A stretch of DNA of 64,000 nt, from the IMG/VR virus record IMGVR_UViG_3300031994_000033, positions 32,001 to 96,000 of that record; one strand, given 5' to 3'. Below, in pieces: positions 1 to 64,000 of this stretch. The stretch's first letter is position 1. Every line of letters starts with the position of its first letter. The stretch comes from a virus. Lineage: Duplodnaviria > Caudoviricetes. The translations under genes and the position numbers were made by a program. Below the pieces are notes generated by a model, which was not told the origin of the DNA, did no database searches, and saw nothing but the letters and a program-made list of their open reading frames with translations.

Positions 1-731
1 TGAAGTTCGGAAATACTCTGATTATAGCAAACGTAGGTCCTGTTCCTCCAGGTCCAGAGCCTACACCTCCAGAGAACGCGTTGAGTCTGAACGGTGAAGC
101 GATATCGATAGGAAATGACTACATAACTGTCGGACAAGGAGGTGCACCGCAAGGCGTCGAAATCGGCGGGCGATTCTATCCCACCGTCACGATAGGAAAT
201 CAGGAATGGCTCGCAGAGAACCTCGACTTCAAGTTCGATGGACTCGTCGTTGGCCAGGGAAGTTCCTCTTCAGAACCTAGAGCTAATTACTACAGGAATG
301 ATGAAGCTACTTATGGAGTAAATGGGAACAAGTATGGCCTTCTTTACAATTGGACTGCTGTGAAGTATCTCAAAGACAACAAGTCTACGCTATTTCCAGA
401 GGGTTGGCGTGTATCATCACAAGTAGACTGGGATAATTTGATAACAGCTGTAGGTGGTTCTTCTGTTGCTGGGACTAAGCTTAGATCCACTGCAGGATGG
501 ACGGTTGCTAATGGAACTGACGACTTCGGCTTTGCTATTTTTCCCGCTGGTGCCCAGAACTCGGGCTCCTTCTACAATGTAGGCATTTTCGCATACTTCT
601 GGACGTCTGTTGAGAGCGCGGGCACAGCCTTCGCATACAGCCGCAGCTTCCGTGCGGACAGCGATCCGGCCACAGGTACTTCAAGTAAGACACTCGGTTA
701 CTCGGTTCGCCTCGTGAGAACCATTTCATAA
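1..731 (+). CDS. FISUMP (Fib_succ_major)-domain protein, 5' partial; probable receptor-binding or DGR target protein
   Basis: Motifs TVTIGNQEWLAENL, YGLLYNW, PEGWRV, FWTS and GYSVRLV. The frame stays open back to the window start (KFGNTLIIANVGPVPPGPEPTPP). Confidence 0.85.
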   Translation, partial: KFGNTLIIANVGPVPPGPEPTPPENALSLNGEAISIGNDYITVGQGGAPQGVEIGGRFYPTVTIGNQEWLAENLDFKFDGLVVGQGSSSSEPRANYYRNDEATYGVNGNKYGLLYNWTAVKYLKDNKSTLFPEGWRVSSQVDWDNLITAVGGSSVAGTKLRSTAGWTVANGTDDFGFAIFPAGAQNSGSFYNVGIFAYFWTSVESAGTAFAYSRSFRADSDPATGTSSKTLGYSVRLVRTIS

Positions 732-806
732 GAGGATTAGATAAATAAACAAAAGTCATCGACAAGAGCATAACTGTCGGCACGAAATTCAGAAAGGAGA
801 ATAGAA

Positions 807-1553
807 ATGAAAGAGATTAAAGAGCTAAACGATTTTTCTGGTTCTGACGGCTATCTAGCTGTTGACGGACTAAACAATGAGTCAGCAGGCGGAAAGAAGA
901 AGCTGTCGGATATTCAGCCTCTTGTTCTGCATGCGGTTACAGAGGAAGACCCAGAGAACCCTGGTAATTACTGGTCTTACATAAATTATAGCTTCGATGA
1001 CCTCCTTACGAAGGTCAAGGGCGGTACACCGTTGACAGTCATAATCGATGGGCCTATCAATACAGAATACCATGACAATAACCCATATCTTCCTAAAGTT
1101 AACTATACCTATGTAATATCTGAATTCCAAATCATAGAATCCGCTGGTGATGCTACGATTCCGCCTAATAGAAGATTGATAGGTACAACCGGAAAATCAA
1201 ATGAAGTGCACTTGATTGAAATGCAATCAGCTGGCAACATAATTCCGTTATACTTTGTACCAGGTTCGTTCACTTTAGATGTGTCTAACTGGGAATACAA
1301 TTGGCCGTCAGAGCAAATTGGATGGTCTAGGAAGTGGGCGAGACAATCGCCGAAATGCTTGGAATTACTTTGCAACGGTATGAGTACTATTGCCAATTAT
1401 ATAGCATATTTGGACGGGAACAATTACTACTCTTGTTATCAGTGCCGACATGAAAATGGCGCATATTCATTGAGTACAAGTCCTATCATATTTTACTACG
1501 ATTGGAATGAAGATACGATGCATGGCACTTTCCCGTTCTTCTCAGATCAATAA
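807..1553 (+). CDS. hypothetical protein, probably virion-associated
   Basis: 248-aa ORF with an AAAGGAG RBS and a late-promoter-like GATAAATA at 740-747. Confidence 0.7.
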   Translation: MKEIKELNDFSGSDGYLAVDGLNNESAGGKKKLSDIQPLVLHAVTEEDPENPGNYWSYINYSFDDLLTKVKGGTPLTVIIDGPINTEYHDNNPYLPKVNYTYVISEFQIIESAGDATIPPNRRLIGTTGKSNEVHLIEMQSAGNIIPLYFVPGSFTLDVSNWEYNWPSEQIGWSRKWARQSPKCLELLCNGMSTIANYIAYLDGNNYYSCYQCRHENGAYSLSTSPIIFYYDWNEDTMHGTFPFFSDQ

Positions 1554-1573
1554 TTGATCTTCTGATCGTAACT

Positions 1574-1610
1574 AATGCTGAGCTATTGACAACAATAGCT
1601 CAGCATCTTT
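1574..1610 (+). terminator. Rho-independent terminator
   Basis: ATGCTGAGCTATTG-acaa-CAATAGCTCAGCAT hairpin followed by CTTT. Confidence 0.7.
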
Positions 1611-1621
1611 GTAAATAATAC

Positions 1622-4600
1622 ATGCGAGAAGTATTCTTTAACAGCTTCAAAGAGAAGATTCTAAATGGACAAGTGCCAAGCGTATTCGACGTGTCTGGAA
1701 CTCCGATTGCTTCGGACTTCATAAACATCTACGACAACTCTGTCATCAAGCTAGAGCAGTACAAGAACTTGTCTGACTTTGACAAGTACTCTACAGGAAA
1801 TCACAACAAGCCGTTCGAAGAGACCAAGTTCAAGTATGACGAGTACTGCGTCGAATATAGCGCTTACTATGACAACGACGTGTCGGAGAAGCCCATGTTC
1901 ATCAACCCAGACAACTGGGATAAGTTCCTTCAGACCTATAGCGGAGAGATAGGCTACTCAGATCCGTATGTCAAGAGCAAGTTCGACAGCTATATCTCTG
2001 ACGACGAGAATGTGAACTCGGGATTCTACTACATTCAGAAGAAGTCTCAGCTCAAGTGGATCTCCGAGCGCTGCAACGACAGAGAGAACTTCAACAACAG
2101 AATAGTCGTAGTCATGGGCGACGACATCGGAAGTCCAGCTGCTAACTATCAGCTTCTTGATACTGTTATCTGCAACGATCCGAACCGCCCTTTCCAAGGA
2201 ATTCTCGACTTCAACGGACACCGTATCTCGAACATCGTGATGGAGTGCAAAGAGAATTCGAACGGCTTAGTTGGCTATCTTGGAGCAGACGGCGTCGTGA
2301 GAGACGCTATCGTAAACAACATTCTCTTCAAGTGCTCTAACAAGATCTCGCTAGATAAGATCAGAACCGACTGCTCGGATGTCGTGGTCGGTGGAGTCGT
2401 CGGAACGAACTACGGAACTGTCGAGAACATCGTCACTTCTGGCGACATTCGCTTCAACGGATTCTGTCCAGAAGTCTATCTCGCTAGCAACAAGTACGAG
2501 TATCAGTCTTACGACAACGTTATCAACAATCCGAACTACAACTGCTTCTTCCCTAGCAAGTTCTGCATCAACTCGCTGTACAACGTGATCCCTTATGTGG
2601 GCTACTTCGCTGAAGGCGCTGACAGCTACTTCAACGATGTCGGAAGTCCTCTGTTCAAGTTGACTATTACAGACGACGATACGCACAACGAGAAACTACA
2701 TCAGCTGTACCAAAACAACCTCAGAGCTCTGCTAGGACTTCAAGTGAATGACAAGAACATCAATGACGATGGTAAACTTCCTTTGATGTTCAACTTAGAC
2801 CACTTCACTGAGTATAAGCTAGGAAACAACGACTTCATCGATCTCAGAACAGCTAGACTGACTGACTACTTAGGATCTTCAGTCGTCGTGAAGATGGAGA
2901 ACGAGCCTGGGCTTCACCGATATAGAGACAATGTCGCATTCGGCGACGCATTCACTGTGACTAACGCAGGATATGGATCGTCCAATAACTTCCCTGTCAT
3001 GCTCTCGATGGAAGACGATCAGAATCTTCCGGAGTTCGCTCTCAACAACACCATTTCTAGTCTAGAGAGCTTACAAAGCTGGAACGACTATCAAGAGATG
3101 AAAGTCGGAAAAGATAGCAAGGAAGAGATGTGGTCTGGAACTCCTAACACGAACATGTGGGAATATGGAGCGTATCTATCGAGGCAGCTGAGAGACACGA
3201 TTATGTTCACTGCTAAGAGCTCAAGAAATGAGCAAGTCACGATTCATCAGAAGATGAACCCATATAGTCGAATCGCTTACTACTGCTCTCCAGTCGTCGG
3301 AAACAACTTCGGTCTGATCAGAAACATCGACTGCCGTCACACGCTGCACGAGACTAACGACACTTTCGTAGGATTCATCGGAAGCGTTTGCGGAAAGCAG
3401 AACTGCGGCATCATCGACAGAGTGAACTCGGTCCTCGACATCGTCCCACTGACAGAATCAGAAGTCAGCGCATCGCCACTAGCGTCTCGAGTATACACGG
3501 ACAACAGAAGCTATATTCCGGACTATCCAGACAATTATACGAATCTTGTGAACGTGTTCGGTTACAACTGGGACTACTATCAGACTTCTGCTGGCTTGGA
3601 TGTTCCCGAGCAGCGTCACTACGCTACAGTTAGCGCATCAGCAGCTTACGTGTCAGACCGATTCTACTCTTTCCACGACTTCCTCACATCTGGCGTTCAG
3701 GTCAAGAACGCAGGCGACTACTGGGTTCCTAAGAACGACAACTATGTCTTCAATGAGCTAGCAGAGAAGAGAACAGAAGCTTCTGCGACACAGAAGTACT
3801 GCAACTTCAAGCTGAATGTCTATGAAGATGCAGCTGCGTCAGCTATCGGATCAGCTATCCCAGACGCTATCAGAAACGCTAAGCTTAAGCTGTCGTTCGT
3901 TCCAAGCACGAGCGCAATTCCGTCAGATACTCTGAACACTTTCGCGATCGAAGCGAGAGTGAAAGTCGATACGGCCTCAGAGCGTTCAACGTTCAAGCTA
4001 TACAATCCTTACGAAGATAGCAAGGAAGACAACATATTCAACTCGTTGAGCTTCAATACGACTGAGCTAGAGCAGAAGATCTCTAACTTGAATCTCAGCA
4101 TCGAGCACATGGATCTCAACGTGATCGGAGACGCCGCTAAGACTCTGTCAAGAAAGGATCCTCTGACTTTCGAAATCGAAGATCGAGAAGAGGAGATCAC
4201 GCTAGCAGACGCTCTCAGCTACTGTTCAGCATTCAACGGAGAATGTGGAAGCACTGTCGACAACTCGATGGAGTTCGCTACAAACATAATGAACGCTAAA
4301 GTCGCTGTCGGATGCGAGATGCTTGGAAATCCAGCTCTGAATGTAGACTACAGCTTCCCTGGAGGAACTCAACCATTCTCTGGAGCTAAAGAGGGACTAT
4401 TCGGCTGCGCTAACGAGCACAACCAGAATGAGTATGTCATTCCGTCCGGAGTCGGTCCTAACAACACAGACGAGAACTGGGTCATCGATGTAGGAGACGA
4501 CTTCGCTGACTTCTGCTGGTATATGCAGCCAGGCGAGTACAAAGCCGATACAGAAGACGGTCCTGAAGCATTTGATATCTCTGTATGGGACAATGTCGAT

Positions 4601-7129
4601 CCGAGCAATCCTCTTGGATATATCGGTACTCTGTATCACTTTCCAGGAGACCGTCCCAACTACTTCTCTAGCATAAACGTCTCCGGACTATGGGACGTTT
4701 ACGGCGGAAGAAACGGAAGACCTGTGTTCGAGAGGAATCAGAACTGCTATCAGTCTGATCTGCCTAGAACTATGCTCACCATCGTTCCGAAAGAAGACGA
4801 GACACTAAAAGAATTTGGCGAGTACATAGCTTCTGTCGCTCATGACAAGTCTGGATTCCAAGACATTGTCGGAGACAGCTACTCGGTGAAGATCAACAAG
4901 ATCTCTATTCCGCTGTTCAACAGGACTCAGAATCGAGCATATCAGTCAAGCTCGCTCGAGGGAGTGAACAACGTCTCAGGCGTCTATCTCGACTACACGG
5001 CTCAGCCCAGACTGTGGGACTTCAAGAGAGACGAACAGGATCGAAAGACAGATCCAGTCGAAGTCGAATGCAATCCGGAAGAGAGCGCTCTCGCTGGAAG
5101 ACTAGGAAATCTTGACGACATGTATATCGACATGTCTATTCTAGTCAATGATCAAGAGCATCAATCCTATGAGGCTCCTAATCACTATAGGGTCTATCCG
5201 ATGATCGCAAAGATTCCTCTGAGAAGACTCAGAATTCCGATCTCTGCTATAGAAGTAGTCGGCTCATTCACAGGAATGGTCCAAAAGTACTCGGAAGATC
5301 TAGCGAACATCATCGGACCTATGAAGTATAACGCTAGGGAAGTCAAATACTATCATCTGCTTCCAGCATACGACATGCAGGACAGGTCTAACGAGAACGT
5401 GAAGTATGATCTGAAGTCGATCTACAACGTCGGCGGAATCTGCGGCATGATCAACCATGCTGCTAGCTTCATCGAACGGGGAATGATGGATCTATACTAT
5501 AAGCAAGAGCCGAGATCTGAAGAGAACGGTGGACCTTACAATAGAGCGTCTTGCGGTCAGATCAGCAACTGCAACGTCAAGCTCACTAGAAACACGTTCG
5601 ACTTCATCAATCATCTTCTTCTGGACAAGATGGAGAACGGCAAGCTAGTCGAGTTCAACGACAGAACGATCGGAGTCGCTAACAAGTTCGGCGGCATCGC
5701 TGCTATCTACGAATATAGACAGAACGACATCGGTACGAGCCCTTACACTCAAGTCGACGGATGCGGACCTGACAGTCTAACGAGACTCGATCAGCAGAGA
5801 TTCTTGTTCCAGAACATCACCGTCGCTGGATACGAAGAGTTCTACACAGGACATGCTCCTACAGCAGACGAGTACAGAAGCCGATCGCTGTTCAAGATAT
5901 TCACGAAGATATTCTCTCCGTTCGTCGAATGGGCTAATGTCGGAAACATTCTCGACACCACGAACATGTGGCTGATTGATGACAAGATACGCTCGAAAGA
6001 TGACAATTATAGATCTAGACACAGCTCTAACTTCCCGATAAGCTCGAACATTCATCAAGCATGGACTATGCATCTAAGCGATGGCTACTTCTGCGGACAG
6101 AACGAGGGTTCTTCGTGGATCCTCGGTATGCACCATCCAGTTGTCGCTTACAATAGAATAGATCCGACACAAGAAGAAGCCGATCTTCCAGATCGTAGAG
6201 GAAAAGTGACAGCAGAAGACCTGGGAGTCGTAGGCTGCAACATCGGGTTCGATACCACTTCAGACTACTACCCGAGACTTCAGTTCAATACGAAGACTTA
6301 CGATCTGTTGCCGAGCGTGCTTCTCAATCACGTCGACGTATGGTACTACGGCGACTCTCCCATCGTCGACTCGAAAGTGATTCACATGAGCCCAGTCGCT
6401 AACGCGCCATGCTCTGAATATAACGACATCTACATGCAGATGTTTGGTGGAAACCCGAACTTCATCAACAGGAAGCTCGGAAAGCCGATAATGATGTCTC
6501 AGCTACATGGCACAGAGGCTACATACCACTACGACATCATTAGAGGCGATAGAGTCAACAGCATGGCGTTGATCAATCAGTGGGTTCTGAGAGCTTACTC
6601 GGATCGATACGAGAAGAATCACGGCATCACCGACCGATACTTCACTTGGGACTACGACATGAGAAAGGTCAGTGCGCTCAATCGCAGCAAGACTCCGATG
6701 GACTTCACCATCAGATACGGAATCGACAGAAGTGGAACGAGAGGGCTCTGGATCCATCAGATAGACGGCTACTCGGACGTGCGTCCCTGGACAAAGTACG
6801 CTATGAAGGGAAAGAGCGAGTGCATGAACGACGGATCTTGCATCAGACTCGGCTACATGCCGTCAGACTGGTCGATCATAGAGCTCATGAACCGTTCCGA
6901 CGAAGACGACAGCGTTCCAGACAAGCAGTATGACGAAGGAAGAGCGATAGACGGAACAGACTTCAGAGGCATTCTGCTCTATGAGCCGAACGGAGATCTA
7001 GTCGCGTTCATCGATACAGAGAGTCCAATCGATCTGGTCTCTGGATGCTACATCTCGTCTCTGCCGAAAATAGAGACTTTCAACGGAGAAAGATACGGAC
7101 TTCTGACAGAGATCGCAACTGAGGAGTGA
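1622..7129 (+). CDS. very large (1835 aa) putative virion structural protein with GLUG-like glycine motifs
   Basis: Uninterrupted ORF containing FQGILDFNGHRISN, VGGVVGTNYGTVEN and VGGICG motifs. TAAATA lies directly upstream. Confidence 0.6.
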   Translation: MREVFFNSFKEKILNGQVPSVFDVSGTPIASDFINIYDNSVIKLEQYKNLSDFDKYSTGNHNKPFEETKFKYDEYCVEYSAYYDNDVSEKPMFINPDNWDKFLQTYSGEIGYSDPYVKSKFDSYISDDENVNSGFYYIQKKSQLKWISERCNDRENFNNRIVVVMGDDIGSPAANYQLLDTVICNDPNRPFQGILDFNGHRISNIVMECKENSNGLVGYLGADGVVRDAIVNNILFKCSNKISLDKIRTDCSDVVVGGVVGTNYGTVENIVTSGDIRFNGFCPEVYLASNKYEYQSYDNVINNPNYNCFFPSKFCINSLYNVIPYVGYFAEGADSYFNDVGSPLFKLTITDDDTHNEKLHQLYQNNLRALLGLQVNDKNINDDGKLPLMFNLDHFTEYKLGNNDFIDLRTARLTDYLGSSVVVKMENEPGLHRYRDNVAFGDAFTVTNAGYGSSNNFPVMLSMEDDQNLPEFALNNTISSLESLQSWNDYQEMKVGKDSKEEMWSGTPNTNMWEYGAYLSRQLRDTIMFTAKSSRNEQVTIHQKMNPYSRIAYYCSPVVGNNFGLIRNIDCRHTLHETNDTFVGFIGSVCGKQNCGIIDRVNSVLDIVPLTESEVSASPLASRVYTDNRSYIPDYPDNYTNLVNVFGYNWDYYQTSAGLDVPEQRHYATVSASAAYVSDRFYSFHDFLTSGVQVKNAGDYWVPKNDNYVFNELAEKRTEASATQKYCNFKLNVYEDAAASAIGSAIPDAIRNAKLKLSFVPSTSAIPSDTLNTFAIEARVKVDTASERSTFKLYNPYEDSKEDNIFNSLSFNTTELEQKISNLNLSIEHMDLNVIGDAAKTLSRKDPLTFEIEDREEEITLADALSYCSAFNGECGSTVDNSMEFATNIMNAKVAVGCEMLGNPALNVDYSFPGGTQPFSGAKEGLFGCANEHNQNEYVIPSGVGPNNTDENWVIDVGDDFADFCWYMQPGEYKADTEDGPEAFDISVWDNVDPSNPLGYIGTLYHFPGDRPNYFSSINVSGLWDVYGGRNGRPVFERNQNCYQSDLPRTMLTIVPKEDETLKEFGEYIASVAHDKSGFQDIVGDSYSVKINKISIPLFNRTQNRAYQSSSLEGVNNVSGVYLDYTAQPRLWDFKRDEQDRKTDPVEVECNPEESALAGRLGNLDDMYIDMSILVNDQEHQSYEAPNHYRVYPMIAKIPLRRLRIPISAIEVVGSFTGMVQKYSEDLANIIGPMKYNAREVKYYHLLPAYDMQDRSNENVKYDLKSIYNVGGICGMINHAASFIERGMMDLYYKQEPRSEENGGPYNRASCGQISNCNVKLTRNTFDFINHLLLDKMENGKLVEFNDRTIGVANKFGGIAAIYEYRQNDIGTSPYTQVDGCGPDSLTRLDQQRFLFQNITVAGYEEFYTGHAPTADEYRSRSLFKIFTKIFSPFVEWANVGNILDTTNMWLIDDKIRSKDDNYRSRHSSNFPISSNIHQAWTMHLSDGYFCGQNEGSSWILGMHHPVVAYNRIDPTQEEADLPDRRGKVTAEDLGVVGCNIGFDTTSDYYPRLQFNTKTYDLLPSVLLNHVDVWYYGDSPIVDSKVIHMSPVANAPCSEYNDIYMQMFGGNPNFINRKLGKPIMMSQLHGTEATYHYDIIRGDRVNSMALINQWVLRAYSDRYEKNHGITDRYFTWDYDMRKVSALNRSKTPMDFTIRYGIDRSGTRGLWIHQIDGYSDVRPWTKYAMKGKSECMNDGSCIRLGYMPSDWSIIELMNRSDEDDSVPDKQYDEGRAIDGTDFRGILLYEPNGDLVAFIDTESPIDLVSGCYISSLPKIETFNGERYGLLTEIATEE

Positions 7130-7824
7130 CAAAAATGACATACGAGACTTATCCGACATTCATCGACTATCTCTTCAGCGTCAGATCGAAGACTGACGCA
7201 TACGGCGATCTAGAAGCGATTCTCACATCCGCTGGAAGCTTCGACACGTTCAAGCCGAGCACGACAGACGGATCGATTCCAGCAGCTGAAGTCTCAGAAA
7301 ACTTCATTCCGACTTCAGTGTTCTCTTATCCATCTTCTCGAATGGATCCGAGACCCTACGTCTCTGACTCTAACGGACTGTACTGCGAGACAGACAAGAC
7401 TTACGAAGAGATATTCAATCTTCCAGCTTCAGCTTCGCTAGAAGAGGGATCGAAGTATATCAGCAGCTTCGTTCAGAAAGCCATCTGGAACGCAGAGCTT
7501 CTGGGACGCTCTGTACCTTCGACTTCAGCAGAGATTCTCTCAGCAGACATTCCGTTCAAGAGCGTCTACGACGAAGAAGAGTATGACGCTTACGGTGTTC
7601 CTGTGAACTTCTTGAACGGAGATGCTCCTGGCGTGAAGGCCGAGAACATCGTCTGCTCCGGAGAGTACATCGCTGTCGCTTCTGGATGCTTGGTGACTGT
7701 CAGAAAAGAGAGAAACGGTGTCGATACGCTGTACCCGATCGGATTCATCGACTTCGAGAAGCTGTCGCCTAGCACACGCTACGAAGTGAAGTTCGATCCT
7801 CAGGGCTTTCTACAGCTAAAGTGA
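7126..7824 (+). CDS. hypothetical protein
   Basis: 232-aa ORF coupled to the upstream gene by a GTGA overlap. Confidence 0.65.
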   Translation: MTKMTYETYPTFIDYLFSVRSKTDAYGDLEAILTSAGSFDTFKPSTTDGSIPAAEVSENFIPTSVFSYPSSRMDPRPYVSDSNGLYCETDKTYEEIFNLPASASLEEGSKYISSFVQKAIWNAELLGRSVPSTSAEILSADIPFKSVYDEEEYDAYGVPVNFLNGDAPGVKAENIVCSGEYIAVASGCLVTVRKERNGVDTLYPIGFIDFEKLSPSTRYEVKFDPQGFLQLK

Positions 7825-7889
7825 TTTTATTACCTTTTATCTGGACAAGTTATATTATATAATACTTTAATCTTGAAAGGTAATAAAAA
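7825..7889. repeat. AT-rich inverted repeat
   Basis: TTTTATTACCTTT ... AAAGGTAATAAAA flanking an AT-rich spacer. Confidence 0.6.
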
Positions 7890-7964
7890 TACTTTTTACT
7901 AAAAACTCGTCATGAAAAAGTGTATCTACGATAAATTCTTATATTTTTTCGTATTATATCTTAA

Positions 7965-9437
7965 TTGGAACTCATGGCGAAATATCAAGAATATCTTCAA
8001 TACTCACTTTGGACCAGTGACATAAAAACTAAAGAGATAGAAATCAATGCGACTCATAAACGATATGACCCAGAATGCATCAGAGGAATTTGGAATGCGT
8101 CTGGATCTAAAGGAACATTCCCAGTAGGCGTCAAGAAATGCACATTTGACGACTATATCGAGTTGATAGTCACTGGACACTCGGTTAAGCGGATTCGAGA
8201 ACTTGACGGACTATTTCAACCTTCTAGGTTCCTATTCATCGATCTAGACAATGACGATGACGAAGATGTTGAGGAGATAGAACTAGAGGCATTGAAGTAT
8301 GTGACTAATAATCGCATCGTGTACTATCCGTCAACCTCAGGCACTCCTCATCGTTGGCATCTCTATATCGAAACGACTAGCATCATGCTAGATACTGATG
8401 ATCTGAAACGAGAGACATTCAAGATCATCTCGGAGTTAGAGTCAGTATGTAAACGAAAAGTAACATGTGACTACAAATGCTACACTAGCTGGTATCAGGT
8501 ATGTTACGGAATGCCACAGAAAGAGCACTACAAGCTGTCGATTCCAGAAGGCACAGAGTTCTTCTGTCACCAGATACTAAAGCCTCCAGTGGGCGAGAAA
8601 GCGCCGAAGATCAAAAGATATGACACTTATGAGCTGTTCATGCTGTCGAACACTAAGAAGAGCTCCAAGATCCTCAGCGAGTACAATAGGCTAGTTCCGT
8701 ACAACTCGAAGATGTTATCGAAGGAACTCAATCGACAGGTTCTGATCGACAAAGCGTATTCAATTTCACCGCCGTTCACGTACCGCAGAAAGAAGACGAG
8801 CAGAGGCTTAGACTGGCGCGTCCAGCCAGGAAGCAGATTCAAGACTGCGCAAGCTTGGATCTTGAACCTAGTCCCGCAATGGTACAAGTGCAATCTGAAG
8901 TACGGAATGTGCTTCTCAATCGAAGATCTAGAGAACACGTTGACGTTTCTCTGCAAAGTCAACTTCAAAGACTACGCGACGTTCAACATGACGAGCTCGA
9001 TAAAGGGTATGCTAAAACTGGTCGAAGAGTATCAAGGGATGCCCTATGATGAGATCGAAAAGATCTCGAAGGGGAAAATACGGAAATACAGATCGGCCGA
9101 ACACATCAGAAACTCAGTCGAAGAGCTCATAGAAGAGTTCAAGATCGACGATCACACTGTCCAGTTCGAGAACAGAAAAGCGCTTAGAGAAGCGATGAAG
9201 AGATACGAAACTACGTTCAAGACAGCAGAAAGACGAATGAAAGCGCTAGGTTACGATGTGAAACTGTCAACCTACGACCGATCAGACAAGGGCAGAACTC
9301 ACAAAGGCCCAGTTTACGACTTCTCGAAGTACCCGTTGAACGAGAAAGGCCAAAGACTCATTCCGAAGGATGAGATGTGCCAAACGATGAGAAATCAGGC
9401 TTGTCGGCTCAAAATCAAGCTAAAGAGTGTCAAATAA
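7965..9437 (+). CDS. AEP/primase-polymerase-like (Rep-like) protein
   Basis: hhhDxD motif (FLFIDLD), then YYPSTSG..HRWHLY (AEP motif II-like) and a downstream Asp. The C-terminal region is basic. Confidence 0.5.
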   Translation: MELMAKYQEYLQYSLWTSDIKTKEIEINATHKRYDPECIRGIWNASGSKGTFPVGVKKCTFDDYIELIVTGHSVKRIRELDGLFQPSRFLFIDLDNDDDEDVEEIELEALKYVTNNRIVYYPSTSGTPHRWHLYIETTSIMLDTDDLKRETFKIISELESVCKRKVTCDYKCYTSWYQVCYGMPQKEHYKLSIPEGTEFFCHQILKPPVGEKAPKIKRYDTYELFMLSNTKKSSKILSEYNRLVPYNSKMLSKELNRQVLIDKAYSISPPFTYRRKKTSRGLDWRVQPGSRFKTAQAWILNLVPQWYKCNLKYGMCFSIEDLENTLTFLCKVNFKDYATFNMTSSIKGMLKLVEEYQGMPYDEIEKISKGKIRKYRSAEHIRNSVEELIEEFKIDDHTVQFENRKALREAMKRYETTFKTAERRMKALGYDVKLSTYDRSDKGRTHKGPVYDFSKYPLNEKGQRLIPKDEMCQTMRNQACRLKIKLKSVK

Positions 9438-9505
9438 GTACCATATTGTTCTATATGAAGCTATATGAAACTATAGTAACACTATGTAGCGAAGCAGAGT
9501 CTTAT

Positions 9506-9718
9506 TTTTATAAGACTTTGCGAAGCAGTCTCCTTCTTTTTCTCCAATATATGGCTTAAGAAAAAGTGTTATAAAATTTAGGCTATAAAAAGTACAAAAT
9601 AGCTCTATGAAACGATAATAATTGTAAAGAAAATTTTATAAGACTTTACGAAGTAATCTCTTTCCTCTTTCTCCAATATATGGCTTAAGAAAAAGTGTTA
9701 TAAAATTTAGGCTATAAA
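9506..9718. repeat. ~85-bp direct repeat, 2 copies, with a 51-bp identical core
   Basis: TTTCTCCAATATATGGCTTAAGAAAAAGTGTTATAAAATTTAGGCTATAAA at 9539-9589 and 9668-9718. Confidence 0.9.
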
Positions 9719-9720
9719 TA
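9713..9720 (+). promoter_or_regulatory. T4-like late promoter TATAAATA (representative of a class)
   Basis: Exact TATAAATA also at 16569, 22899, 25876, 27375, 35323, 52608 (+) and 25863-25870 (-). Variants ending in TAAATA at 740, 1610, 10809, 15039, 19738, 32910, 38348 and 40794. All lie just upstream of gene starts. Confidence 0.8.
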
Positions 9721-9742
9721 AACTCAACAAGGAGAATCAACT

Positions 9743-9940
9743 ATGACTCGATTCGTTATCACTGGAAAAGTATCAAATCCGCTAATCGGATCTTCGCTCA
9801 ACGAAGATCTCGTCATCTCTGGTCGTCTTGACTCGAAGCTCGCACAGCTCAACCTGGAAGTCGAGAAGATCGAGAGCGCAGGCGAAGACGTGACATACTA
9901 TCTCAAGGAAGCTAGAGGCCCGAAGCTTCTCTGCGACTAG
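9743..9940 (+). CDS. small hypothetical late protein
   Basis: AAGGAG RBS and a late promoter upstream. Confidence 0.7.
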   Translation: MTRFVITGKVSNPLIGSSLNEDLVISGRLDSKLAQLNLEVEKIESAGEDVTYYLKEARGPKLLCD

Positions 9941-9980
9941 TTCTTTACGAATATATTACGAAATAACTCTCTGCATATAT

Positions 9981-10787
9981 ATGCTCAACGCTAAAATGCA
10001 AAGGAAAACAAAAATGAAAATTTTGAGAGATCAACATCAAATCGTGTTCGAGAGCCTCGGCTCTAAGGCTCCAGGTATCGCAGCGTTCATCAAGTGGCTC
10101 AACTTCAACATGGAGGAGGGCGAAATCTGGGAAGAGGACCTAGTGTTCGACCAGATCTATGCGAAGGACGGAGACGTCTACATCGACTGGGATCCAGAGT
10201 CCGAGTACATGGAGGGAGATCCAGATACATTCCCTGACAGATATCTGAAGATTCTGAAGAGAAAAGGTCCAAAGGAGTTCAGACTCTGTTCCAAGAACGT
10301 AGCTGAAGAGATCGCTTCTGGAGACCGAGACGAAGACTGGCCTCTCGAGAGAATCATCAACGAAGGAGATGAGGAAGCTGGAATCACTGAGACTCAGGGT
10401 GCGAACTACGAGATCGGCGACGAGAAGCTCCTATGGGCGCAGCTCAGATCACCTATCCGCGAGTCTATTGACCTCGACAAAGCGAAGAGTATCATCGAGT
10501 CTGCTGGACTCAAGCTGAATAGAGTCGACGAGGGATCTTTCGCTAAAGATCCGTCGAGCTATCTCAGACGCTTCGCTAAGATTCGCGAGCGTGTCGTCAA
10601 AAAGGCTACTAATATCGATCCCGAGCTTATGTCTCACTACAAGGTCACTCCTCTCGCAAGACAGCTCAATCCGAGCTACGAGGGCGACTACCTAGATCGT
10701 CTCGTTTACGGCTACATGGACGGACGTCCTGGCGACACAGATGGAATGGCTAAGGATCTGCTAGCTTGGCTGAGCGAGCACTCTTAA
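9981..10787 (+). CDS. acidic hypothetical protein, possible internal head protein (start may be 10014)
   Basis: ORF with an AAGGA RBS before MKILRD; contains IRESIDLDKAKSIIESAGL. Confidence 0.6.
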   Translation: MLNAKMQRKTKMKILRDQHQIVFESLGSKAPGIAAFIKWLNFNMEEGEIWEEDLVFDQIYAKDGDVYIDWDPESEYMEGDPDTFPDRYLKILKRKGPKEFRLCSKNVAEEIASGDRDEDWPLERIINEGDEEAGITETQGANYEIGDEKLLWAQLRSPIRESIDLDKAKSIIESAGLKLNRVDEGSFAKDPSSYLRRFAKIRERVVKKATNIDPELMSHYKVTPLARQLNPSYEGDYLDRLVYGYMDGRPGDTDGMAKDLLAWLSEHS

Positions 10788-10852
10788 TCAGACGAAAATC
10801 AAGCTTCTGATAAATACTTAAATTTCAAGAAACTCTACAAGGAGAATCATAT

Positions 10853-11077
10853 ATGATCACTAACTCTACTGACGCAACCATCGACAGCAACGACTTCATC
10901 ATTCAGTCTATGCGCAAGCTCAAGCAGCGCCTCGAGATTGAAGAGAACGACATCAAGGCTTACAAGATTCCGGAAGGACTCCAGGGCTCTGCTCTCGCTT
11001 CTGAGAAGGCCTACATCAAGGGCGCTCTCGACGAGATCCAGAAGTTCCGCCAGTTCATCAAGGAGATGGGCGTCTAG
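10853..11077 (+). CDS. small hypothetical late protein
   Basis: AAGGAG RBS, GATAAATA upstream, phage-typical codon usage. Confidence 0.7.
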   Translation: MITNSTDATIDSNDFIIQSMRKLKQRLEIEENDIKAYKIPEGLQGSALASEKAYIKGALDEIQKFRQFIKEMGV

Positions 11078-11107
11078 CGCAACTTACCTAAAGTTTGTTG
11101 TCTCCAT

Positions 11108-11139
11108 GAAGCGCTGGTCTAAAGACTGGCGCTTCTTTT
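11108..11139 (+). terminator. Rho-independent terminator
   Basis: GAAGCGCTGGTC-taaa-GACTGGCGCTTC-TTTT. Confidence 0.75.
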
Positions 11140-11350
11140 GTACCCAGAAATCGTCATAAATGCGGTTTTGAGGATGTTTTAAGACGTTTTAAGCCTGTAC
11201 CCTAGTAACTATACCGGTGAGCCATAAAACGTCCTAAAACTGACGTTTATGCGCAAAATACGAGCTGATCAATTTTGCATAAACGGAAAATTCTTTCCGC
11301 AAATAGTTTCTAAATTAACTATTGAAAAGCGCTAGAACGAGGGTAACACT

Positions 11351-14300
11351 ATTTACAAGAATGTCTATTACGACCGTGAGTCAAATTCAATCTACGAACG
11401 TGAAGTCGGTTCGACAGAATATGTCAAGCATCCGTACACGTTCAAGTATTTTATGCCTGATTCATCGGGCGAGAGTCCGATTCGTGACTGCTTCGGCGTT
11501 CCGATGAAAGAGGTTGTATGCAAAACGAAAGAGGACTACCAGATCTATCGCGTGATGGCGAAAAAGATGCGTCTCGCTGAGTCCGACCTCAAACCTCCCG
11601 TAAAATACATTCACGAGAAATACGACACAGCAGAACTGAACTACGAAGAGTACAAGGACTACCGCATCGCCTTCTACGATATTGAAACGCAGACTTCTAG
11701 ACGCTACTACCTCAACAAGGAAGTGAAGCTTCGCTTGATCGAGGACGGTCACGAAGAGACGATGACTCTATATCAGTTCGAGCACACTTGCAAGACGAAA
11801 AAGTGGGAAATCTGGGACATCGTTCGAAACGAATGGCGCAAATACTACGACAGCTGCTTCATAAATCAGGAGTTCCCGAATCCCGAGGAAGCGAACTATC
11901 CGATCAACCTTATCACTGTCTACTCGACGGTCGCTGGCGAGACTTTCACTTGGGGTCTGGAGCCGTATGAGGGCAACTCTCCCGAAGTCACAAACTACAA
12001 ATGGTTCAAGTCCGAACTTGAGATGATGAAGGACTTCTATGTCTGGTTCTGGCAGCAGAAGTTCGATATTCTGACTGGCTGGAACTCTGAGAAGTTCGAT
12101 GATGCGTATATCATCGGCCGTATGCAGAAGATCCAGCGAGAGAATGGCGTCAAGCTCGATTACACGCGTCTGCTTTCTCCGCTCAAACTATCGCCACAGA
12201 AGCGCCCGATCACTGACGACAAGGGTAAAGTGACAGGATATCACTTCTCGTCTCCAGGCCTCTACATGATCGACTATCTGGCGCTCTACAAGTTTATCGG
12301 CTTCGTGAAGAACTCGCCGTCTTGGAAGCTCGACTACATCGGCAAGAAAGAGACTGGCGAAGGAAAGGTCAAGCTTGAATATGGTCTTACCGAGCACTAC
12401 ATCAAGGACTACACGACCTACGTCGAGTATAACGTCCAGGACGTGCGCCTGATGGTGAAGATCGAAGAGAAGAAGCGTCTGTGGCCGACGACTATCGCCT
12501 ACGCCAATGAAGCTCTGATCACTCTTGACTCTGTCTTCGCGATGACGGCCGCACACGACGGCTACATCATGAAGTTCCTCCATGCGCAGAATCAGGTCTA
12601 CAACGACCGCTACGAGAAGCCCGCAGACTGGTGGCACGACGAGGGCTACTTCAAGAAGGATCTCGGAAACGGCATCATCGAGTATCAGAACTGCACGCCA
12701 GAGTCTCCGACTTCGTTCGAGCCTTACGCTGTGAAGGCAGGCTACTGCTACGCTGATCCTGGACGCTACCAGCACAACATGAGCGGAGACATCACGTCAT
12801 CCTATCCTAATCACATCATCATGTACAACATCTCTCCCGAGACTCGAGTCATCAAGCCGAGCCAAGAGGACATCGATTCCGGAAAGGTCATCCGCTCGGA
12901 AGTCAACGGAGTCGGATTCATCAACAACGACACTGCTATTCTGCCGTCTGTCGTCTCGAAGATCTTCGACGAACGTCTCAAGTTCAAGCTGCTCATGCAG
13001 GACGCCGAGAAGGCTGGCGACAAGATCGCTGCCGACCGCTACCGCACGCTGCAGCTCACTCGTAAGAAGCTCATCAACTCTCTATACGGCGCTTGCCTGT
13101 TCCCGCAGTTCCACCTATTCAACATCGACTGCGCTCGCTCCATCACTCGTTGCGCTCGTGTCACCATACGCTATCTCAAGGACAATACGGACCGCTACTA
13201 TCGTTCCAAGTATATCCTCAAGGATTCGATGGACTTCTTCCCGGTCATCAAGATCAACACCAAGTGGTACAAGAAGGAAGACGAAGTCGAGACGGATCAG
13301 GGAAAGATTCTCGCGAAGGACGTAACGACTGCAAACACTATCGGCGGCGCAGCTGTAACGATTTTCGTGAACGATCTCACTCAGAAGCCTCTTCTCAATC
13401 CTATCAAGAAGATCACGTCGGAGAGAATCATCAACGTGGTCTACGACGGAGACTGCCACTACTACAAGCCTGGCGACGAAATCGAAGTCGAGATGGATGG
13501 AAAGAAACTCAAGATGCAGTTGGGAGTCCACGACGGCGGAGCAAGATTCACTGGCGAAGAGACCATCATGGAAGAGCTCAAGGCCAACTTCAAGCATCCT
13601 GACGGCTCTACAATTTCCGGTTTCGATCTCCAGCGCAACGCTAAGATCGACGGACGCCCGATCGACAACGTGAACGTGATCGAGAAGCCAGTCAAGTTCG
13701 TGGATCGCGAGTCTGTCGTCGTTCAGGTCGACACGGACTCCAACTACTACTGCTTCGACGAGCACAAGATCAACCTCTTCCCGTACATGGACGACATGGA
13801 ATGGTTCTACTGCATGGAGAAGCAGATGAACTGGTTCTGGAAGAGAATTCTCGACGCTAAGGCAGAGAAGAACAAGATGCACAACCGCATCATCTTCACT
13901 CGCGAGAACATGTTCTCGAACTTCATCTCTTACGGAAAGAAGATGTATCTCGGAGCAGTCGTCGACAAGGACGGCAAGTTCTTCGGCTACGAGGAAGATC
14001 CGCACAAGCACTTGAAGATTCAGGGTCTAATTCTAAAGAAGGCAGAGTTCCCAGTATTCTGTCAGGAATATGCTGTCAAGATCACTGCGGACGTTCTACT
14101 CGGACAGAGCAAAGAAGAGACGACGAGACAGATTCAGGACGCTTACTTGAAATTCAAGGCGTCAAAGCCAGAGGACATCTCGGCGTCAAGAACTATCGGC
14201 GACCTGTCTGTGATGGATCACGAAATCGACTGGTACGTCAAGAACGGCCTCACATATCCAGACCACATTCACTACTGCGCGAAGATAGGCGTAAACTTCA

Positions 14301-14587
14301 ACTACGTGAACGCGAGAGAGAAGCTCGGATACGACACGCTCCAGCGTGGATCTAAGGCTAAGCACATATTCCTCTATCCGCGAAACAAATACGGTTTCGA
14401 CCAGATGGCTTTCGAGAAGTGGCCGAAGGAGTTTGACCAGATGTTCGAGATCGACTACGATACGACTTTCGAGAAGTTCTTCATGTCTAACTTCCACGCT
14501 CTCTTCGAGTCTATCGGCTGGGCAGAGTCGAGGAAAGACTATATCGAGTACAAGATGACGAAGGCTAAAAAGAAGTTCCTGAGGTAA
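11351..14587 (+). CDS. family B DNA polymerase (T4 gp43-like); probable ATT start at 11351, first ATG at 11453
   Basis: ExoI FYDIET, ExoII GWNSEKFD, ExoIII YNVQDV, motif A DITSSYP, motif B KKLINSLYG, motif C DTDS, and KKMY. Confidence 0.95.
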   Translation: MYKNVYYDRESNSIYEREVGSTEYVKHPYTFKYFMPDSSGESPIRDCFGVPMKEVVCKTKEDYQIYRVMAKKMRLAESDLKPPVKYIHEKYDTAELNYEEYKDYRIAFYDIETQTSRRYYLNKEVKLRLIEDGHEETMTLYQFEHTCKTKKWEIWDIVRNEWRKYYDSCFINQEFPNPEEANYPINLITVYSTVAGETFTWGLEPYEGNSPEVTNYKWFKSELEMMKDFYVWFWQQKFDILTGWNSEKFDDAYIIGRMQKIQRENGVKLDYTRLLSPLKLSPQKRPITDDKGKVTGYHFSSPGLYMIDYLALYKFIGFVKNSPSWKLDYIGKKETGEGKVKLEYGLTEHYIKDYTTYVEYNVQDVRLMVKIEEKKRLWPTTIAYANEALITLDSVFAMTAAHDGYIMKFLHAQNQVYNDRYEKPADWWHDEGYFKKDLGNGIIEYQNCTPESPTSFEPYAVKAGYCYADPGRYQHNMSGDITSSYPNHIIMYNISPETRVIKPSQEDIDSGKVIRSEVNGVGFINNDTAILPSVVSKIFDERLKFKLLMQDAEKAGDKIAADRYRTLQLTRKKLINSLYGACLFPQFHLFNIDCARSITRCARVTIRYLKDNTDRYYRSKYILKDSMDFFPVIKINTKWYKKEDEVETDQGKILAKDVTTANTIGGAAVTIFVNDLTQKPLLNPIKKITSERIINVVYDGDCHYYKPGDEIEVEMDGKKLKMQLGVHDGGARFTGEETIMEELKANFKHPDGSTISGFDLQRNAKIDGRPIDNVNVIEKPVKFVDRESVVVQVDTDSNYYCFDEHKINLFPYMDDMEWFYCMEKQMNWFWKRILDAKAEKNKMHNRIIFTRENMFSNFISYGKKMYLGAVVDKDGKFFGYEEDPHKHLKIQGLILKKAEFPVFCQEYAVKITADVLLGQSKEETTRQIQDAYLKFKASKPEDISASRTIGDLSVMDHEIDWYVKNGLTYPDHIHYCAKIGVNFNYVNAREKLGYDTLQRGSKAKHIFLYPRNKYGFDQMAFEKWPKEFDQMFEIDYDTTFEKFFMSNFHALFESIGWAESRKDYIEYKMTKAKKKFLR

Positions 14588-14615
14588 TATTATCACACTG
14601 ACACTAACAACCCCA

Positions 14616-14777
14616 GTGATAATTCTGGGAATCATATCTGTGCTTCTTCTCGCTTGGATCATCTCGTGCGACGGAACGCCATCGTTTCTTGGATCAGATC
14701 GATCCTGGGCGATAATCGTATCGATTGTAGTCTGGCTCTTCGTTTTCCTAGCAGTAGGAGGTATCTGGTGGTGGTAA
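14616..14777 (+). CDS. small two-TM membrane protein, absent from the ORF track
   Basis: Manual translation gives VIILGIISVLLLAWIISCDGTPSFLGSDRSWAIIVSIVVWLFVFLAVGGIWWW*. The frame is open back to ATT/ATC at 14589/14592 after GAGGT. Confidence 0.6.
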   Translation: MIILGIISVLLLAWIISCDGTPSFLGSDRSWAIIVSIVVWLFVFLAVGGIWWW

Positions 14778-14803
14778 ATTTAAAAGAACTTCCTGACAAC
14801 TTT

Positions 14804-15043
14804 ATGAGACAGATCGTTCTGAGAACTGGTCCAATCGTAGCAGCGACTAGGCCGCTTGTTTGGAACAAGAAACTGAAGCGATATGTCAAAGGACACGTGA
14901 CAGGATCGGTCACGAACTATGACGACCGAGTGACAAGATTCACATCAGACGAACAAGCGAGAAGAGTGATAGCCGATGAACGAGCTCGTTGGCACTATTA
15001 CAGGTCGTTCCCTGATCGTTTCACTCCAGAAGAATGGAAATAA
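14804..15043 (+). CDS. small basic hypothetical protein
   Basis: ATG at 14804 within track ORF 14654..15043; fills the gap before the helicase gene. Confidence 0.55.
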   Translation: MRQIVLRTGPIVAATRPLVWNKKLKRYVKGHVTGSVTNYDDRVTRFTSDEQARRVIADERARWHYYRSFPDRFTPEEWK

Positions 15044-15067
15044 ATACAGAAACTGAAGGTAAGTATC

Positions 15068-16573
15068 ATGGGACGAATAACTGCAACTAAGATCAACGAG
15101 ACGCACTTCTTCATTCAGGTCAATGACGGAGATATTCTATACGAGCTGGACAACGCTTTCGCTATCCACAAGGACGGATATCAGTTCGTACCCGCTTACC
15201 AGAATCACACTTGGGACGGAAAGACTCACTTCTTCAAGACTACGACTCACAAGTTCCCTATCGGACTCGTGGATGAGCTGATCAAGTGGTGCGACAGCAA
15301 GAAGTACGAGCTCAAGTTCGAGAACTACGAGAAAGAGCCAGTCGAATGGCTGTCCAGAGAGAAGTTCGAAGCCAACTGCAAGCAGATAATGGCTGGATCG
15401 AAATATCAGCCGAGAGACTATCAGCTTGACGCTGCGTTCGCTGCTCTGAACGGAAAGCGTGGCATTCTGGAGTGCTGCACTTCGTCTGGCAAGTCGCTAA
15501 TGATCTACCTCATCATGCGCAACCTGATGATGGAACGCGGCTACAAGAAGATGCTCTTGATCGTTCCGTCCATCATGCTAGTGACTCAGATGTACAAGGA
15601 CTTCGAAGACTACGGATGGTCTGACCTGGACAAGTGGTGTGAGCTCCAAGACAAGGATCACGTCCCGACCTACCACAAGACGATTCTGATCACGACCTGG
15701 CAGTCGTTGATGAAGCAGTCAGCAGACTACTTCGAGGACGTGAACGCCGTCATAATAGACGAAGCACATGGTCTCAGGGGTGTTCGCGTATCGACAATGG
15801 TACAGTTCTGTATCAATGCAGACTTCAAGATCGGTACGACTGGTACACTGCCTACTTCGGCAGTCGAGAAGTATGACGTGAAGTCTGTTCTCGGCAAGAC
15901 GCTCTACAAGATCAGTTCTGAAGAGTTGATCAGCAGAGGATTCTTGACAGACATCATCGTCGCTAACCTGTTCATGCAGTACCCGATCGACTTCATCAAG
16001 GAAAATCAGGAGAGAACGTATCCCGAAGAGGTAAGACTAACTGAAGAGTACGAGGACCGTATGCACATCCTCGACATCATCCTGAGAAAGACAGACTTGA
16101 ATCACAACATGCTCATTCTGTGCAATCACGTCGACCATCTAGAAGCTACGATCGACTATCTGAAGGAGCACGCGAAAGATCGAAAAGTCGTCAAGATCAC
16201 TGGATCCGTGAAGTCTGCTGAGCGTGAATTCATTAGAATTTCCGCAGAAGAGTCTGACGGATTGATCATCGTTGCGACTTACGGCACCATGTCCACTGGC
16301 GTCAACATCAAGAAGATTCACGAGATCATCCTGTTCGCAGACTCGAAGTCCAAGATCAAGGTTCTCCAGTCCATCGGCCGTGGACTCAGAAAGCATCCAG
16401 AGAAGTCGAAAGTGATCATTTACGACATCATCGACGACATGCGGTACAAGTCGAAGAGAGGCAAAGTTCACTCGAACTATCTCTATGACCACTGGCTAGA
16501 GCGCTCAAAATACTACATAGAGCAGAAATTTAAGCAAAAATCGACAGTTTTTCCCATCTCCAAGTTAGTATAA
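15068..16573 (+). CDS. uvsW: UvsW-like SF2 DNA helicase
   Basis: WDGK N-terminal motif, PRDYQ, TSSGKS (Walker A), IIDEAH, GTTGT, STGVNI and QSIGRGLR. Confidence 0.9.
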   Translation: MGRITATKINETHFFIQVNDGDILYELDNAFAIHKDGYQFVPAYQNHTWDGKTHFFKTTTHKFPIGLVDELIKWCDSKKYELKFENYEKEPVEWLSREKFEANCKQIMAGSKYQPRDYQLDAAFAALNGKRGILECCTSSGKSLMIYLIMRNLMMERGYKKMLLIVPSIMLVTQMYKDFEDYGWSDLDKWCELQDKDHVPTYHKTILITTWQSLMKQSADYFEDVNAVIIDEAHGLRGVRVSTMVQFCINADFKIGTTGTLPTSAVEKYDVKSVLGKTLYKISSEELISRGFLTDIIVANLFMQYPIDFIKENQERTYPEEVRLTEEYEDRMHILDIILRKTDLNHNMLILCNHVDHLEATIDYLKEHAKDRKVVKITGSVKSAEREFIRISAEESDGLIIVATYGTMSTGVNIKKIHEIILFADSKSKIKVLQSIGRGLRKHPEKSKVIIYDIIDDMRYKSKRGKVHSNYLYDHWLERSKYYIEQKFKQKSTVFPISKLV

Positions 16574-16644
16574 ATAACTTAGAAAGATTGACTGGCCCAT
16601 CGAAATGTCAGTCACAAAAGCTATTTTACTAGGAGAAATTACAC

Positions 16645-19600
16645 ATGCCTGTTAAATGGTCAAGTCCCGGAATCGGATTTTCCGAAATAGATAATACTGT
16701 CCGTCCAAACGCTGATCCGGGCGACGGAATCGGCGCTATCGTGATCAACGCGAACCGTGGCTATCCTAACCAGCGTGTTCTCTGCACTACGATCGACAAG
16801 TTCCACGAATTCTTCGGAACTCCTGACGATCCTAATCAGTTTGGACACTTCGCTGCTCAGGTATACTTCGAACAGGGCGGAGCTACACAGCTTCTCGCCG
16901 TCAGAGCTACGCAGGGCGATGAGGGATATGCTCAGATCCAGTACCCGTATACTGACTCGACAGACAAGAATCACGAGCAGAATGTCGAGGTATTGAGCTA
17001 TGTCGACAACGAGCTCGAGAACCAGATCAAGATGATCAACGCGATCAACACTGTCGATGCTACTGACGAGAACTACTACAATCCAGCTGTAGCTAGCGCA
17101 AACGGATTCGAAGCATACACAGCGAACGGCAAGACATTCGACTTCTATGGATCTTCTAAGCAGCTTCTCGTGAACGACATCTACGAGGACTTCTACGGAA
17201 ACTCCATCAAGAACGAGTATGTCTATCGTGACATGGGAGAAGAAAACGGCGTAGTCGATGGACGCGCATTCGTCCTCGAGAATATCAAGGGCAGCACCTT
17301 CGCTCCGCCTAAGATGTTCGCTATGCCGAATGACGCTTACTCTGCTACAGTCTATGACCGTTCGAAGGGAAACGTATCTAAGAACGACATTTACTACAAT
17401 CAGTATCAGAATCAGCCAGTCGTTTCTGAAAGCGCCTCTTACTATCCGACTATGATTCACGTTCCTTCTGTCTATTCTCTTGACGGAAAAGACACTGATC
17501 TAACGATCTACACCAGCGCAAAGTTCGAAGAAGACACTAGCTTCAATCAGCTCCTAGCTACGAGCGCTATGCTGACATCGCTAAAGAATCTCGATGGCGT
17601 GTCGACAACTATAGATGCTGGTACAAATGTCTGCAAGGCAGACATCGTAGACTGGGACGATATGCTGACTAAGACATTCACAGTCACTAAGGAAGACTGG
17701 GATAAGCGAAAGGACGTCATCGGCATCAAGTTTACAGAGTATGGCACGGCAGACAGCCGCTATCTTCTCGTTCTAGCCGATCCAGCGCCTAGCGTCACAA
17801 AGTGCAGCAAAGCTGACAACGCTGAGCTCAACGAGATCGCTAGCGATTACGCAGTCGATGTCTCGGATATCGCTAACGACAAGTACGCTATTCTGACTTA
17901 TGTTCTCTCTAGAGACGAACTAGAAGAGAAGCAGAAGATGCTGATCGTCGTAAACAAGGAGCTATACTCCGAAAAGACTGACGAAGAGACTGGCGTCGAG
18001 AATCTTCAAAACGCAGCTGTCACTTACAAGAACACTTGGGCTCTCTATCTCGATTATGCGACTAAGAAGTTCACAGTCGCTTCCAACTATGGCGTAGGCT
18101 CTCCTAAGGAAGCTATCAAGCCTTGGCAGGTCAGCTTCGACGGCGACGAAGAAGTGAATCCGCTCTATGCGATCTCGTCAACAGAAGTATTCTCTGATCC
18201 GACTGGAATCTGGAAAGACGGCTATACTGCATCTTGCAAGTATGACGGCGAGCCAGGTAACGGCGACATAGAGATGTACAGATCTGGAAAGTCGAATCAG
18301 CTCATCATCGGAGCTATCGGACCGGGTAAGTACGGAAACGATGTCGGCATCTCGATCATCACTCCTGAAGCTGCTCTAGTTCCAGCTCTCTATGGTCAGA
18401 ACGCTTTCTCTTGGCTCTACAAGTATGACGATGAAGACAAGGTCAACGACTCCGGACTTGACTATAGAAGCAATCCGAACGATCTGACCTGGAAGAAGGT
18501 CTACAAGATCAACGTCTATGTCAAGGCTCCTTCTAAGACTCAGTCTGTCTGGGGCTTCGGTCTTGACGCTCTGATGAGCTCTCCGGTCGAGTCATGGCTC
18601 GTGTCTAACGACCCGAACGCTAAGGATGAGAACGGCAACAGCCTCTGGGCTCCTTACGTGATCAACGGCAACTCGCAGTTCATCTACGTGTCCAAGAAGT
18701 CAGTCGAAGCTGCAGTAGACTACAAGGGCAACTACGCTATGCCCGATATGACCTGGTCGATCTATCAGATGACCGGCGGTTCTAACTCTAAGCTGAACAA
18801 TGTCAAGGAGAAGACGAAGTGCTTGGATCTCTACAAGAACAGAAAGAAGGCTTACTTCGACTATCTGTTCAACGTCGAGCCGATCGACAGCTTCTCTGGC
18901 AAGCAGAAGTACATGGCTATGCAGAACAGAATCGGACAGATCGCTTCTTCGAGAAAGATGGACCTTGGTATCATCCAGTGCACATCTAAGGAAGCTAAGA
19001 CGATCCGTCTCAAGCTCTCAGAGGGTAAGATGTTCAGCTTCGCTGACGGCTCTTACGTGGCTGGCTATGACGACTATGACTCCTACTTCGATCCGTTCAC
19101 TTCGACTTGGGTGATGCTGCCCAGATCAGTAGCGGGCGCAGTAGCTTGCTGCTACATAGACAACTTCGACAAGCCTTGGATGGCTCCTGCTGGCGTCGCT
19201 AACGGTCGAATCGCTTACTCAGATCATTCGATGGTCAGACTCGATGACGACGAGTTCGGTCAGCTCTACAACATTCATGTCAACAGCACCATGAACTATC
19301 CTGGCTACGGAGAAGTCCTCATGGGTCAGAAGACGATGTTGAAGAAAGAGTCTGCATTGAACAGAATCGACGTCCGTAAGCTCTGCAACTACATCGAGAA
19401 GAGACTCGAGAACAAGCTTCTTCCGTATCTCTATCAGAAGAACACGACGACAAACCGCTCTTCTATGAGAACCGCAGTCGACAGCTTCCTCGGAAGAATT
19501 CAGGCTGGTCAGGGAATCATTAGCCGTAATGTTGAAGTCGTTCCGGATCAGAAGGATACGCACTTGGTCTACGTGAACATCAAGTTTGTTCCGGCTGAGT

Positions 19601-19683
19601 CTATCGAGAGAATCGAGGTCACTTTGATCCTCAACAGAGAAACTGGATCGATCACTCCGGTCGAGTCCACATCTCGAATCTAA
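16645..19683 (+). CDS. tail sheath protein (gp18-like), enlarged
   Basis: N-terminal SPGIGFSEID; C-terminal PWMAPAG..NG, GQKT, SALNRIDVRKL and FVPAESIERI. Late promoter upstream. Confidence 0.93.
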   Translation: MPVKWSSPGIGFSEIDNTVRPNADPGDGIGAIVINANRGYPNQRVLCTTIDKFHEFFGTPDDPNQFGHFAAQVYFEQGGATQLLAVRATQGDEGYAQIQYPYTDSTDKNHEQNVEVLSYVDNELENQIKMINAINTVDATDENYYNPAVASANGFEAYTANGKTFDFYGSSKQLLVNDIYEDFYGNSIKNEYVYRDMGEENGVVDGRAFVLENIKGSTFAPPKMFAMPNDAYSATVYDRSKGNVSKNDIYYNQYQNQPVVSESASYYPTMIHVPSVYSLDGKDTDLTIYTSAKFEEDTSFNQLLATSAMLTSLKNLDGVSTTIDAGTNVCKADIVDWDDMLTKTFTVTKEDWDKRKDVIGIKFTEYGTADSRYLLVLADPAPSVTKCSKADNAELNEIASDYAVDVSDIANDKYAILTYVLSRDELEEKQKMLIVVNKELYSEKTDEETGVENLQNAAVTYKNTWALYLDYATKKFTVASNYGVGSPKEAIKPWQVSFDGDEEVNPLYAISSTEVFSDPTGIWKDGYTASCKYDGEPGNGDIEMYRSGKSNQLIIGAIGPGKYGNDVGISIITPEAALVPALYGQNAFSWLYKYDDEDKVNDSGLDYRSNPNDLTWKKVYKINVYVKAPSKTQSVWGFGLDALMSSPVESWLVSNDPNAKDENGNSLWAPYVINGNSQFIYVSKKSVEAAVDYKGNYAMPDMTWSIYQMTGGSNSKLNNVKEKTKCLDLYKNRKKAYFDYLFNVEPIDSFSGKQKYMAMQNRIGQIASSRKMDLGIIQCTSKEAKTIRLKLSEGKMFSFADGSYVAGYDDYDSYFDPFTSTWVMLPRSVAGAVACCYIDNFDKPWMAPAGVANGRIAYSDHSMVRLDDDEFGQLYNIHVNSTMNYPGYGEVLMGQKTMLKKESALNRIDVRKLCNYIEKRLENKLLPYLYQKNTTTNRSSMRTAVDSFLGRIQAGQGIISRNVEVVPDQKDTHLVYVNIKFVPAESIERIEVTLILNRETGSITPVESTSRI

Positions 19684-19704
19684 TCGCTCTTATGAAACAA
19701 AAAC

Positions 19705-19737
19705 AGAGCTGCCTAACCACGGCAGCTCTTTCTCTTT
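19705..19737 (+). terminator. Rho-independent terminator
   Basis: AGAGCTGCC-taaccac-GGCAGCTCT-TTCTCTTT. Confidence 0.7.
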
Positions 19738-19751
19738 AATAAATAAGCTAT

Positions 19752-20162
19752 ATGCTAGACATAACGAAATCTCCAGACTTCAAGAGAGTAGGCGACAAGC
19801 TAGACTCTGGCTATTACGACATCAGCTTGTTCAACAATTCTGAAGAATATGAGTGCAAGGGAACTTACGCTATGGACCAGGCGCTAGAGAACATTCTGCT
19901 GACTATTCCGGGAGAGCGTCTATTCAACTTGGAGTTCGGAAGTCCACTGTATCTTCTGCTATTTCAGAAAAACTATGACCAGGACGAACTGCGTGACAAG
20001 ATATATCAGTCGATAGAGAATGCTCTCAGCATAGTGATAGACAGAGACACTTCAGATCTCGGAACAACTGATGATCCGCATGTTCTGCTGATACACTTCA
20101 GATACTCAACTAAGGACGGAGTCATAACTAATCATGAGTTCACTAGACGATTCAGCAAATAG
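19752..20162 (+). CDS. baseplate wedge protein, gp25-like
   Basis: QALENILLTIPGERLFNLEFGS matches the gp25/GPW signature. Confidence 0.85.
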   Translation: MLDITKSPDFKRVGDKLDSGYYDISLFNNSEEYECKGTYAMDQALENILLTIPGERLFNLEFGSPLYLLLFQKNYDQDELRDKIYQSIENALSIVIDRDTSDLGTTDDPHVLLIHFRYSTKDGVITNHEFTRRFSK

Positions 20163-20541
20163 AGTTGCAAAAGCATATAAGTCGTTCGACATCTCTCAAG
20201 CTCTCAAAGGCAAGCAATGCTCTTATGATCCAGGCACGGATCAGATAACATTGAACTTCGAGACGATAAGGCGTTACCTTGACATATTCAAGATACTTCA
20301 CGAACTAGCTCATCGAGAGCAGAAAGTGCAGATGCTAATCTATGGCGACGAACCACAGATAGAGGTGAGCGCAAATCGGATTGCTTATGAGGCTTACGAG
20401 AAGCTCGGATATCCGCTGACATATGAAGTGACGAGACACATAAACTTCAATAACGTCTATCAGCTAAATCGAGATCTGAGTCAGCGAGAGATAATGCGCA
20501 CGATCGCAGGAAAGAAGGAACTTATATGGCGTCTACCATAA
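20134..20541 (+). CDS. putative HExxH metallopeptidase (ImmA/IrrE-like)
   Basis: ILHELAH followed by EVSANRIA. Confidence 0.5.
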   Translation: MSSLDDSANRVAKAYKSFDISQALKGKQCSYDPGTDQITLNFETIRRYLDIFKILHELAHREQKVQMLIYGDEPQIEVSANRIAYEAYEKLGYPLTYEVTRHINFNNVYQLNRDLSQREIMRTIAGKKELIWRLP

Positions 20542-21335
20542 TCGAAAACGCAAAACAAGAGCTAAAGAGATTCAACGACATCTCGATCGAGCCCATCGCT
20601 CACAAGTATAGCGACTCGCTAGGAACTAAGTACACTTCCGTTACGACTTTTGTCGGCAAGTTCGCTATCCCTTTTGACAAGACTAGAATGGCTCTAAAGT
20701 GCGCTCTACGGGACGCTAGGCCAGTCAATGAAGTGTTGGATGAGTGGGAACAGAAAGGAGCTTACGCACGCTGTCTAGGCACTGAAGTGCACGCTGTGAT
20801 GGAGCATCTGTGGAAGCAAGACGAGAATAAGCCCGACTACGACGCTATGAGCAAGTTTCCTGGAATGATCGAAGACTTCGAGTACCGCAAAGGAATCTGC
20901 GTTGACTTGTACGAGAAGATGAAGAACGTGTATGAGCCGATCGCGAACGAAGTCATCGTGAACGACTCAGCTCTCGGTCTCTCTGGAACTATCGACTTCG
21001 TGGCTTACAACAAGCGCACTGACACGATCGACATTCTGGACTGGAAGACTTCTAAACAGTTCTCTGTGAGCTCTGGATCGCAGATGATGAAGGATCCGTT
21101 TGGTGAATTTCCGAACACTAATGTGTCCGAGTACAGCCTACAGCTCAGTCTATATAAGTACATCGTGGAGAAGCACACGGACCTGAAGATCAACGAGCTT
21201 CGCCTGTTCCAGATCCCAGGAAAGGGAAAGATGAAGACGATCAAGTGCTACGACATGGTCGACATCCTGAAGACGAAGCTGTTCAACGCAGAGACCTTGT
21301 CGAACGGTGAAATTCTCGAATATACTCAAAAATAA
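20526..21335 (+). CDS. PD-(D/E)XK exonuclease (RecB/Cas4-like family)
   Basis: YTSVTT, GTEVH, SGTIDF, ILDWKT and YSLQLSLY. Confidence 0.85.
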   Translation: MASTIIENAKQELKRFNDISIEPIAHKYSDSLGTKYTSVTTFVGKFAIPFDKTRMALKCALRDARPVNEVLDEWEQKGAYARCLGTEVHAVMEHLWKQDENKPDYDAMSKFPGMIEDFEYRKGICVDLYEKMKNVYEPIANEVIVNDSALGLSGTIDFVAYNKRTDTIDILDWKTSKQFSVSSGSQMMKDPFGEFPNTNVSEYSLQLSLYKYIVEKHTDLKINELRLFQIPGKGKMKTIKCYDMVDILKTKLFNAETLSNGEILEYTQK

Positions 21336-21443
21336 GTATATTTCACTGCATGGACATAGGTAGCAACAATTCATATCCATCAGGCGCTCAGAAAACGGCT
21401 AAAAAGAGAAAAAACTAAGAATTTTTAAGTTTTTCGAGAAAAT

Positions 21444-21486
21444 GGGTTTACAAACTCTGCCGAAATACCTATATTAACAATGTAAA
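21444..21486 (+). promoter_or_regulatory. early sigma70-like promoter
   Basis: GGG-TTTACA-N17-TATATT-N6-GTAAA; the same architecture occurs at four loci. Confidence 0.8.
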
Positions 21487-21517
21487 ACAAAGATCAACTC
21501 CAACAAGGACCAGAACT

Positions 21518-22039
21518 ATGATCAACACCGCCGCACTTTCCGCCCTAAAGGGAATCCACAACACCGTCAAGATCATCACGACGAAGCAGGGCTCACCTTT
21601 CAACGAAACCAAGAAGAACAAGGCTGCTCTTCTAGAACTCGGCATTGACGTCGACAAGATGGTCAAGGTAACCACTTTCAACTGCTTCGCAGGCTCCGAC
21701 ATCGACTACAATGAACTCTACGAAGAACGCGCTGGCGAGAAGAAAGAGTCTCGCCCGATCAACACCAACAACACTTGGGTTGAAGGACTCGAAGGCATTC
21801 TCATGACCAACGCGACGACTGGCAACAAGCTGCTCCGCATCTACACGGACAACGACCACAAGGCTAAGTCGATCTACATCTACGAAGGTCAGATCTTCGA
21901 CGACTATAAAGAAAAATATGCTGAATATCTCAAGAAGCCCCGAAACATCAACGAGAAGGCTGAAGGACTCTGCCCTATGTCTCTCACCCTTGAAACTATC
22001 ACCTCTATCGAAGTCGATGGCAACAAGATCAAGCTCTAA
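21518..22039 (+). CDS. early hypothetical protein
   Basis: Early promoter and AAGGACC RBS. Confidence 0.75.
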   Translation: MINTAALSALKGIHNTVKIITTKQGSPFNETKKNKAALLELGIDVDKMVKVTTFNCFAGSDIDYNELYEERAGEKKESRPINTNNTWVEGLEGILMTNATTGNKLLRIYTDNDHKAKSIYIYEGQIFDDYKEKYAEYLKKPRNINEKAEGLCPMSLTLETITSIEVDGNKIKL

Positions 22040-22058
22040 TTTTGTTAAACCGAATAAC

Positions 22059-22093
22059 GAAGTGGCGTCAGACTTAACTTGGCGCCGCTTCTT
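22059..22093 (+). terminator. terminator-like hairpin
   Basis: GAAGTGGCGTCA...TGGCGCCGCTTC-TT. Confidence 0.55.
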
Positions 22094-22119
22094 ATTCACA
22101 ACTTAAGGAACACATATCG

Positions 22120-22581
22120 ATGGCAATCGCACGATATAACCTCAAGATCTCCTCCAACGGCAATGTTCTCATTGCTCTTCCTACCACCTCCAAGACCGCT
22201 GGTCACAACGACTGGGTGCTGCCGAGCGATCTAATGACTGCCGAAAATCCGGCAGACGCCGTAAAGAAGCTGTTCGTTCAGCTCACCGGTCGTGAAATCG
22301 ATGAAGTCGCACGCAACAAGCATGCGCTTCAGTACATCCAGCGCGTAGATGACGACAAGGTCAACTACCGCACCGAAGTTGTCTTGGATGAACAGCTTCC
22401 GATGAGCTTCTCCACGAGCTCGCTCACCCGATACGACAAGTCGAGCGGCCTTCGCATTCCGAAGTATGTGAAGTTCAAGTGGGTTCCAGAAGATGAGCTA
22501 TATTACTGGCTCACTCGCCAGTACTGCCGTCTGGAAGATATCCGCATCTCTTACTTCTATCCGGACAATGGGCGTCCGTAA
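22120..22581 (+). CDS. degenerate Nudix-fold protein
   Basis: WVLPSDLMTAENPADAVKKLFVQLTG has Nudix-box spacing but lacks the Gly/Glu residues. Confidence 0.4.
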   Translation: MAIARYNLKISSNGNVLIALPTTSKTAGHNDWVLPSDLMTAENPADAVKKLFVQLTGREIDEVARNKHALQYIQRVDDDKVNYRTEVVLDEQLPMSFSTSSLTRYDKSSGLRIPKYVKFKWVPEDELYYWLTRQYCRLEDIRISYFYPDNGRP

Positions 22582-22593
22582 TAGGAGAAGATC

Positions 22594-22872
22594 ATGGATA
22601 ACGAAAATCTAAGCCCATTCTTGGAGAGTCAGCAAGAGAAGTTCTTGATGACTAGTGACGAGATTCGCGAGATGGTCGAACAGAAAGACTACAGTGACTC
22701 TCGAAAGCAGATTCAGGGTATGACTCAGCACGAGCTTCAGATTCTCTACTACTGGGGATTTAGAAGCAAGAAGTACATCTTCTGCTCTGCGGCTGCCGGT
22801 CTTCTGAAAGAGCATTACGGCTCTACCCCGAACTATGAACTGTGCTCGGAACGCATGTCCGAGTACACTTAG
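22594..22872 (+). CDS. hypothetical protein
   Basis: 92-aa ORF with an AGGAG RBS. Confidence 0.65.
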   Translation: MDNENLSPFLESQQEKFLMTSDEIREMVEQKDYSDSRKQIQGMTQHELQILYYWGFRSKKYIFCSAAAGLLKEHYGSTPNYELCSERMSEYT

Positions 22873-23030
22873 CTGATTCGGTTCTGTCCAGATCCCGATA
22901 TAAATAATCTGGACGAAGCAATTGGAAGCGCTTCTCCACTTGAGGCGCTTCTTTTGTATGCACCCGAAGCAGACTGCCTAGGATCAGCTAATCGTCCATA
23001 TCCGTGCAAAATGCACAAGGAAACAATACA

Positions 23031-23489
23031 ATGGATGGAATCATCAATCAAGGTCTAACGCTGGCTGACCAGCTTCAGAATGCGCTCAATCACTTCGATC
23101 ACTATATGCCGTCTCCGTTCGAGAAGGCGATCAAGTCGGAATTCACGCCAAACTGTCACTGGCCATACAACGTCGTAGAGGAAGAAGATGGCTCGATCAC
23201 TTATGAAGTAGCAGTTGTCGGAAAGACTAAAGACGACATCACCGTCACTTCGAAGGAGACTGACACTCTTCCGATGCTGATTATTGAAGTTGAAGACGAC
23301 AAGAACGAGACTAAGCGCAAGATGATCGAAGAGAGAATCAAGCGTGGACATCTCAGACTCGAGATCAGCGTCGAGCCGAAGTATGATCTATCTCAGATCA
23401 AGCCGAAGGTTCAGAACGGTCTGCTGACTGTGAATGTTCCTCTCGCTAAGATTCCAGAACCGAAAGTGACTAAGTACACTATCGAATAA
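23031..23489 (+). CDS. small heat-shock protein (Hsp20/IbpA-like)
   Basis: WPYNVVE, EVAVVGKTKDDITV and NGLLTVNVP alpha-crystallin motifs. AAGGA RBS before ATG 23031. Confidence 0.85.
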   Translation: MDGIINQGLTLADQLQNALNHFDHYMPSPFEKAIKSEFTPNCHWPYNVVEEEDGSITYEVAVVGKTKDDITVTSKETDTLPMLIIEVEDDKNETKRKMIEERIKRGHLRLEISVEPKYDLSQIKPKVQNGLLTVNVPLAKIPEPKVTKYTIE

Positions 23490-23494
23490 GGGGC

Positions 23495-24196
23495 ATGATG
23501 GACTTCGCTAGAACAGCTCTAAAGAATCTGACAGATCCTCAGCCCTCTTACGAGTGGACGAGAGCTGCTCTAGTGAATACGATCAATGACTACGTCAGAG
23601 CATCGCTGTTGAGAAATCTGAATAGTTCTTGCTTGGGAGTCAAGGGGACTATTCTATTTCCAAACAGCGCTCCTCTTCCATATTATTATCTTCCAAACTC
23701 TGGTCCTAGTTGCGGTGGAGTGATCTCTTTCACTCCAGGAATAGCTACCGATGCAGACTACGACTCGGTCACAACTAAGACTAGAAACGGAGATAGATCC
23801 TTCTGGGAAAACTATTTCGAGCTGATCGGAAGAACTCTCTTCAGATCGGTCGTCAGCATAGCCCCGATCATTTCTAATGGCAGCTCTTCCACTCCATTTC
23901 CTTATACTGTTGAAACATTGAGCTCAACGAACTCGTACTATCTGACTATAGGAAACGCTTTCACTTTGAACAAGCCGTTGGATGACTGGCGAGCTGCTGG
24001 ACTTGCAGTAGTCCTTCAGATGCAGTCGAGACGCTATCAGGATAGCGAATCAGTATGGAATCTAGTAGGATCTCACGTCAAGCGTATCGCTAACAGAATG
24101 TATCTATGGAGATACTATACTGGATCAATAAAGCGCATCACGGATCCAGCTCCTGGTGTGTTTACTGGACACATATTCGGAAATTTGATTTTTTGA
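23495..24196 (+). CDS. hypothetical protein
   Basis: 233-aa ORF within a structural gene cluster. Confidence 0.6.
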   Translation: MMDFARTALKNLTDPQPSYEWTRAALVNTINDYVRASLLRNLNSSCLGVKGTILFPNSAPLPYYYLPNSGPSCGGVISFTPGIATDADYDSVTTKTRNGDRSFWENYFELIGRTLFRSVVSIAPIISNGSSSTPFPYTVETLSSTNSYYLTIGNAFTLNKPLDDWRAAGLAVVLQMQSRRYQDSESVWNLVGSHVKRIANRMYLWRYYTGSIKRITDPAPGVFTGHIFGNLIF

Positions 24197-24208
24197 CTGA
24201 GGTCGATC

Positions 24209-24820
24209 ATGGCAGAGACTATAAACAAGAACGTAAACTTATTCACTAAGAACAAATATGAGCTATCGCTCAGCAACATTCCCAATCTGACCATCATTCC
24301 GGACTCAGAGCTAGATCTGTCTACTTTTACGACTTCAGTCAAAGCTGTTCAGCTACCGAACATCACTAGCAATCTGCTTCACAGCTACTGGCAACACGAA
24401 GATCAGCTTCATCCTAATCCTCAGGGTGCGAGAGAGACGAATACTATCAACGTCACTTGGATGCTAGACTCGAAGTTTCTCAACTACATCATCTTCGCAG
24501 CATGGGCACAGGGCTCGAGATATGGAATTCCAGCTCGAAAGAAAGAAGACGGCTATGACGGTCTTCTACGAGACAACTGCATCGACAGGCTAGACGTATA
24601 CTCGCTAGACAACGCTAAGATGCCTTCCGCTAAGCTGTCGTTCTTCAAGGTTTTCCTGACTGGACTAGGAAACCTCGATCTCGAGTTCGGTGACGCTTCG
24701 ACAGTCACATTCCAGACGACATTCGCTTATCAGAAGTTTGGACTGACTGTGCAACAAAAGATGCCCGACGGCACTTGGGCCATCGAGCCTTTGAAAGGTC
24801 CAGTCGTATCGAAGGTCTAG
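24209..24820 (+). CDS. tail tube / tail completion (gp3/gp19-fold) protein
   Basis: VKAVQLPNIT, INVTWMLDS and LTGLGNLDL...FQTTFAYQKF pattern. Confidence 0.65.
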   Translation: MAETINKNVNLFTKNKYELSLSNIPNLTIIPDSELDLSTFTTSVKAVQLPNITSNLLHSYWQHEDQLHPNPQGARETNTINVTWMLDSKFLNYIIFAAWAQGSRYGIPARKKEDGYDGLLRDNCIDRLDVYSLDNAKMPSAKLSFFKVFLTGLGNLDLEFGDASTVTFQTTFAYQKFGLTVQQKMPDGTWAIEPLKGPVVSKV

Positions 24821-25575
24821 ATCTCTGGAAGGAAGAAGTCTGTAGTCAGCGGAACGTCTGCATAGGCCGTATTGCCGCACGAGCATTCGAAGCTGGCTTT
24901 CGCTTTAGCGCCGAACGCGTACTTCTTCAAGTGTGTGATCAGTCTAGCATAGTCCATAGCGCTTCCTTTTCCTCTCACGAAGTATTCATAAGCTTCATAT
25001 AGCGACACAGAGCTGTCGTTTATCTTCTTGATGTGAGAAGCTACCGTCATCATGTCGACATCGATCGTCTCGATATAAGACGGATCGTTCTTGATCTTTG
25101 CGATGTCTATCTCGTCACCAATCGTCGGAAAAGAGACCTCTAGCTTGTCTCCGTTTGGAAGATCGACTTCCGGCTGAAGCTCTTCTTCAGCATATACGAC
25201 GATCAGATTTGACAGCTTGTAGTCATACCAAGCTTCTTTCTTGCACTTCGGACATATTCCTTTGACCTTCATCGGAAAGTCGTTGTAAGTTATCGAGCGA
25301 AGATAGTAGATCAGCCACAGCTTGTCGTTTCGCTTTATGTCTGCAAGATCGATTCCGGTTACTGCTGAAGAGATGACATAGTTGAAGACTCGATCGACAG
25401 TGAGCTTAGTCACTTTTGATAGTTCTTTCATCTCGATAGCGCTAAGCTTTCTCGCATACAGATCGTTCTGATAGTAGCGGCCTCTAGACGGCAGGAGATC
25501 TCTGTTTATCAAGATCCGTCCGCTGGGCTTGGTCTGCGCCTTCGGCATATCTTCACTCTCACGTATAGCTCTCAT
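24817..25575 (-). CDS. baseplate hub assembly protein, gp26-like
   Basis: LPSRGRYY, YLRSITY, CPKC, FPTIGD, a C-terminal CSCG and DFF. Confidence 0.7.
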   Translation of the reverse strand: MRAIRESEDMPKAQTKPSGRILINRDLLPSRGRYYQNDLYARKLSAIEMKELSKVTKLTVDRVFNYVISSAVTGIDLADIKRNDKLWLIYYLRSITYNDFPMKVKGICPKCKKEAWYDYKLSNLIVVYAEEELQPEVDLPNGDKLEVSFPTIGDEIDIAKIKNDPSYIETIDVDMMTVASHIKKINDSSVSLYEAYEYFVRGKGSAMDYARLITHLKKYAFGAKAKASFECSCGNTAYADVPLTTDFFLPEI

Positions 25576-25600
25576 AGTTGAACTCCTTTTAAGTTACAGA

Positions 25601-25855
25601 TTATTTATGTTTCTTTCTGATCTCTTTCTGCTTCTTTGGCATCTCTGCATTCAGAGACCTTCCAACGATGTCGACTATCGTTCCGTCTGGGCGATATACC
25701 CGGAGAAAGTTATCTCCATTCGTATCTTTCTTCCACTCATATCGATTTACGTCGGTGTGAACTTCGTAATATGTCTTGTCATTGCACACTCGAATCGTTG
25801 TGGCTAGCGCAAATGCAGCAAAGATCGCTAAAATCAGGTAAAATGCTCTATTCAT
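25601..25855 (-). CDS. small protein with an N-terminal TM/signal anchor
   Basis: FYLILAIFAAFALA hydrophobic segment; TATAAATA 7 nt upstream on the minus strand. Confidence 0.65.
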   Translation of the reverse strand: MNRAFYLILAIFAAFALATTIRVCNDKTYYEVHTDVNRYEWKKDTNGDNFLRVYRPDGTIVDIVGRSLNAEMPKKQKEIRKKHK

Positions 25856-25913
25856 AGTCTAGTATTTATATACCGTATAAATAATCAAAAAAGCGCAATA
25901 TGGAGAATTTAAC

Positions 25914-26807
25914 ATGGGAATCATGGAAAAGCTTTCTGATATGAGAAGAAGAGTCGATGAAGACTGGAGAGACGACGCTAGAGCCGCTAAAGCGGCGAAG
26001 TGGGTACACGATTTTCATCGCGAAAGACTAGAGAAGCTGGACTTCAGGATGGACACCAGTTTTGGTGACTTCAAAGTGGAAATAAAACCTAGCCGGAATG
26101 GCGGACTCGGGGTAAGTGTCTATCTTGGAGACGATTATCTATTCTACGAGAATTTCGAAAATGGCAAAGAGGTGAAAGAGTTTATCGAGAACGAACTGAC
26201 TGATAAGATCTATGAAAGAGTTCGAGATAAGTTAAAATATAAGATCGAGAAGATGCCGAGAGATGAGGCGAAGTCAGTATTGAAAAGATTTGACGGTCTT
26301 CTTGATGAGCTCGATAAAGAAGTCGATCTGAAGATAGACTTTGACGAACTTGATCGAAAGCTGCATCGTTACCAAGTATATTCGAATGCTCTGAATGCTA
26401 GAAATAGCAACAAGTCTGATCTAGAGTATCGTGCTAGAAGAAACTTCGAGAAGGAACACGGATTCGAAGTAGGTGACGTAGTCTATGGCACTCACAGATC
26501 AGATCTGAGAGACGGAAAGGCTTATGTCGTAACTGAAATTATGAAAAACGCTAGTGACAATCGGCACTGGAAGTACAAAGTCGAACCTGAGAACGGTCGC
26601 GGTCAGGGGGCTATAGTCTATGGATATCAGCTCTATCTTGACAGTGACGCGATAGACGCAGCCATCAACAACCCAGACGATCCGAAGTATACACCGAAGT
26701 TCGACCAGCAGCAGTACATGATTGACCGCTATAGCGCTGACCGTCAGTTCGACGAAGCAGTCGAACTTCTAAACAGCTGCGGCATGATCGTAGAATCCAG
26801 ATCGTAA
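25914..26807 (+). CDS. charged hypothetical late protein, possible internal head protein
   Basis: Late promoter, GGAG RBS, C-terminal FDEAVELLNSCGMIVES. Confidence 0.65.
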   Translation: MGIMEKLSDMRRRVDEDWRDDARAAKAAKWVHDFHRERLEKLDFRMDTSFGDFKVEIKPSRNGGLGVSVYLGDDYLFYENFENGKEVKEFIENELTDKIYERVRDKLKYKIEKMPRDEAKSVLKRFDGLLDELDKEVDLKIDFDELDRKLHRYQVYSNALNARNSNKSDLEYRARRNFEKEHGFEVGDVVYGTHRSDLRDGKAYVVTEIMKNASDNRHWKYKVEPENGRGQGAIVYGYQLYLDSDAIDAAINNPDDPKYTPKFDQQQYMIDRYSADRQFDEAVELLNSCGMIVESRS

Positions 26808-26830
26808 CAGAAACTATATAAAAATCGTCA

Positions 26831-26862
26831 AAATCTCTGTAGAATTTCTACAGAGATTTTTT
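26831..26862. terminator. palindromic terminator-like element
   Basis: AAATCTCTGTAGAATTTCTACAGAGATTTTTT. Confidence 0.65.
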
Positions 26863-26871
26863 CTTGTTTTA

Positions 26872-26914
26872 GTGTTTAGAATTCTCATGAAAATACCTAT
26901 ATTATAGGCGTAAA
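26872..26914 (+). promoter_or_regulatory. early sigma70-like promoter
   Basis: TTTAGA(26875)-N17-TATATT(26898)-N6-GTAAA. Confidence 0.8.
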
Positions 26915-26933
26915 CAAAACAAGGACCGTCAAT

Positions 26934-27239
26934 ATGAAGTACACGAAAGACCAAAAGACCCGCATGATCGCTAAGCTAGAATCCATGAAGAGCGGCACTA
27001 TCTTCGACCTCAACAAGAAGGACGTCTGTCCCATCAAGTGCAAGCTCGTCAAAGACCGCAACTCTCTTTCGATCCTCGCTACAGAGCTCAACGACGAAGT
27101 TCTCTTCACTGCTAATGGTCCTCATAAAAAGGTCATGGAAACTGCCGTCGACTGCATCGAAGACTACATCAATCACTGGGATCTGATGGTGAAGCAGTTC
27201 TTCATCTCTAAAGCCCGCTTGGAAGGCTACGAACCTTAA
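26934..27239 (+). CDS. early hypothetical protein
   Basis: Early promoter and AAGGACC RBS. Confidence 0.75.
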   Translation: MKYTKDQKTRMIAKLESMKSGTIFDLNKKDVCPIKCKLVKDRNSLSILATELNDEVLFTANGPHKKVMETAVDCIEDYINHWDLMVKQFFISKARLEGYEP

Positions 27240-27300
27240 CAAATTTGTTTATTTTAACATTGTGAATTGTTAAGATCTAAAAATATCTTATATTATAGAT

Positions 27301-27371
27301 AACGGCTGGTCGTTGTTAGCTCCGGATCAGCCTGAGCGCTACCGTCCTGGTCCTTCGATAGCGCTCTTTTT
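27301..27371 (+). ncRNA. putative ~70-nt two-hairpin small RNA with anti-RBS loops
   Basis: TTGTTA-N16-TATATT promoter at 27267-27294. Stems 27304-11/27325-32 and 27334-41/27359-66, then a T5 tail. No ORF. Confidence 0.55.
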
Positions 27372-27389
27372 GTGTATAAATACTTTGAT

Positions 27390-29774
27390 ATGATCATTGA
27401 AGTGTTCAAAGAGAGTGTAGAGAAAGTAAGGCTGTTCGACGCTATAAATCCGGACTATGTCAATTGGATGTTCGACAGCAAGAACCGTCGAGACGGAGTC
27501 TCTGCTCCACCGTATAGAAACGAAGAGCAGGTTATGCCTGATGGATCTGAGAGATCCTTCATAAATGGGTTAGCGCCGCTTGATCACGATCTGCCTGGAA
27601 CTATCTACTTCGACACTGCAAACGGCGTTAGCCGAGTATACAGCACTCAGAAGAACATCGTCCTTGATTATGCTTCTCCTGCGTTGATGAGCTATACTGG
27701 ATCGTTCACTGGTTTCGACTCAGAAGAGAGTGAATATCAATGGACGCTCGAGCTAGTCATAAAAGACGATAGCGGAATCGATCCAGGAGCATATACTCTC
27801 CAGAAAGTCGTCGGCGAAGAGCGGACTGATCTAGTAAAGTACTCTAGAAAGAACGGAGACGCCCCGTATTGGAACAGCGAAGCTGAGATAGACAACGCTG
27901 GAATACTAGTCGAGGTGACGCAGTCTCTGGTCGACAAGAGCATGTATAGAGTCTCTGTCAGGATGGATCCGAAAAACGGCGAGCTATCTGCGCTACTGAC
28001 GAAGTGCGACGAGGATGGCTATTTCGAGTATCTTCGACTCGGCTTCACATTCTACGACCTCGCTGGAAATGCTCTGACTGGAACACTAGATAAGCCCTTC
28101 GTCAAGTACGACATATCGAGAGAAGAGCTGTTCAAAGATGTCCGTAAGCTGTCTATGTCGTTTATCGACACATATCCCTCAAATCTGTTCATCGACGAGA
28201 ACGTGATAGGCAAGACGACTATATCAGTTGCGAATCCTAACGCTTCACTGATTGAATATGGCTTCAAAATCAAGATTGGACTCAGATCTGACTCTGTCGG
28301 CTATCTATCTGGAGCAACAGACGAGGATCTAGAGAACGGAACGGCTACTCAGCTAGTTGACGGAATCGATAGAAGCGGATCAGTCATCGCTTACGCATAT
28401 CTCGATGGATCAGTCGGAAATCTCGAATGCAGCATATCGGGAGAAACTATCGCGTTTGAGCTAGACAAGAGCATCTCTGCAAAAGTCAGATCGATGACTT
28501 ATGTCGAGAAAGAGCTAGGAACTTTCATAACGGAGTGTGAAGACAATAAGCGAAAGATATATGTCGATCCATTTGTTCCTAGCGTATTGAAGAACGAGAA
28601 GATCTTCGGTCTCTGTAAGCTGTTCGAGAGATATCTCAACAGCATGTACACTCCATTGTCAGGAGACTGCCGAATAGGAATTCTGGAGAAGATCGAGAGA
28701 GTTGGAGAATTCAAGGATCCAGACTTCTGTGAGCCAGAACTTTTACCTAATTTTGCTGAAGAGCATGGATCAGAGATAACATTTAACTACCAGGACGTCA
28801 AAGAAGCAGCTGAGATTCTAGCTAAGTACGAGTCTAGCGGAATGACAGAAGACGGCAATGAGCTGACGAACAAGATCTACCGTCGTTACTACAGCATTCT
28901 GCCCTATATCGACCGCTGGAAAGGAACTATGCGCTCGATCGAGCTTCTCTATCGAGTTCTCGGAATAGACGCTAAGCTTAATCCGCTATGGGAAGGTCCT
29001 ACTGGCGACATGGTCGAAGAAGATAGAGCTGGATCTGACTACAGGCTATCCTCTCATCTGTCGTTGACTTTGAAATCTGAAAAGATCTCTACTGCTGACA
29101 TGAAGAAGCTTTCGAACTTCGCTATGAAAGCGGTCAAGTCGATACTTCCAGTCAATCGAGTGATATCTGACGTCAAAGTATATGACGATCTTGTCAGCGA
29201 TCGGAATGAGACGTTCTTGTTCACGACAACTAGCGTCATTGAGCAGAAGCCGTCTTTGATGGAGAAGATCGCCTTCGCTTGGCAGACGAAGAAGATGAAG
29301 AAGATCGTAAACGTATCTGGAGACTCTTTTGATATAGTCATTCCGATGTTCGCCGAAGAAGTCGAAGTTGGACACACTTCAGATGCTAGCATGACATTCT
29401 CGGTCCCAGACAACTGCGCATTCTATTTCACTCGTTTCGATAGAATGATCAAGGCTTATAATGGCGAGAAAGATTTGACGCTGAGCGTAGCCGGATTATC
29501 TGGCCACTGTCTAGTTCCAAAGAATGTCAATATAACATTCAAAGTGATCGGGGTTTCTCTTGGCAGAAACACGATCAAGATCAAAGCGAAGAAGACGAGA
29601 AACTATCAGTCTCTGATCACTGTCTACAACAACAATCTTGACAGCACAACTAGCTATATAGCGGCAGCATTCAAGTTCTCTAGAGCAGTCGATGACTATT
29701 GCGAGTCGATGTCGCTAGCAGACTATGACATACAAGAGTCTCTTACGACTCCGTATCAGTACGAGGAATCCTGA
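27390..29774 (+). CDS. baseplate wedge-like structural protein
   Basis: DPDFCEPELLPNFA...WKGTMRSIELLYRVLG...KSILPVNR (gp7/P2 gpI-like motif). TATAAATA 7 nt upstream of ATG 27390. Confidence 0.6.
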   Translation: MIIEVFKESVEKVRLFDAINPDYVNWMFDSKNRRDGVSAPPYRNEEQVMPDGSERSFINGLAPLDHDLPGTIYFDTANGVSRVYSTQKNIVLDYASPALMSYTGSFTGFDSEESEYQWTLELVIKDDSGIDPGAYTLQKVVGEERTDLVKYSRKNGDAPYWNSEAEIDNAGILVEVTQSLVDKSMYRVSVRMDPKNGELSALLTKCDEDGYFEYLRLGFTFYDLAGNALTGTLDKPFVKYDISREELFKDVRKLSMSFIDTYPSNLFIDENVIGKTTISVANPNASLIEYGFKIKIGLRSDSVGYLSGATDEDLENGTATQLVDGIDRSGSVIAYAYLDGSVGNLECSISGETIAFELDKSISAKVRSMTYVEKELGTFITECEDNKRKIYVDPFVPSVLKNEKIFGLCKLFERYLNSMYTPLSGDCRIGILEKIERVGEFKDPDFCEPELLPNFAEEHGSEITFNYQDVKEAAEILAKYESSGMTEDGNELTNKIYRRYYSILPYIDRWKGTMRSIELLYRVLGIDAKLNPLWEGPTGDMVEEDRAGSDYRLSSHLSLTLKSEKISTADMKKLSNFAMKAVKSILPVNRVISDVKVYDDLVSDRNETFLFTTTSVIEQKPSLMEKIAFAWQTKKMKKIVNVSGDSFDIVIPMFAEEVEVGHTSDASMTFSVPDNCAFYFTRFDRMIKAYNGEKDLTLSVAGLSGHCLVPKNVNITFKVIGVSLGRNTIKIKAKKTRNYQSLITVYNNNLDSTTSYIAAAFKFSRAVDDYCESMSLADYDIQESLTTPYQYEES

Positions 29775-31213
29775 TGGAAAGAGTAGAGTCGATGCAGTCA
29801 GACAAGGCGCTAGCACCACTGAACAATTTTCTGTTCAAGTGTGAATTCTCACCTGTAGCTGTTGGCGACAATCTATTCTCATATACTGTACTGAAGAAGA
29901 TGAACTACTCGGTCAAGGACATAAAGCTTCCGAAGATGAAGTCTGAGAGCGTCGAGCAAATTCAATACGGATCTTTCTTCGTCTCTTTCCCGTTCTTCGC
30001 TACTGGCGACAAAGAGATGACCATCACCTTCTACGAGACTGACGACATGATGCTCTCGAAGATCTTCTATGCTCTTCAAGCACAGAATCGATGGAGACCA
30101 ACGACAATCTTCAGAGACGCTCAGGCGCAACTCTTCGTCGATGTCGTGATATATGACCAGAGAAGCACACTTTCACCTAAAGAGCACGAGCTGTATCGAA
30201 ACAGATATGGTCTGCTGTTCACATATTTGGATCAACCTAAGTTTGACCGATCTAATGACGCTGACCTATGCACTGTCACTGCACACTTCAACACGATAGA
30301 AGGCGAATACACTAGTGGAAACTGGGACGGATCGAGAAAGGCTCTATTGCACAGCGACTTTAACGCAGTCAACGAGATGAAGATTGGAGACGGCAAGAAC
30401 GGTGGTCTAGACACAGAAGCAGACAATGCTGCAGTTTCGCTACAAGACATCGAAAATCGATTCACAACATGGCTAGGGGAAAGAGAAGCTGAAAAATCAA
30501 AGGAGCATTCAGATGGCGATGGTCACCAATACGAGACGAGGATAGGAACTCAGGATAAGGACTTGAGAAGGTTCTCAGAAGCGCTCGGTTCCGACAACCG
30601 CAAACGCATGCAGTATCTGGCCGATCATCCTGATAAGATCAAAGAGCTTAGAAAGCTACTAATGAATAAAGGAGTCGATGTCGAGGATGATTCGGATCTT
30701 GTTGATGCTCTATACTCTATGGGCATCATCGGCGGTACATATCTATCTGGTGGATATTGTCAGCAGGGAGCGTCAGTCATTGACGCTATCAAGTTCGGTA
30801 CTGAACGCGTACAGGCTGAAACTGCATCTAAGTCAGTTGATGCTTGGCTAAAGACCAAACTCTACAATGAAGATAAGAAGCTCGAAAAGAATGTCAAGTC
30901 AGTAGATGAAGTGAATAAGTATATACAAGAGCTGATCGACAAGGGAGAAATCCAAGAAGGAGACCAGTTGATCATTGATTATCCAAACAAAGACGGAAAA
31001 GAACAGCCAGGGCACATCTTCAGAATGCTATTTAGAGAGAAACCGAACGCAAGAGGACAAGTCGGCTGGGGAGCAGCCGCTGACTATCTACACACTAGCT
31101 ATTCTGGTCTAGGTGGAAAGCATGAAGTGTCTAGAATAAGAGTTATAAAGAAGGCTTTGCGAGATGAAGAAGCCGCTCTAGTCGAAAAGACAACACCAGG
31201 TTCAAAACCGTAA
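29774..31213 (+). CDS. tail-tube-fold (gp19/gp48/gp54-like) protein fused to a CHAP/NlpC-like C-terminal domain
   Basis: N-terminal VKDIKLP...MTITFYETDD; C-terminal GYC...GDQLII...GHI...AD. Confidence 0.5.
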   Translation: MERVESMQSDKALAPLNNFLFKCEFSPVAVGDNLFSYTVLKKMNYSVKDIKLPKMKSESVEQIQYGSFFVSFPFFATGDKEMTITFYETDDMMLSKIFYALQAQNRWRPTTIFRDAQAQLFVDVVIYDQRSTLSPKEHELYRNRYGLLFTYLDQPKFDRSNDADLCTVTAHFNTIEGEYTSGNWDGSRKALLHSDFNAVNEMKIGDGKNGGLDTEADNAAVSLQDIENRFTTWLGEREAEKSKEHSDGDGHQYETRIGTQDKDLRRFSEALGSDNRKRMQYLADHPDKIKELRKLLMNKGVDVEDDSDLVDALYSMGIIGGTYLSGGYCQQGASVIDAIKFGTERVQAETASKSVDAWLKTKLYNEDKKLEKNVKSVDEVNKYIQELIDKGEIQEGDQLIIDYPNKDGKEQPGHIFRMLFREKPNARGQVGWGAAADYLHTSYSGLGGKHEVSRIRVIKKALRDEEAALVEKTTPGSKP

Positions 31214-31219
31214 TAAGAT

Positions 31220-32914
31220 ATGCAGTACAACATCTTTCACAACGACTTCTATGAAGAAATGCCCGGACTCAGCTGGGCGTATAGGCTAGACGTATTGCTT
31301 GGAGAATCTCCTGAGCCGATACTGAGGCTCGGAAAAGCGGTGAAAGATGTCGACCTGCCAGAAGCTGAGCTGAAAGTGCAGCAGGCGTTCTTCTCTGGAC
31401 TCGTGTTCAGAATTCCGATAAGATACAAGAATAGCGGAACATTCTCGATTACGTTCAACGACAACAAGAGACTCGACGTCTATCGAGATCTGATGAGGCT
31501 GTTCAGACGTTCTTATGACAATCGAGAGCAGAACAATGTGCCTGCCAGCGAAGAGTTTAGAGAGATGTATCAGACGATCGGTTCAGACTATAGGCAGAGA
31601 AAGTATAGCGACTTGAGTCAAGAACTATCGTTCGTCATCTATGAGATCGATCCTAGAAAGATAAACTACAGAGACACTCAGCTCATAAGTGAAGTAAGAG
31701 GCGAAGAACTGAGAATAGTTGGACTAGAGACTAATGATCCAGAGGTCGTAGCTAAGTATACGATACGTGACTGCTATATAGAGAATATCGAAGAGATAAC
31801 GTTCGACTATAGCAGTGAAGAGTGCGTCGAATGGTCTTTGAAAGTTCACTTCAATTCGTTCAAAGTTGATTATCATAATCAAGACAAGATCTACATGCCT
31901 GAGCATGAACTAGATGGATTCGAGATGGAAAATCTCGACATGACTGGCTACTTGCCCGATTCTGAATCACGCTACATCGCTAAGTTCGATCCAAAGCGTG
32001 AGAATGACGTTGATCCTCAAGGAAAGGCTGCAATGACAAGATCTCAGCTTCTCGCTAGAGCAAAGAAGGTTCTTGAAGAGACTGGTAGAAAGCTAGAGGA
32101 AAAAGCTAGAAGCGATAGAGAGTATGCTGTTAAAGAATGGGAAAAGCACGTGGATGAAACCGGAAGAGATGAACATGGCAACGTCGGTACTTATGAACAG
32201 AAAGAACAGGCTGATACTGATCTCTCTGATCAGATGACATTTGACGTATTAGAAGCGCATTCATTTACAGAGATGTATGAAAACGGAATCGATCTTTTAC
32301 AGACTTCCGGAACTGTAGCAAAGCAAACAGCAAATGCTCAGCTTAGAAGCTATCTTGACCCAGTACCTCAGGGACCTGCAGTATTTCCACTATCAGAAGA
32401 AGACTCCATCAACGCATCTAAAGCAAAAGATCCGACTAAGATACTTGATATGGAGAAGATGGATCCTACAATAATACCAGCTGCAGTAAATCTGTCACAA
32501 TCTCTACAGAGTGAGCTAGCTGCTATACCTGAAAAAGTAAATTTTGCAAATAAAGATATTGACGTAGTAGAGAATGCGAAGACGGAAGAAGGCCTATCCT
32601 ATTATGGAGACGACAGAAATACTCTAGAAAAGAATACTGCTACGCAGGGAGTAGCTGGAGCAATAGCTAAGTATACTCATGGAGAATACCAAGATGCACT
32701 TGAAGAAGCTCTATACTACGGTAAGAAGATGCGTGAGGAGATCAATCTAAAAGATAATGGATATAAAGACTACGACACGTGGCTATCGAACGTAAATACA
32801 TATTCTAAACTTCGTGACGAAGCCTTAGATAGAGTCATCAAAGCTGGTGGAAATGTAGAACAGATTGCAAAAGAACATCCTGAATTTGCAAAAGCATTAG
32901 AGAAGTACAAATAA
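31220..32914 (+). CDS. tail-tube-fold protein with a long helical extension
   Basis: VKDVDLP, SGTFSITFND and DCYIENIEEITFDYSS...WSLKVHFN. Confidence 0.55.
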   Translation: MQYNIFHNDFYEEMPGLSWAYRLDVLLGESPEPILRLGKAVKDVDLPEAELKVQQAFFSGLVFRIPIRYKNSGTFSITFNDNKRLDVYRDLMRLFRRSYDNREQNNVPASEEFREMYQTIGSDYRQRKYSDLSQELSFVIYEIDPRKINYRDTQLISEVRGEELRIVGLETNDPEVVAKYTIRDCYIENIEEITFDYSSEECVEWSLKVHFNSFKVDYHNQDKIYMPEHELDGFEMENLDMTGYLPDSESRYIAKFDPKRENDVDPQGKAAMTRSQLLARAKKVLEETGRKLEEKARSDREYAVKEWEKHVDETGRDEHGNVGTYEQKEQADTDLSDQMTFDVLEAHSFTEMYENGIDLLQTSGTVAKQTANAQLRSYLDPVPQGPAVFPLSEEDSINASKAKDPTKILDMEKMDPTIIPAAVNLSQSLQSELAAIPEKVNFANKDIDVVENAKTEEGLSYYGDDRNTLEKNTATQGVAGAIAKYTHGEYQDALEEALYYGKKMREEINLKDNGYKDYDTWLSNVNTYSKLRDEALDRVIKAGGNVEQIAKEHPEFAKALEKYK

Positions 32915-32921
32915 ATAATAT

Positions 32922-33248
32922 ATGCCTGGGATATACAATAGAGAGACTCTGTTTCAGAGAAACATAATTGATCAACGTCCGGAGTTCGATCTCGGCAGCA
33001 TCGATTTTCCTGAGCTTCTTGACGACAAGAGCTATCTATGGACTGTCGTTACGACACAAGAGCAGTGCAGGCCAGATCTGATCAGCTATCGTCTATACGG
33101 AACTCCGGATCTGTGGTGGTTCATCATGTGGCTGAATGGAATATCAGATCCTTGGCACGATCTGATGCCTCATGTAGCTCTAAAGTATGTCTCTATCGAA
33201 AAGATCAACAACGCGTTCAAGTACGTCAAAATCCGTAAGCGGGGCTGA
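32922..33248 (+). CDS. baseplate wedge protein, gp53-like (LysM-like)
   Basis: RPDLISYRLYGTPDLWWFIMWLNGISDP. Confidence 0.85.
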   Translation: MPGIYNRETLFQRNIIDQRPEFDLGSIDFPELLDDKSYLWTVVTTQEQCRPDLISYRLYGTPDLWWFIMWLNGISDPWHDLMPHVALKYVSIEKINNAFKYVKIRKRG

Positions 33249-33251
33249 TGA

Positions 33252-34016
33252 ATGGATCCTTATCTGTCCATAAAAGACTACATGGCGACTAAGTCATTCA
33301 AGTTCAGTGACGCATATAGCGTCACTATATTGGACACTGAGCTGAACCGCAGCGTAAACAACCCGACAAATGACAAGACGTCCGAAAATCTGACAGATCT
33401 CTTCTCAACAGCCGACATTCAAGACAACGGAATCGAGACTTTCCAGAATGGCTCGTATCTGATGAGAAGATTCCATTTCAAGAACTGTAGAAGCTTCACG
33501 GCTCCGCAGTACAAGCCAAAAGAAAAGTCGATCAGGTACTGCAATACGACGAGAGTCGTGTATATGCCCAATATCGATAGCTGCGATCCTTTCAAGATCG
33601 TGTTCAACGAGACAGACCGGCAGTATGCGATGAAGTTCATCAAGTACTGCTTGAGAAAGAGCTTTTACGATGAGAAAGAGGATCACTTCAACGACAGCTA
33701 TCGACCATATCGATACATTGATCAGATCAAAGTAGACATCTGGAACAACAGCTTGACTAAGATCGTCATGTCTCACATCTTCTCGTCATGTCGAATCGCA
33801 GATTATGACTACGACTACTCTCTTGACTACAGTCAGGCGAGAATTCTCAATCCTAGCATCTCATTCACTTATCTCAAGTACGAGATAGACACGAGTCCAG
33901 ACATGAACGACGACGGAGAATGGCTGTCGAAGTTGAACAAGAGCAGAATGAGCGGATATGTGCCAGGAGGCTATCATCCGAACGCTGGAAGCGACGTTCT
34001 AAGGAAGTGGAGGTAG
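33252..34016 (+). CDS. tail-tube-fold protein
   Basis: CRSFTAP, FKIVFNETD and LDYSQ...SISFTY. Confidence 0.55.
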   Translation: MDPYLSIKDYMATKSFKFSDAYSVTILDTELNRSVNNPTNDKTSENLTDLFSTADIQDNGIETFQNGSYLMRRFHFKNCRSFTAPQYKPKEKSIRYCNTTRVVYMPNIDSCDPFKIVFNETDRQYAMKFIKYCLRKSFYDEKEDHFNDSYRPYRYIDQIKVDIWNNSLTKIVMSHIFSSCRIADYDYDYSLDYSQARILNPSISFTYLKYEIDTSPDMNDDGEWLSKLNKSRMSGYVPGGYHPNAGSDVLRKWR

Positions 34017-34019
34017 TAG

Positions 34020-34598
34020 ATGAGCAACAACTATTCGATATTCACTAGCGATCTAGACACTTTCGCTGATCCGCAGAAGAACAACCTCTTCTCGGTGATC
34101 TTCTACGACAGCACTGGATTCAATCATCGCTACTCGTCTCCTGAAGAGAACCAGTTTTATCCGATAAAAGCGGATCTTCCTCAACAACAGAATGTGCTCG
34201 TCAAGCGTTGGTACTTCGGAACATATCGCAGAGACGTGATCAACTCAGATCGCGGAGGAAGCACTTCAATCGACTTTCAGATGAGATGCAGCAGCTCTAT
34301 GAACATCAAGCTGCTACAGTTTCTCGGAGTACCCATCGGAGAAGAGTTTCTCGATGAAGAGCAGCGCTTCAAGCATGTCGAGTTCAACAAGAGATTCGAC
34401 AAGATCGAGTTGATCGTCCGTGACAATACGTTTGATGACGGAAACACTTACACTCTATACAACTGCAACGTCGAGAAGGTGATACTAAACCCGCTCGATG
34501 CATCGGCGAATGACATATTGAGATTGACGGCTACGATAACTTATGACACTTTCGATGTCAGACCATCTAAGGAAGGTCGATTCAGAGACGATATGTAG
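34020..34598 (+). CDS. tail tube protein-like (gp19 fold)
   Basis: DPQKNNLFSV, KADLP and YTLYNC...LDAS..DILRLTATITYD. Confidence 0.65.
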   Translation: MSNNYSIFTSDLDTFADPQKNNLFSVIFYDSTGFNHRYSSPEENQFYPIKADLPQQQNVLVKRWYFGTYRRDVINSDRGGSTSIDFQMRCSSSMNIKLLQFLGVPIGEEFLDEEQRFKHVEFNKRFDKIELIVRDNTFDDGNTYTLYNCNVEKVILNPLDASANDILRLTATITYDTFDVRPSKEGRFRDDM

Positions 34599-34607
34599 AG
34601 GTGAGAC

Positions 34608-35327
34608 ATGTACAACGTATTCAAGAACGACTTCTACTTGACAAAGCCCGCTCCTAAGTGGGCATTTACGGTAGAGTTCTTCTTTACGCACAATATCGAC
34701 TTTGACGAGGCGTCGACTACGCCAGAGTTTAACACGGACGACAAAGAGCTGAGTGCTCCAGATGGGCTTACTGACATTGTCAAGGCGCTAAGAGAGAAGA
34801 AGAGAGGAACAAAAGAGCTGTGGATGGAGAAGCTGCAGAAGAGCGTCGCGAAGTTCCCTCTGCCACATCCTTCTCCTGAAGCCTCGAACATGCTGTTCTT
34901 CCAAGGCTATCATTACGACACTCCCTCGAGATACAATCAATCGGGCTCTGTCGTAGTGACATTCAACGACAACATCAATCGTGACATTCGATGCATTCTA
35001 GAGCAGCTTCACAACTATGACGCTTACAGCTATCGAAATGATCCTTCAGATCGAACGGCTATACCGCTGCTTCCGAACTTTCTCCATTTCGACATTCTTT
35101 TGAGAGTCTATGACGTGGAAGAAGTGAACCAGTATGATCCGACTGACGGCACTGACGAAGTGACTCAGAAAGGCACTGTTCAGAGCTTCTTCTTTGAAGA
35201 GTGCTACATATCTAAGCTCTCAGCCGACAAGCACACATACGAGTCTAAAGATCAGATTAGACAAGTCGATGCGACGATCGAGTTCCAGAGAATGACACCA
35301 CTGTACGAGGAAGTGAAGCAGATATAA
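34608..35327 (+). CDS. tail-tube-fold protein
   Basis: PAPKWAFTVEF, RYNQSGSVVVTFND and FEECYIS...VDATIEF; resembles the N-terminus of 31220. Confidence 0.55.
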   Translation: MYNVFKNDFYLTKPAPKWAFTVEFFFTHNIDFDEASTTPEFNTDDKELSAPDGLTDIVKALREKKRGTKELWMEKLQKSVAKFPLPHPSPEASNMLFFQGYHYDTPSRYNQSGSVVVTFNDNINRDIRCILEQLHNYDAYSYRNDPSDRTAIPLLPNFLHFDILLRVYDVEEVNQYDPTDGTDEVTQKGTVQSFFFEECYISKLSADKHTYESKDQIRQVDATIEFQRMTPLYEEVKQI

Positions 35328-35358
35328 ATAATTCAAAGACTTTTGCAAAGGTTTCAAC

Positions 35359-35715
35359 ATGAAGACACTAAAAACATATATCGTGAACGAAGTCATCAAC
35401 TCTCTTGGTCCAAGAGAGTTTCCTGGATCTGTTCTATACGGCTCTACATCTGACGCTGTTCCTAACACCGACAAGTGTCAAGTCGACCCTCACCGTCATC
35501 ACTACTACATGGACAAGAACTCTAACCTCGGTCATACTGACAAGGCTGGAATCGACGGTCACATGCATCTGATCATCGACGGCAAGATCATCGCTGGAAA
35601 TCATCATCACACTCTAGAAGAGCCGCAGGGTTCTTGTCAGTCCTTCAACGAGATCGAGGACCAGACCGGAATCGTCATGCCAGTCTTCCAGACTGAGCTT
35701 TCCAAGCAGAAGTAA
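35359..35715 (+). CDS. His-rich (HxH-repeat) small late protein
   Basis: HRHHY...GHT...GHMH...HHHTL; late promoter; MKTLKTYIVNE N-terminus. Confidence 0.65.
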   Translation: MKTLKTYIVNEVINSLGPREFPGSVLYGSTSDAVPNTDKCQVDPHRHHYYMDKNSNLGHTDKAGIDGHMHLIIDGKIIAGNHHHTLEEPQGSCQSFNEIEDQTGIVMPVFQTELSKQK

Positions 35716-35739
35716 ACAAATCTTTACACTGGAGTTCTG

Positions 35740-38310
35740 ATGGCAACTATCAAGTACAAGTATCTCATGCTTGGAGATTCAGACGTGAACAACAATCAGT
35801 CACGCGGAATCTCTATGCAGTTCAACGGATTTGCTCCTTTGACATTCAAAGATCCTGAGTTCGATCTCGAGTCTTACATCAGTGAGCAAGAACTAGTTCC
35901 TTCGCTAGACAAGATACTGACAGACAACAGAGGCACACTTCTGTTCGACGGCGTAAGCTATGTCTCATCTAACGGCTATCCAGTCGCTAGCACTTCTAAC
36001 TATTCGACTGCCATCAAGAGTCCAGGAAGCTTCATGTTCAAAGATCTGAACGTCGAAGCAGCAGATGAGTTCCAGCTCATCGGAGAAGAAGAGAAGGTTC
36101 CTCACGGATCGACTGTGATCGAGATTCAGCTCTCCGATACGATGATGGCGGATCGCTTACAGGGTCAAGTTCGTGTTGACGCGATCGTTCTCTACGGACA
36201 GGCATACAATCTCGACTTCTACTCAAGAGTCCAGCAGGGCAGCTTAGAGAGAACGATTCCTATCGGCATCGTGTACTTCTATGGCGAGTCTAAGCCAGTC
36301 ATTGATCCCAATAGCGGAGGAAAGGCTAAGACTGAGCTTCGAGTGACATTGGGAATCAGCTCTGCTGAAGTTCCGACATCAGCATACGACGAGAACTCTT
36401 CTTACTCGAAGTGGATCAAGATCGCCGGATCGATGCATGTCGTGAATGATGATCTAGTTACAGCTTCTAGCTTTGTCGTCAGAGGAAGAGGCGTAGAGAC
36501 CGTCTCTGCTGTAGAGCCTGAAGGACTATACGCTGAGCAGCTCTATGGCAGCACCGATACGATTGATGTAAACTCTAGAATGCTCTTCACCAACGATGTC
36601 GATTCGAACAAATGGGAGAGAAACGTATCTTTCGGCTCTCCAGCTAAGCTGACAGTACTCGATAGAAGCGAGCCTACAGACAGTGAAGATAGAAAGCCTC
36701 AGTTCGTTCTCGGTAAAGTGTCTTACGAGACGGACGAGAACGACTATGTCCACGGAACACTAGAGGGCGTTCATCAGACTTATTTCGAGTTCTCAGAAGA
36801 AGGCCATGAAGGACCGGTCTATGAGACAGACCAGTTCTCGAAGAAGAAGTCTGCGATCAGTCTATTCTCAGAAGGCACAGAATACTGCCATAAGCCACTC
36901 AGCTTAGCGCAGAGCTACGCTGGATATATGAGCACAATCGATCCAGATCAGGGGAGAGCGGCTCAATACGACTTAGCGAGCGTGGAAGCGAACAGCGCAT
37001 GCTTTAATGATGGAAACAGCATCTTCTCCTACGATTCATCTTCGACAGGAGACGGAACTAATCTAAACACGACTAATGTTCATTCGAGAGGCAATTCTCT
37101 CATTATGAACTCTAGCAACGTGGTATCTTATTCTAAATCATACGATGGAACTGGCGAATATGATGTAAAGTATGACACTTTTATCGCTAACTCTGATACT
37201 GTGCATATCTACAATCGCGTCAAGGGAACAGTCTCTAACGATGCTGGAAACTATACGACGAGAGCGTTGAACACCGTCATCAATGCTCAGAACGTCTCAA
37301 TTGACAACACAAGCGTCAGCAATTACTCTAAAGACTACGGAAGAAACTTCGTAGCTCAGAGCAACTGCCTTCTCATCAACAATGCTGATCAGAACATCTT
37401 TATCGGCATCAAGGGTGACGCATCTTCTAGATATGCACATAGCCGCATATTGAACACAAAGAACAGCGTCTATCTAGGCGGATCATTAGAAGCAGTCGGA
37501 TCGATCGGAAACTTCGTCTTTGGAACTGACTATTATAGGCCTAACCATATTAACGGCAGCGATTATCCAGAGAGAACCGTCAGCAATTCACTCATCATCG
37601 GTAGCAACTGCGAGATCAATACGACCGAAGGAGCAACTTCGATTGATGAGGATTATCAGTTCTTGTTTGGAAAAGGCCTAAAGACCGATCCTCGTCAAAC
37701 TGAAGAGCTCATGGATCATCTTCACGGTCCAGCTATTCTACTCGGTTGGAACAACCAGAAGTATTATCAGCCAAAACAGAGAAAGCTGGTCGTTCTCGGC
37801 GGAGGTTCGTTCAGAGCAAACGGCATTCCTGACTTCAAGTACAACAGCTTGGAAGTCGCTACGACAAACCTAGATGATTCCAATCCGGACGGTCTAGTCG
37901 ATAGAAGCGGAAATGCTGTTCATGTCTTCAATAGAGCTACTGTAACGAAACTGACGGACATCAAGGGAAGATCAATAGACTACGGCTCAGATGCAGTCGA
38001 CATGAAGTTCTTGAAGGGCGACAGAACGGACGAGAACTACGCGAACTACAATTTCAAGGGTCTTGGTCGAATCAATATGTTCAAGCTCTATCAGCTTCTC
38101 AGAAGACTATACTGGGGAAACGACGGAGTAGTAAGATATGCTGTGTCTTCCAACTACTCGAGCTTCTCTGATCCGACAGCATATCAGTTCGAACAGACAT
38201 ATCTGCCATGGTCAGACTACGACCGCTGGAATGGAACTATCTTCGCTAACCTAGTTGACGACAATCTGTGCAATCTGCCATATACTCCGCAGAAGCCAGA
38301 AGGTCACTAA
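35740..38310 (+). CDS. large virion/tail protein with an Asn/Ser-rich beta-solenoid-like region
   Basis: 856-aa ORF with recurring N.(F/L)(I/V).G patterns and a GGAG RBS. Confidence 0.55.
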   Translation: MATIKYKYLMLGDSDVNNNQSRGISMQFNGFAPLTFKDPEFDLESYISEQELVPSLDKILTDNRGTLLFDGVSYVSSNGYPVASTSNYSTAIKSPGSFMFKDLNVEAADEFQLIGEEEKVPHGSTVIEIQLSDTMMADRLQGQVRVDAIVLYGQAYNLDFYSRVQQGSLERTIPIGIVYFYGESKPVIDPNSGGKAKTELRVTLGISSAEVPTSAYDENSSYSKWIKIAGSMHVVNDDLVTASSFVVRGRGVETVSAVEPEGLYAEQLYGSTDTIDVNSRMLFTNDVDSNKWERNVSFGSPAKLTVLDRSEPTDSEDRKPQFVLGKVSYETDENDYVHGTLEGVHQTYFEFSEEGHEGPVYETDQFSKKKSAISLFSEGTEYCHKPLSLAQSYAGYMSTIDPDQGRAAQYDLASVEANSACFNDGNSIFSYDSSSTGDGTNLNTTNVHSRGNSLIMNSSNVVSYSKSYDGTGEYDVKYDTFIANSDTVHIYNRVKGTVSNDAGNYTTRALNTVINAQNVSIDNTSVSNYSKDYGRNFVAQSNCLLINNADQNIFIGIKGDASSRYAHSRILNTKNSVYLGGSLEAVGSIGNFVFGTDYYRPNHINGSDYPERTVSNSLIIGSNCEINTTEGATSIDEDYQFLFGKGLKTDPRQTEELMDHLHGPAILLGWNNQKYYQPKQRKLVVLGGGSFRANGIPDFKYNSLEVATTNLDDSNPDGLVDRSGNAVHVFNRATVTKLTDIKGRSIDYGSDAVDMKFLKGDRTDENYANYNFKGLGRINMFKLYQLLRRLYWGNDGVVRYAVSSNYSSFSDPTAYQFEQTYLPWSDYDRWNGTIFANLVDDNLCNLPYTPQKPEGH

Positions 38311-38378
38311 TCATTATTCCGTTGCTATTCAGTCAGCGGAATTTTTGTGTAAATATGATATAAGAGAAGAGTATAGAA

Positions 38379-39305
38379 ATGCCCGACATCAACTTGAATG
38401 GAAAATCTCTGGATCTTGATCAAAAGACTGCACAGCAGATAAAGAATCTAGCTTCAAAGCCGGAGCTAGTCAAGCTAGTGAACGACTACTGGACTGACAA
38501 GAAGCTAGGCAAGAGGACTGAGCTGAAGAAAGACTATCTTGAGATCTTAGAGAAGACTCTGTTGATCGAACCTAACCTATTCCGTCAGGACTTATTCAAC
38601 AACAAGCTTAAGCTGAAGAACTTCTCAGCGACTATCGGATCGATTCTGTCTAACACTAAGCTGAACGGAGATCTGAGAACTTCTTATCTCTCGATGTGTC
38701 TAGATGTCACGACTGAGAGACCAGCGATAGGTAAGGGCGAGTTCCTCTTTGCAGCATCTTTCAGCAATATCGGATTCTCTAAGGACTCAGGGGATCTCAT
38801 CGACATCGATACGAACGAGAAGATCGAAGTGAAGGGAATAAGCGCAGTGATGGGAAACGCACAGAACGGCAAGTTCAGACAGATGTCCGCTGAGACGATG
38901 AGAACTGTGTTCAGGCTGTTAGGGATAAACGATGTCGCTAAGCAGGACTACTATCTCAGCGAGAGCGTCGCTAAGAAGATCAAGACAGCTATCGGACTCG
39001 ATCAGAACAGGGCTAAGCAGGTATTCACATATCTTCAGAATCTGAGAAGCGAGAACGAGTCACTAGCCAGATCAGCCGTTCAGCTCTATTTCGACAAGAA
39101 GCAGTTGATCAGGACTGTCGCTGCGATGCACTTGTATGCTTATATGAAGCTCGAAAGAGACAACTATCTGCTCATATTGAATGATAAGAGCTTCTCGCTG
39201 TTCAAGGCTCCAGACACGCTGTATGACGCTTATGCGATACTCGAAAATCTAGCCGTCAAGCCATGGCATCAGGGCGAGTATGGAATAAAGGTAACTCTGA
39301 GGTAG
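38379..39305 (+). CDS. putative PD-(D/E)XK restriction-endonuclease-fold protein
   Basis: IGKGEFLF...GDLID...IEVKG gives the E...D...ExK catalytic pattern. Confidence 0.5.
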   Translation: MPDINLNGKSLDLDQKTAQQIKNLASKPELVKLVNDYWTDKKLGKRTELKKDYLEILEKTLLIEPNLFRQDLFNNKLKLKNFSATIGSILSNTKLNGDLRTSYLSMCLDVTTERPAIGKGEFLFAASFSNIGFSKDSGDLIDIDTNEKIEVKGISAVMGNAQNGKFRQMSAETMRTVFRLLGINDVAKQDYYLSESVAKKIKTAIGLDQNRAKQVFTYLQNLRSENESLARSAVQLYFDKKQLIRTVAAMHLYAYMKLERDNYLLILNDKSFSLFKAPDTLYDAYAILENLAVKPWHQGEYGIKVTLR

Positions 39306-39308
39306 TCG

Positions 39309-40712
39309 ATGGCTGATCAGATTTCGATACCTAGCTTAGTCCAGTCGATCAAGCTGGCAGACAATACGAAGAATCCTAGACTAGCTCTGAAGCTGTGGCT
39401 TGACGATTATGACAGTGACAAGGGCTATCCCTTGTCGATTCGGAACATTTCTGAGTTCAGACTGAGAGAGTCGATGTTCTTGAACCTGCCCATCGGTCAG
39501 CTCACTTATGTCGATGACGGCACAGCCAAGTCTGCTAACACATTCTATGATGGCAGACTGCTGTATGTGGGCTTCGAGTACGCGTCGAGCGACGAGAACG
39601 CTAGAGAGAAGAACATCTCGAAAGGACGTTACCGAATCGTCGGCTCTAAGATACAGAATCGAGGACAGAACAGCGTCATCTACGTCATCACGTTCATCTA
39701 TGACGCGCTCGCACTGGTGAATTCGGTGCCAAAGTTTCCAGAGTCGAGTGACGACTGCTACTGTCAATCGACCGAGGCGATGAAGAGAGTGTGCGCATCG
39801 TGCGGACTTCAGTTCATGACTAACGTCGACACGACCGACCAGATGGCTTGGTTCAACCCGAGTCTGAACGCTAGAAGATTCATTCAGTTCATAGTCAATC
39901 ACAGCTTCATCAACGAGACTGACTTCGGGATGTTCTGGGTCAACAAGTCAGGAGATGCGTTCTTCTATGGCATACGCGCTGACCTGCAGAACGGCATACC
40001 CTTCTACTTCGACAATAATGTAAATAGAAATTTACGTGATAAGAAGAAGCACTTGATCTTCACTGACGTGTTCGCGAAGGACACCGAGAATCTCTCTGAT
40101 GATGAGCTGAAGAGCAAATACGAGAACAGGATGTACATTCTGTTTGACGAAGATCAGCGAAACGACGACGGATGGGTGAGTGACTTCTATGGCAACTCAG
40201 TCCAAGTGGGTGTCTATGATCCGATGGGAAGAACGGCGCTATACAAGTCAGACGACATGACTTTTGACTTGGCGCACATGACACACAAGATCACCGGAAA
40301 GACGATCCTGCCAGGCACTCCTAGCACTGACACGACGAACAGAAACCGGGTCAGAGAGCAGATGTTCGCCGGGTACTCTTCAGTCGACTTCACTCACTCG
40401 GCTTGGGACTTCGCTCCAGTTCAGAACTCGATCATGCGCTCAGAGTTCTTCGACAATCGACACACGATCAAGATCAACACTGGAAAGCAGTTGAAGAACT
40501 TCGGAGACCAAGAGCTACGAATCGGCGACGTTCTCGACATCGACTTCAGCATGTACGAGAAGGACATGACGATCGACAACGGAGACTACATCATCCATTC
40601 GATAGACTGGAGATTCCAGCACGGAAGCGACTTGTTCCTGATCGTTAGGGTCGCTTCCGACTCACTTCATCCGACAGAGAACGAGACGCCGACTCAGAAT
40701 CAGAAAAAGTGA
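39309..40712 (+). CDS. baseplate hub-like protein (gp27/gp44-type)
   Basis: LRESMF..PIGQL..D N-terminus; C-terminal LRIGDVLDIDF...NGDYIIHSI pattern. Confidence 0.55.
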   Translation: MADQISIPSLVQSIKLADNTKNPRLALKLWLDDYDSDKGYPLSIRNISEFRLRESMFLNLPIGQLTYVDDGTAKSANTFYDGRLLYVGFEYASSDENAREKNISKGRYRIVGSKIQNRGQNSVIYVITFIYDALALVNSVPKFPESSDDCYCQSTEAMKRVCASCGLQFMTNVDTTDQMAWFNPSLNARRFIQFIVNHSFINETDFGMFWVNKSGDAFFYGIRADLQNGIPFYFDNNVNRNLRDKKKHLIFTDVFAKDTENLSDDELKSKYENRMYILFDEDQRNDDGWVSDFYGNSVQVGVYDPMGRTALYKSDDMTFDLAHMTHKITGKTILPGTPSTDTTNRNRVREQMFAGYSSVDFTHSAWDFAPVQNSIMRSEFFDNRHTIKINTGKQLKNFGDQELRIGDVLDIDFSMYEKDMTIDNGDYIIHSIDWRFQHGSDLFLIVRVASDSLHPTENETPTQNQKK

Positions 40713-40840
40713 TGTGATAGGCCATTTATAGCTGTTTCTCGAAAATGGGCAAAAATAAGGGGTACCACGCACTGATGCGCGTGTCGTTTTTAAGATAAAT
40801 ACTCTATCAACTGGGCAAAAAACAAGCAAAAAAGCGCACT

Positions 40841-41191
40841 ATGGCAGAAGAAAAGAGAACAATTTCACTCATAAAGAACAACTCTGGACTAGAGATAATG
40901 ACCGAGAACGGAAAATTCGAGCCGTTCTGGGGACTAATCGAGAAGAAGAGCCACGGGTACAAATTGAAGCTCGAAGACGGCCGAGAGCTCAAGTACTCTG
41001 ACGGACACCGCTTCATGATCGACGGCTGGGAAGTGTATGTCGAGTCACTTTCTGTGGGAGACTCTGTTGCTGGCTCTAAGATAGTCGAGATAGAAGAAGT
41101 CACTGACACTTTCTACGGTCCTTACTCTGTGAGAGGCCATGAGTACAGCACAGTGAACGAGAACGGAGAGTCCGTTCAGCTTCATCACAAC
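40841..41191 (+). mobile_element. atypically split intein, C-fragment (IntC, 117 aa)
   Basis: Block B-like LKYSDGHRF, LSVGD, and block G HHN|C. There is no N-terminal Cys/Ser block A. Confidence 0.8.
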
Positions 41192-41923
41192 TGCGAGTTC
41201 ATGGGATCATCGACGACTCTGATCGAGCTGGATAAGCTAGCTAAGCTGTTTCCGACCGAGCCTAAGGAGTTCAAGTATGGCTACTTGGTCTCGATCTGGG
41301 AAGAGCCGAAGCCTGGCTATCTCTACGTGATGGGAGTCGACACTTCGACTGGCTCTGGACTCGACTTCTCTGCAGTGCAAGTTCTAAAACTCGTCAGCAA
41401 GGACAAGTTCGAACAGGTATGCACTTTCCACGATGACAGAACGCTCGGAGGCAAGTTCAGTCAGATCATCAAGGATCTGAGCGAGTGGTACAACGACGCA
41501 CTGATCGTCATCGAGAACAACGGTCCAGGAAAGCAGGTCGCTGAGGAGATATGGTACACACTGGACTGTCAGAACATCATCAACACGGATCCGCACGGAA
41601 TCGGTACAAACGCCAACAAGGCTTCTAAGCTTGACGCGTGCTTGATGCTTCAGCGAGAAGTCAATCGAGACTCGCTGATCATTCACGACTCAGCTACCCT
41701 GAAGGAATTGACGACTTTCATTGAAGTGAGCCCAAACGTCTTCAAAGCGACGGCTGGCTCACATGACGACCTCGTGTCTGCTCTGTACTGGGCAGTCTAC
41801 GCGATATTCCAGCCTGAGATCGACTTGGACAACCTGAAAGTCGACATGAACAAAAGGGAGGAGCTAGTTGAAGTCCCAAAAACCGTATTTCCGGACGAAG
41901 ATGAAGGAATTTGGACATTCTGA
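40841..41923 (+). CDS. terL: split-intein C-fragment fused to the terminase large subunit C-terminal nuclease domain (gp17-like)
   Basis: Residues 1-117 are Hint-like and end in HHN, followed by CEFMGSSTTLI, YVMGVDTSTG..DFS, IENN and HDDLV. Confidence 0.88.
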   Translation: MAEEKRTISLIKNNSGLEIMTENGKFEPFWGLIEKKSHGYKLKLEDGRELKYSDGHRFMIDGWEVYVESLSVGDSVAGSKIVEIEEVTDTFYGPYSVRGHEYSTVNENGESVQLHHNCEFMGSSTTLIELDKLAKLFPTEPKEFKYGYLVSIWEEPKPGYLYVMGVDTSTGSGLDFSAVQVLKLVSKDKFEQVCTFHDDRTLGGKFSQIIKDLSEWYNDALIVIENNGPGKQVAEEIWYTLDCQNIINTDPHGIGTNANKASKLDACLMLQREVNRDSLIIHDSATLKELTTFIEVSPNVFKATAGSHDDLVSALYWAVYAIFQPEIDLDNLKVDMNKREELVEVPKTVFPDEDEGIWTF

Positions 41924-42431
41924 CGAGCATAAGCGAGTCACTCGGAGAAAGAGAGAACGAGAGGAGAAGTCACTACGGCACTCTAACAATAAGATGGATC
42001 AGAAGCGCAAGCAGAAGCTCAGACACACGAGGCAGTGGAGAGAGCTGAAGGCCAGGCTGATCGCTTCGAGAGGAAAACGTGATGAACTCACTGGTCATGA
42101 GCTGACTAGAGACGACAAGCTCACTTGCCATCACATGAGACTCACCGCTGAGAAGTATGGCGAGTTCACGAAAGATGAAGAGTTCATGCTTCTGACTGAG
42201 ACATCGCACAAGGTCGTTCACTGGCTTTGGGAAATGACCAAAGGCGAAGATTTTTCTATATTAAATAAACTAGAATCCGTCATTAGAAGGATGAAGGAAC
42301 TTCAAGATGAAGATAGCGGGACTGGACATGTCAGTGACCCACACGGGTGCTGTGAAACTGGAACTGGACGAGAGATTGAATATCCTGAACGCGGACTGGC
42401 TGACGTTCACGACTACCAAGAAGTATGCTAG
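41901..42431 (+). CDS. HNH endonuclease-like protein
   Basis: WRELKARL...DELTG...LTCHH...LLTETSHKVVH; overlaps both neighbours. Confidence 0.65.
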   Translation: MKEFGHSDEHKRVTRRKREREEKSLRHSNNKMDQKRKQKLRHTRQWRELKARLIASRGKRDELTGHELTRDDKLTCHHMRLTAEKYGEFTKDEEFMLLTETSHKVVHWLWEMTKGEDFSILNKLESVIRRMKELQDEDSGTGHVSDPHGCCETGTGREIEYPERGLADVHDYQEVC

Positions 42432-42963
42432 CGAAAACTGCATCTGGTACTCGAATGACGACTGGAACAGCAAATACGACAAATACAAGTTCATGCAGGA
42501 TCGAATCCTGAAGTTTGTCGAAGACGCTGACTATGTATCGGCGGAAGACTACGCGTTCGGCGCTGCTGGAGCGACTGGCCTAGTGTTCGACCTAGCCGAG
42601 TTCGAAGGCTGGATCAGACAGTCCATCTGGCGCATGGGAAAGCCCATCTATCTCTATTCACCGATGACTATCAAGAAGGTCTTCTCGGGCCACGGCAACT
42701 CAGACAAGAAGGGTATGTTCGACGCTTACAAGCGAGTTACGCTCGTAAAGCCTGATTTGAGCATCTTTCCTCCAGTGACTAATGGTAAGAAGGGCCAACC
42801 TGGCGCAAGTGACGTGATCGACGCTTATGGCGCTGCTATGACGCTCATAACTGAGCTTCTAATCGAACGAGATGGACCAGAGAAGTTCCCGAAGCACATC
42901 CAGGAATTCTGGAAGAACAGAACACGAGAGGTCATTCTAGGTTACAAGGAGACGGTAAGATGA
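42307..42963 (+). CDS. ruvC: RuvC-like Holliday junction resolvase
   Basis: IAGLDMS..TG, EDYAF, IKK..SGHGNSDK..M and DVIDAY. Confidence 0.85.
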   Translation: MKIAGLDMSVTHTGAVKLELDERLNILNADWLTFTTTKKYASENCIWYSNDDWNSKYDKYKFMQDRILKFVEDADYVSAEDYAFGAAGATGLVFDLAEFEGWIRQSIWRMGKPIYLYSPMTIKKVFSGHGNSDKKGMFDAYKRVTLVKPDLSIFPPVTNGKKGQPGASDVIDAYGAAMTLITELLIERDGPEKFPKHIQEFWKNRTREVILGYKETVR

Positions 42964-43610
42964 GCTTACAGATAAAGGGAATATCCTTCGATGATCTGCT
43001 TTGTCAGACGATGATGTGCGTACTCGACAACTTCACTTCAGTATTCGCTAAAGAGGAAGACGTAACGCTCACAGCTCAGAGGACAGACTGTCCGCATATC
43101 CGTGAGGTGATCCAAGCCTTTCCAAAGAAGATGGATCAGCTGCGTAAGCTATACGTGACGGAAGCTGAGATCGATCGTTCTCATCGTGAGTACAAGAAGA
43201 CTGGAAATGGCACATTCCACTTCAATTCAGTGAATCGCGAGAACAATCACGTCAATGGCGCGTGCCTCACTAGCATAGAGTACACGCAGGACGAAGTGAC
43301 TGTCAACATTCGCGCATCAATCGCGCCTTACAACCTGCAGTTCGACTTGGTATTGATCTCAGACCTGATCCGCGAGCTAGGTCTGTCGCCGAAGCAGATC
43401 ACGATAAAGATCGGCTACATTGCGTCAAAGCCAGTCCACAATCTCTACACATTCGTGCTATACGGGATGAGCAGAGAAGACATTCAGGACACCGCTTATG
43501 GCAGATCGATCTGGACTTCTTACGAGCGTGCTCTGACAGACAGATGTAAATTCAATAGCATGAAGGCTATTGCGAGAAAGATTCAAGAGAAACTAAAGGA
43601 TCAAAAGTAA
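42960..43610 (+). CDS. thymidylate-synthase-fold protein A (divergent)
   Basis: ACLTSIEY...NIRASIAPYNLQFDL...H.LY. Confidence 0.55.
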   Translation: MSLQIKGISFDDLLCQTMMCVLDNFTSVFAKEEDVTLTAQRTDCPHIREVIQAFPKKMDQLRKLYVTEAEIDRSHREYKKTGNGTFHFNSVNRENNHVNGACLTSIEYTQDEVTVNIRASIAPYNLQFDLVLISDLIRELGLSPKQITIKIGYIASKPVHNLYTFVLYGMSREDIQDTAYGRSIWTSYERALTDRCKFNSMKAIARKIQEKLKDQK

Positions 43611-43612
43611 AT

Positions 43613-44335
43613 ATGAGTTTACATTTCAACTGCACTGACTTTGACGACGTATTTGAGCAGACGGCCACTTGGGCCATGAACAACTTCAAGTGCAACACCT
43701 CAAGAGAGGACGATGTCACTATCGAATGCACATCGAGAAACTACAGCAAGGGTGGCGACATCGACAGAATGGCTAAGCGTCATCTGAAGAAGATGACCCG
43801 TCTGAGAGGCATCTACGTGGAGGAGGGCGAGCTCGACCGTTCACATGCTGAGCTCGTAAAGACCGGATCATCCGACTTCCGTTTTAAGAACGTCCAGCAC
43901 GAGTTCGACCACATTCATGGCGGATGTCTCACAGCTATGCACTTGACTAACGACGAAGTCACGATCACTCTGCGTGCGTCTGTCATTCCCTGGAATCTTC
44001 AGTTCGACTTGGTATTGATTTCCGATCTTCTTGGAGAACTCGGCTTGAATCCGTCTAAGATCACGTTCAAGATCGGATATATCAGAACGAAGGTCATTCA
44101 TGCGCTATACACGTATCTCTTGAACGGCTGGACGCCAGAGAAGATATGCGAGACACGATTCGGAAAGTCGATGATAGCAGCTTACACCAGAGGCTCACGT
44201 CCGACATGCAAGTACAAGAACTGGATCAGGTTCTGCGCAAGGGTAGACAGAGTGAGAGAAGAGATGGGAATAGGACCTCTGGCACCATATCTAGAAGCAG
44301 CGAAAGCAAAAGAAAGAGCAGAAAATGGGGTTTAG
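43613..44335 (+). CDS. thymidylate-synthase-fold protein B (paralog of A)
   Basis: GCLTAMHL...TLRASVIPWNLQFDLVLISDL, nearly identical to A in the core. Confidence 0.55.
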   Translation: MSLHFNCTDFDDVFEQTATWAMNNFKCNTSREDDVTIECTSRNYSKGGDIDRMAKRHLKKMTRLRGIYVEEGELDRSHAELVKTGSSDFRFKNVQHEFDHIHGGCLTAMHLTNDEVTITLRASVIPWNLQFDLVLISDLLGELGLNPSKITFKIGYIRTKVIHALYTYLLNGWTPEKICETRFGKSMIAAYTRGSRPTCKYKNWIRFCARVDRVREEMGIGPLAPYLEAAKAKERAENGV

Positions 44336-44370
44336 ATTTCTCATGAAAATACTTATATTTCAGGTGTAAA
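44327..44370 (+). promoter_or_regulatory. early sigma70-like promoter
   Basis: TTTAGA(44331)-N17-TATATT(44354)-N6-GTAAA. Confidence 0.8.
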
Positions 44371-44393
44371 TAAGAAGAATTCAGGAGTTATCT

Positions 44394-44720
44394 ATGACCA
44401 ACAATCTGCTCGACCTCAAGACTAACATCGACACCATTCTCGCTGTCCGAGAGAAGCTGCTCGGCGACTGGGAATGTCTTCAATACCGAGACGTGGACAC
44501 TGAATCCAGCGGTTACTGGGTGAAGGTTCCGGTTCTCACCAAAGACGGCGAACACAAGAACGCTGCACTCGGCATCTATCTATATTCGGGTAAGGGCATC
44601 ACAGTCAACTTCAACAGCATGGAGTTCTACAAGAAGCTACCGGGCGTTCCGTCTTACGAACAGGTGATGGACACGATCGAAGACGGCATGGAAGAGCTCG
44701 GCTACAAGCTCGACGCATAA
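44394..44720 (+). CDS. early hypothetical protein
   Basis: Early promoter and AGGAG RBS. Confidence 0.7.
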   Translation: MTNNLLDLKTNIDTILAVREKLLGDWECLQYRDVDTESSGYWVKVPVLTKDGEHKNAALGIYLYSGKGITVNFNSMEFYKKLPGVPSYEQVMDTIEDGMEELGYKLDA

Positions 44721-45160
44721 TGATCGATCCTACCAATCCAATCAATATGCCAGTGTTCTTCCCTTTCGGAAGACCTGGCGATTTTCTTGCAGATAAGCCT
44801 AGAAGCACCGAAGACATGGTGCGTAAGCTCTACGGCGACGAAGTAGAATTCCGTGAGATTCCTCAATCCGTCACTTACACAGAGTTCGCGGCGCCAGCAG
44901 CCGATCGTGCTAAGTTCGGGCCGATGGTGTTCGGAGACGCTGGACTATCAGATGAAGATCTAGCGCTGCTGCCGACTCAGGACGATCTGCCACAGCCAGA
45001 TCGAAAGCAGTTGATCCAGAACTCGGAACCTGCAGAGGATCTACTGCCTCCGCCAGAGATGACTCAGGATCTCGCATCTATTCTCGCTGCCTTCGACTCA
45101 GAAGCTGCGGGATATATCAAGTCTGGCGCAATCAACACGAACACGAGAGGAAGGCGATAA
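44720..45160 (+). CDS. hypothetical Pro/Asp-rich protein
   Basis: TAATG coupling to the upstream gene. Confidence 0.6.
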   Translation: MIDPTNPINMPVFFPFGRPGDFLADKPRSTEDMVRKLYGDEVEFREIPQSVTYTEFAAPAADRAKFGPMVFGDAGLSDEDLALLPTQDDLPQPDRKQLIQNSEPAEDLLPPPEMTQDLASILAAFDSEAAGYIKSGAINTNTRGRR

Positions 45161-45236
45161 CAACAATGAAAGAGAGCAGATCCGTTCTGCTCTATTGTTG
45201 TGTAAACTTAAGTTTACTTATACTGCTTTTTATAAA

Positions 45237-45279
45237 GGGTTTAGAATTCTCACGGATTTACCTATATTAGCTGTGTAAA
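45237..45279 (+). promoter_or_regulatory. early sigma70-like promoter
   Basis: TTTAGA(45240)-N17-TATATT(45263)-N6-GTAAA. Confidence 0.8.
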
Positions 45280-45298
45280 CTTCAACAAAGGACCAACT

Positions 45299-45592
45299 AT
45301 GAATCTCCACGACCAGCTTGACTACAAGATCGAACCGATGGGCGCACTCTGTTACCTGTCTAGCGCAAGCCATATCAATCACAAGCGCATCGAGGAGTCA
45401 GACTTCGTCAACAAGTACGACCACGACTCTGAGAACGCTCAAGAATACGGCTGCGGAAACATGAAGGCAGACGTCAAGGCATCAACTCCTGAAGTACTTG
45501 CTAAGTATGGAATTGACGAGGACGAGTACAAGATCATCGCTTTCGAGATCTCGCATGCTCTCTCGTTCGGTCCTTGCGGATGGTGCGTATGA
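45299..45592 (+). CDS. early hypothetical protein with C-terminal CGWCV
   Basis: Early promoter and AAGGACC RBS. Confidence 0.7.
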   Translation: MNLHDQLDYKIEPMGALCYLSSASHINHKRIEESDFVNKYDHDSENAQEYGCGNMKADVKASTPEVLAKYGIDEDEYKIIAFEISHALSFGPCGWCV

Positions 45593-45801
45593 TCACTTCA
45601 AGAGACGCTTTCATGATACTCGATCGGAACGGATTTCGCGTACCGAACGGTGGTGACAGCTACGGAGAGATCACGTACAACGGCGAACGATCGAAGCAGG
45701 TCAGAGCCTGCTTCGAAAATCGGAACAACAAGATGTGTGAGATCGACAGACAGATCGCTATTCTTGAGGCTGAGTACTATCGTAGACATAAGGAAGACTA
45801 A
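45589..45801 (+). CDS. short, divergent member of the paralog family
   Basis: ATGA overlap; MITSRDAFMILDRNGF...ITYNGE. Confidence 0.55.
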   Translation: MITSRDAFMILDRNGFRVPNGGDSYGEITYNGERSKQVRACFENRNNKMCEIDRQIAILEAEYYRRHKED

Positions 45802-46145
45802 TGGAATTAACTATAGCAGAAGCGAAAGAGATCATTGAATCGAGAGGATTGACTATCGACTCTAACATGCCGAATGATCAGAATCCTGCGATCTACTGGA
45901 AGGGCGAATGGGTCGGCTACATATCGGAGTTCAGCGTATCCATACACCAGGATCTTCCGTCTCTCGGACTGACTGAACAAGGCGAGCTGATTCCGTTCTC
46001 TGACGGCAATGCAGACCAACGGCTATCTAGAAGGATAGACACATTGAAGGATTCGCCCAGAAGATATGAAGAAGGTCTGCGTCAGGAGAAAGTGGACGAC
46101 ATACGCGACTACTTCAACAGACGCAAGGACAGAACATGTGCTTGA
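45801..46145 (+). CDS. paralog family member 1
   Basis: IYWKGEWVG...RYEEGLRQEKVDDIRDYF. Confidence 0.75.
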   Translation: MELTIAEAKEIIESRGLTIDSNMPNDQNPAIYWKGEWVGYISEFSVSIHQDLPSLGLTEQGELIPFSDGNADQRLSRRIDTLKDSPRRYEEGLRQEKVDDIRDYFNRRKDRTCA

Positions 46146-46501
46146 CATACTATGAAGCGATGAATCTTTTGAAGTCGAAAGGTATCGAGTTCGACGGCAA
46201 CGAACTCCTTCTCGATGGTGAAGTCGTAGGACATCTGTGGGAAACAATGCTCGTCATATCCAAAGAAATTCCGTCTCTATACAATCGTCTGTATGCTGAA
46301 ATGGAGAAGACTAGGATCGGATTGAGCAGCGCCGATGCTCAAGAAGCGATCTCAAAGGCAGTCAAATGTCTCAAATCGTCACAAGTTCGATACGAGAAGA
46401 CATTGAAAGAGATGAGAATCTCCGATATACGCGACTACTTCAAGAGACGCAAGAACGCTGTAAACGAAATTGAACAATTTATGCTAGCGGAGATGTGCTG
46501 A
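46136..46501 (+). CDS. paralog family member 2
   Basis: DGEVVG...RYEKTLKEMRISDIRDYF. Confidence 0.75.
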   Translation: MCLTYYEAMNLLKSKGIEFDGNELLLDGEVVGHLWETMLVISKEIPSLYNRLYAEMEKTRIGLSSADAQEAISKAVKCLKSSQVRYEKTLKEMRISDIRDYFKRRKNAVNEIEQFMLAEMC

Positions 46502-46953
46502 TGCAATTGCTTGACAAGTCGAGAGGACCGCTTCCTGGAAGCGTCGCGAACAACCGCAAGTTCGTGATCAACTATATGCGCAATCACGGATTCGAAGTCA
46601 AAGCGGACGGCCTGTCTGAATATCCCGACAAGTACAACTACTATCTTCGTGGCGAGCTAGTAGCGTTGTCGTATGAGAACGTTATGTATCTCTATCCTGT
46701 TCTGCAATCACTTGTCGAGATGGGCATTCTAGCGCAGAGAAGAAATACTGAGATACCGTTCGATCTGCCGAGCATCGAAGTACACAATCGTCTGCAAGAG
46801 GCTGTGAAGGAGCTCAAGAACAGCTATGACTCTTATGACGATCTAGTCAAGAAGTCGAGAGTGCAGAAGATCAGAGAGTATTTCAAGTACAGGAATATCG
46901 AGAATCAGGATGTAAAAGAGTACAACAAGCTTATGAAAGGGCTAATGAGATGA
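46501..46953 (+). CDS. paralog family member 3
   Basis: RGELVA...SYDDLVKKSRVQKIREYF. Confidence 0.75.
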   Translation: MQLLDKSRGPLPGSVANNRKFVINYMRNHGFEVKADGLSEYPDKYNYYLRGELVALSYENVMYLYPVLQSLVEMGILAQRRNTEIPFDLPSIEVHNRLQEAVKELKNSYDSYDDLVKKSRVQKIREYFKYRNIENQDVKEYNKLMKGLMR

Positions 46954-47354
46954 CGAGAGATGAAGTAGAGCTGAGAATGAAGCAGATCGGATTCGAGCTA
47001 CGAAGAGAAGATCCGCAGGATCCTTATGCTACTATCTGGCTGAACAACGAGCTCATTGGAGATCTGACTCCAGCTGGAATCGATGTAGCTATCTATCTTC
47101 CGAGTTATGTTGGTAAAAATTGGATGGCTGTCGAACGACAGAGATGCGGTTATGGTACGATAGCAAATGCGAACTACTTCAGGAATCTTAAACGCGATCT
47201 TCTCGATACTCCGAGACGCTATGATGAAGCGCTGAGGAAAGCACGAGTGAAGGAAGTACAGAAGTATTTCAAGTACAAGCAAGAGTCTCACAGGTTAGCT
47301 GATCTTGCATGGAAAACCTTGTACCCAGGATTCAAGAAGGCAAGAGGTGAGTGA
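46950..47354 (+). CDS. paralog family member 4
   Basis: NNELIG...RYDEALRKARVKEVQKYF. Confidence 0.75.
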   Translation: MTRDEVELRMKQIGFELRREDPQDPYATIWLNNELIGDLTPAGIDVAIYLPSYVGKNWMAVERQRCGYGTIANANYFRNLKRDLLDTPRRYDEALRKARVKEVQKYFKYKQESHRLADLAWKTLYPGFKKARGE

Positions 47355-47704
47355 TGAAGATAAAATTGTTTGAAGTGTCAAAGCTGCTAGATGAGGCAGG
47401 TTTCGAACGCAAAGGCATCGAAGTCGATTACTTGGGAGAACGAGTTGGAAGACAGTGGCACGATGAGCTCGTGCTCTTTGACGAGCACCCGAGAATCAGC
47501 TTAAAAGACTACGAGAATGCAGACAAGACCTTCGTCAAGTACAAAGACAAAGAAGCGAAAGAGAAGATAATAGCAGCTATTCGCACGCTCAAGGAATCTC
47601 ATCGAGAGTACGAGCAGAAGATCCGATCCGACAAGGTCAGCGCTATCAAGATGTACTTCGATCTGAGAAAGGAAAGACAAGAGATGCATGAGAGGATGGT
47701 ATAA
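47351..47704 (+). CDS. paralog family member 5
   Basis: LGERVG...EYEQKIRSDKVSAIKMYF. Confidence 0.75.
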   Translation: MMKIKLFEVSKLLDEAGFERKGIEVDYLGERVGRQWHDELVLFDEHPRISLKDYENADKTFVKYKDKEAKEKIIAAIRTLKESHREYEQKIRSDKVSAIKMYFDLRKERQEMHERMV

Positions 47705-47706
47705 TT

Positions 47707-48129
47707 ATGAATGAAGAGATCTCTAGGACAAGAGAGATTGCAATTGAACGGCTTCAGGCAGCTGGTCTCGAAGTTACTGATGTACCGCGAGACAAGACGA
47801 CATATCCTGATCTTCACTTCGAGATATGGTATCACGGCGAGAAGGTCGGTGACATATACGAAAACGAGATGTATCTCGCTACAGCGCTGCCATCTCTAGA
47901 ACAGCTGGGCGTATTCACGTCAGTGTCTAAGAGCTCGATAGCTTTCGGCGTTCAGAGCGCCATCGATCTGCTTCTGACCGAGACGTTAGAGAGACTGACG
48001 AGATCAGCCGAGAAATACGACGAGCTCGTCCGCGAGAAGCGCATCACTGACGTTCGAAACTACTTCAAAGACAGAGAAGACAGAGAGTTCGCTAAGTCAC
48101 TACATGACGCAGACAGGAGCAGAGTATGA
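47707..48129 (+). CDS. paralog family member 6
   Basis: HGEKVG...KYDELVREKRITDVRNYF. Confidence 0.75.
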   Translation: MNEEISRTREIAIERLQAAGLEVTDVPRDKTTYPDLHFEIWYHGEKVGDIYENEMYLATALPSLEQLGVFTSVSKSSIAFGVQSAIDLLLTETLERLTRSAEKYDELVREKRITDVRNYFKDREDREFAKSLHDADRSRV

Positions 48130-48467
48130 AGCTAACAAGAGCTGAATGCATATACCTGATCGAGAAGGCTGGAATGGAAGTCAAAGAGGAGAACATCAGC
48201 CTCAACGCATATCGTGACCGGATATTGTACAAGGATGAGAGGATAGGCACTGTGTACTATGACAGCGTATCGCTCAGCCCTCACTACGACTATGACGACA
48301 GTCCAGTGACTATCAAGTACAGAGAAGAGAACGCAGTGGAGCGGCTAGAGAAAGCTCTAAACTTGATAGTCAACTACGATGCTGAGTCTGAGCTGAGAAC
48401 TCAGAGAGTCAAGGCAGTCAAGAAGTACTTCGAAGACAAAGCGATAGAGAAGAAGTGGAGTGTATGA
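48126..48467 (+). CDS. paralog family member 7
   Basis: KDERIG...ELRTQRVKAVKKYF. Confidence 0.75.
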   Translation: MKLTRAECIYLIEKAGMEVKEENISLNAYRDRILYKDERIGTVYYDSVSLSPHYDYDDSPVTIKYREENAVERLEKALNLIVNYDAESELRTQRVKAVKKYFEDKAIEKKWSV

Positions 48468-48567
48468 AGCAAACAATTCTATTATATTTTAAGATATGTA
48501 ACAGAATTAGCTTCGAATAATATAATGCCAGATTGCAATAGTCAAAACGATAAAAGGAGTATAACAC

Positions 48568-49083
48568 ATGACCATTACTGACGAAAAGTATTTCAGAGAG
48601 CATAGCGATGTAGTTCAGGTCAGTGCGTATGCGCTGCACGATGTTCTTCATGCTCTCAAGAACGATAACTGCGAGTGCCTAGTGTCCAAGGAAGACGGAC
48701 ATATAGTCGTGCATTACTGTAAGAAACGCAAAGAAAAGACTGATGACAAATCTTCAGCGTGCACAGATTGTAACTCGGACTCAGAACAGACGATTGACTT
48801 GCACGACTGGAACGATGTCTCAAACACGAAAATCCCACTCAACGAGGAAATCTTCGCTCTGCTCGAAGACAGGCAGAATCCAGAAAAACTCAGACCGGAA
48901 GTCATCGTCGCAAAGATGATGCTAGCCAAGAGACTTCTCTGGACGGAAAACAAAGAAGGCTATGTCCTCTGCTACGATGTCCCAGCAGGCAACTTCCATA
49001 GCTGCAACGGGTCCCAAATCAAGTACTGGAAACCTGTTGACATCCCTGTGAGAACTAGACGAGGCAACATCGAAGACCAATAG
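48568..49083 (+). CDS. hypothetical protein with a DUF551-like C-terminus
   Basis: WNDVS..KIP...IKYWKPV; AAGGAG RBS. Confidence 0.55.
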   Translation: MTITDEKYFREHSDVVQVSAYALHDVLHALKNDNCECLVSKEDGHIVVHYCKKRKEKTDDKSSACTDCNSDSEQTIDLHDWNDVSNTKIPLNEEIFALLEDRQNPEKLRPEVIVAKMMLAKRLLWTENKEGYVLCYDVPAGNFHSCNGSQIKYWKPVDIPVRTRRGNIEDQ

Positions 49084-49096
49084 AGGAGAAACTCCA

Positions 49097-49540
49097 ATGA
49101 TTCTCGCAATCCTATTGATCATCTTCATCATCGTACTCATATCAGCACTACTGTACATCCTCGGACGCTTAGTAGCAAAGCGTATGATCTCAAGGCGAAA
49201 GAAGTATCAAGATCATATCGACAGCATGGTAGAAGAGCTGTTTCCTCCATCTATCCAAGCGGCTATCCAAGACTCTTCTGCTATAGACACGACTATCCAA
49301 GCGGCTATCCAAGACACTACTGTCCAAGAAGCTGCTGTCATCGAGTCAGATCTCCAGCGCCAAGAGGCCAAGCGCAAGATGGTCGCAGACATCCGCAAGT
49401 ACTTCAATCAACGCAAGATAGACGCAACACTCGCAAAGGTACAGGGATCTAGTGACTTCGTTAAGATCAATCCGTCAGCAGGATCTTATAGCGAGCAGAT
49501 CATCCCGTCTCCTCCATCTCTCCAGATGATCCTCGAATGA
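49097..49540 (+). CDS. membrane-anchored protein carrying the paralog-family C-terminal helix
   Basis: Hydrophobic N-terminal TM; KRKMVADIRKYFNQRK; internal CTATCCAAG repeats. Confidence 0.7.
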   Translation: MILAILLIIFIIVLISALLYILGRLVAKRMISRRKKYQDHIDSMVEELFPPSIQAAIQDSSAIDTTIQAAIQDTTVQEAAVIESDLQRQEAKRKMVADIRKYFNQRKIDATLAKVQGSSDFVKINPSAGSYSEQIIPSPPSLQMILE

Positions 49541-49544
49541 CATC

Positions 49545-50250
49545 CTCCCATCCCTATAAGGATCTCTGTTATAGTCCCCATACTTGGAAAGTGTCCTCTT
49601 ATTGGCACTATTTCCGGCAGGTTTCCTGGCCGCTATACCCGGCCCAAAACCGGCAATTTCACCGGGTCCCAGTATAAAACGCTCTCACTTCCAAAACTTT
49701 GTATTAAGGCATATAGCCGTCTATCCGTCCCGTCTCACCCGAAGGTGCCCTATATCGCGACGGGATCCCTCACGTTCACGCACGGAGAAATTTCCAAAAA
49801 AAAATTCCTAAAAAAATTTGACTCCTCGCAATCGCCACGCAGAATCCGCCAAAACCTCGCAGAACCCGCAAAACTCATGTTATGTTCAAAACTGGGTTTA
49901 TGTTCAAAAACCCATCTTATGTCCAAAACCCCCGTTATGTTGCCGTCCGAAGAAATTTTTCCAAAAAATTTTTCCAAAAAAAATTGACCCACGTGCGCTT
50001 GCCTCTATCGCAGATGCCTCTATCGCAGATGCCTCTATCGCAGATGCCTCTAAATGCGCTTTATCTTACATCGCGAGAAATTTTTTCCAAATTTTTTTTT
50101 CCAAATTTTTTGGGCTTCTTCAACACCCCAGCTGATGGCTTCGTGAGGGAAACGTAACGTAATGAAAATATGATGAAGCTGAGAAAACTTCCTGAGACAG
50201 AAAATTTTCTATTGCAGAAAAGTTTCTAGCACAGAAAAGTTTCTATATAT
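49545..50250. repeat. non-coding repeat-rich region (A/T tracts, 15-bp x3, ~18-bp x4 and 17-bp x4 repeats); candidate origin or genome terminus
   Basis: GCCTCTATCGCAGAT x3 (50001-50045); TTATGTYCAAAA at 49880/49898/49917; CAGAAAAKTTTCTA at 50198/50215/50232; three AAATTT..CCAAAA..TT blocks. Confidence 0.8.
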
Positions 50251-50274
50251 ACTGTACAAGGAGCTTATGAACTC

Positions 50275-50820
50275 ATGAGAAACGAAGAGAAGCTTTCGAT
50301 AACTTCACTGACGATCACAGCGAGAGGCGTGATCGACTTGTACCGCTGGTGCGCAGAGAGACTGAACAAGCCGTGCTCTGATCCCGTCGTCGGCTTAGCG
50401 ATCTCGATCAACGAGATGATTCTGGCTGAGCCCTATCGAGAGATCGCTCAGCGGCTCTGGTACAGAGAGGCCGATCCCAAGTGGCAAGACTGGCGTCGAG
50501 CCGAGGCTGGATGCGTCGAGAAGTGGGCTGATCGAGACAACAGCGGCAGCCTCAGGCGTGACCGGAACGGCGATCCGACTTTCACCGAGAACGCCGTCGA
50601 GATGGACAAAGAGATCGAGACGCTGAAGCAGTCGGAAGAGTTCAGGGAGCTGTGGGAGAAGATCCGCAGCTCTCGTGAAGCGAACGAGGAGGTCCTGTCG
50701 AGCGCATCGACGGTCAAGGTGTGCTGCATCGACTGCTGGGACCACTGCCCATCAGACGCTTCGCCGAGAATTCTGGGACTGCTCATGGGCAGAGAAGTTC
50801 AGAGACTGATGCAGGAGTGA
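50275..50820 (+). CDS. hypothetical protein
   Basis: 181-aa ORF with an AAGGAG RBS. Confidence 0.65.
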
Positions 50821-50831
50821 GAGCACAAGGT

Positions 50832-51593
50832 ATGAGCGGAATCTTCGAGCAAGAATGGCTGTGCAGCACGGTGAGAGAGAAGCCCGTCTTCTGCACGCTC
50901 GCTGACGGATCGAACGTCGGCGGAGAGGACGCTGCGCTGTCGGAGCGCGTCTCGATCGAGGGAACTGATCTCTACGGGCTCAAGATGGCATACTACTGCG
51001 TCGACGAGAAGACATATCAGAGCGGCGCCGACGCGATCGATCCGCTCTTCGGAGAGCACCAGCTCGAGACGATCGATCGGGCGTTCTGGTTCACGGGATA
51101 CGTCTCGCAGATGCCGCCGAATGTCAGGACGTACCAGCTGCAGGGCATCTGGGGAGAAGACATAGTCCAGCTGTGGACTTCGATACCCGCCTTCGAGTAC
51201 TTCTCCACTTACGGGGGAGCCGACAGGAACACGCCAGAGGTGCACGACGCTCTGAAGAGCCCGCGTGTCGGAGACGTCGTCTACCTGCCAAACAACGACA
51301 CTCTGTACGAGATAGTGGACGTGAAGCGGTGGGAAGAGACGCTCGGAACGACTTCCCGCTACTTCGAAGTAACGCTGCGGGTCTTCAAAGACACTAAGAG
51401 GACTGTCTCAGACGATCCGTCGATCCCAGCGGACGACGTGATCCGCAAGTTCAGTCCGAGCGAGATAGAGTCTGACGAGCCGACTCCAGACTGCTTGAGA
51501 CTGAAGCCAGAAGAGACGCCAGACGACGCTGGAAGGATCGACTTGTTCGACTGGGAGTACAATTTCGAGCCAGGAGAGGATCAAAGACGATGA
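50832..51593 (+). CDS. neck / head-closure protein, gp14-like
   Basis: DLYG..MAYY, DPLFGE and PRVGDVVYLP...LYEI..V. Confidence 0.75.
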   Translation: MSGIFEQEWLCSTVREKPVFCTLADGSNVGGEDAALSERVSIEGTDLYGLKMAYYCVDEKTYQSGADAIDPLFGEHQLETIDRAFWFTGYVSQMPPNVRTYQLQGIWGEDIVQLWTSIPAFEYFSTYGGADRNTPEVHDALKSPRVGDVVYLPNNDTLYEIVDVKRWEETLGTTSRYFEVTLRVFKDTKRTVSDDPSIPADDVIRKFSPSEIESDEPTPDCLRLKPEETPDDAGRIDLFDWEYNFEPGEDQRR

Positions 51594-52171
51594 GCTACGC
51601 TTACAGAGATCTGTTCGACGACGACGATGACGACGACGAGGACTTCGATGGCGAAGCCGACGGATACGGATACGGCGACGACGACGAAGTCCTGTCTGCT
51701 TTCGATCGAGACGCTGTGCTCTTCAACGAGATCACAGCGAAGCAGATCAATCGTGAGCTCGTCTCTCTGTCCAATCGAGAGCTTCTGGAGTTTCTCCAGT
51801 GGGAGCTCGACGAGCTGAAGTTCACGGAGAGCTCTGAGCTGGTTCTCGTCGGAATCGAGTTCGACGATCAGTACATCCTGCAGTTCTACAACGTGAGAGA
51901 GGACAAGACGCTCAAGACGGCTACTGGAGCTGGAAACGTCTACATGCTGATCAACGGATGGATATTGAGGACGCTCACTGACTTATATGTCTCTGAGCTA
52001 TACGGCGAGCTGGGAGACGTGTATCCCTCTGATCTCACGGACTGCTACCTGAGCATTCTGACAGACGTTCTCGACTGGAAGTCTGAGACTGGCATCGAGC
52101 CAATCAGCTCTCTGTCTCCCGAGGACGACGGACCGCTCGAAGATAGTGGTTCGGAACGTTCAGAATCGTGA
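51590..52171 (+). CDS. highly acidic hypothetical protein
   Basis: Poly-Asp N-terminus; ATGA coupling. Confidence 0.6.
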   Translation: MSYAYRDLFDDDDDDDEDFDGEADGYGYGDDDEVLSAFDRDAVLFNEITAKQINRELVSLSNRELLEFLQWELDELKFTESSELVLVGIEFDDQYILQFYNVREDKTLKTATGAGNVYMLINGWILRTLTDLYVSELYGELGDVYPSDLTDCYLSILTDVLDWKSETGIEPISSLSPEDDGPLEDSGSERSES

Positions 52172-52541
52172 CGCCGGCCGGAGTCTTCTTGTCTCCCCTC
52201 AGAACGAGAGCGTCCCATAGCTGGACGCCTTCGATCACGAGTCCCCTTCTAACGATCTTGTACAGACATCCGTCTCTGGGATCCAGAGCGTCGACGCACT
52301 CGACGCCGACTTCGTTATCGATATGCTGTTCTTGCGCAGTAGGCTCTGCGTGCGCCATAGAGTACTGTTCTGTGGCCTTTTCGGTCTCAGCCAGATGTTC
52401 AGACGGCTGAAGCGCTTTCGCCTCTTTTACGGCGTTCTCGAGCGGATTCTTGATCCAGCTAGGCGTTCTCGGGTTTGTCGCGATCTTTCGGATCGCTTCG
52501 ACTAGAATCTTGATCTGCTGTCTCTTCGTGTCTTCTGTCAT
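52104..52541 (-). CDS. hypothetical protein
   Basis: GGAG RBS and GATAAATA on the minus strand; overlaps the convergent gene by 68 nt. Confidence 0.6.
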   Translation of the reverse strand: MTEDTKRQQIKILVEAIRKIATNPRTPSWIKNPLENAVKEAKALQPSEHLAETEKATEQYSMAHAEPTAQEQHIDNEVGVECVDALDPRDGCLYKIVRRGLVIEGVQLWDALVLRGDKKTPAGVTILNVPNHYLRAVRRPRETES

Positions 52542-52649
52542 TCTCTATCTTTCTCCGCTGCATCTCAGCTCTTCAGTTTAGATATTTATCTGTGTATGAT
52601 CTTGCGCTATAAATAAAGCATAGAACATAGCGATCGAGGCGAAATCGAG

Positions 52650-54026
52650 ATGATAGTATCTGGTGGACACATTTTAGCGATAGATGAAGTAGAGCACGAC
52701 TTGAGCCTGTATGGAGACGGGGTCGGCCTTCCGCTTGGCGTCAGGAGAGACTACGTCGACAAGATAGAGTCCGTCTCTAGCAAGCTAGACGTGGTAGAGT
52801 TTCAAGAATGGTCGGCGCAGACTGAACACTGGGACGTCGAGGAGTACTCTGGCGCAGATGGAATCGAAGTCAGCGGACACGTGATATTCGCTGATGCATC
52901 TCCTATCGTCGGAAGCGGATCAGTAGTGATTCTGCCAGGAGAGGACGGCTCGGTCGTCGTATCGGGAGAAGAAGTCGATCTGAGCGGCTATGCGACAGAA
53001 GAATGGGTCCGAGAGAGCTACACTCCTAAGCTAGAGCCATACGATGACAGCGTTCTGCTGGTCGGCAGCGCTAACGGCGAATACGACTGGGTCAAGATCC
53101 GTTCTTCTAAGTTCGGCAGCTCGCTCGTAGACTCTTCTGCCGATCTCGTCTGGTCTGAGGACAGCGATGCGCATCTCAGCGAGAACGCAGTGGAGCTATG
53201 GAGCGAGTTCTCCGGAATCGGATTCGGCGCAGAGAGAGCTTACGCTGACGTCGAGGGAAATCCGTTCTTGGACACTTACGCCACGATCGTGAGCGTGAGC
53301 TCTGGGCTAGCGCAGAAGCAAGACGAGCTTCGCTTCGGATATGACGCTTCTGGAGAGATCGTATCCATCAACAGCAGCGCTATAGCGCAGACCAAGCAAG
53401 AGCAGGCCGACTGGACAGAAGAAGACTCTTCTGTTCCGTCTTATATAAAGAACAAGCCAGACACTTCTGAGCTAGTCGAGGGCTACGGCATCGTCTTGAC
53501 ATACGAGCAGGGAAGCCTGATCGTCTCGACTTCTGGCATGGCTAGTTCGGGCTATGTCGATCAATCAGTCTCTGGAAAGATGGACAAGTCCTCTTCAGCA
53601 GACTTCTATCCGATGGCTGCGAATCCGTCTGGCTATCTGATCCATTCTGATCTGAACGATTACGCTACGAAGTCAGATCTAGACTACGTATCGGGTGCAG
53701 TCGATGACTTATCCGATGACCTCGACGACGTCTCCGCTAGCATACATGACGCCAAGCTGAAACTGCAGCTCGGCTCGGGCCAGGCTTCTGATACCGGGTT
53801 CACCGCAAATGCGGCATCGGACACCACGGTGACTATTCCCGAAATGACCGGGGCTACGTCAGCTGCCAATGGTGTTGCGGGACTTGTACCTGCCCCAGCT
53901 GCCGGTGACGAGGACAAGGTCTTGAAGGGTGACGGAACATGGGGTGAAGCTGGAAGCTCAGTTAGAGTCATCTACGATGCAGTCAACGAAGAACTGCATC
54001 TCGACTTCAGCAATGGAGGTAACTAG
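52650..54026 (+). CDS. tail fibre/appendage-like structural protein
   Basis: Late promoter; QADW......SYIKNKP, NPSGYL and GLVPAPAAG...LKGDGTW fibre motifs. Confidence 0.7.
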   Translation: MIVSGGHILAIDEVEHDLSLYGDGVGLPLGVRRDYVDKIESVSSKLDVVEFQEWSAQTEHWDVEEYSGADGIEVSGHVIFADASPIVGSGSVVILPGEDGSVVVSGEEVDLSGYATEEWVRESYTPKLEPYDDSVLLVGSANGEYDWVKIRSSKFGSSLVDSSADLVWSEDSDAHLSENAVELWSEFSGIGFGAERAYADVEGNPFLDTYATIVSVSSGLAQKQDELRFGYDASGEIVSINSSAIAQTKQEQADWTEEDSSVPSYIKNKPDTSELVEGYGIVLTYEQGSLIVSTSGMASSGYVDQSVSGKMDKSSSADFYPMAANPSGYLIHSDLNDYATKSDLDYVSGAVDDLSDDLDDVSASIHDAKLKLQLGSGQASDTGFTANAASDTTVTIPEMTGATSAANGVAGLVPAPAAGDEDKVLKGDGTWGEAGSSVRVIYDAVNEELHLDFSNGGN

Positions 54027-54027
54027 T

Positions 54028-54819
54028 ATGGCAGTGACTTATTCGCAGAATGGCGTGATTGTTAGAGGAGTATATTCATACCATAAGACATATGAATTTG
54101 GTAATTACCTTGTGGATTCTAATGGATATATAGGTGAAGTACTTACACCTAGTTCTGGAAAAAGAACTAATGTTTCGATAGTAGATGCCAATGCAGATTT
54201 TTCAAATTCTGGATTAGGACAAGTCACTTTTATTGAGTATGGAACAGTAGAAATTCAAGGAATTGAGCATAATACAGTAAAAGCAGGTTCTTTAATATGG
54301 CTTGCTGAAAATCTTAAAGTTGAATTTGCTGACATACCATTATTGACTGTCAACGACTTTCCTTCTACAAAAGGAATGTGGTGGATGAATGATGATAAAC
54401 AAGCAGCGTTGACTAAAAGAAGAGGTGCATTGTACAACTGGTATGCTGCAAAGTACATAGATGATAATAAGTCTACATTACTTCCATCAGGTTGGCGAAT
54501 GCCTACATATAATGATTGGCAGGCATTAGGCACAGCTGCTGGAGGTGGCTCTATTGCTGGTAGAGTTTTGAAGTCTAGTAGTCAAATGTGGCAATATGGT
54601 TGGGATGGCGACGATTTGCTAGGATTTTTTGTTCAGGAGTCTGGAAGTATTCGCCAATCAGGGCAATATAGGGATTTGGAAGCTAATTATTGGACTATCT
54701 CACCTATTGGTAGTAACTATCACAATTTTTATTTTAATAGTGATGTCGATAGACTTGGAACGTATCCTGACCCTCCAGAACGTGGTTATGCATTGCGACT
54801 GGTAAAGGACATTACCTAA
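54028..54819 (+). CDS. FISUMP-domain protein
   Basis: WLAENL, GALYNWYAA, PSGWRMP, YWT and GYALRLVKD; GGAGG RBS. Confidence 0.85.
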   Translation: MAVTYSQNGVIVRGVYSYHKTYEFGNYLVDSNGYIGEVLTPSSGKRTNVSIVDANADFSNSGLGQVTFIEYGTVEIQGIEHNTVKAGSLIWLAENLKVEFADIPLLTVNDFPSTKGMWWMNDDKQAALTKRRGALYNWYAAKYIDDNKSTLLPSGWRMPTYNDWQALGTAAGGGSIAGRVLKSSSQMWQYGWDGDDLLGFFVQESGSIRQSGQYRDLEANYWTISPIGSNYHNFYFNSDVDRLGTYPDPPERGYALRLVKDIT

Positions 54820-54831
54820 AGGAGCAAGTAT

Positions 54832-55506
54832 ATGTCAGGATATTTATTGAAATTTAAGCAAAGATATTCAGTCAAGATAGGCGGACGCAAGTACCCGGTT
54901 GTCAAGATTGGGAATCAGTTGTGGATGGCTGAGAATTTGGACTGGAAGTTCACTGGATGCGATATTGCTCCAGCAGGGTCCCCTTCAACTCCTTCCGCTT
55001 GGTACTATAACAATGACGAAGTGAGCTATGGAATAGATGGGACATACAAATGTGGATTGTTATATAACTGGTATGCGGCTAAGTACATAGACGATAATAA
55101 GGCTACATTGTTGCCTGATGGTTGGCATGTTCCTTCGTTTGGTGAATATGAAACATTATGTACTGTAGTTGCTCCTGAAGGTGCTGGTTATCATGTCAAT
55201 TATAAAGCAGGACGAAAGTTAAGAGCTATTGATGGATATATTGTTAGTTCAAGTCCTATTTGGCCTTCTGATTGGAACGGTAATGATGAAAGTGGATTCC
55301 ATGCACTACCTGCTGGCTCAAGAGATTACTATGGAAATTTTAGTGGACTAAATGATTATTCATGCATATGGAGTATAACGCCTGTCGGCAAAGAAGATAA
55401 TATATATTATTTTCAAATGTGGAAAGGTGAAGAGTCTGCTTCATATAGTGCATGGGGCAATAAATTAACAGGATTTTCTATCCGTCTTGTCAAGGACCTA
55501 ACATAA
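54832..55506 (+). CDS. FISUMP-domain protein
   Basis: VKIGNQLWMAENL, GLLYNW, PDGWHVPS, GFHALPAG and GFSIRLVKD. Confidence 0.9.
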   Translation: MSGYLLKFKQRYSVKIGGRKYPVVKIGNQLWMAENLDWKFTGCDIAPAGSPSTPSAWYYNNDEVSYGIDGTYKCGLLYNWYAAKYIDDNKATLLPDGWHVPSFGEYETLCTVVAPEGAGYHVNYKAGRKLRAIDGYIVSSSPIWPSDWNGNDESGFHALPAGSRDYYGNFSGLNDYSCIWSITPVGKEDNIYYFQMWKGEESASYSAWGNKLTGFSIRLVKDLT

Positions 55507-55518
55507 GGCAGGCAATAT

Positions 55519-56142
55519 ATGAGCGATTTGTTGAAAGTAAAAATTGGTGGAAGTGATTATCTGTGCAAGTGGAAACCTAGTGATTTGTACCAATTTAATC
55601 TTAATTCGTTTGACTTACAAACTTTAAAGGATGGTAGGGTACAGTGGCATACATCTGGACCTTCTGTAGGATTGACAAAAGTAAACGATGCTCTTAAAAT
55701 CTCATTTGTTTCAGGAACGAAACAGTATTTTGGTGTAGTTCCCAACGAAATATTCTCTGATAATAGTAAATTTTCTGTTGAGGTAGAATATAGTAGTCCA
55801 GGATATCCCTATATGAGCTATTTATGTATTTTATACGGAGTCTATATTCAAGCAGAGGGTACTAGAATGAACGGAATATGGGCGTATAATGGTAGATCTT
55901 GGAAACTGGGGCCATCATTCAGTAATGCTTCCTCTGATAAAACTAATGTGAAGTGTTTATTTGAAAGAAAGGAGAATTACTACGATATAAGAGTATTTCT
56001 CAATGAATTATATGTTGGAAACACCACTTCCTATAGTAATTATGATGGAACTGGTCTCAATGGAACTAATACTGATTATAATGGCTCATCTTCCCCTGGA
56101 ATCATATATTTGCATAAATTTATAATAAGGAAAGAATCATAG
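55519..56142 (+). CDS. hypothetical beta-rich (lectin-like?) protein
   Basis: AT-rich ORF within the receptor-binding module. Confidence 0.55.
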   Translation: MSDLLKVKIGGSDYLCKWKPSDLYQFNLNSFDLQTLKDGRVQWHTSGPSVGLTKVNDALKISFVSGTKQYFGVVPNEIFSDNSKFSVEVEYSSPGYPYMSYLCILYGVYIQAEGTRMNGIWAYNGRSWKLGPSFSNASSDKTNVKCLFERKENYYDIRVFLNELYVGNTTSYSNYDGTGLNGTNTDYNGSSSPGIIYLHKFIIRKES

Positions 56143-56170
56143 TAGCATAAAGTTTTAAGGAGCGATTCAA

Positions 56171-56752
56171 ATGTCAACCACATCTGGAAACATGCAATCA
56201 TTTAAGGTCACGGACCCGAACGGCAACGTCTACGTTATGATACCTGTGGACACTGAAGCACGCCGGGAAATCGATGAAGGCAAATTTATGGATTTTGATC
56301 CAGATTATTTTACTTCCCAGTTGAGTCAGGATCAAAAAGAATTAAAAATTGGCCTGAACGGGGTACCTATCGGAGTGGAGGCACCGCTGAAGTTTGCCCA
56401 GGACAACGCACAGGGAATCGTGCTCGGGGCCGACTTGCTCCTGAACGGAGGCGCACTCACTGATGCCGCTTCCATCGACGTGCCGAACAACGCCCTCTCG
56501 ACGCTGGCAACGGCCCAGTCCACCCTTACATTGAACGTCGATGTAGGAGCTAGTGAAGTACCGAACTTTGCAGTGGAAGTTATCCCGAGCGTGGACTGCA
56601 CCTTGACCGTCACGAAGACGGTGGGCAGCACAACGACAACACTCAACCCCAGCATGGCTGGCGGAGACTCGCTCACCACGGGCAAGCTGTACCAGGTGAC
56701 GTGCGTTGGTAGCTGCTGGACATTGGCCGAGTTCACGCAGCCCACTCCGTAG
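56171..56752 (+). CDS. hypothetical tail-associated protein
   Basis: AAGGAG RBS; Thr/Val-rich. Confidence 0.6.
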   Translation: MSTTSGNMQSFKVTDPNGNVYVMIPVDTEARREIDEGKFMDFDPDYFTSQLSQDQKELKIGLNGVPIGVEAPLKFAQDNAQGIVLGADLLLNGGALTDAASIDVPNNALSTLATAQSTLTLNVDVGASEVPNFAVEVIPSVDCTLTVTKTVGSTTTTLNPSMAGGDSLTTGKLYQVTCVGSCWTLAEFTQPTP

Positions 56753-56762
56753 GAGGTAAAAT

Positions 56763-57068
56763 ATGATACTGACGCACGGAGCGAATAGTCTAGATAGAGG
56801 CGGTGGAGCGGCGGTTCAGGGCTGGACAAAAGAAAATGTCCCAGCTGGCGTTCAGATTACTCATGATTTTGGGGACGGGTCTGGCGCAGTTCCAGCTATA
56901 CCTACCGACAGTTGCGGTGTGAGAAACGACATCGTATCAGTTACTAGGTATGATGTTCACGTCGACAGTTGCGGTGTGAGAAACGACATCGTATCAGTTA
57001 CTAGGTATGATGTTCACGTCGACAGTTGCGGCGTGAGAAACGACATAATTTCAATTGAATTTATTTAA
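56763..57068 (+). CDS. small protein with a 19-aa tandem repeat
   Basis: AGGAGG RBS; DSCGVRNDIVSVTRYDVHV repeated. Confidence 0.65.
   Translation: MILTHGANSLDRGGGAAVQGWTKENVPAGVQITHDFGDGSGAVPAIPTDSCGVRNDIVSVTRYDVHVDSCGVRNDIVSVTRYDVHVDSCGVRNDIISIEFI
56906..57046 (+). repeat. 57-bp in-frame tandem repeat, 2.5 copies
   Basis: Units start at 56906, 56963 and 57020. Confidence 0.95.
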
Positions 57069-57083
57069 AAGGCGGTAAAAACT

Positions 57084-58187
57084 ATGGCTAAACTAGGCGG
57101 AGCCCTTATCGGGTATGGAATCAGAAAGAAGAACGGCGAGGAAAGGAAAGTAATCTTTGACAAGCCAATCCACAATACAATCACAAAATCTTGCTTGAAC
57201 AACCTTTTGAAGTTTAACGGCGGGAATGGTTTATCTTCGAATACGCAATATCCTGGACTCGATATGTGCAGTATATTTGTAAAGTCTGTCGACTTCAATG
57301 GTTCCAGCAGTAGGTATGGAGTGTTTAATTCATGTGCGCTGGGAAACGGAACCGGGGTAACGTCCGTAGATGACACGCAACTAAAAAATAAAATTGGTGA
57401 TTATACAGATACGAAAAAAACAGGTAATGGCTGGTGTGGCTATTCGCTTGACTATCAAAACGCAACTATCAGATTAAGAGTTTCGCACACACACTCAATA
57501 AATGAAAATTTCACTATCAAGGAAATAGGCTGGTTTAACAGGATATACCCAGACGGCGTTTACTCCCTATCATCCAGAATTCAACTAGATAATTTCATAG
57601 ATGTTGAAAGCGGAGATGAATTTTACTCAATATACGAAATTATTGTTTCATTTCAAGACGAAGAAAAAGTTCCGGAATTTTCGGGGCTGAATGTTGGCGG
57701 ATACTCTGTCAACGCTTGCACGATTCCGACATACTCTAATGCATGCTGTTGTTTCCCATATATCAATACAAGTGGTACGGGATCCATTCATATTAGTAAT
57801 GGTTGGCCTGTAGTGTCCCAATTCTCGTGTTGGATAGATTTTGTTTGGACTCAAGTTCAGTATAAGGTAAGAATCTTAAAAAGAAATTGGGCGAAAAACA
57901 AGCCTATCACGCAACAAGATGCAACGATTCTTAATTACGGTTTCGTATACGAAAGTGTCGTTCGCGATTATACGGAAAATTCTTTTTACCGGGATGTTGA
58001 ATTCACGATACCGCAGTCCGCGCTCGGGGCAGACGTATATGGGATTGAAATTCTTGGCACCTTATACCGCTTCGGCACGTTTGACGAACAAGATAATTTT
58101 ACGCCAACGCCAATAACAATAAATTCCGCGTTGAAAATTACTTGCCGCCAAAGCTGGAGCACCGACTTGCTCACACCCGCCGGGTAA
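57084..58187 (+). CDS. tail-fibre-associated hypothetical protein
   Basis: HNTIT...ALGNGT...DTQL...IKEIG pattern typical of tail fibre/collar N-termini. Confidence 0.55.
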   Translation: MAKLGGALIGYGIRKKNGEERKVIFDKPIHNTITKSCLNNLLKFNGGNGLSSNTQYPGLDMCSIFVKSVDFNGSSSRYGVFNSCALGNGTGVTSVDDTQLKNKIGDYTDTKKTGNGWCGYSLDYQNATIRLRVSHTHSINENFTIKEIGWFNRIYPDGVYSLSSRIQLDNFIDVESGDEFYSIYEIIVSFQDEEKVPEFSGLNVGGYSVNACTIPTYSNACCCFPYINTSGTGSIHISNGWPVVSQFSCWIDFVWTQVQYKVRILKRNWAKNKPITQQDATILNYGFVYESVVRDYTENSFYRDVEFTIPQSALGADVYGIEILGTLYRFGTFDEQDNFTPTPITINSALKITCRQSWSTDLLTPAG

Positions 58188-58290
58188 ACGCAAACTCGAC
58201 GGATAAAATGAAAAACAAAGACTCCCCGCGAACGACGGTGGCAGCAGTTACCCGGTTCCCCGGGTGCCCTATTTCCGCATATAGGTGCCC

Positions 58291-58332
58291 TGTGTTGCAT
58301 ATGCCGCCGTGATATTGCGCATATGCAACACA
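58291..58332. repeat. 14-bp perfect inverted repeat
   Basis: TGTGTTGCATATGC ... GCATATGCAACACA. Confidence 0.85.
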
Positions 58333-58377
58333 TGGCCAAATGTAAAGATAATTTTACCACATTTCTTACAGTTTCCC

Positions 58378-59759
58378 TACAAAATCCGGCAGGAAAGATG
58401 CTGTCCCAAATTGAAGGCATATGAGAGCCTGGCAGAACAAAAATTAAAAAGAACTTGAAAAATAGGCGGTCGCAATTAAGCTATATTTGAAAATGTCAGG
58501 CTGAAAGATTTTAGCTAGGAGGATTAAATGGATATACATACACAGAATCACCTGAATTATAGTGGCCGAGTCAATTTAGGAAGCTTTTATACCCCTTATA
58601 AATATGTCATGCTTGTTAAAGGATGGCTTGAAAAATACGGGCTGACGGATGGCATGACTATTTTGGATAGTTCTTGTGGCTATGGGGCTTTTTTTGAACT
58701 TCAGGACCTTTTGCCGAACAACACCTATATTGGAAACGATATCGATTCTGTGGCCGTAGGCAAGGCGTCGGAAATGTTTCCGAAGGTTCGGACTTACAAC
58801 AAGAACGCCCTTTTGAATGTCTCGCGGAAGCTTTATAATATCGGTGCAAAAGACAAGCTTGTTGTGGTGGGGAATCCTCCTTATAACGATGTCACCTCCC
58901 AGATAAATCAGAAGGTTAAAACTTCTGATATGCAAATCGATGCCGATATAAAAACCAGGGATTTGGGATTGTCGTCGTTGTTGTCCTATAACAAACTTGC
59001 GGCAGATTATGTTGCTGTTTTGCATCCGCTTTCTTACCTGATAAAGAAGGCGAACTGGACGGCAGCGCGAAAGTTCTTCTTGAACTACAAGTTGCTGGAG
59101 CATGTGGTTTTTAATAGCCAGGAATTTGCAAACACTTCCAAGACGACCGGGTTCCCAGTAGTGGTCGCTTTTTACGAAAGAAACCCGTTCGAAAGCTTGA
59201 GTTACGAGGATGTCGTCCGGATGACTTTCCGTACGGTGGAAGGCAAGGAATTTTCTCTTTCGAACTGGGACTATGTGGCGGATTACATTGAAAAATATCC
59301 GCACAAGAACCGGTATGAACCCGAAATCCTCTATTATACGCTTCGCGATATCAATGCGCTGAAGCGCAGCAGGACCTTCGTTAAGGATCGTTGCTCCAAT
59401 GCGGTTGATGTGGACCCGGAAAAACTTCCTTATTACTGCTATTTGGATTGCTTCAAGAAATATGCGAAAATTCCCTATTATATGGGGAATTTCGATGTTC
59501 CCTTTGACAGGAAGACTTTCCAGAGCATAGAGAAGGCTGTTGTAGCCATATCGAAATATGACCATCCGGACGTTTTTGGGGAGAGCCGCAAACCCTCTGC
59601 AAAGACAGAGCAAAAGGTAATAGACTATATTGAAGGTATCTTGAACCGATAAGCACAAGAGAGAATTGCGATTGGAATACAATCGATGAAGATTGAACTG
59701 GCAAAAAGGAGGGTCTGTTCGTTTGCCTCCGTTTTTACAAAATCCGGCGGGAAAGATGC
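58378..59759. mobile_element. methyltransferase cassette bounded by 24-bp direct repeats
   Basis: TACAAAATCCGGCRGGAAAGATGC at 58378-58401 and 59736-59759. Confidence 0.6.
58528..59652 (+). CDS. orphan N6-adenine DNA methyltransferase (gamma motif order)
   Basis: GSFYTP, LDSSCGYG (motif I), GNDID and GNPPY (motif IV). Confidence 0.88.
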   Translation: MDIHTQNHLNYSGRVNLGSFYTPYKYVMLVKGWLEKYGLTDGMTILDSSCGYGAFFELQDLLPNNTYIGNDIDSVAVGKASEMFPKVRTYNKNALLNVSRKLYNIGAKDKLVVVGNPPYNDVTSQINQKVKTSDMQIDADIKTRDLGLSSLLSYNKLAADYVAVLHPLSYLIKKANWTAARKFFLNYKLLEHVVFNSQEFANTSKTTGFPVVVAFYERNPFESLSYEDVVRMTFRTVEGKEFSLSNWDYVADYIEKYPHKNRYEPEILYYTLRDINALKRSRTFVKDRCSNAVDVDPEKLPYYCYLDCFKKYAKIPYYMGNFDVPFDRKTFQSIEKAVVAISKYDHPDVFGESRKPSAKTEQKVIDYIEGILNR

Positions 59760-59794
59760 AACCCTATCAACATCAAAATGAAGTGCACCTGAGC

Positions 59795-60754
59795 TCAGCT
59801 ATTGTTTGCAGGAGTGTGGGGCGTGCTCGGAGCTGAAACTACGCTTATGCGCATGCAAGCTCTTCTAGGAAGTTCATCTTCTATGTGGTCACATACCGGA
59901 AGCAACTTCCATATTACGCTACTGGCTGTCGAGGCAGCCGTGTTGCTGATGTTGAACCCCATCATGTTCAGATGAAGCGCCAAGAAGTTTCCTTTCGAAG
60001 CGAACGTCTTAGTGTGAGACCAGTTTCCTAAGAAGACTCCGGTAGTACTGCCACATAGTTCATCTGGCGTCTCGTAAGTGACTCCGCCTCCATCGTATAT
60101 GCTGTACTGGTCTCTCAAGAATCCGAACCTTCCTTCAACAGTTGAGTCATCTACGCTGTAGTTGTTCAATCCGATGAAGTCAATCACGATTCGACAGTAG
60201 TTGTGATTCGATGGAAGAGACGAACGATCATTCAAGTAAGACGCTATGCGCTTCACGTTGATAGTGATAGATGACGGCTGTTTGTCGTCGATCCATCCGG
60301 CTGGGTGATTCGTTCCGCCCCAGCCAGCGGCTAGCGGAGCACTGAAAGTAGCGAGGTCGTATGTGAAGTTTCCACTTCTGACGAACTTGTACACTTGTGT
60401 CGGATTCATAGGATCAGCATAAGCCCAAGGTCTGTTATTGAACCAGTGTATTTTGTCAGTTCCAGTCACCGACGAGTACAGCGCCGTATAGTCTGCTCTG
60501 GCTGTCATGTCCGGCAATAGCCAGCACTGCTGAAGCCAAGTGATTCCTTCTGGACTGACATAGTACTGCCCGTCGTCTGCGTCCATCATGTACTGGTGGC
60601 ACTCGTCATATCCGGTAGAACCTACTCTGTTCATCATGATGACTGGACGATATTTTCCGACAGTAGTCCAGCTAGGAAGGCTAGTGTCCTCCACCATCTG
60701 TATGGGAATCGTATATGTTGTGTGGCCAAATATTCTGTCGTAAGTGTATGGCAT
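59795..60754 (-). CDS. hypothetical protein downstream of the tail fibre
   Basis: 319-aa ORF starting just after the fibre stop codon. Confidence 0.6.
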   Translation of the reverse strand: MPYTYDRIFGHTTYTIPIQMVEDTSLPSWTTVGKYRPVIMMNRVGSTGYDECHQYMMDADDGQYYVSPEGITWLQQCWLLPDMTARADYTALYSSVTGTDKIHWFNNRPWAYADPMNPTQVYKFVRSGNFTYDLATFSAPLAAGWGGTNHPAGWIDDKQPSSITINVKRIASYLNDRSSLPSNHNYCRIVIDFIGLNNYSVDDSTVEGRFGFLRDQYSIYDGGGVTYETPDELCGSTTGVFLGNWSHTKTFASKGNFLALHLNMMGFNISNTAASTASSVIWKLLPVCDHIEDELPRRACMRISVVSAPSTPHTPANNS

Positions 60755-60758
60755 AGCG

Positions 60759-63700
60759 TTAAGTCTTTACAAAGTATATAGTGTCTGTGTCTTGTCCGAG
60801 AGAACCGACGACTATCTTGTAGCCGCCGAGAGCGTTCTCTATACTGCTTACTCTTCCTGACAGAGACTGAAGCGATGAGTTGACACTGCTAAATGTTGAC
60901 TGAATGGTTCCTCCGGAAGAGTCATAGTTCTTCGCTGTATCTGCTGTTCCGCTGATGTTCGCGGATATAGTATTCGTGGAAGGTGTGAGTTTCACACCTG
61001 AATCGTATCTAGCAGTAGTTGCAGTACCGTTAGGGTCAGTAGCTCCTGCCATCAGTAACGGATATGCAGTCGTTCCATTGTCATCTTTCGTCTGTGTGAC
61101 TTTTGTATCAGCTGGAGTTTTGAATAGCACTGATGTGCCGCCAGTAGTCAGCTTGTACTGGGTATTATGCGCTAGCGAGACTACTGTACCAGAGCTACTA
61201 TCGGCGGCGATAGACGTAGTGTGTGTGTGATTGGTTTCAGACAGTTTGGTCCATGTAATACCGGTAGTTGAGTTACCCACCGAAGCAACGTATGGGCTAC
61301 TGCTTCCCTGCACCCAGCATGTAAGATTGTATCTATAATCGCTGGAGTTGTTGTAACGCTTGCAGACTACTTCGCATACAAAACCCTTACTACCGGATTC
61401 TGGCTTGTCCGATATATTTGCCGACCCACCATCCGTTCTAGTATAGAACCTGGCATAGTGGGTACCGGCAGCAGCCATGGCTTGTACTTGGGCCAATAAT
61501 GTAGTAGTCTGTGCCTCAAGACTGGTATTAGCTATCTTGACCTTACCATCCAAAGCCGTCTTTATGCCGCCGCTAGTCACCGCCTTTGTCGAGCTTGCCG
61601 TAGGCGTAGTGTCCATCGTGGTAGCCGTGGCAGAAATCTTGCCGTTCGTTTCCGAGATGGCGGAGATGTACTTGCCATCACCACCGACAGAGTCCACGTC
61701 CAGGCCACCTATCGCGGCAGCTACCGCAGTGCCGTTCACCGGGGCGGTCCCGGTAGATGAATACGTGGACGTCACGTCGCCGTCGTGCACGAAATCGTCA
61801 TTGCAAGGAGTAATGACACCATTTTCGTTCGCATACACAGGAACAGAAGTAGACCCAATTGCAGACGTGCCTTCAGTAATAGCAGCTGTACGTGGCGTAT
61901 CAAGAGTAAAGCCTGTCAACGCAGATGTAAGATTTTCGTCCTTGACCTCAACACCGCTAGACAGCGTCGATTCCTGCTGTGTTATTTCCCAACCATAAGT
62001 ATCATTTGCTGCTGTAGCCGTTCCTTCCGCATTCCAAAGTATGAATACATCTAGGCCATCAGCCCAATTTGACGGTCTCTTGTACGCAAGACGAACTACC
62101 CTAGAACCTCGTCTAGTACTTGTAGTAATTAGATTGATTGAAGAAGGGTTATTTTCAACTGCATTTACATTAGCAATAACAAGGTCAAAAGAGATATGCT
62201 CATTATCGCCAGTAGTACCGACAACTATATTACCAGAAATTCGTACTCTCGTTGCAGATTGTGCCGTACTGAATTTGACATTAAAGAGCCTATATCCGTA
62301 AGACGTAGTTCTATTATTACGGACTCCGAATGGATATCGTTTATTGATGTTTGCAACGGCATTGTCCAGTGCAGTCTTTATACCTCCGCTGGTCACCGCA
62401 TTGGTGGAACTTGCCGTCGGAGCGGTATCCATCGTGGTAGCAGTAGCACTAATCTTGCCGTCCGTTTCGGAAATGGCGGATACGTACTTCCCAGCTCCGC
62501 CTACAGACGATACATCAAGTGCCTGGATTGCTGTCGTTATATCGCCGGCCTTTGCAAAAGATTCAAACGTGCCCTTCGGAGTCAGCGCCTGTGTCGTAGT
62601 ACTGCCGTCAAACGATATGGATGCCCTGGCTACCTTGTTCGAGTCGGAACTGTCGGTAATGACGAGCTTGTCACCGGACGCTATGGCAACGTCTGTTGTC
62701 TGAAGAGCACCGGCGGAGGTAATGTTGCCATGGGTATGAGTGGAGTTAGATAACAGCGTAGTTGCAAAATCTACAACTTGCTTGTTATTTTCTACATCCG
62801 CCGTTGGCTTATCGCCTCCCCCACCTGATGTATTGTAATATGTCCATCCAGGCTTATTGTCGGGCTGATAATAGTCACCACCAATTTCACGTATACCTAC
62901 TCCATGCCAGGTGTTGGAAAGGTATGCCCATAGTTCCACTGTGCTAGCCGTATTATTCGTACCATTGATGTATATAGCAAATTTAAGTTGGCTGGAATTA
63001 TCTACGGTAACGATGTGGTTATATCGTCTTGCTTTTGCACCATAAGTTGAATCAAACCGAATAGTGAGCTCAAGCGTTGAACGATATGCCATATCTGTTG
63101 CTAAATAAACGACATCCCATATACCAGACAAATTGGTCCATGTCCACGTTCTTGACATGGATGCAATTTTTGCCCACCCGTTTCCGGTATTTGCCGAACG
63201 CTCGAATGTGCCGTCCATCCAGTTCAGCTTAGTTTCGAGAGCTGTTTTTACTGCGCCGCTTGTTATGGCATTGGTGCTGTTCGCTGTCGGCGTAGTATCC
63301 ATCGTCGTAGCGGTAGCCGAAATCTTGCCGTCCGTCTCAGAAATCGCCGAGATGTACTTCCCGGCACCGCCCACCGAACCGACATCAAGGGCCTGTATCG
63401 CCGAAGTAATGTCTCCCGATTTTGCGAACGCCTCAAACGTTCCTTTTGGAGTCAAAGCCGTTGTCGTAGTCGAACCGTCAAATGATATAGATGCCCTAGC
63501 AACCTTGTTAGAATTATCTGCATCCGTTACGACTAACTTGTCACCGCTAGCGATAGTAATGTCGTTAGTCTGCAATGCACCACCATTTGTAATGTTACCG
63601 TGAGTATGCGATGTAGGAGTGCGGGCAGAAGTATATGGGTCCGTAGACGGCAATGCCAATGTATGAGAACCATCATACGCCTGGGCAGTAGTGGATAGCG

Positions 63701-64000
63701 TTAGAGTGGAATGACTATGTTTCTTACTAACTGCATCGGCAACATCAGTACCCTTAATCGTGGATGTCTGAATCTTCGCATTGTCGGCGTCACGTATGAC
63801 AACATAGTCATTACCAGCAGCTGCAGCTGCTGTATCAGTAAGTGTACCACCATTAGCAATATTTCCGTGCGAATGCGACGCCGGGGTTACTCCAGAAATA
63901 GTAACTTCTTCTATACTAGTAACGTGACCTGTTGAATCAGTAGTTATCTTAGGAACTTTTGTAGCAGAGCCTTTTGATGAATACGCAGTATGTGTAGGAT
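60759..64000 (-). CDS. long tail fibre protein with internal repeats, 5' partial
   Basis: HTHGNI motifs and a repeated ~120-aa module (LDV.SVGG.GKY.SAISET.GKISATATTMDT.PTA). The frame is open from the window end (PTHTAYSSKGSATKVPK...). Confidence 0.85.
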   Translation of the reverse strand, partial: PTHTAYSSKGSATKVPKITTDSTGHVTSIEEVTISGVTPASHSHGNIANGGTLTDTAAAAAGNDYVVIRDADNAKIQTSTIKGTDVADAVSKKHSHSTLTLSTTAQAYDGSHTLALPSTDPYTSARTPTSHTHGNITNGGALQTNDITIASGDKLVVTDADNSNKVARASISFDGSTTTTALTPKGTFEAFAKSGDITSAIQALDVGSVGGAGKYISAISETDGKISATATTMDTTPTANSTNAITSGAVKTALETKLNWMDGTFERSANTGNGWAKIASMSRTWTWTNLSGIWDVVYLATDMAYRSTLELTIRFDSTYGAKARRYNHIVTVDNSSQLKFAIYINGTNNTASTVELWAYLSNTWHGVGIREIGGDYYQPDNKPGWTYYNTSGGGGDKPTADVENNKQVVDFATTLLSNSTHTHGNITSAGALQTTDVAIASGDKLVITDSSDSNKVARASISFDGSTTTQALTPKGTFESFAKAGDITTAIQALDVSSVGGAGKYVSAISETDGKISATATTMDTAPTASSTNAVTSGGIKTALDNAVANINKRYPFGVRNNRTTSYGYRLFNVKFSTAQSATRVRISGNIVVGTTGDNEHISFDLVIANVNAVENNPSSINLITTSTRRGSRVVRLAYKRPSNWADGLDVFILWNAEGTATAANDTYGWEITQQESTLSSGVEVKDENLTSALTGFTLDTPRTAAITEGTSAIGSTSVPVYANENGVITPCNDDFVHDGDVTSTYSSTGTAPVNGTAVAAAIGGLDVDSVGGDGKYISAISETNGKISATATTMDTTPTASSTKAVTSGGIKTALDGKVKIANTSLEAQTTTLLAQVQAMAAAGTHYARFYTRTDGGSANISDKPESGSKGFVCEVVCKRYNNSSDYRYNLTCWVQGSSSPYVASVGNSTTGITWTKLSETNHTHTTSIAADSSSGTVVSLAHNTQYKLTTGGTSVLFKTPADTKVTQTKDDNGTTAYPLLMAGATDPNGTATTARYDSGVKLTPSTNTISANISGTADTAKNYDSSGGTIQSTFSSVNSSLQSLSGRVSSIENALGGYKIVVGSLGQDTDTIYFVKT

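Follow-up and report, generated by a model that had tools for sequence, protein, structure and literature searches.

Between a 101-aa early gene (26934-27239) and the gene for a 794-aa structural protein (27390-29774), both on the + strand, lies a short unit of two hairpins (27267-27371). The stretch of DNA analysed (the window, 64,000 nucleotides) covers positions 32001-96000 of a 131.6-kb virus record, 46% G+C, which is referred to below as genome G000. The completeness of G000 is estimated at ~52% (CheckV), and it thus represents half a genome. The + strand holds 145 of the 161 crude gene calls. This crude gene map has long stretches without a called gene at window positions 11077-11552, 49540-50275 and 57068-58528.

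Public phage records gave no nucleotide or protein match to the element region or to its neighbour genes. The 794-aa structural protein has 62 metagenomic homologues with identities of 28-91%, and the loci of relatives were fetched as the DNA upstream of the genes encoding many of these homologues. Because the loci were reached via a neighbouring protein, the sampling of the element is independent of the element and of its loop. Two whole relatives, G001 (243 kb, with terminal repeats) and G003 (248 kb), were compared using crude gene calls made as in G000.

An array of short motifs begins right after the stop codon of the 101-aa gene and occupies 27237-27272, between this stop codon and a -10 box. 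It consists of TAACA (27237), TAACA (27255) and TGTTA (27268), separated by N13 and N8. The last motif overlaps the -35-like hexamer of a promoter-like site on the + strand, TTGTTA (27267-27272), 16 nt, TATATT (27289-27294), which has 9/12 matches in a consensus scan. A transcript made from this site would start at about 27301-27302, which is 2-3 nt ahead of hairpin 1. Hairpin 1 (27304-27332) has an 8-bp stem with one G.U pair (27304-27311 with 27325-27332) and a 13-nt loop, GUUGUUAGCUCCG. Hairpin 2 and its tail (27334-27371) consist of an 11-bp, GC-rich stem with one C.A mismatch (27334-27344 with 27356-27366), an 11-nt loop, UCCUGGUCCUU, at 27345-27355, and a run of five U (27367-27371) directly 3' of the stem. 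This is the make-up of an intrinsic terminator, a GC-rich hairpin followed by a U-run on the transcribed strand. A simple terminator scan, which allowed for loops of 3-8 nt, missed hairpin 2 because the 11-nt loop exceeds this range. As no terminator lies between 26934-27239 and hairpin 2, the mRNA of this gene should also end in the element. For the 75-nt stretch the folding energy is -27.7 kcal/mol (z = -2.6 relative to shuffles), a value that is modest taken alone. An earlier description of the locus, made by reading the sequence only, had given the same positions for the unit and for the loop of hairpin 2, and every one of its coordinates is correct.

A T4-type late promoter, TATAAATA, is located at 27375-27382 on the + strand and leads into the 794-aa gene. 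As it begins 3 nt after the terminator U-run, the element is positioned on an early/late boundary. There are 17 sites of TATAAATA on the + strand, mostly just ahead of genes, and the same position of the motif is kept in relatives. Late genes such as 27390 start only ~7 nt past TATAAATA and have no Shine-Dalgarno sequence (TATAAATACTTTGATATG). Such late messages are nearly leaderless and would therefore escape any anti-Shine-Dalgarno (anti-SD) RNA.

The covariance models of Rfam 15, including those for C4 antisense RNA, RsaE and CsrB/RsmZ, gave 0 matches at gathering score in the whole window, and no tRNA or tmRNA was found. The best matches by E-value in 27150-27450 were P26 (14.9 bits, 36 needed) and mir-2513 (15.7 bits, 89 needed). 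Two open reading frames of 26 and 38 aa run over the element, and peptide coding by them was ruled out: hairpin-1 sequences differ completely among the relatives, so that neither frame can be conserved. The unit has no conserved open reading frame, in agreement with its earlier description as ORF-less.

The element was found in over a dozen metagenomic relatives; most of the loci fetched have it in the same place, just ahead of the late promoter. The stems of hairpin 2 are built from at least four unrelated sequences (GAGCGCUACCG, GAGCACUGCCG, GAGACGAACU, CUGGAGCUGCC). In an alignment of 11 sequences, compensatory double changes occur in 10 of the 11 pairs of this hairpin and 98.3% of the cells are paired; the observed covariation score is reached by 0/500 shuffles, and slid controls collapse. 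The loop of hairpin 2 is 11 nt long in all 13 variants folded, with CUGGUCCUU invariant. Such a loop is bigger than a terminator needs, which suggests that the loop itself is under selection. Hairpin 1 is present in the relatives carrying the element; its stem sequences differ completely and its loops are C/U-rich. In 8 variants there are G.U pairs that would be C.A mismatches in a minus-strand RNA, and for 12 of the 13 variants the fold of the + strand is at least as good as that of the minus strand. The G.U pairs, the U-tail, the orientation of the genes and the conserved -10 box agree in placing the RNA on the + strand. The two-hairpin unit at 27267-27371 is confirmed as a real conserved structured RNA element of this strand.

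The covariance model of the element (R1) finds one copy per genome. A weak match at window positions 19697-19731 (18.9 bits) was rejected as an unrelated two-way terminator. In G003 (L009, L062; G003:C1 ~10800-11000), foreign sequence is found between the U-run of the element and the late promoter of an 836-aa gene; it looks like an insertion made exactly at the junction of terminator and late promoter.

The early genes of these phages carry a ribosome site of their own. When the strict early promoter is defined as TTTA[CG]A-N16-18-TATATT, AAGGACC is the top 7-mer at the ribosome sites behind such promoters in three of three genomes (G000, G001 and G003). In G000 it is carried by 4/9 early genes versus 2/152 other genes (Fisher p 6.7e-5), in G001 by 16/26 versus 5/285 (p 3.7e-16), and in G003 by 12/28 versus 4/300 (p 1.7e-11). 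The ribosome sites of non-early genes have AAGGAGA instead. The sequence-only reading had described AAGGACC as a site shared by early-promoter genes, and both the individual sites and the enrichment behind early promoters bear this out. The sites at 21505, 26921 and 45288 are each 11-13 nt ahead of an ATG and behind an early-type promoter. An early promoter with its leader (21447-21517) brings AAGGACCAG, at 21505-21513, in front of gene 21518-22039. The 101-aa gene is preceded by an early promoter (TTTAGA, 17 nt, TATATT) and a short leader (26875-26927) with the tag AAGGACCG at 26921 (AAGGACC itself 26921-26927). Gene 45299-45592, the first of a paralog operon, follows an early promoter and leader (45240-45298) with AAGGACCA at 45288-45295; all three are on the + strand.

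Tagged genes, dispersed along the genome, number 5-6 in the half genome G000 and 16-21 per whole relative. Early cassettes built as (stem-loop)-GGTTTA(G/C)A-N17-cTATATT-N6-GTAAAC-TTCAAC(A)AAGGACC-N5-ATG are repeated in the window (26830-26934, 21447-21518, 45240-45299 and 44340-44394) and at genome positions 19817, 113096, 117000, 122879 and 125665. Part of the spread of the tag is due to such duplicated promoter-leader cassettes. The tag is not merely a copied cassette, since the leaders differ in length and sequence while the continuation of AGGA recurs: 38 of 56 early AGGA-anchored sites continue with CC, then mostly with A.

The loop of hairpin 2 had been claimed to be complementary to this ribosome site, and the claim stands: the loop is open, and the tag to which it is complementary is specific to early-promoter genes here and in G001 and G003. 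Opening the loop costs 0.08 kcal/mol, which makes it an accessible C/U-rich seed of the kind found in anti-SD small RNAs. The strongest target predicted is gene 21518, with an uninterrupted run of 9 pairs and a duplex of -15.6 kcal/mol (rank 1/161; net -13.9), gene 45299 ranks third (duplex -12.5 kcal/mol, net -11.3), and gene 26934 has a net pairing of -11.0 kcal/mol. Opening of the targets costs 0.6-1.7 kcal/mol, and the net energy is -11 to -14 kcal/mol for these three genes and for the tagged gene at genome position 117000, which is beyond the window. In G000 the mean duplex of the loop is -10.3 kcal/mol with early start regions versus -6.7 with the rest, a gap reached by 0/300 shuffled loops. 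In G001, 33 start regions pair at -12 kcal/mol or better versus 8.9 +/- 4.8 for shuffled loops (0/200). The excess of strong targets in the half genome G000 alone is not significant (8 versus 3.7; 13/200 shuffles). The element thus has a seed complementary to several ribosome sites beyond chance and a Rho-independent terminator at the 3' end, as anti-SD small RNAs do. The loop and the tag are both invariant across the relatives, which amounts to co-conservation, not co-variation.

Two details proposed for hairpin 1 are not supported. The second copy of the anti-tag sequence that was read there, CUGGUCGUUGUU (27306-27317), does match at 11 of 12 positions, but half of it is inside the stem and 11.9 kcal/mol are required to open it. 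The pairing suggested between the hairpin-1 loop and the ribosome site of gene 44394 did not hold up, ranking only 17th among the 161 genes, and the loop has no preference for early genes in G000 (140/300 shuffles do as well).

The following observations bear on how the RNA would be made. In eight stand-alone variants TTATATT is invariant and is positioned 7-10 nt ahead of hairpin 1. Identity over the 52-nt promoter region is 73-83%, compared with 64-69% over the initial 900 nt of the gene next to it. Variants of the L041 type have a regular early promoter, TTTAGA-N16-TATATT, as their upstream site. The -35 hexamer of the site described here is poor (TTGTTA; ATGTTA also occurs), and the promoter is a putative one. 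The TAACA/TGTTA array is the only cluster of at least four such motifs within 80 nt in G000, and likewise in G001; eight relatives show no change in TAACA or in the TTA of TGTTA. The array is also kept in two relatives without the hairpins (L004 and L070), in which the 794-aa gene site is devoid of the element and the gene next to it retains AAGGACC. Within 8 kb, the distant L042 shows neither tag nor element. The array may be an operator at which a DNA-binding protein regulates either the RNA or the late gene, and the overlap of the poor -35 with an array unique in both G000 and G001 suggests control by a dedicated DNA-binding factor.

Several relatives carry the element at the 3' end of a coding gene. 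The stop codon of a 115-122-aa membrane-protein gene comes immediately ahead of the hairpins in L003, L006, L008-L010, L060 and L061, and a 143-aa gene precedes them in L043, with no adjacent promoter in either case. A free-standing small RNA is therefore not universal. Action in cis is as possible at the present locus as action in trans, since the element should also terminate the upstream AAGGACC-tagged mRNA. The 101-aa protein encoded by this mRNA, whose gene is always the next one upstream, was considered as a partner of the RNA. It is 33-93% identical in eight relatives, and its model, a confident one (pLDDT 91.7), has a helix, four strands and two helices; no Pfam or PHROG family was found for it, and no Foldseek match in the PDB.

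Loops of related design are found in other terminators of the relatives. A second anti-tag terminator abuts the late promoter TATAAATA in L046 (G001:204765, minus strand), L049 (G003:75582, + strand) and L053 (G002:34468, minus strand). It consists of GGTCCCGTCTCC, a 24-26-nt loop containing CAACUGGUCCUUGU, then AGGAGACGGGAC and U5, and its loop is complementary to ACAAGGACCAG over 11 nt. The gene upstream of it (374 aa in G001) has an AAGGACC ribosome site in G001, G002 and G003. This gene has no homologue in the half genome G000; the locus falls in the missing half.

Partner loops of some relatives, including loops of hairpin 1, are the canonical 16S anti-SD sequence (CACCUCCUUU, GCCUCCUUU). 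In L041, L056 and L063-65 the anti-tag loop sits on a new stem and is followed by a terminator whose loop, CUUCACCUCCUUUGU, is the 16S anti-SD sequence, and in L067, L069 and L071 GCCUCCUUU is displayed in hairpin 1. A further early unit without an open reading frame is found on the minus strand of G003 (L098 ~15900-16070; G003:C1:235900-236070), again followed by a late promoter. It has an early promoter (GGTTTACG...TATATT), then ~135 nt with a CUUCUCCUUCCC stretch and a hairpin, and a terminator, GCCCAGTCCAG-UCACCUCCUAU-CTGGACTGGGC-U6, the loop of which (UCACCUCCUAU) is again the 16S anti-SD. This unit is absent at the matching place in G000 (window 52171-52650). The canonical anti-SD loops of the relatives reinforce the reading of the element as a putative anti-ribosome-site RNA.

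The computation shows the structure and strand of the element, the conservation of its loop and promoter region, the early specificity of the tag, and the accessibility and energy of pairing; production of the RNA, its pairing in vivo, repression as the effect, the timing, and action in trans or in cis are inferred. The stretch would encode a non-coding RNA of ~70 nt, from about 27301 to 27372 on the + strand. This RNA would be made in two forms, as a short transcript initiated at a weak promoter of its own, which probably depends on a factor, and as the 3' end of the upstream early mRNA; some relatives would have only the 3'-UTR form. The open loop UCCUGGUCCUU would pair over 7-9 nt with the tag (AAC)AAGGACC(A/G), which replaces the usual AAGGAG(A) Shine-Dalgarno sequence on the promoter-proximal early genes of this phage family. 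With the Shine-Dalgarno sequence covered in this way, the 30S subunit would be kept from binding, and the mRNA might become exposed to decay. The RNA, being stable, would accumulate and lower the translation of the early set, sparing the genes led by AAGGAGA. Base pairing that hides the Shine-Dalgarno sequence connects the invariant open loop most economically with the early-specific ribosome tag. That the RNA represses the tagged early genes by pairing, at least partly in trans, is on balance considered somewhat probable.

The element might instead act only in cis, as a module of the 3' end. The terminator loop would then fold back on the AAGGACC site of the same mRNA, limiting translation once the transcript is complete or joining the 5' and 3' ends for stability, with no free small RNA and no regulon-wide action. 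The mRNA of 26934-27239 does carry both the tag and hairpin 2 with no terminator between them, the gene just upstream in L043 has AAGGACCAG, the gene before the second anti-tag terminator is tagged in G001, G002 and G003, and a gene is joined at its 3' end to the element in L003, L006 and L008. A pure 3' UTR, however, fits poorly with a conserved -10 box at a fixed distance and with upstream DNA that is better conserved than coding sequence. The gene immediately upstream has no tag in L003 and L006, the further unit in G003 and the L041-type unit have no open reading frame at all, and 16-21 tagged genes per whole genome face only two anti-tag loops. An exclusive action in cis is therefore judged unlikely, though it deserves to be kept in mind. 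A slightly smaller probability is given to the view that the element is a strong but ordinary terminator, shielding the late structural gene from early transcription. Its loop would be kept because a protein of the phage or the host binds it, for example a factor for termination or stability, and its complementarity to the tag would have no pairing role. A GC-rich stem and a U-run 3 nt ahead of a late promoter, here and at two other loci in the relatives, would suit such a terminator, and the RNA-RNA pairing is a predicted one. The tag, too, could be read by a protein, for example as the site of a RegB-like nuclease, as T4 RegB cuts the GGAG of early Shine-Dalgarno sequences (PMC3014915). On the other hand, keeping the loop at 11 nt, and that of the second locus at 24-26 nt, works against termination, and two independent loop contexts complement the top early 7-mer over 9 and 11 nt, an accident estimated at ~3e-4 per loop. 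A terminator bound by a protein would also leave aside that the partner loops of the relatives are the canonical anti-SD sequence. The RegB and RegA families gave no match in G000, G001 and G003, a weak argument as control genomes are silent too.

Two other readings concern what the loops imitate and which strand presents them. The C/U-rich loops could be decoys of the 16S rRNA 3' end that soak up Shine-Dalgarno sequences generally, including those of the host, or a factor attacking the anti-SD region. The loops CACCUCCUUU, GCCUCCUUU and UCACCUCCUAU of the relatives do equal the 16S anti-SD core, and the hairpin-1 loop in the window has GCUCC. The invariant loop, however, reads GGUCCUU instead of CCUCC, its pairing with early start regions is 3.6 kcal/mol stronger than with the others, which are of the AAGGAGA type, and the hairpin-1 loop here has no target preference; the decoy is accordingly considered improbable. 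A minus-strand RNA presenting AAGGACCAGGA loops as a CsrA/RsmA sponge, or an inverted repeat acting in the DNA for cassette recombination, is considered very improbable indeed. The minus strand does fold (-26.5 kcal/mol, z = -3.1), with two GGA motifs in the loop that it would form, the sequence CTAACA, 16 nt, TATAAT on this strand is promoter-like, and T4-type phages are described as shuffling promoter-stem-loop cassettes (PMC4122927). Against the sponge, the GGA motifs are on the minus strand only, where the G.U pairs of 8 variants turn into C.A mismatches and 10 of the 13 variants fold worse; the U-run follows the hairpin of the + strand, on which 145 of the 161 genes lie, and the hairpin-1 loops of the minus strand are mostly devoid of GGA. 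Against recombination, an inverted match of 9-11 bp is too short for homologous recombination, and the covariation of the stems points to selection at the RNA level.

Repression by pairing with the tag, as preferred here, would have counterparts among bacterial small RNAs. Anti-SD small RNAs with C/U-rich loops include RNAIII and RsaE of S. aureus, LhrC of Listeria and RoxS of Bacillus. Like these, the element would be a short hairpin RNA with an open C/U-rich loop directed against several ribosome sites, with a Rho-independent terminator and a predicted block of the 30S subunit. Unlike them, it is encoded by a lytic T4-like giant phage, its loop fits AAGGACC and not the generic GGAGG, its predicted targets are the phage's own early genes, and it has no Rfam similarity. 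In small RNAs of the MicL, DapZ and CpxQ types, which are derived from 3' UTRs, the small RNA shares the terminator of an mRNA. Similarly, one terminator hairpin here would serve a long mRNA and a putative short RNA, and there are variants with and without an internal promoter.

Among phage RNAs, the c4 antisense RNA of phages P1 and P7 is ~70-77 nt long, its loops pair around the ribosome-binding site, and it blocks translation (PMC12197685). The element would resemble it as a phage RNA of similar size with a loop that pairs with ribosome sites, placed in the same transcription unit as a target. It differs from c4, which controls one operon (icd/ant) for immunity in temperate phages, in that the tagged genes are scattered, the phage is T4-like with late TATAAATA promoters, and there is no match to the Rfam C4 model. 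In T4 the endoribonuclease RegB and the repressor RegA act on early mRNAs that bear a mark where translation is initiated (GGAG for RegB) and are inactivated there, which speeds the early-to-late switch (PMC3014915). The logic proposed here is the same; however, the agents in T4 are proteins, whereas the agent proposed for the element is an RNA and the mark is AAGGACC. The PeSL cassettes of T4-type phages, composed of a stem-loop, an early promoter, a Shine-Dalgarno sequence and an ATG, have been described as recombination or shuffling modules (PMC4122927, PMC2839356). The modules of the tagged early genes conform to this description, for example the stem-loop 26830-26860, the promoter 26875-26903, the AAGGACC leader and the ATG at 26934. 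The element itself is not of this kind: its order is promoter, hairpins, terminator, it has no Shine-Dalgarno sequence or ATG, it is single-copy, and PeSLs have not been described as partners of antisense loops. The mechanism suggested for the element would thus be that of the known anti-SD small RNAs and of c4 RNA, and the recognition of a private tag in a T4-like phage appears to be undescribed in the literature found. Literature searches gave no account of T4-like phages having a conserved RNA by which a private early ribosome-site tag is recognised.

To our knowledge, the temporal control of lytic phages has been explained almost wholly by proteins, namely sigma and anti-sigma factors, RegA, RegB and nucleases. 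The clade of ~245-kb T4-like phages considered here might, tentatively and with less than an even chance of this being right, shut off its early genes in trans by means of RNA, with several terminator-borne loops that are anti-tag (CUGGUCCUU) or, in part of the clade, canonical anti-SD doing the job of T4 RegB and RegA. The AAGGACC tag is in any event useful for spotting the early genes of these giant phages, which are unannotated. If the proposed repression is true, the phage has a compact programmable switch, in which a tag of 8-9 nt, together with one loop, would let early messages be told apart from the rest during translation.
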